A stretch of DNA of 11,714 nt from Hormoscilla sp. (GTDB lineage: Bacteria; Cyanobacteriota; Cyanobacteriia; Cyanobacteriales; Desertifilaceae). Below the pieces are notes generated by a model. The model was not told the origin of the DNA. It saw nothing but the letters and a program-made list of their open reading frames with translations, and did no database searches. Below are positions 1 to 11,714 of the stretch, piece by piece. The stretch's first letter is position 1. Each line of letters starts with the position of its first letter. The translations under genes were made by a program, and so were the position numbers. The DNA is taken from NCBI GenBank assembly GCA_051439505.1, contig JBFRWI010000156.1, positions 1 to 11,714 of the forward strand. Direction: 5' to 3'.

Positions 1-140
1 GCTGCTGTGGTCCTGGTGGCATCGTCCGCCAGGGAGTCTTTAATCAGGGCCTCATCTGCGAACCCAAACAGATAGCGCAAATACAGTATCCCGTCAGTCA
101 ATGCGTCTATATTGCCATTGCCGTCTACATCCCAACTCAT
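1..140 (-). CDS. 5' part of a protein starting with a dockerin-like/EF-hand Ca-binding motif; runs off the window edge
   Basis: Manual translation from ATG at 140: MSWDVDGNGNIDALTDGILYLRYLFGFADEALIKDSLADDATRTTAA, no stop. DxDGNG loop plus ALTDG..LRYLFG motif; AGGAG RBS 8 nt upstream. Confidence 0.8.
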   Translation of the reverse strand, partial: MSWDVDGNGNIDALTDGILYLRYLFGFADEALIKDSLADDATRTTA

Positions 141-285
141 ATACTCAACTCCTGTTGCATAAACTCCTTTGGGCTTGGTCGGTACACTTTTTTAGTCCTC
201 CCTCTTCCGTTCTATTCCATCCCTCCGGAGTTGTGCAGGGTAAATGTACCTAAATTCCTGTCTAAGGGTACAGACACAAGTCTGA

Positions 286-374
286 TATAGCATTTCTCGA
301 AATTATGAGGTACATCAGAAAGGGATAAAACCCAGTGATAGCAAGGCTTTCACTGTACCTAACCTGATTGAGAA
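286..374. mobile_element. degenerate cyanobacterial MITE-like repeat (TATAGC..TTCTC / GAGGTACA type)
   Basis: Left end TATAGCATTTCTCGAAATTATGAGGTACA; right end TGTACCTAACCTGATTGAGAA is its imperfect inverse and lacks the terminal GCTATA. Confidence 0.55.
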
Positions 375-397
375 GGTTGCAACCTCCCTACCGTTTT

Positions 398-415
398 GTC
401 ACAATTCTTTACATT
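398..415 (+). promoter_or_regulatory. candidate HLR1 (RpaB-binding) direct repeat
   Basis: GTCACAAT-TC-TTTACATT matches (G/T)TTACA(T/A)(T/A)-N2-(G/T)TTACA(T/A)(T/A) with one mismatch. Confidence 0.4.
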
Positions 416-609
416 GATCGTCGGTGCATAATGCTCAGATCGGAAACCCCCTCGGGCGATCGCACTGGACAATGGGGTCTCCTTGTGACGATCCAACGCC
501 GACTGTTGACTACCCAACACGGAAGATTCACTCTGCTGGGCAGTCCCTCTGAATCTACCATATCTAATCTCTACCCACAGCCCGCCCTACTCAACCCACC
601 ATATTAATT

Positions 610-781
610 TATAGCGTTTCTCAAATTTATGTGGTATCGCCTATCTGTCATTGCGAGGGGGGGCCACTAGCGAGTAACTTATGATTTATGAGTTACCCCC
701 CCCCCCCGTTAGCGCAGCGGCACGACGCAGGAGTGCTAGCAATCTCCGACAGCATATTACAGTCATCTGAGAACTGCTATA
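610..781. mobile_element. MITE-like element with 14-bp imperfect TIRs and nested small repeats
   Basis: TATAGCGTTTCTCA (610-623) and TGAGAACTGCTATA (768-781) are inverted repeats matching 12/14. Interior has a split GTCATTGCGAG...GCAATCT repeat and a GTAACT...AGTTAC palindrome. Confidence 0.6.
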
Positions 782-836
782 TAAGTAGTTTTCCCAATTT
801 ATTTACACATTCTTGACCTTTGTTTAACTGCTCAAT

Positions 837-857
837 GGTGGGCGGTGCCCACCCTAC
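837..857 (-). repeat. GTAG-type REP-like palindrome
   Basis: Minus strand reads GTAG-GGTGGGC-ACC-GCCCACC. Confidence 0.7.
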
Positions 858-894
858 GTCTGTCCCCTAAATAACAGATGCGATCGCGCACTTT

Positions 895-1113
895 CCGGGG
901 CACGGCGGTAATAACATTTTTCCATGAACCGAAACATTTCTGATGCCGTGCCCCTACATTTTAAATTTCGATAAATTTGCCATCGCATCTCGACATTTTA
1001 TTGGCGATCGCCCTTAGCATTATTATTCCGATATCGGGAGATCGAGCGGGGTAGGGGCACGGCATCCATAGCATAACAATTAAAACCGAAATATATCTAT
1101 TGCCGTGCCCCGG
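895..1113. repeat. inverted pair of GTAGGGGCACGGC REP-like hairpins (REPIN/BIME-like)
   Basis: CCGGGGCACGGC (895-906), ATGCCGTGCCCCTAC (943-957), GTAGGGGCACGGCAT (1051-1065), GCCGTGCCCCGG (1102-1113). Outer 12-bp and inner 15-bp pairs are perfect inverted repeats. Confidence 0.75.
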
Positions 1114-1184
1114 CTGTGCATTGGGTGGCCTTCCCATTCCGAGGGCGATCGCGCCCATATGCGAGATCGCCTGTCCCACGGACT

Positions 1185-1484
1185 CTAATCTATAAAGGAC
1201 TTAATCGCGCCAAAATACTGATTTGTGCCCACCATCAACAGATCCTTATGACCGGCAGACGGAATCAAAACCAGATGTTTGGACGATGCCCCACAATAAT
1301 GATAAAGTTTTTTTCCCTCTGCTGCTGGAATCAAGAAATCTGCTTCTCCGTGGATAATCAAAGTCTTAGTTTTAATCTGACTCATTTTACTCCCATTTCC
1401 GATCTCATGCATCTCCGGGTCCAGTGCCGTTACCGGAAACCCCAAACATGCTAGCAGGGGCAAACTATCCGCAAAACCGCTCGG
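1185..1484 (-). pseudogene. C-terminal remnant of an alpha/beta hydrolase
   Basis: Frame reads [10 protein letters not shown]...TLIIHGEADFLIP...LIPSAGHKDL (catalytic Asp and His regions). In-frame TAA at 1485-1487, no G-x-S-x-G motif and no room for the N-terminal half before aroC. Confidence 0.7.
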
Positions 1485-1565
1485 TTATTTTTCGGGAAGG
1501 CAAGAATTGATAAACCCTGTGTTAAAGGAATTCGCGGGTTTCTGGTTTCATATTTGGCAAATAAC

Positions 1566-1574
1566 TGCTACAAT
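1566..1574 (+). promoter_or_regulatory. extended -10 element for aroC
   Basis: TGcTACAAT ending 27 nt upstream of the ATG at 1602. Confidence 0.45.
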
Positions 1575-1601
1575 AGAATTACCGAGAACCGAGAGGAAAA
1601 T

Positions 1602-2696
1602 ATGGGCAATAGCTTCGGGCATTTGTTTAAGATCACTACCTTTGGGGAATCCCACGGCGGCGGAGTCGGCGTCATAGTTGATGGGTGTCCCCCCCGACTG
1701 GAAATTAACGCGGAGGAAATTCAGCGAGAATTGAACCGCAGGCGTCCGGGACAGAGTAAAATAACCACCCCCCGTAAAGAAGCAGACAGTTGCGAGATCC
1801 TCTCGGGGGTGTTCGAGGGCAAAACCTTGGGTACCCCGATCGCCATTTTGGTCCGGAACAAGGACGCTCGCTCCCAAGATTACCAGGAAATGGCCCAGAA
1901 ATTTCGCCCTTCCCATGCCGATGCTACCTATGAAGCGAAATACGGGATCCGCAACTGGCAGGGGGGCGGACGGGCCTCCGCCCGGGAGACCATCGGTAGA
2001 GTCGCAGCAGGGGCGATCGCCAAAAAAATCCTCCAGGTAACCGCTGGCGTAGAAATCATTGGTTACGTCAAGCGGATCAAAGATCTCGAAGGAGTCGTAG
2101 ATCCAGACACCGTCACCATGGAGCAAGTGGAAAGCAATATCGTTCGCTGTCCCGACCCCGAATGTGCCGATCGCATGATCGCCCTGATCGAGGAGGTCGG
2201 GCGTCAAGGAGACTCACTGGGAGGAGTCGTGGAATGCGTGGCCCGCAACGTCCCCCCAGGTTTAGGAATGCCAGTATTTGACAAGCTGGAAGCCGACCTG
2301 GCAAAATCGATTATGTCCTTACCCGCCACTAAAGGGTTTGAAATTGGCTCGGGCTTTGCCGGAACCATGTTAGCAGGCAGCGAGCATAACGATGAATTCT
2401 ACACCGACGATCGGGGCAAGCTTCGCACCCGCACCAACCGTTCGGGGGGCATTCAAGGAGGGATTTCCAACAGCGAACCGATTATTTTGAGGGCAGCATT
2501 CAAGCCCACTGCTACCATCAGAAAAGAACAACGCACGGTAACCAGTGCCGGGACCGAAACGGTGCTAGCAGCAAAAGGACGTCACGACCCTTGCGTTTTA
2601 CCAAGAGCCGTGCCTATGGTAGAAGCAATGGTCGCTCTGGTGCTATGCGATCACCTGCTGCGTCACCAGGGTCAATGCGGAACATTAAAAATTTAA
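1602..2696 (+). CDS. aroC: chorismate synthase
   Basis: MGNSFG...[34 protein letters not shown] motifs. GAGGA RBS supports the ATG at 1602. Confidence 0.98.
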
Positions 2697-2703
2697 GTTA
2701 TCA

Positions 2704-3600
2704 ATGAAAACCAGCAGTTCATCCGATTTTTCCCCAACGGTGTTTGCAGTTCAGTTCTGGGGAGTGCGAGGCAGCGTTCCCGCCCCTGGTGAAGAAACAG
2801 TCCGCTATGGAGGCAATACCTCCTGCATAGAAATGCGAGTGGGTGGTAAGCGCCTGATTTTTGATGGCGGCACTGGCATCCGGATGCTGGCCAACAGTCT
2901 CAAACCTCATATGCCTCTAGAGGCCCATCTGTTTTTCACCCACTACCACTGGGACCACATCCAAGGGATACCCTTTTTTACTCCCCTGTTTACTCCCGAC
3001 AATCACATCTACATCCGAGGCACTATCCCGCCAGAAAGTCAATCCCTGGAAGAGCATTTCATGCACCGGGTACTGCACGTCCATTCGCCAGTGCCAACCC
3101 CGACATTGCGAGCTGACCTGAAGTTCTCTGAATTAGAACCGGGTAACGTGATGATGCTAGATGATATTAGCATCGAAACAGGTCATTTAAACCATCCCAA
3201 TGGGGCCATGGGATATCGCATTACCTGGGGCGGACATACGGCTGTTTACTGCACCGATACAGAACATTATCCCGATCGCCTGGATGAAGATGTCCTACAC
3301 TTAGCCCGTAACGCCGATGTCTTGATTTATGATGCCATGTACACCGATGATGAATATCTTAACCCTAAATCTCCCAAGGTGGGCTGGGGACATTCTACTT
3401 GGCAGGAAGGGGTGAAAGTGGCCAAGGCGGCGGAGGTGAAGCAACTGGTGATTTTCCATCACGAACCTAACCACTCTGATGATGCCCTCGATCGCATCGC
3501 ATCGCAAGTCCAAGAAGCTTATCCCCATGCTATACTTGCCCGAGAAGGAATGATTCTGCCAGTCATTAAACCCCCAACTTCCCGTTGGAAGCGACACTGA
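2704..3600 (+). CDS. MBL-fold metallo-hydrolase (RNase Z/phosphodiesterase-like)
   Basis: FWGVRGS, YGGNTSC, DGGTG, THYHWDHIQG (HxHxDH), TDTEH, WGHS, FHHEP. Starts 7 nt after the aroC stop. Confidence 0.92.
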   Translation: MKTSSSSDFSPTVFAVQFWGVRGSVPAPGEETVRYGGNTSCIEMRVGGKRLIFDGGTGIRMLANSLKPHMPLEAHLFFTHYHWDHIQGIPFFTPLFTPDNHIYIRGTIPPESQSLEEHFMHRVLHVHSPVPTPTLRADLKFSELEPGNVMMLDDISIETGHLNHPNGAMGYRITWGGHTAVYCTDTEHYPDRLDEDVLHLARNADVLIYDAMYTDDEYLNPKSPKVGWGHSTWQEGVKVAKAAEVKQLVIFHHEPNHSDDALDRIASQVQEAYPHAILAREGMILPVIKPPTSRWKRH

Positions 3601-3627
3601 TCTATCATGAGTGCTTGAAACTGATGA

Positions 3628-3897
3628 CTATTCGGAACCAGTAGGGTTGCCGCCGCCCTCTTCAAAGGGGTTTTCGCCAATTCCCAGTTGCTTTTTACTG
3701 CGTTTGAGCTGCTTCCACATATCCTTAATTTCCTGGTAAGCTTCTTCTGGAGAAATCTTACCGCCCGTTTCGAGACTACAGAGGTAGTTCACTCGCTGGG
3801 CAAACTCTTGGAGATTGGCATTAAAAACTAGGTTCTCTGGCTGAAAATCGCCGTGGTAGCGACTGCGCGGATATAAAAAATCTGAACTATCTGTCAT
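3628..3897 (-). CDS. small conserved cyanobacterial hypothetical protein (DUF7219-like)
   Basis: FLYPRSRYHG...PENLVFNANLQEFAQRV...LETGGKISPEEAY motif recognised from cyanobacterial proteins. Confidence 0.85.
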   Translation of the reverse strand: MTDSSDFLYPRSRYHGDFQPENLVFNANLQEFAQRVNYLCSLETGGKISPEEAYQEIKDMWKQLKRSKKQLGIGENPFEEGGGNPTGSE

Positions 3898-3925
3898 AAT
3901 GGAGAATGGAGAATGGAGAATGGAG
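3898..3925. repeat. heptamer tandem repeat (AATGGAG)x4, STRR-like
   Basis: Four exact units directly upstream of the 3897 start; on the + strand they also precede rbsK. Confidence 0.9.
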
Positions 3926-3956
3926 AATTTAAAATTGAGAAACTCACAATTTACAA

Positions 3957-4883
3957 ATGACTATAGTCGTCTTTGGCAGTATTAATATCGACCTCGTAGC
4001 GAAATTACCTCGCTTTCCTCACCCTGGAGAGACAGTTTCCGGTACAGAATTTTTTACTGCTGCTGGTGGTAAAGGTGCTAATCAAGCGGTGGCATCTGCC
4101 AGGTTGGGTATCTCTACTCATCTCGTGGGACGGGTGGGCGCGGATGATTTTGGTCAGCAATTGCTGCACAGTTTGAGAGAAAATCAAGTGCTGTGCGATC
4201 GCATCTCGATCGACAATAGCACCCATTCGGGGGTAGCGGTTATTTCTGTTGATGCTAAGGGCGAAAACCAGATCGTGGTCATCCCGGGTGCCAACGGGCG
4301 CATCAATACAGATGATGTCGAACGTCTCCAGGATATATTACCCCAGGCCACGGCATTGCTGTTACAGTTGGAAATACCCATGCCAGCGGTAATATCAGCC
4401 GCCCGATCGGCCCAACAAGCGGGGGTACCGGTAATTCTCGATCCCGCACCAGTGCCAGCATATCTGCCTCCCGAACTCTATCCCTTGATTGATATTATCA
4501 CGCCCAATGAAGTAGAGGCAAGCCAGTTAACAGGTTTACCCGTGAATAGTCCCCAAACTGCTGCCGCCGCCGCTGAGGTATTGCTGGAACGGGGGGCCAA
4601 ACAGGCGATCGTCACTTTGGGTGGGAAAGGAGTCTTTTGTGCCACGGGGAAGGAAAACTTCGCCATTCCCGCTTTTGCTGTCCCAGTTGTAGATACCGTG
4701 GGCGCTGGGGATGCCTTTAATGGCGGTTTAGCAGCGGCCCTGTCCGCCGATCTTTCCCTCAGACAGGCCGCGATCTGGGGTGCCGCAGCAGCTGCCATGG
4801 CAGTCTCAGCAGCTGGCGGGATGCCAGCTATGCCCGATCGCTTGGCATTTGAGGCTTTTCTCCAGCAGCAAGGTGTTGTATAA
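3957..4883 (+). CDS. rbsK: ribokinase (PfkB family)
   Basis: GSINID, GGKGANQA, LQLEIP, TPNEVEA, DTVGAGDAFNG signatures. Confidence 0.93.
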   Translation: MTIVVFGSINIDLVAKLPRFPHPGETVSGTEFFTAAGGKGANQAVASARLGISTHLVGRVGADDFGQQLLHSLRENQVLCDRISIDNSTHSGVAVISVDAKGENQIVVIPGANGRINTDDVERLQDILPQATALLLQLEIPMPAVISAARSAQQAGVPVILDPAPVPAYLPPELYPLIDIITPNEVEASQLTGLPVNSPQTAAAAAEVLLERGAKQAIVTLGGKGVFCATGKENFAIPAFAVPVVDTVGAGDAFNGGLAAALSADLSLRQAAIWGAAAAAMAVSAAGGMPAMPDRLAFEAFLQQQGVV

Positions 4884-4913
4884 AGAACTGTAATGGAGGA
4901 TTGAGAATTGAGC

Positions 4914-4960
4914 ATTAGCAATTAGCAATTAGCAATTAGCAATTAGCAATTAGCAATTAG
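4914..4960. repeat. heptamer tandem repeat (ATTAGCA)x6 plus partial, STRR-like
   Basis: Six exact units plus ATTAG in the rbsK-phosphatase spacer. Confidence 0.92.
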
Positions 4961-4981
4961 AAGACAAACTAGAGGTTAACC

Positions 4982-6628
4982 TTGAGCAATATCAACTTTT
5001 ACGATCCCGAAGAACGGCCTTGGCCAAATCCCCGGCTCAAAAATGCTAGCATTATCGGACATACAACTGCCAACAGCGTGCGTCTGTGGTTGCGGGTAGA
5101 CCAACCGGGAAATTACTGGCTGGTAGTGGCGTCTAATCCCATTCCCACCCATGGTACACCAGAAATTACTGCTGCTGACGAGCAATCCTACAGCTTCTTA
5201 TTATCAACAGATGCAGGGGAAACCCAGGAGATAGGGACCGAAAGAATTTATCCTCTGGAATTTGACTCGGGCTACGATCTCACCAAGGTCGTAGATCTGG
5301 AGGGTCTGGAACCGGACAGTCGCTATTATTATTGCTTGTTGCAGACGGACAGGGAAAACCCTTGGATATTGGGCCGTGAAGAAAAGCTATCGGTGCAGAC
5401 ATTTCCCGAACATACCAATGAATTAAACTTCGGGCTTTACAGTTGCCACATGCCCTATGACGGGCGGAAGTTAGTCAACATGGAAATGTGGGATCTGTTT
5501 TACCAAGAACTATCGGACGTGAAGGCCCGTTTCATTATCGGCGCTGGGGATCAGATGTATGTAGATGGGAATTTACAGTTAAATATCTGGACTTGGCTGC
5601 GAGAAGTGAAAGACCAGATGCCCAATCGCTATGATATGCTTTCTTGGTATCGGGATCTCTTCCGGGGTTACTGGGGCATGGATCCCGTGCAGCGAGTTTT
5701 GCGCAGCTTTCCCACTTACATGATCTGGGACGATCATGAGATTATGGATGGTTGGGGTTCCTTTACCGAGAAGGAACTGGTGGCCCAGGTGGATGCGACC
5801 TTAAATTCCGAAGATAGAGAATATCATCTGGCACTTACCAAGGAGATGTTCCAAGCAGCCAAGCAAGTTTATTATGAATACGAACATTCCCACAATCCCC
5901 CCACTGATGATACTATAGAGCAATTTGACTATGAATTTAAGGCGGGTGTCAGTGCGTTCTACGTGCTGGACATGAGAGGACATCGGGATTTTAATCGGGA
6001 CTCCTTGCGGATCTTGGGAGAACGGCAGTGGGAACGCTTGAGTGGTTGGGTCGATCGCCAGTATCAGGGGGACTCCCGAGTATTGTTTATCATCTCGCCG
6101 ACGCCAGTAGTTCACTTAAATAATTTTATCATCAATCAATTTGACATTCCCTATATGGTGGTAACTGACGACATGCGGGATAACTGGGAACATGAAGCCC
6201 ATTGGGAGGAGAGAAATAAACTATTGGGGACAGTATTTCAATTCTCTCAGGAAACCCGGCGGCCAGTTATTTTTCTTAGCGGCGATGTTCACCTAGGGGC
6301 CGGTTTTAAGGTTTTCCATGAGGACTTCCCTGCCGCCCGGGTGTTCCAGTTGACTTCTAGCCCCATTACCCATGCTACCATCAGGAAATTTTCCCGTCGC
6401 ATTTTAGAAATGCTGGTTAAAGAAAGTGGTAACCTGGGCACAATACCCGGAAATACACCCTACCAGTTCCAGAACCTATATCTTTGTCGGCGGAATAATT
6501 TCGGCATCGTCCGGGTAAAGGAAACCGATGAAGGGGAGTTATCCATCAAGTACGATCTCTTCGGGGGTACTGGTAGGGGTGATGGGACGATGGAGAAGAA
6601 ACAAATCGATCTCAATCAAGTCCCTTAA
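4982..6628 (+). CDS. alkaline phosphatase D (PhoD) family metallophosphatase
   Basis: SC, GDQMYVD, IWDDHE, LDMR, DNW, LSGDVH, LTSSP motifs. TTG start preceded by GAGG. Confidence 0.88.
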   Translation: MSNINFYDPEERPWPNPRLKNASIIGHTTANSVRLWLRVDQPGNYWLVVASNPIPTHGTPEITAADEQSYSFLLSTDAGETQEIGTERIYPLEFDSGYDLTKVVDLEGLEPDSRYYYCLLQTDRENPWILGREEKLSVQTFPEHTNELNFGLYSCHMPYDGRKLVNMEMWDLFYQELSDVKARFIIGAGDQMYVDGNLQLNIWTWLREVKDQMPNRYDMLSWYRDLFRGYWGMDPVQRVLRSFPTYMIWDDHEIMDGWGSFTEKELVAQVDATLNSEDREYHLALTKEMFQAAKQVYYEYEHSHNPPTDDTIEQFDYEFKAGVSAFYVLDMRGHRDFNRDSLRILGERQWERLSGWVDRQYQGDSRVLFIISPTPVVHLNNFIINQFDIPYMVVTDDMRDNWEHEAHWEERNKLLGTVFQFSQETRRPVIFLSGDVHLGAGFKVFHEDFPAARVFQLTSSPITHATIRKFSRRILEMLVKESGNLGTIPGNTPYQFQNLYLCRRNNFGIVRVKETDEGELSIKYDLFGGTGRGDGTMEKKQIDLNQVP

Positions 6629-7032
6629 CCCGAACGCTTGCGTTTGCGCATAAAATGTCTTTGCAAGTATAGCAGATACAGCCAACCGAGGGTACATCCG
6701 ATAATGTAGTAGGGAAAATCCCACCAGACAAAGGTGTCACCCAGCAGGGCCTGACCCAAAAAAGTTGCTCTAATAGCTTCTAAAAAGGGTGGGTGCCAGA
6801 GTTGGAGACATTCTAAAAAGCATGTTACCAGGAAGACGCCTAGGGAGACCCCCAGGGGTGAGGCTTTGGGCCAGAACAGGGCAATTAACAGTATCCAAAA
6901 GATTTCATAGAGGAAACCGCCAGCATAATTATTGAACCACAGGTGCCAGGGGCCTCGGTACAATTTGCTGGCAAAGCCTAAAGGAGTAATCACCAGCAAG
7001 CTGATCGCGATCGCAAGTCGATAGGTTTTCAT
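6625..7032 (-). CDS. DUF2809-like integral membrane protein
   Basis: ECLQLWHPPFLEAIRATFLGQALLGDTFVWWDF motif and hydrophobic segments. ATG at 7032 preferred over the ORF-track start; stop overlaps the phosphatase stop in TTAA. Confidence 0.85.
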   Translation of the reverse strand: MKTYRLAIAISLLVITPLGFASKLYRGPWHLWFNNYAGGFLYEIFWILLIALFWPKASPLGVSLGVFLVTCFLECLQLWHPPFLEAIRATFLGQALLGDTFVWWDFPYYIIGCTLGWLYLLYLQRHFMRKRKRSG

Positions 7033-7042
7033 TGATTCGTTC

Positions 7043-7083
7043 GTAGTAAGCACGAAGCGTGCTTCCCAGGCGCTTTCGCGCCT
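7043..7083. repeat. GTAG-led double-hairpin REP-like element
   Basis: GTAGT-AAGCACG-AAG-CGTGCTT-CCC-AGGCGC-TTTC-GCGCCT. Confidence 0.55.
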
Positions 7084-7147
7084 AGCAGCACTTCTTCTAT
7101 TTTAGATATTATGGGGGCCAAAATGAAACTTAACAAGAGTAAAGAAG

Positions 7148-7885
7148 ATGAATAAAGAAAACGAAGCCATTACCAAAAGTCCGCAATTTTATCTAGTAAT
7201 GCTGATATTTCTTGTTGCAATTTTAGGGGCGATCGCGACAGCATGGCGAACGTTAGAATTAGGAGTAATGGCGATCGGGGCCTGGACAATATGGACTTTT
7301 TACCAGCAAAGAAAGCAAAGCCAACAAGCGTACTTAAAGGAATTATTTTATCAGTTAATCCAGGAAAATCATGGTTATATCACGGCGTTAGATTTAGCAA
7401 TGAAGGCGAATATTTCGGCCCCAGCAGCAGGGAAATATCTGGAACGGCGTGCGGAAGAATTTGCCGCAGAGTTCGAGGTAAATCAACAGGGAGGGATATT
7501 ATATTTATTTACCACGGCTAAATCTGCTAGCGCGATCGAGGTGAAGGCGATCGGGCCAGAACCTGTAGAGAAACCGCTGCCGAAACCAACAGAAATCCGA
7601 GGGCAGTTAAAGGATGCTGCTGCTGTATCTGTGAACATAGATGAGCCCAAAGATTCCGGTCCAGAGATCGAGGATGAAAATCACGAAATTGCCCAGTCAC
7701 CTCTAAATCAATCTAAGTTGGCAAAGCGGTTACAGGTTCATTCTAGTACGGTCAGCAAGAGAAAATTAAATGCCAACTTTGATGAATGGAGTCGCAACCT
7801 AGACCCAGAGGGGGTGGCGTGGACATATTCTCCAGAAACGAAACGGTTTTATCCGATGAAACAATTAGCAAATGATGGAGAATGA
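7148..7885 (+). CDS. hypothetical membrane-anchored protein with HTH-like segments
   Basis: 245-aa ORF with two N-terminal hydrophobic helices, ITALDLAM...YLERRAEEF segment and C-terminal LNQSKLAKRLQVHSSTVS...DPEGVAW. Confidence 0.8.
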   Translation: MNKENEAITKSPQFYLVMLIFLVAILGAIATAWRTLELGVMAIGAWTIWTFYQQRKQSQQAYLKELFYQLIQENHGYITALDLAMKANISAPAAGKYLERRAEEFAAEFEVNQQGGILYLFTTAKSASAIEVKAIGPEPVEKPLPKPTEIRGQLKDAAAVSVNIDEPKDSGPEIEDENHEIAQSPLNQSKLAKRLQVHSSTVSKRKLNANFDEWSRNLDPEGVAWTYSPETKRFYPMKQLANDGE

Positions 7886-7903
7886 TCGTAATGGCAGAAG
7901 TTG

Positions 7904-9064
7904 TTACAGGAGTCCTCCGATCGCGATCGCCCCCCGATCGGCCACTCCCGGTTCTCCCAAAGACTGACGCATTTGCTGATAGTCAGAATGTATTTGCTGG
8001 CGTCGGACAGGGTTAACTAACAAGTCCATTCCTGCCGAGACGATCGCCTCTGGGGTAGCTTCCTCTTGGAGAAACTCGGGCACAATTTCTCTCATCTCTA
8101 CCAGGTTGGGGGGAGACATAAAGGGAATCGAAAATTTTAACAATTTGCGAGCAATAAAACCAGTGATCTGACTCACGCGGTAAAGCACTACCTGGGGGAC
8201 ATCCAAGAGAGCAAGTTCTAAGTTTACTGTACCAGATTTTGTAATTGCTAAGTCAGCAGACGCCAATACTTCTTCAGTCTTACTGCTGATTGTAGCATGA
8301 ATACCGTAATGGCCGATCGCCCGTTGAATGGGTTCGCGAAATTCTTCCCTAGACAGAGGAATCCAAAAATGAACATCCAATTGGGATTGAATCATTTTCG
8401 CAGCAGCAAAGATCGCGGGCAGCAAATATTTTAACTCTTGGCTGCGGGAAGCGGGAATGAGGGCGATCGCCTTTTTTTCAGCATCAATTCCCAAAGCAGT
8501 CCGGGCCTGAGTCCGAGAAGGAAATATTAGCATTCTATCTATTAAAGGATGACCCACCCAAGTCACATGGGCCCCATGTTCGGCAAAATAACGGGCTTCT
8601 TCTGGGAAAATAGCTAATAGCAAGTCGGTAATTTTCACAATTTGCGCAGTTTCCCGCTGCCGTGCCGACCAGACCCAAGTCTGAGGCGCAATGTAGTAAA
8701 CTATGGGTACTTGGGGCAGATAGCGACGGAGAAAAGTACCAATACTTAAATTAGGTCCGGGATAGTCCAGCAACACCACTAGATCGGGAGGATTTTCCCG
8801 CAAATATTTCTTAGTTTTCTGCTGAATCTTAAACGTCGGCAAAACATAAGGCAAAGATTCCCAAATGCCCACAGAACCAATGGCCGTCGTGTTCCCTAAC
8901 AACTGCGCCCCCGCTGCCGCCATGCGATCGCCCCCCAATGCGATAATTTCGAAAGAGTAACCTGCGGCCACAGCTTGCCGTTGTAGGGCCTCAATCAACA
9001 GGGCCCCTTGCAGATCCCCGGACACCTCTCCCGTACTGATAAAAATCCTCCGACCATTGTTCAT
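7904..9064 (-). CDS. lpxB: lipid-A-disaccharide synthase
   Basis: RIFISTGEVSGD, DYPGPN, YYIAPQ, FPEEA, VGHPL, PASRSQE, KSGTVNLE, PEFLQ motifs; lpx gene context. Confidence 0.97.
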   Translation of the reverse strand: MNNGRRIFISTGEVSGDLQGALLIEALQRQAVAAGYSFEIIALGGDRMAAAGAQLLGNTTAIGSVGIWESLPYVLPTFKIQQKTKKYLRENPPDLVVLLDYPGPNLSIGTFLRRYLPQVPIVYYIAPQTWVWSARQRETAQIVKITDLLLAIFPEEARYFAEHGAHVTWVGHPLIDRMLIFPSRTQARTALGIDAEKKAIALIPASRSQELKYLLPAIFAAAKMIQSQLDVHFWIPLSREEFREPIQRAIGHYGIHATISSKTEEVLASADLAITKSGTVNLELALLDVPQVVLYRVSQITGFIARKLLKFSIPFMSPPNLVEMREIVPEFLQEEATPEAIVSAGMDLLVNPVRRQQIHSDYQQMRQSLGEPGVADRGAIAIGGLL

Positions 9065-9126
9065 TGCTAATTGTTCATTGCTAATTGTTCATTGCTAATT
9101 GCTAATCGCTAATCGCTAATTGCTAA
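9057..9126. repeat. mixed heptamer array (TTGTTCA/TTGCTAA/TCGCTAA), 10 units
   Basis: Units read directly; the array overlaps the lpxB start codon. Confidence 0.9.
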
Positions 9127-9177
9127 TTGCCTATCAACGATTGTCCATTCTCAATGGGTGTGGTCATGCATTTGTTG

Positions 9178-9420
9178 CAGCGGGGGATCTCCCCTTCTTC
9201 ACTTCTTAATTATTTAAAAATGCGCAGGAGAACCCTGCCACAGGGCTCTCCTTGTGGAGTCGAAGTGAGCGATTTAGAGATTTACCTGACCCGGAGTTAC
9301 GCAAAAAGCGCCTCAGAACCGTTGTTTAACCCAAGTGGGGCGCTTTTTTTTGCGCAGTCCGGGCCGGGCATCCCTGGTTTCGCTTGGGCTTGTGTTACGT
9401 TGACTTTCCAAGCCCCCATG
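9178..9420 (-). other. highly structured segment: nested IS4-derived MITE-like repeat or ncRNA
   Basis: Hairpins at 9386-9415, 9268-9384 (117 nt) and 9226-9252; imperfect termini CATGGGGG / CAGCGGGGG. From memory it resembles a cyanobacterial IS4-end-related repeat (GGGGCTTGGAAAGTCAAC); not verified. Confidence 0.5.
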
Positions 9421-9439
9421 AACCAATATTGCTAAATAT

Positions 9440-9469
9440 AGTATAGCTAACGGGAGTGGAATTTGTCAA
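9440..9469 (-). promoter_or_regulatory. near-consensus sigma70 promoter inside the element, facing lpxB
   Basis: TTGACA (9469-9464), 18-nt spacer, TATACT (9445-9440). Confidence 0.65.
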
Positions 9470-9656
9470 GGGTTTAGGAAATTTTTTTCCCTCTCATGGG
9501 ATATTTATTTGATCTTCATATCACTTTTCTACCGTCACACAACGGGTGTGGCTCATTTGTAGTCGATCGGGAAGAAACCCGGGGTTCGAGAGGAGTTACC
9601 GGGTTTCATGCTCACGGGCCTGCCCCTCTACCAACCGGTGCAAGACCACACCCTTC

Positions 9657-10484
9657 TCAATTGTCCATTTTCAATTGTCCATTCTCAATTTTTCTTTTTC
9701 CGGGAATGGGACCGCGACGGCCTTCCGTAAGAGACGATCGCATGAACTGGTGCAGATGTTGTAATAGTTCGCTATCAGGTAGCAATTCTAGCTGTTCTAG
9801 GGCTTGACGCAAAGTATAATTAGAACGATAGAGTATTCTAAAGGCTTTTTTTAGCAATTCTAACTCCGAGGAAGTCAAACCAGCACGTTTCAGTCCCACC
9901 AGATTGAGCGATCGCACGCGAGAAGGATTTCCCTCCACTAGCATATAGGGTGGCACATCCCGATCGATCCGACTCATGCCCCCCACCATAGCCATGCTAC
10001 CAATATGGACGAATTGATGAATTCCCAACATGCCACCAATCACCGCCCGGGACTCAATTGTTACGTGACCTGCCAAGGCTACAGAATTAGCAATTACCAC
10101 CTCATCCGCGATCGCGCAATTATGGGCCACGTGAACGTAAGCCATCAGCAAATTGCCATTCCCAATGACCGTCATTTCTCCCGCCCGAGTTGCCCGGTTA
10201 ATCGTCACGTATTCGCGGATGCGGTTGCGCGAGCCAATTTTCACCAAGCTAACAGACCCATCATATTTCAGGTCTTGGGGTTCCAAACCAATAGCCGCCC
10301 CCGGAAATATTTTATTGTCTTCTCCAATTTCCGTCCAACCATCGATCGTTACATGGGGCCCGATCGTCGTTCCCGCCCCAATTACAGCATGTTCTCCAAT
10401 GACAGCATAAGGTGCCACCTGCACCGTTGGATGCAGCTTAGCACCTGGATGAATTGCAGCAGTTGGATGAATCAGTGTCGTCAT
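9657..10484 (-). CDS. lpxA: acyl-ACP--UDP-N-acetylglucosamine O-acyltransferase
   Basis: IHPTA hexapeptide repeats, PQDLKY, IREYVTINR, HVAHNC, IHQF, LNLVGLKR. ATG at 10484 with AAGGGA upstream. Confidence 0.97.
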   Translation of the reverse strand: MTTLIHPTAAIHPGAKLHPTVQVAPYAVIGEHAVIGAGTTIGPHVTIDGWTEIGEDNKIFPGAAIGLEPQDLKYDGSVSLVKIGSRNRIREYVTINRATRAGEMTVIGNGNLLMAYVHVAHNCAIADEVVIANSVALAGHVTIESRAVIGGMLGIHQFVHIGSMAMVGGMSRIDRDVPPYMLVEGNPSRVRSLNLVGLKRAGLTSSELELLKKAFRILYRSNYTLRQALEQLELLPDSELLQHLHQFMRSSLTEGRRGPIPGKRKIENGQLKMDN

Positions 10485-10490
10485 TTTTCC

Positions 10491-10562
10491 CTTGCTAATT
10501 GCTAATCGGAATGAACTAGACAATTAACCATTAGCAATTAACCATTAGCAATCAACAATCAA
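10491..10562. repeat. degenerate heptamer repeats in the fabZ-lpxA spacer
   Basis: TTGCTAA units followed by oppositely oriented ATTAACC/ATTAGCA/ATCAACA units. Confidence 0.65.
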
Positions 10563-10569
10563 CCGCTTT

Positions 10570-11076
10570 TTAATCCACGATTGAAAACATCAATTCCGCT
10601 TCTGCCACCTTTTTACCATCTACTTCGGCCAGACATTGCATTTTGCCAAAACGATTCCGCTTGACACTCAGCAGTGTGACAGTGATTACCAATTGGTCCC
10701 CAGGCACCACTGGACGTCGGAACTTAGCCTTATCGATACCAGTTAACATAGATAGTCCTTCGGGACAATTGGGCAACTGAGCGAGTAATACGCCGCATAC
10801 TTGGGCCATTGCTTCGGTAATCAGCACACCTGGCATGATCGGACGCCCTGGGAAATGACCTTGGAAATGGGGTTCATTACAGGTAACATTTTTAATTCCT
10901 ACAGCCTTTTCGCCCGGTACATATTCAATAATCCGGTCTACCAGCAAAAAAGGATAGCGGTGGGGCAGGAGTTTGGTAATCTCTTCGAGGCTGATAACTG
11001 TTTTGGACTTCGCCTCAGCCTCTGGTGGCTGAGTCTTGGCATTCTCGGATGTATTAACTTCGGTTAAACTGGACAT
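10570..11076 (-). CDS. fabZ: 3-hydroxyacyl-ACP dehydratase
   Basis: [46 protein letters not shown] motifs. Confidence 0.98.
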
Positions 11077-11109
11077 AAGTAATTTTTGATTTGCGATCGC
11101 CCGCCTAAT

Positions 11110-11714
11110 TCAATTAGACTGGCAAATTTTTTGGGCAAGTTTGACATGCAGTTGATGGCTGGCTTTGTAGGCCAGGTAATGAGCCACCGGAATGGTTCCC
11201 AGCAAACTCATATCCCCTATTAAGTCTAATAGTTTATGACGCACCGGTTCATTGGCAAATCGCAAAGGCGGATTCAGCCACCCCTCGGCACTACAAACTA
11301 AGGCATTATCCAGAGTACCACCTTTGATTAAGCCCCGATCGCGCAATTGCTGGATTTGGTCTGCCAAACCAAAAGTCCTCGCCGGTGCGATTTCCGTAGC
11401 AAAGTCCTCTGAGACTGGTTCCCAGCTGTGCCATTGATTGCCAATAGCAGGCACGGAAAAGTCAATTCCATAGGTGAAGCGAGTTTTGCTAGCGGGCATG
11501 GCACAGACGAAGGCGTCATCCCGCTGCACCCAAACTGGTTCTGCAATTTGGACCTGGGCCCGGGTGTGGTCAAAAGTAGTTGGAGAGGATCCCCCCCAAA
11601 CCCCCCCTTCCAAAAGGGGGGGGTTCCGGAAGCCCCCCTTTCTAAGGGGGGTTTGGGGGGATCCGGCGACTGGGGTATGCGATGTTCGATCGACGGGTTT
11701 TGACCACAGCTGGG
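11110..11714 (-). CDS. lpxC: UDP-3-O-acyl-GlcNAc deacetylase, 3' part, with in-frame insertion
   Basis: [44 protein letters not shown] motifs. Manual translation shows the frame is open to the window edge. Confidence 0.93.
11562..11710. mobile_element. GGGTGTGGTC-family miniature element inside lpxC
   Basis: GGTGTGGTCAAAA (11563-11575) and TTTTGACCACAGC (11698-11710) match 12/13 as inverted repeats. CTGGG recurs at 11554 and 11710, 156 nt apart; the putative TSD is cut by the window edge. Confidence 0.7.
11587..11664. repeat. 78-bp C/G-run palindromic dispersed repeat
   Basis: GGATCCCCCCCAAACCCCCCCTT...TTCCGGAA...AAGGGGGGTTTGGGGGGATCC, a near-perfect palindrome centred on 11624-11631. Confidence 0.85.

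Follow-up and report, generated by a model that had tools for sequence, protein, structure and literature searches.

A conserved, structured RNA gene, predicted from sequence, inside a MITE-type element between lpxA and lpxB of Hormoscilla sp.

In PMC3942029, Mutator-like transposases are associated with 8- or 9-bp repeats and with ends of 18–39 bp, and the ISKra4 family is described as transposing via a circular intermediate. Miniature elements carrying promoters or small RNAs are also on record, among them the Correia elements of Neisseria and QMITE1/2 of Coxiella with Cbsr3, 13 and 16 (PMC10969869). The element described here resembles these in being non-autonomous, in carrying a sigma70 promoter with a predicted RNA product, and in its many intergenic copies; it differs from them in that its RNA is a separate, covarying gene family, which is multicopy and retained in genomes free of the MITE.

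The stretch of DNA analysed, hereafter the window, comprises 11,714 nucleotides of Hormoscilla sp. (assembly GCA_051439505.1, contig JBFRWI010000156.1), and holds the cyanobacterial genes lpxC-fabZ-lpxA-lpxB, which are clustered on the minus strand. A 498-bp transposon (9156-9653) lies between lpxA and lpxB, whose identities are backed by Pfam. The features of this region are as follows:

7904..9064, minus strand: lpxB, the downstream host gene (Pfam)
9148..9155, plus strand: left target-site duplication TTCTCAAT (ATTCTCAAT if read from 9147), within a 7-mer tandem array; a relative has the 9-bp form at the right end
9156..9177, plus strand: left terminal inverted repeat, of the GGGTGTGGTC family
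9178..9210, plus strand: MITE-type linker, also found downstream of 10 of the 25 RNA copies whose 3' end is intact
9214..9252, minus strand: terminator-like 3' hairpin and U-run; the stem (9252-9226) has 12 pairs with compensatory changes, and the U-run lies 5 nt off the stem
9214..9435, minus strand: predicted non-coding RNA of about 220 nt, its start placed from the promoter
9440..9469, minus strand: sigma70-type promoter, TTGACA-18-TATACT, with hexamers kept and a spacer that varies
9470..9543, minus strand: upstream portion of the cassette, containing an imperfect palindrome; present in some copies and with a ragged boundary
9544..9653, plus strand: inner MITE of 110 bp with two ends of its own, the outer one being the right end of the element
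9654..9661, plus strand: right target-site duplication, with the lpxA stop codon
9657..10523, minus strand: lpxA, the upstream host gene (Pfam)

The inverted end arms (9156-9177 and 9632-9653) are 22 nt long with 82% complementarity and hold a 15-nt core with one mismatch between the two; no transposase gene was found within the element, over which the longest open reading frames reach about 100 aa. These features bear out the original prediction of a non-autonomous element with inverted ends, as does the exact 8-bp duplication of TTCTCAAT on both sides (9148-9155 and 9654-9661), the right copy of which holds the lpxA stop codon (9657-9659, minus strand). The cargo was also read correctly as a sigma70 promoter, a structured segment and an internal copy of the transposon end: the promoter (9469-9440, minus strand) matches the consensus at 11 of 12 positions, the whole element folds with z = -6.8, and the internal end lies at 9544. 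The window element is a composite, running from a MITE end and linker through the cassette to a complete 110-bp MITE, and the inner end type, GGGTGTGGCTCATTT, serves as an end at other sites too, with a partner end and a 9-bp duplication at 5 of its 21 matches. The 7-mer tandem array around the element (window 9056-9155 and 9654-9693) has taken the place of the spacer of about 26 bp that congeners have, and at the lpxA end the same array lengthens LpxA by about 10 residues (IENGQLKMDN).

Searches of the genome of the window (G000) with the transposon end motif returned 663 matches (326 + 337). Among 280 candidate end pairs within 8 kb of each other, 103 were flanked by exact 9-bp and 8 by exact 8-bp direct repeats, compared with 5 exact 8-bp matches per 200,000 random end pairings. 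Given this rate of 111/280 against 5/200,000, the duplication in the window is not a product of chance; the original prediction had allowed that it might be coincidental amid heptamer repeats, and excising the element with one 8-bp copy in silico also regains the 7-mer phase of the flanking array. The expectation of further copies with different duplications was confirmed, as the 9-bp duplications differ by site (101 distinct among 103). Accepted end pairs (n=119) are mostly short, with 99 of them spanning 125-174 bp. The window element is a non-autonomous element with terminal inverted repeats, of MITE type, probably belonging to the Mutator-like DDE group.

One G000 element of 2441 bp, with matching ends and flanked by a 9-bp duplication, encodes an intact UPF0236 protein of 471 aa, which matched only itself when searched against G000 with tblastn. 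Its best NCBIfam match is the ISKra4 model NF033572 (179.6 bits, E 1e-52), followed at a distance by ISLre2 with 65 bits. Elements with the same ends also occur in two congeners: three identical copies of 1943 bp in G004, two of them with 9-bp duplications, and one of 1996 bp with a 9-bp duplication in G001. The transposase of the G004 elements is 75% identical to that of G000 and does not match as a single open frame; no relatives of the transposase were found among viral contigs. From these comparisons, the window element is likely to be mobilised in trans by an ISKra4-like DDE transposase. Compared with the ISKra4 / p-MULT 4 Mutator-like DDE elements, as described in PMC3942029, it shares inverted repeats that start with G and end with C, direct repeats of 8-9 bp, cyanobacterial members and a partner transposase whose best match is NF033572; it differs in lacking a transposase, and the partner scores below the 205-bit cut-off of that model. 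The original guess of ISKra4 is thus upheld by the best-matching model and by the full-length elements with the same ends, and held back by this score and by the absence, in 220 flanks of 111 elements, of the insertion peak 13-17 bp upstream of sigma-A promoters that distinguishes the narrow ISKra4 group. With no flank peak in its favour, promoter-targeted insertion is also not supported as the route by which the RNA gene was captured.

Other cargoes were observed between ends of the same type. One G000 element (C174:29000-30404) has a 9-bp duplication and a gene for a protein of about 230 aa, and another (C81:36974-39096) has a 9-bp duplication and a 464-aa transposase-like open reading frame, putatively IS4-like. 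Also found in G000 was a second promoter cassette family of five copies (C100:114542+, C228:2628-, C70:85378-, C80:2640- and C9:75364+), consisting of a strong TTGACA promoter, a G-rich run with GGG tracts and an A/T-rich stretch; four of the five terminate in the end of the window MITE or in a close variant of that end.

About 300 bp of the window element recur 28 times in G000, comprising 25 full copies, one split by the 7-mer array and two cut by contig ends. Among congeners, G001 has two copies of this cassette and G004 three, and none was found in G002 or G003. Named sequence records with the RNA core are Hormoscilla, and a genus-specific 22-mer, with 2 mismatches allowed, matched G000 only among 401 genomes of the phylum. 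The order within copies is promoter, RNA of about 205-225 nt, hairpin and U-run. The TTGACA promoter is kept in 26 of the 28 G000 copies, the remaining two being those cut by contig ends, and its 17-18-nt spacers drift while the hexamers are kept (14 spacer types in 19 copies parsed). A strict test for ends plus duplication was passed by 2 of the 28 copies; three congener copies have clean boundaries and 9-bp duplications, and RNA-carrying elements with ends and duplications elsewhere measure 471 bp (C54), 741 bp (L002), 539 bp (L008) and 555 bp (L003). Given the result of the strict test, and that many G000 copies sit among other repeats, this transposon explains only part of the spread. No diverged parent copy of the RNA was found in G000, and no neighbouring gene is conserved among the neighbours listed for the copies of G000, G446 and G577. 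In two copies, L043 (G000 C145:44247-44382) and L188 (G446), short tandem repeats break the RNA after its 5' part, and the promoter is still intact.

The RNA is predicted to fold as an H-type pseudoknot in which one loop holds a hairpin and the other a long rod. A short helix, P1 (9424-9421 with 9379-9376), would enclose the hairpin P2 (9417-9386) and the 5' strand of a crossing helix (9384-9380 with 9272-9268), the partner of which lies about 110 nt downstream; a near-invariant helix, P5 (9368-9357 with 9295-9285), has a variable arm between its strands. Across 43 sequences, the crossing helix occurs as AGCGA/UCGCU, AACGA/UCGUU, AGCAU/AUGCU and AGCUA/UAGCU, and P1 as GGUU/AACC and GGCG/CGCC, so that both show two-sided changes; for the crossing helix, the script chose the best-pairing partner within a short window rather than scoring a fixed alignment. 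In 31 aligned rows, 98.7% of the cells of the nested helices are paired and 6 of 29 pairs changed on both sides. None of 500 shuffles equalled the real alignment and slid controls reached 24-61%, a test that is inflated by kinship among the sequences, the covarying cells coming from few related subtypes. In the P5 region 9 of 11 pairs never vary, and the arm that P5 closes ranges from 33 to 68 nt.

No open reading frame of conserved length was found across the RNA copies, and the lack of a short conserved frame led us to reject a type I toxin mRNA or leader peptide. The Rfam 15 covariance models, run on the window region and seven loci of a second family, gave no match of meaningful score covering the RNA. 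We found no description of it in the literature searched; the main text of PMC12873609 has no match to the genus or the pseudoknot, and the supplementary structure tables of that source could hold it. The predicted RNA gene is uncatalogued, conserved and structured, and the transposon is of an ordinary type. Two further candidates were set aside, namely a bacterial Y RNA, as Ro60/TROVE is present in 0/5 genomes, four of them carriers, and a tracrRNA, as a crude array search gave no clear CRISPR repeat complementary to the RNA.

The RNA core pattern occurs in 5 of 401 genomes of the order, including two genomes of one genus in another cyanobacterial family: G446, a single-contig genome with 9 full copies (covariance model), and G577, with 15 (wider model). 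The TTGACA promoter is present in all 17 copies inspected from these two genomes, and four diverged RNA subtypes coexist there. In a tree, all 27 rows of genus g1 form one supported clade; the deeper branching order is unsure because of long branches. The transposon end motif has no match in either genome, so that this transposon explains none of the spread in them; the RNA gene is independent of this MITE, rides in it as a passenger and is no product of it, which weakens the original prediction; the RNA gene is probably older than the MITE that carries it. Seven of the nine G446 copies have a counterpart in G577 with a flank in common: for three of these pairs the RNA is 99% identical against 55-86% in the adjacent DNA, and for the other four the RNA is 89-95% identical. 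Copies with a short arm often have no U-run in these genomes, making their termination uncertain. Six short-arm copies (G577 L176, L178, L181 and L187; G446 L122 and L188) follow paralogous genes for large repeat proteins with one shared C-terminus, which suggests that short-arm copies spread with gene-end duplication in this genus. Applied to 150 genomes of the order, the wider model added only five weak matches (17-18.5 bits), all over open frames, and blastn found no match to the RNA in plasmid and phage collections. Pattern matches in viral contigs (0, 1, 5 and 4) and metagenome contigs (14) are taken as chance, since most lie in reading frames and none exceeds 16 bits with the RNA models, the second of which rescored 12 of the 14 metagenome loci.

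We propose that MITE ends landed on both sides of a pre-existing RNA gene and came to be used as a pair, and that an ISKra4-like DDE transposase would move the resulting composite in trans. The cassette promoter would transcribe the RNA, with most transcripts ending at their own hairpin, and lpxB would then depend on read-through. The job of the RNA may be protein binding and not base-pairing. We judge the chances to be about even that it serves as a scaffold or decoy for a protein that it binds, a suggestion that comes from the fixed sequence of the helix where loops and arm vary freely; with no partner gene among the neighbours listed for the copies, it is this pattern of conservation that speaks for protein binding.

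The patchy occurrence (5/401 genomes of the order), high copy number and pseudoknot would also be expected of a selfish or catalytic module favouring its own copying, as a ribozyme or as a guide or template for a mobile-element enzyme supplied in trans, though we hold this to be unlikely. One of the closest described parallels to the RNA is HEARO, the omega-RNA of IscB (RF02033), which likewise stands alone in the same genome in multiple copies, is structured and has a similar size; a short motif near the 3' end of the present RNA resembles the end of the G000 HEARO RNAs. However, RF02033 does not match the RNA at any copy, its 14 matches in G000 all lying at other loci; PF14239 (IscB/IsrB) is absent from both second-family genomes, G446 (99% complete) and G577 (95%); and the RNA has no freely variable 5' guide, its leaders being related A/T-rich variants that look like mutated descendants and not fresh guides. 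The 14 HEARO-like loci of G000 (e.g. C166:11480 and C2:75816) mostly lack IscB and are followed by a hairpin with a T-run, and the genome has two intact 421-aa IscB genes. An IS110 bridge RNA was rejected, as the IS110 recombinase has no matches in G000 (93% complete). One RNA copy lies 3 kb from a type XIII retron reverse transcriptase, but that locus has its own, different, duplicated RNA-like region, and the RNA has no invariant G after the crossing helix that could serve as a retron branching G, leaving a retron role unsupported. The retron (L090:252-957; G000 C213, ~2580-3283) consists of a SWIM protein and RT_XIII (E 1.5e-198), with a region of about 300 nt tandemly duplicated between its two genes; a UG13a-type (DRT) reverse transcriptase, apparently split into two open reading frames, was also observed in G000 (L091/L102; C165, ~30150-32000). 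The RNA presumably leaves no room for the P3/L3 of an HDV-like ribozyme, which counts against a ribozyme, and copies stay at sites common to G446 and G577, which counts against a module that favours its own copying.

The RNA also resembles the cyanobacterial multicopy small RNAs Yfr1/Yfr2 and 6S RNA in its own promoter, its 3' hairpin and either a C/U-rich linker (Yfr1) or a long rod (6S), and is longer than Yfr1/Yfr2. It differs from all of these in having no Rfam match, in its predicted pseudoknot and in being patchy and mobile. A family of sibling small RNAs that regulate by base-pairing, with the C/U-rich linker pairing to ribosome-binding sites and the folded 5' part as a stabilising platform, would fit the CUCAC / ACUC(C)AC stretch that lies unpaired just before the hairpin in both families and is, by our own reading, partly like the Yfr1 motif. 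Yet the linker is more variable than the helices and some subtypes have it in a shortened form, and 9-28 copies with an invariant helix exceed the need of a short seed, making such a role quite improbable.

The element is absent in 5/5 relatives, namely four congeners and one other member of the family, which have a short spacer instead. Alleles without the element were thus recovered, and an exact empty site with matching flanks was not: a contig of X5 that is about 7% divergent crosses the site by 23 letters, one TTCTCAAT among them, but its flanking arrays differ; X8 gave a joint skipping the element, weak in having a 30-letter side only; and no joint at the exact duplication came from runs X1-X3, where two joints were set aside because their sides had 22 letters. 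In the X6/X7 relative, one contig runs from lpxB (17/273 differences) across 43 unseen letters into the 3' end of the RNA, and a second starts on the promoter side, crosses the 110-bp MITE and enters lpxA (40/501 differences), where an extra A makes the right duplication 9 bp, ATTCTCAAT; X6 and X7 are probably one data set, in which no single contig spans the site. On the simplest reading, the insertion is common to this relative, 6-8% divergent, and older. The earlier view of a recent insertion is therefore doubtful, since the relative seems to have the cassette in the same position.

The promoter faces lpxB with only the 7-mer array between the element and the lpxB start, the U-run stands off the hairpin stem, and promoters borne by MITEs are on record (PMC10969869), so that the cassette might be seen as a portable promoter driving lpxB with the structured part as leader or attenuator. 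As the 12-bp hairpin and U-run intervene between promoter and gene, read-through would be needed to supply lpxB. Furthermore, the genes downstream of the other copies bear no relation to one another and often lie on the opposite strand, which speaks against conservation for the sake of a cis role, and we consider this explanation very unlikely. Of the original idea of a mobile promoter/RNA cassette facing lpxB, the mobile cassette stands and the supply of lpxB is weakened by the 28 unrelated sites of the RNA gene and by the intervening hairpin. Inert DNA that yields no working RNA, with palindromes reflecting the history of the MITE or a DNA-binding site, could account for an invariant inverted repeat readable as DNA and for a transcript not seen in X5 contigs, but is most improbable given G-U-tolerant and two-sided changes in five helices, promoter hexamers kept beside drifting spacers, and three orthologous pairs 99% identical against flanks of 55-86%. 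In X5, an RNA run, depth was 29.7 on the RNA core and 13.8 on a 13-kb contig, which shows no enrichment since the RNA has several copies and contigs cannot measure expression.

Returning to an RNA that binds protein, we tentatively suggest that it represents a class of pseudoknotted bacterial RNAs not described before, of which it would be the first member, acting as an RNP scaffold or catalytic core, with several deeply diverged subtypes in one cyanobacterial family and, in another, a rise to 28 copies by hitch-hiking on MITEs that would represent dosage expansion of a working RNA gene. What stands at this locus is a predicted RNA, conserved and structured, that matches no catalogued family and occurs in 9-28 copies per genome with promoters intact; at this site, it also brings a promoter and a hairpin into the midst of the lipid A genes. 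The second family offers diverged subtypes, and the single contig of G446 makes the design of probing and pull-down experiments straightforward. If expressed, the RNA would be abundant in filamentous cyanobacteria and would clearly exemplify the spread of a complete RNA gene, and not of a promoter alone, by miniature transposons.

Follow-up and report, generated by a model that had tools for sequence, protein, structure and literature searches.

A putative dispersed noncoding RNA gene with its own promoter, carried by an ISKra4-type miniature transposon between lpxA and lpxB of Hormoscilla

A structured RNA cassette between lpxA and lpxB

A self-contained noncoding RNA (ncRNA) cassette, consisting of a sigma70-type promoter, a predicted structured RNA of about 218 nt, and a terminator hairpin, is present in the stretch of Hormoscilla sp. 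DNA analyzed here (11,714 nucleotides, hereafter the window). Judged from its sequence, it belongs to a real and apparently undescribed family of structured RNAs. The best explanation, to which we give a rough probability of 0.55, is a free-standing, dispersed ncRNA gene that encodes a trans-acting, protein-binding RNA of about 220 nt and has spread as repeat cargo. The cassette's own promoter and terminator would yield an abundant, constitutively transcribed RNA, with a pseudoknot and rod core that would form a folded protein-binding surface (scaffold or decoy) acting in trans, and with a dispensable distal arm. Copies would move as DNA cargo of whichever repeat flanks them, and recombination between copies would shuffle them. 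Here, we infer both the transcription and the ends of the RNA. Protein binding is proposed because readings as a guide, an mRNA, or a leader were excluded (no partner protein was found). A structured bacterial RNA with covariation, a predicted pseudoknot, and independent expansions to 9–28 copies in two genera is rare, and this one, being small and tractable, can serve as an example for the abundant but unexplained repeat RNAs found in filamentous cyanobacteria.

The cassette and the element carrying it comprise the following features:

9470..9504, minus strand: UP-like, A/T-rich region upstream of the promoter, conserved on copy comparison
9440..9469, minus strand: sigma70-type promoter TTGACA-N18-TATACT (TTGACA at 9469-9464, TATACT at 9445-9440)
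9216..9433, minus strand: predicted ncRNA of about 218 nt, its start placed 7 nt past the -10 box
9421..9424, minus strand: 5' strand GGUU of a predicted pseudoknot, pairing with AACC at 9379-9376
9386..9415, minus strand: hairpin P1 (GGGCTTG/CAAGCCC), with a loop free in sequence and length
9351..9384, minus strand: rod-core 5' strand (P2, pseudoknot strand, P3-P5), nearly invariant
9303..9350, minus strand: distal arm, variable in copy diversity, with apical loop GGGUYAA (9332-9319)
9268..9302, minus strand: rod-core 3' strand with an A-rich bulge and a conserved C-A mismatch (two-genus alignment)
9216..9252, minus strand: terminator-like hairpin and T run (12-bp stem 9252-9226, T run 9220-9216)
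9156..9653: composite MITE of 498 bp that holds the cassette between ISKra4-type ends, inserted at the stop codon of lpxA (8-bp duplication)
9544..9653: inner MITE of about 110 bp that makes up the composite's upstream end (a further inverted end is at 9544)
9156..9177: terminal inverted repeat of the MITE, on the downstream side of the RNA (end matches)

An earlier, sequence-only reading of this region had predicted a promoter with a start near 9433, followed by a GGGCTTG/CAAGCCC hairpin, a 117-nt rod, and a 12-bp stem, and all four were recovered on the minus strand (hexamers as listed with an 18-nt spacer, hairpin at 9415-9386, rod at 9384-9268, stem at 9252-9226 and then the T run). The RNA length of about 250 nt given there is too long: the conserved unit, which begins near 9504 on the minus strand, stops with its T run (9216), and the final hairpin (9190-9178) belongs to flanking sequence that is not conserved. 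The promoter matches 11 of 12 consensus positions and is the best of five promoter-like sites between 7500 and 11714, although shuffled sequences also yield 5.0 such sites, so that the site count alone is not above chance. The rod does contain four G-U pairs on the minus strand and two on the plus strand, as had been counted. On either strand, this copy's region is folded much more stably than chance would predict (z of -5.0 for minus and -4.8 for plus; 0 of 200 shuffles as good), so that a single copy does not pick the strand, and the choice comes from the family.

The neighbors of the cassette are lpxA, whose stop is at 9657, and lpxB, with which it is co-oriented. In congeners, the gap between these genes is about 25 nt; the insertion puts a terminator and a strong promoter between them. 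HIP1 sites and heptamer repeats mark the window as cyanobacterial DNA, the latter lengthening the start of lpxB (9056-9155) and the end of lpxA (9654-9700) relative to congeners.

The cassette as probable cargo of an ISKra4-type MITE

The carrier at 9156-9653 is an ISKra4-type MITE by its shared ends, target duplication, and empty site. The 8-bp duplication TTCTCAAT is found at 9148-9155 and 9654-9661, and the insertion site is empty in 4/4 congeners. It is likely that a miniature transposon brought this copy into place. Ends of the sequence GGGTGTGGTC were found 661 times, and 92 of the 172 pairs that are adjacent show 9-bp duplications. The same ends flank an ISKra4-like (Mutator-type) transposase, again with 9-bp duplications, in the genome of the window (G000) and in congeners G001 and G004. 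The best NCBIfam match of this transposase is ISKra4 (E 1e-52), at 180 bits against a cut-off of 205, and we hence name it "ISKra4-like". The resemblance to an IS4-associated repeat that had been noted earlier did not hold up, and an IS4-family MITE was rejected, as the ends flank the ISKra4-like gene; one IS4 gene between GGGTGTGGTC ends (contig C81) sits inside an ordinary MITE interior. The RNA is tied to no transposase: in the second genus that carries it (see below), other repeats flank the RNA and 23 of 24 loci are without these ends.

Of the two possibilities raised at the outset, a nested MITE or an ncRNA, the latter stands, with a conserved structure and compensatory changes inside a mobile element. 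The cassette itself was rejected as a MITE, having no inverted ends or duplication of its own and flanks that vary on both sides. For 10 of the 25 copies in the window's genome, a right MITE end is located no more than 130 nt downstream (background, 1.3%), and an end on either side was found for 14/25, with a matching duplication at the window copy only; seven other copies end at a HIP1 site. As the RNA also occurs without these ends and the cassette has none of its own, the RNA gene is best regarded as cargo rather than as a MITE. The promoter is copied along with the RNA, which points to spread via DNA and would exclude retrotransposition. Resemblance of the apical loop to a MITE end was also considered and rejected (26% of shuffles equal).

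ISKra4 is described as a member of the Mutator-like p-MULT 4 group in the accessible text of PMC3942029, which does not mention MITEs (0 matches). As far as that text goes, ISKra4/p-MULT 4 elements and Pack-MULEs share with the carrier their ends, 8–9-bp duplications, and non-autonomous copies with captured DNA (PMC3942029). Here, in contrast, the cargo is a whole RNA gene, and the RNA also exists without such ends. A Mutator-type MITE moving a whole RNA gene would be a bacterial counterpart of Pack-MULE cargo.

Other ISKra4-type MITEs also have cargo, including a DUF4469 gene (G000:C174:29000-30404, C135:77105-77427, C178:1848-2246, and C180:12577-12825), which is Pack-MULE-like behavior. Separately, a MITE of about 150 bp from the same family lies within an lpxC-like open reading frame (ORF) of the window (11562-11712), and the frame remains open, which suggests an in-frame insertion in an essential gene.

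Copies occur in two genera

A BLAST search of the same genome found 30 places. An exact 18-nt core word is present in 28 of these, 23 of them with both the -35 box and the T run, and the remaining two are remnants. One of the 28 core matches (C145) is broken. Four others are half copies cut by the ends of contigs; their sequences overlap, and they probably represent two loci, leaving about 26 loci in this genome. At G000:C145:44320 and C228:113290-113360, damaged copies were seen in which part of the RNA is swapped for near-identical palindromic heptamer filler. A repeat on C15 sharing 15 nt was rejected as a relative, being TPR coding sequence. Congeners G001 and G004 contribute two and three copies, respectively. 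No copy of the RNA was found in congeners G002 and G003, and with two of five congeneric genomes lacking it, the RNA is dispensable. No two of the 30 aligned copies (25 from the window's genome and five from congeners) are identical, and their mean identity is 88%.

A DNA search of 400 genomes of the order found homologs in one further genus of filamentous cyanobacteria, from another family. Model R1 counted 9 diverged copies in G210 and 15 in G367, in addition to one truncated copy each. These second-genus copies fall into four types. Three of them occupy orthologous positions in the two genomes, and the fourth has expanded recently. The core is identical between species whose lpxB DNA is 81%–86% alike, and the copies are mosaic, the four-gamete test failing for 61%–77% of pairs of sites separated by more than 10 columns. 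Short-read assembly could account for part of the mosaicism, and gene conversion for part of the copy uniformity.

A pattern search of the same 400 genomes matched 15, and among those inspected, only five carriers are real (six non-carrier loci were inspected in sequence and other non-carriers judged from match lines). Under strict filters, model R1 had no match in 150 genomes of the phylum, and model R2 matched only G210 among 150 genomes of the order, apart from three weak matches (two chance, one HEARO). Pattern searches, both exact and gapped, of metagenome and viral collections returned 0, 2, 54, 38, and 0 stretches, of which the 2 and the 92 are chance; the sole model match among them (L131) falls in coding sequence and was rejected. 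Plasmid and phage collections gave no match to the RNA. Since these searches are limited in sensitivity, the family is to be read as not found elsewhere, rather than absent. The Rfam scan that had been suggested earlier gave no match for the RNA in the window or in six second-genus loci (E ≤1); weak miRNA matches to other hairpins were all that Rfam scans otherwise returned. No description of the RNA was found in the literature on cyanobacterial ncRNAs, MITEs, ISKra4, DUF29, and IscB/HEARO, mostly outside subscription journals, or in the accessible texts, supplements aside (e.g., the structure lists of PMC12873609), of PMC6520454, PMC7313196, PMC12873609, PMC12918029, and PMC13565253.

Promoter and RNA structure are conserved

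TTGACA is kept in all 26 copies of the window's genome that have upstream DNA and in 24/24 second-genus copies, and the promoter spacer is always 17 or 18 nt. Positions 1, 2, 4, and 6 of the -10 box never vary in the former, whereas spacer bases differ by 25%–35%; a -10 box was parsed in 21 of the 24 second-genus copies. The same promoter style is found at a tRNA-Glu gene. Elsewhere, a leucine-rich-repeat gene whose promoter resembles that of the cassette is present in G001 in at least 12 near-identical copies (e.g., L019:1450-3055), and 12 tRNA genes form a cluster at G000:C183:5741-11838.

Among the 30 aligned copies, the 5' core has a diversity of 0.004 and the 3' core one of 0.04, compared with 0.24–0.36 for the distal arms and 0.10 for the apical loop. 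Second-genus copies have an altogether different distal arm. The family also assigns the strand. Across 43 consensus pairs, the promoter strand has 132 G-U cells at 10 positions and zero A-C; one fixed C-A mismatch lies outside this set, so the fair wobble count is 10 to 1. Consensus energy is -65.7 on the promoter strand versus -46.4 on the other, while single-copy folding prefers the promoter strand in only 19/30. The compensatory changes that had been proposed as a check are present: with both genera aligned (37 of 54 full-length copies, fitted to the model, which does not include the pseudoknot), two-sided changes are seen at 16 of 42 pairs (0/500 shuffles; slid controls ≤5). In the terminator, 5/11 pairs covary in the 30 first-genus-set copies, where double changes are mainly found there, and 8/11 in the 37 two-genus copies. 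The outer rod helix has such changes at three of five pairs (two-genus set), and the rod core at only 2 of 16, so that core pairing rests on wobble changes.

In the helix that would pair the 5' GGUU with AACC of the internal loop, two of the four pairs change on both sides, in one lineage, the two G-C pairs are invariant in 37/37 copies, and the fourth pair is unpaired in 14/37. This helix crosses the outer rod helix and would form a 5' pseudoknot, predicted here from covariation that is a single event. A second pairing of 4–5 bp, from linker to terminator loop, is possible, with noisy parsing. There is no conserved ORF in the 30 copies, where lengths and frames vary and some have none; a type I toxin mRNA was accordingly rejected.

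These results make it very doubtful that the family is a passive repeat, that is, a once- or never-functional palindrome copied by MITEs and kept uniform by gene conversion. Palindromic repeats abound in the genome, and their copies keep their symmetry too; this, like the mosaic copies, remnants, and truncated copies, would fit such an origin. However, the wobble pairs are strand-biased, conservation upstream is of the promoter type, covariation extends across two families, and three copy types are kept at orthologous sites in two genomes. By analogy with multicopy repeat ribozymes, the compact invariant core with its A-rich bulge, fixed C-A mismatch, and pseudoknot, along with the possible linker-to-loop pairing, could instead belong to an undescribed type of ribozyme that cleaves or ligates itself. 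We consider this quite improbable, given that Rfam ribozymes are unmatched at E ≤1, that the AAGCCC-AAGCG run, which we take to be a pistol-like motif, is without its GCG in the second genus, and that a strong promoter and terminator already set both ends. Known small ribozymes were rejected, with no Rfam match at E ≤1 and no conserved catalytic motif.

Contigs from RNA runs

The cassette sequence makes up a small share of 11 RNA runs, which were found using this sequence. Eight of them were examined as assembled contigs, from which neither the start and end nor the strand or level of a transcript can be read. In six of the eight runs, which come from relatives, contigs cover the body and no promoter bin. 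Summed depth in run X4 is 276–636 over the body, 15–21 over the promoter, and 9 past the T run. Run X1 has a flat, DNA-like pattern and a 13-kb contig spanning the empty site, five runs have contigs passing the terminator, and one contig extends upstream into unlike sequence. Taken together, the contigs fit a discrete transcript as a weak hint.

Neighboring genes and possible partners

Among the ORFs scanned at RNA loci (71 selected from the window's genome and 36 from the second genus), there was no shared neighbor gene. The next downstream gene is co-oriented in only 9/24 and 9/22 cases. A portable cis-regulatory leader (aptamer plus terminator) governing the gene downstream, here lpxB, would account for an aptamer-like domain ahead of a terminator, the co-orientation of lpxB, and the contigs that pass the terminator. 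It is nevertheless exceedingly unlikely, as downstream genes are unrelated and convergent in 15/24 and 13/22 cases. A search for antisense or guide targets in the genome found none, nor any match longer than 18 nt outside the copies and remnants.

Type III toxin-antitoxin loci (ToxIN/TenpIN/CptIN) combine a promoter, a pseudoknotted RNA, and a terminator, sometimes with a nuclease-like gene behind. By this analogy, the RNA might be a type III-like antitoxin, with a leaky terminator ahead of the toxin gene, whose ancestral partner was an Rpn nuclease or a DUF29 protein, with solo copies acting in trans. In the second genus, two of three and three of five Rpn (PF12784) genes in G210 and G367, respectively, are at RNA loci (L260, L265, L277, and L333), and DUF29 follows the RNA in 4/24 loci. 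Two Rpn neighbors, however, are sisters 74% identical, one in opposite orientation, and thus likely reflect one event, and the four DUF29 genes are near-identical; the Rpn and DUF29 neighbors are probably single ancestral events. None of 28 copies in the window's genome lies within 1.5 kb of tblastn matches to Rpn, DUF29, Uma2, or DUF433 (divergent Uma2 genes were found by Pfam at two of its RNA loci), and G002 has 13 Rpn and 16 DUF29 matches, yet no RNA. Unlike type III loci, the family has neither tandem RNA repeats nor a constant toxin gene, and we regard an antitoxin role as improbable.

Comparison with HEARO and the IscB omega RNA

The best non-family, non-coding match of model R2 is a HEARO RNA (E 0.007 in 1 of 150 genomes, about chance level). 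Like HEARO, the present RNA is about 200 nt long, cyanobacterial, pseudoknotted (as predicted), and multicopy, and it resembles HEARO above chance in its first hairpin (GGGGCUU..AAGCCC, with ACC behind it), in a stem starting with GGGAUGC, and in a GGGUUAA loop. Three 5' blocks are collinear with 28 distinct HEAROs, scoring 9.0, 0.2, and 4.2, compared with 4.3, -2.8, and 2.3 for shuffles and 5.7, -1.1, and 2.6 for controls made of rRNA pieces. A guide-adaptor-like hairpin with a nexus-like ACC after it scores above both controls, over short matches to HEARO sequences that are related to one another, and apical GGGUYAA is present in 8/28 HEAROs (shuffles, 0.8; antisense, 2). The G-rich hairpin arm is presumably also a generic IS200/IS605 end motif. 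Core blocks of the RNA do not match the 28 HEAROs, and whole-RNA alignment gives z >3 for only 0–2 of 28, near controls, with z values overstated because HEARO copies are kin.

The likeness is below Rfam detection: RF02033 had no match at E ≤1 in the window or in six second-genus loci, whereas a control locus scored 117 bits. No RRXRR gene was among the scanned neighbors of RNA loci. Two IscB genes are present in the window's genome, and their RNA gives no alignment with this one. There is no variable 5' guide, as only about 15 nt, related between copies, separate the -10 box from GGUU. According to the accessible sources, the defining omega features are a guide, a downstream iscB, and a nexus pseudoknot (PMC9640706; Rfam RF02033). 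In contrast, the present RNA has no 5' guide, IS200/IS605 end, or downstream iscB, has its own promoter and terminator, and differs in core and pseudoknot topology, and it is thus not classed as an omega RNA.

We tentatively entertain the possibility, which we consider somewhat less than even, that an IscB omega/HEARO RNA gave rise to the 5' domain, the guide, transposon end, and nuclease gene having been lost. It is unlikely that the whole is an escaped omega/HEARO RNA that dropped guide and nuclease, gained a tRNA-strength promoter and a terminator, spread itself as cargo through two cyanobacterial lineages, and took on a new partner or a role as an anti-nuclease decoy. Omega ancestry, if true, would be a new fate for OMEGA systems, with the RNA retained and the protein lost.

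A related idea is that of a guide-less omega mimic, a cut-down IscB/HEARO scaffold used by the host as a decoy to load IscB/IsrB and blunt RNA-guided homing. The R2 match, the collinear 5' blocks, and the apical motif would all be in line with it, and IscB reads the first hairpin and nexus stem of the omega RNA (accessible text of PMC9640706). RRXRR genes number zero in G210 and G367 and are present in 11 of 17 other genomes of that family, which can be counted in its favor; on the other hand, these two carriers without IscB leave nothing for a decoy to titrate. The unmatched Rfam model, core blocks, and IscB RNAs of the window's genome, the near-control whole-RNA alignments, the different pseudoknot topology, and the presumably generic hairpin arm also count against a decoy, and we think such a role improbable as well.

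Comparison with other known systems

The preferred reading, a free-standing ncRNA gene spread as repeat cargo, can also be set beside other RNAs. SRP RNA, 6S RNA, Yfr2, and IS110 bridge RNA are stand-alone rod-like or multicopy RNAs with stable-RNA promoters. The window's genome has separate ffs and 6S genes with no significant similarity to this RNA. SRP RNA was rejected (score 28 versus 25.8 for shuffles, 49 of 200 as high; no Rfam match), as was derivation from 6S or rRNA, similarity not being significant; RNase P is above shuffles only via flanking heptamer repeats and was likewise rejected. Separately, a tandem-duplicated SRP RNA gene, one copy with a damaged S domain, is found at G000:C93:6375-6670 and also in G002 and G004, and tandem 5S rRNA arrays with 1.4–2.5-kb spacing in G002 (C2, C5, and C7) are likely eukaryotic host DNA in the assembly.

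An IS110 bridge/seek RNA was rejected, as the window's own assembly (93% complete) contains 0 DEDD recombinase genes; in congeners, the IS110 DEDD recombinase occurs both with and without the RNA. Rejection of a TnpB omega-RNA was based on the lack of alignment (9 of 14 tnpB loci examined) and on the RNA ending in a terminator. Five long TnpB-like frames of 556–611 aa were observed in G000 (C1, C35, C125, C174, and C213), and a different tnpB, also on C125, contains a group II intron. A retron ncRNA was rejected because the consensus has no 5'-3' pairing and the genome's retron has a different RNA. At G000:C213:2590-4691 (L106), a retron-type reverse transcriptase lies behind two tandem msr-msd RNA copies that differ in the long hairpin, the second with its own promoter.

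The nearest precedent in kind, set beside our RNA by description only, is the tandem-repeat RNA of Trichodesmium erythraeum, a repeat-array ncRNA of about 260 nt with seven tandem repeats at one locus that, according to the accessible text, accounts for 44.7% of primary reads (PMC4143802). As described there, it is likewise multicopy, separately promoted, ORF-free, and from a filamentous marine cyanobacterium, but its repeats are in tandem at one locus, whereas the copies here are dispersed (PMC4143802).

Follow-up and report, generated by a model that had tools for sequence, protein, structure and literature searches.

The window, that is, the whole stretch of DNA analysed (11,714 nt), corresponds to the entire contig C156. 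Joined to contig C9, it gives the gene order bamA-lpxC-fabZ-lpxA-lpxB, in which the outer-membrane protein gene located upstream of lpxC on C9 is taken by us to be bamA. The features concerned are the following.

7904..9064, minus strand: lpxB (Pfam LpxB, E = 1e-97)
9156..9653, no strand: second non-autonomous element of 498 bp in the lpxA–lpxB intergenic region (its TIRs were located at 9156 and at 9644-9653)
9657..10523, minus strand: lpxA (Pfam Acetyltransf_11 and Hexapep)
10570..11076, minus strand: fabZ, downstream of lpxC (Pfam FabA-like)
11110..11552, minus strand: C-terminal domain II of lpxC, including the stop codon and the motifs HKLLD and KASH (Pfam, identity to congeners)
11553..11561, no strand: near TSD copy CCTGGGCCC, 9 bp (the family TSD is 9 bp, and the homologue P0002 has the site once)
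11562..11708, no strand: MITE of 147 bp with an intact TIR at 11562 (BLAST, nhmmer, fold)
11587..11664, no strand: internal G/C-rich palindrome of the MITE, encoding the Pro/Gly-rich middle of the peptide (inverted repeat I21, RNA fold)
11709..11714, no strand: first bases of the far TSD, GCTGGG, to which C9 adds the remaining CCC (exact, unique overlap of 127 nt)
L001:5335-5813, on the C9 side: N-terminal half of LpxC (family match)

The end of C9 matches the last 127 nt of the window exactly, and this 127-mer is unique, being present in C9 and C156 alone. Beyond the overlap, C9 reads CCC and then LpxC domain I in the same frame; on the minus strand of the window, no stop codon interrupts this frame from the edge across the element to LpxC domain II. 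Once the two contigs are joined, both domains of LpxC lie in one frame: the N-terminal half, on C9, covers positions 11–114 of NCBIfam TIGR00325, and the C-terminal half, in the window, covers positions 125–273. Residues 48–197 of the latter also match positions 117–267 of Pfam LpxC (E = 4e-55). The idea that the N-terminal half is a pseudogene or frameshifted was rejected, since C9 continues domain I in frame. The C-terminal half is 90–93% identical to those of four congeners. The motifs TVEH, HKxLD and KASH, which we take to be the zinc-binding/catalytic motifs of LpxC, are all present in the genome, and across 108 homologues their E, H, H, K, D and H columns do not vary. A single lpxC match, with no second lpxC, was found in the genome (93%-complete assembly). 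In two public runs, which may come from the source sample, contigs match the lpxC-side junction without differences, at single-copy depth and with no alternative letters, and no contig skips the element; their reach into it is 26 letters, below the 31-letter rule for bridging. These runs lend weak read support to the lpxC-side junction.

LpxC of this genus begins at MMEK and is several residues shorter than its counterparts in other cyanobacteria (L001:5335, L003–L006), and in the source genome this start directly follows heptamer repeats. The shortening was not regarded as damage, since all four congeners begin at the same MMEK motif. Heptamer tandem tracts also occur between the genes of the window (3898-3941, 4889-4960, 9055-9155, 9654-9697 and 10485-10563); intergenic repeats of this kind are typical of filamentous cyanobacteria.

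The first-pass annotation had placed a mobile element with TIRs and a TSD in frame inside lpxC, and the adjoining contig, the empty allele of P0002 and the Pfam and structural placement all agree with it. It had noticed GGGTGTGGTC at both 11562 and 9156: with up to one mismatch, 5 matches were counted against 0.56 expected, and none of 200 shuffles reached 5. CTGGG does recur at 11554 and 11710, with a spacing of 156 nt, and the minus strand reads through the insert without a stop, yielding the 52-residue peptide quoted there. Past the window edge, the sequence had been predicted to complete an 8-bp TSD with CCC and then G. C9 gives CCC, so that CTGGGCCC is duplicated, but the next base is T; the duplication is real, but the TSD of the family is 9 bp, and here its copies match at 8 of the 9 positions (CCTGGGCCC and GCTGGGCCC). 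Likewise, the far end does pair with the intact TIR, but over 11 nt alone, the terminal CCC being lost, and LpxC does resume past the insert in frame to domain I, but through a C9-side flank that is a repeat-derived linker and not canonical LpxC.

Because the terminal CCC of the far TIR has been lost, the lpxC copy adds 147 + 9 = 156 nt instead of the usual 150 + 9, and the MITE and TSD together add 52 residues on the minus strand. An intact 150-bp copy would add 159 nt, likewise a multiple of three. In P0002 (265 aa), the closest homologue in the database, the sequence is ...PNGFPGRTVGTRAQ-VQITEPVW, with GTRAQ directly before VQITEPVW, and the source genome reads GTRAQ, 52 residues and then VQIAEPVW. 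The insertion is exactly 52 codons because P0002 has no residues between the two motifs, and excising the insert restores the P0002 allele exactly. The nearest sibling in the genome is 97% identical (BLAST); the nearest siblings are 149–151 nt long and show 2–4 differences, mostly homopolymer slips, and if they stood at the lpxC site they would shift the frame. Judging from these 2–4 differences, the lpxC copy is young. Its RNA is predicted to fold into a long hairpin (−80.1 kcal/mol, z −3.15). A terminator role of this hairpin was rejected, the terminator-like matches being at chance level (two weak matches against 1.5 by chance).

The element at 9156 had been assigned to the same TIR family. 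Its ends are indeed alike, but its interior is different and multicopy, and identity with the lpxC MITE was rejected beyond the TIR. The 8-bp repeat flanking 9156–9653 lies within a heptamer tract. Positions 9156–9544 gave 35 BLAST matches in the genome, the multicopy interior being about 330 bp, and Rfam gave no match for the element. A unique end piece of 109 bp, starting at 9545, is nested in it.

By BLAST, 88 full-length copies of the lpxC MITE were found in the genome, and an HMM built from 81 seed copies (model length 150) detected 239 loci in the whole genome with nhmmer, among which 126 are near full length and 46 lie at contig ends. The intact ends of the family are GGGTGTGGTC ... GACCACACCC. 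The TSD is exact at 9 bp in 82 of the 118 paired copies, at 8 bp in 5 and at 10 bp in 1; an 8-bp TSD was rejected for the family, 9 bp being the rule. The copies have the features of bacterial MITEs, namely, short length (about 70–400 bp, with no transposase gene), TIRs, a TSD and many dispersed copies. The family was found in all four congeners, and neither Rfam nor plasmid BLAST gave a match for it. The lengths of the intergenic copies show no clear triplet bias (41/36/27 by length modulo 3), and a family-wide bias to triplet length was rejected on these counts. For canonical 150 + 9 copies, 45 of the 126 orientation and phase combinations (about 36%) are stop-free.

TIR pairs with a TSD delimit five elements longer than 400 bp in the genome, one of which is a candidate autonomous element, referred to hereafter as the C102 element:

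L034:101-2541 (G000 C102:12439-14879): candidate autonomous element, 2,441 bp, with an open transposase frame of 471 aa

This element has an exact 9-bp TSD, ends in CCC and is bounded by terminal repeats of about 260 bp, which agree at 232 of 258 aligned bases; over its first 26 bases, it matches the MITE end at 21. The best family of its transposase is ISKra4 (NF033572; 179.6 bits against a cut-off of 205, E = 1e-52), ISLre2 scores 65 bits, and Pfam UPF0236 lies above its own cut-off. By eye, without alignment to reference transposases, its motifs were located at D206, D293, D314-x-x-H317 and E415. The D2-E spacing, about 121, fits the published insert of 99–138 residues, and the DxxH lies 21 residues past D2, slightly over the published 11–19. 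Relatives of the C102 element in G004 and G001 are 75–76% identical and split into two frames; their first 21 straight bases are those of the MITE end, and 9-bp TSDs flank two of the three complete loci inspected. The transposase homologues L075, L076 and L079 of these two congeners are split at similar places in several copies. From the shared ends and the TSD length, the ISKra4-like (p-MULT, Mutator-type) C102 transposase is likely to move the MITE. Sub-terminal parts of its terminal repeats are spread through the genus, and the transposase therefore likely drives several MITE families. Two other elements were rejected as the partner: one (L033, G000 C81:36974-39096) is a MITE of the lpxC-insert family carrying an intact IS4 transposase, and the other (L032, C174:29000-30404) is a TIR-bounded element of 1,405 bp with a HU-like passenger ORF.

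When the empty sites of TSD-flanked copies were reconstructed, 7 of 111 fell in long ORFs; for random positions, the figure was 853 of 1500. The frame is kept without a stop in six of these seven genic copies, as compared with 61 of the 624 orientation and phase combinations obtained from the intergenic pool (about 10%; P = 5.6e-6), and is shifted in the remaining one (C62). Target choice may explain part of this scarcity in genes, because ISKra4-group elements can favour promoter regions, upstream of sigma-A promoters, according to the accessible part of PMC3942029. The in-frame excess is not accounted for by target choice. Taken together, the count of 7 in 111 and the frame excess suggest that most gene insertions are likely to have been purged.

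In the HMM census of the genome, 20 open frames run through a copy and extend at least 200 nt beyond it in both directions; 16 of these copies reach at least one model end, and 4 consist of the core palindrome only. The lpxC gene is additional to the 20, because it is split across contigs. The hosts include RqcH/NFACT, Lnt, MenE, MenC, MenD (a label given from TPP domains and presumed from recall), RsmG, a PTS enzyme I fusion, a YcaO cyclodehydratase, an FMN hydroxy-acid oxidase, two hybrid kinases, one of which we take to be CikA-like, and a WD40 protein. At least three different frames of the MITE are in use among the genic copies. Both ends are present in 7 genic copies and one end in 8, as against 94 and 40 elsewhere; with the crude pattern used for this count, the difference is a trend alone (P = 0.08), and an enrichment of end loss in genic copies was not accepted.

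Nine host genes besides lpxC were checked against their orthologues. The MITE is absent from all five orthologues of RqcH, of the CikA-like kinase and of Lnt, three of the Lnt proteins being exactly 53 residues shorter and one carrying another insert. It is also absent from all four orthologues of RsmG (43 residues shorter), MenE and MenC, from three of four of MenD, the remaining one being frameshifted (G001), and from three of four of the hydroxy-acid oxidase (exactly 53 shorter), the remaining one being broken (G002). At the corresponding site of MenE, MenC and MenD, a different repeat is found in the congeners. The ninth gene, which we presume to be GT39-like and for which there is no family match, has its insert in common with G004 alone among the four congeners. 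This shared insert shows 6 non-synonymous and 2 synonymous codon changes; outside it, the counts are 1 and 9 in the downstream part and 8 and 4 in the upstream part. Small as these numbers are, they fit a peptide that drifts while its frame is kept. The menD homologue of G001 and the oxidase homologue of G002 are split and the C62 frame is broken, and some of the target genes would therefore be dispensable.

Several observations on individual hosts and congeners are recorded here. In the hydroxy-acid oxidase (L044, G000 C135:7130-7279), the insert divides DALSE from VVAAV, a site that we assume to be a barrel helix and not a loop, and the allele may be inactive; folded without an alignment, this protein with its insert gave an uninformative pLDDT of 36. 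Another MITE copy (L046, G000 C28:30058-30207), flanked by an exact TSD, stands in frame directly ahead of the prepilin motif in the HpsB pseudopilin, whose leader peptide it may lengthen. A flag for a TIR in a gap of L073 was discarded, its source being a Thr-His repeat. In G002, two rqcH-like copies lie about 36 kb apart in opposite orientation (L052, C1:570265 and 607579), and both show a match gap near query residues 175–182. In the congeners, other repeat-derived peptides occur in frame at the same sites (L003–L006, L058–L060, L071–L074, L090–L093 and L098–L101), with a recurring TLKGGATGTKPACAGF-like motif in MenE, MenC, MenD and GT39. Judging from these sequences, repeats appear to have invaded the proteome of the genus.

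The insertion had been assigned to the linker that joins the two domains of LpxC, and the boundary between model positions 114 and 125 of TIGR00325, as well as an AlphaFold model of a congener protein, places it there. The lpxC linkers of the four congeners, in all of which the gene is intact, are 30, 53, 94 and 85 residues long; all are repeat-derived and mutually different, and some are nested. In the nearest database relatives, the linker is 18–28 residues, and in 101 homologues its median length is 20, with 18 reaching at least 35. The C9-side flank of the MITE is itself a short palindromic repeat, of which the genome holds 12 close copies, and the MITE would therefore have landed beside an older insert. 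The AlphaFold model, made from a 108-row alignment for the congener protein with the 94-residue linker and not for that of the source genome, gives a pLDDT above 90 for both domains and 38–60 for the insert, and it matches solved LpxC structures (E = 1e-27). Accordingly, a disordered loop at the surface of LpxC is predicted for the 52 residues. Both halves of lpxC gave dN/dS values of 0.12–0.22 against the four congeners, which mostly reflect the time before the insertion because the lpxC copy is young. The claim that the insertion is tolerated thus gains indirect support from the intact motifs, these dN/dS values and the genome-wide excess of frame-keeping copies. The insert-bearing LpxC is likely to retain activity, and the host enzymes in general likely still work, because the added stretches of about 50 amino acids are predicted to lie on flexible loops. 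Our literature search, with most subscription papers outside its reach, gave nothing on inserts in the linker of cyanobacterial LpxC.

These results are well explained, and in our judgement probably so, by a 150-bp MITE moved by an ISKra4-like transposase that stands in frame in the LpxC linker as a disordered loop, the enzyme likely working. Three steps may be envisaged. A REP-like palindrome would already have been present in the lpxC linker; the transposase would then have inserted a 150-bp copy with duplication of 9 bp, lengthening the gene by 159 nt (53 codons) without a stop in the frame; and a loss of 3 nt with one substitution at the junction would have removed the terminal TIR bases, leaving 156 nt. 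The end loss likely immobilised the lpxC copy. Across the genome, disruptive genic insertions would be purged, and the survivors would be those with a length that is a multiple of three, no stop and a permissive loop. The inserted peptide appears neutral, the selection being on the frame and not on the residues.

A stronger version of this explanation is that the MITE has evolved for read-through, its most frequent unit, 150 bp with the 9-bp duplication, consisting of whole codons, being mostly stop-free and encoding a Pro/Gly-rich spacer. If it were true, the MITE would be a natural linker-scanning mutagen, a selfish element that colonises core genes, and together with other repeats it would rewrite the same loops of LpxC, Lnt, MenC/D/E and further proteins throughout the genus and create new protein surface. 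We regard it as rather unlikely: the intergenic copies lack a clear triplet bias, and the idea is weakened because a G/C-rich palindrome has few stops anyway.

It is distinctly unlikely that the insert cripples LpxC, the allele persisting as lipid A synthesis is dispensable or reduced or as the insertion is too recent, with the open frame being a matter of luck. The copy is young, a single in-frame event is not rare when about 36% of the combinations are stop-free, and our literature search found no paper showing lpxC to be essential in cyanobacteria. Against this, the four congeners all keep lpxC intact with long linker inserts, the catalytic motifs are intact with no second lpxC, the two public runs show the junction at single-copy depth and no alternative letters, and six of the seven genic copies are in frame. 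Recruitment of the insert, either as a hairpin that tunes the stability or processing of the lpxC-fabZ-lpxA-lpxB mRNA or as a Pro/Gly loop that alters the turnover or partners of LpxC, is very unlikely. The hairpin is stable, the same linker has been colonised repeatedly in five genomes, one insert (in the GT39-like gene) is kept across two species, and end loss is somewhat commoner in genic copies; however, the congener inserts are unrelated in sequence and length, the nearest relatives have short-linker alleles, the shared GT39-like insert drifts at the amino-acid level, and the terminator-like matches stay at chance. Finally, a repeat mis-joined at a contig end, with lpxC really uninterrupted, is scarcely credible: the contig does break within the element, 46 of the 239 loci lie at contig ends, and the run contigs enter it from the lpxC side only, but the 127-mer overlap is exact and confined to C9 and C156, the target is duplicated on both flanks, the join restores the frame, removal of the insert gives the P0002 allele exactly, and no contig skips the element.

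As a tolerated insertion in lpxC, the case is modest by itself, because this linker varies widely in cyanobacteria. Its value lies in that the whole chain is visible, from the candidate transposase and the fixed TSD to the young copies, the empty alleles of sister genomes and a measurable frame filter. Matched allele pairs, such as P0002 and the source LpxC, thereby make it possible to test how selfish DNA is turned into protein. The inserts also map insertion-tolerant loops in LpxC, which is an antibiotic target in other bacteria, and in Lnt, RsmG and the Men enzymes, and genes of this type are prone to splitting and mis-annotation in fragmented assemblies. In the accessible parts of the published sources, Rickettsia is the main known source of in-frame repeat inserts in conserved proteins; the family-level picture obtained here, including the reuse of loops by different repeats, is cleaner and more testable than that classic case.

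Among known systems, the candidate mover resembles the p-MULT 4/ISKra4 elements (the ISKra4, ISAzba1 and ISMich2 groups; PMC3942029). As far as the available text of that paper goes, p-MULT elements have IRs of 18–39 bp, DRs of 8–9 bp and DDE and C/D(2)H motifs, and the p-MULT 4 list takes in cyanobacteria. The C102 element shares with p-MULT 4 the IRs ending in C, the 9-bp DR and the presence in cyanobacteria and, as far as the motifs located by eye go, a DDE-type transposase with a DxxH and a D2-E spacing of about 120 residues; the ISMich2 group is split in two frames, as are the congener relatives, whereas the C102 copy is one open frame. Unlike p-MULT 4 elements, the lpxC element is non-autonomous, and its candidate partner, the C102 element, has terminal repeats of about 260 bp and scores below the ISKra4 cut-off. 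The word MITE does not occur in the available text of PMC3942029. In our literature search, which had most subscription papers outside its reach, no ISKra4-family MITE in frame in genes was found.

By description, the lpxC MITE can also be set beside Nezha and the Anabaena PCC 7120 MITEs, which are 130–170 bp long, share their TIRs with ISs, have flanking DRs and fold stably, and it may overlap a named family; Nezha is tied to ISNpu3. The portion of that source consulted (PMC3184786) reports ORF fusions for the Anabaena MITEs and holds no account of internal in-frame inserts in many conserved enzymes. The BRE of Bordetella and the intragenic GTAG/CGTC REPs are similar in that they lie in protein genes, about 9 for BRE and many for the REPs, and they have been proposed to be neutral in linkers or loops; they differ in length (about 90 bp and 20–40 bp, respectively), and in the accessible text neither is linked to TIRs, a 9-bp TSD and a DDE transposase (PMC3184786, PMC3733652).

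The closest parallel is the RPE of Rickettsia, described in the passages available of PMC2229807, PMC10969869 and PMC3733652 as a palindrome of about 105–150 bp that occurs in frame in conserved genes as well as in intergenic copies and forms stem-loop RNA. There, RPEs were found in 19 ORFs of R. conorii, and the single enzyme assayed, an RPE-bearing guanylate kinase, was translated and active with a changed affinity, the effect being regarded as likely neutral (PMC2229807); in-frame MITE fusions are called 'not unusual' (PMC10969869); and for RPEs these passages list the TSD as unknown and name no transposase. Like RPEs, the present element is palindromic and stands in frame in conserved genes (lpxC and nine others checked). 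Unlike the Rickettsia-specific RPEs, its host is, judging from the LpxC homologues, a cyanobacterium, and it has a 9-bp TSD, a putative cognate element with an open transposase frame, young siblings and exact empty alleles, the two being compared by description. By analogy, then, the lpxC element works like an RPE but is not an RPE.
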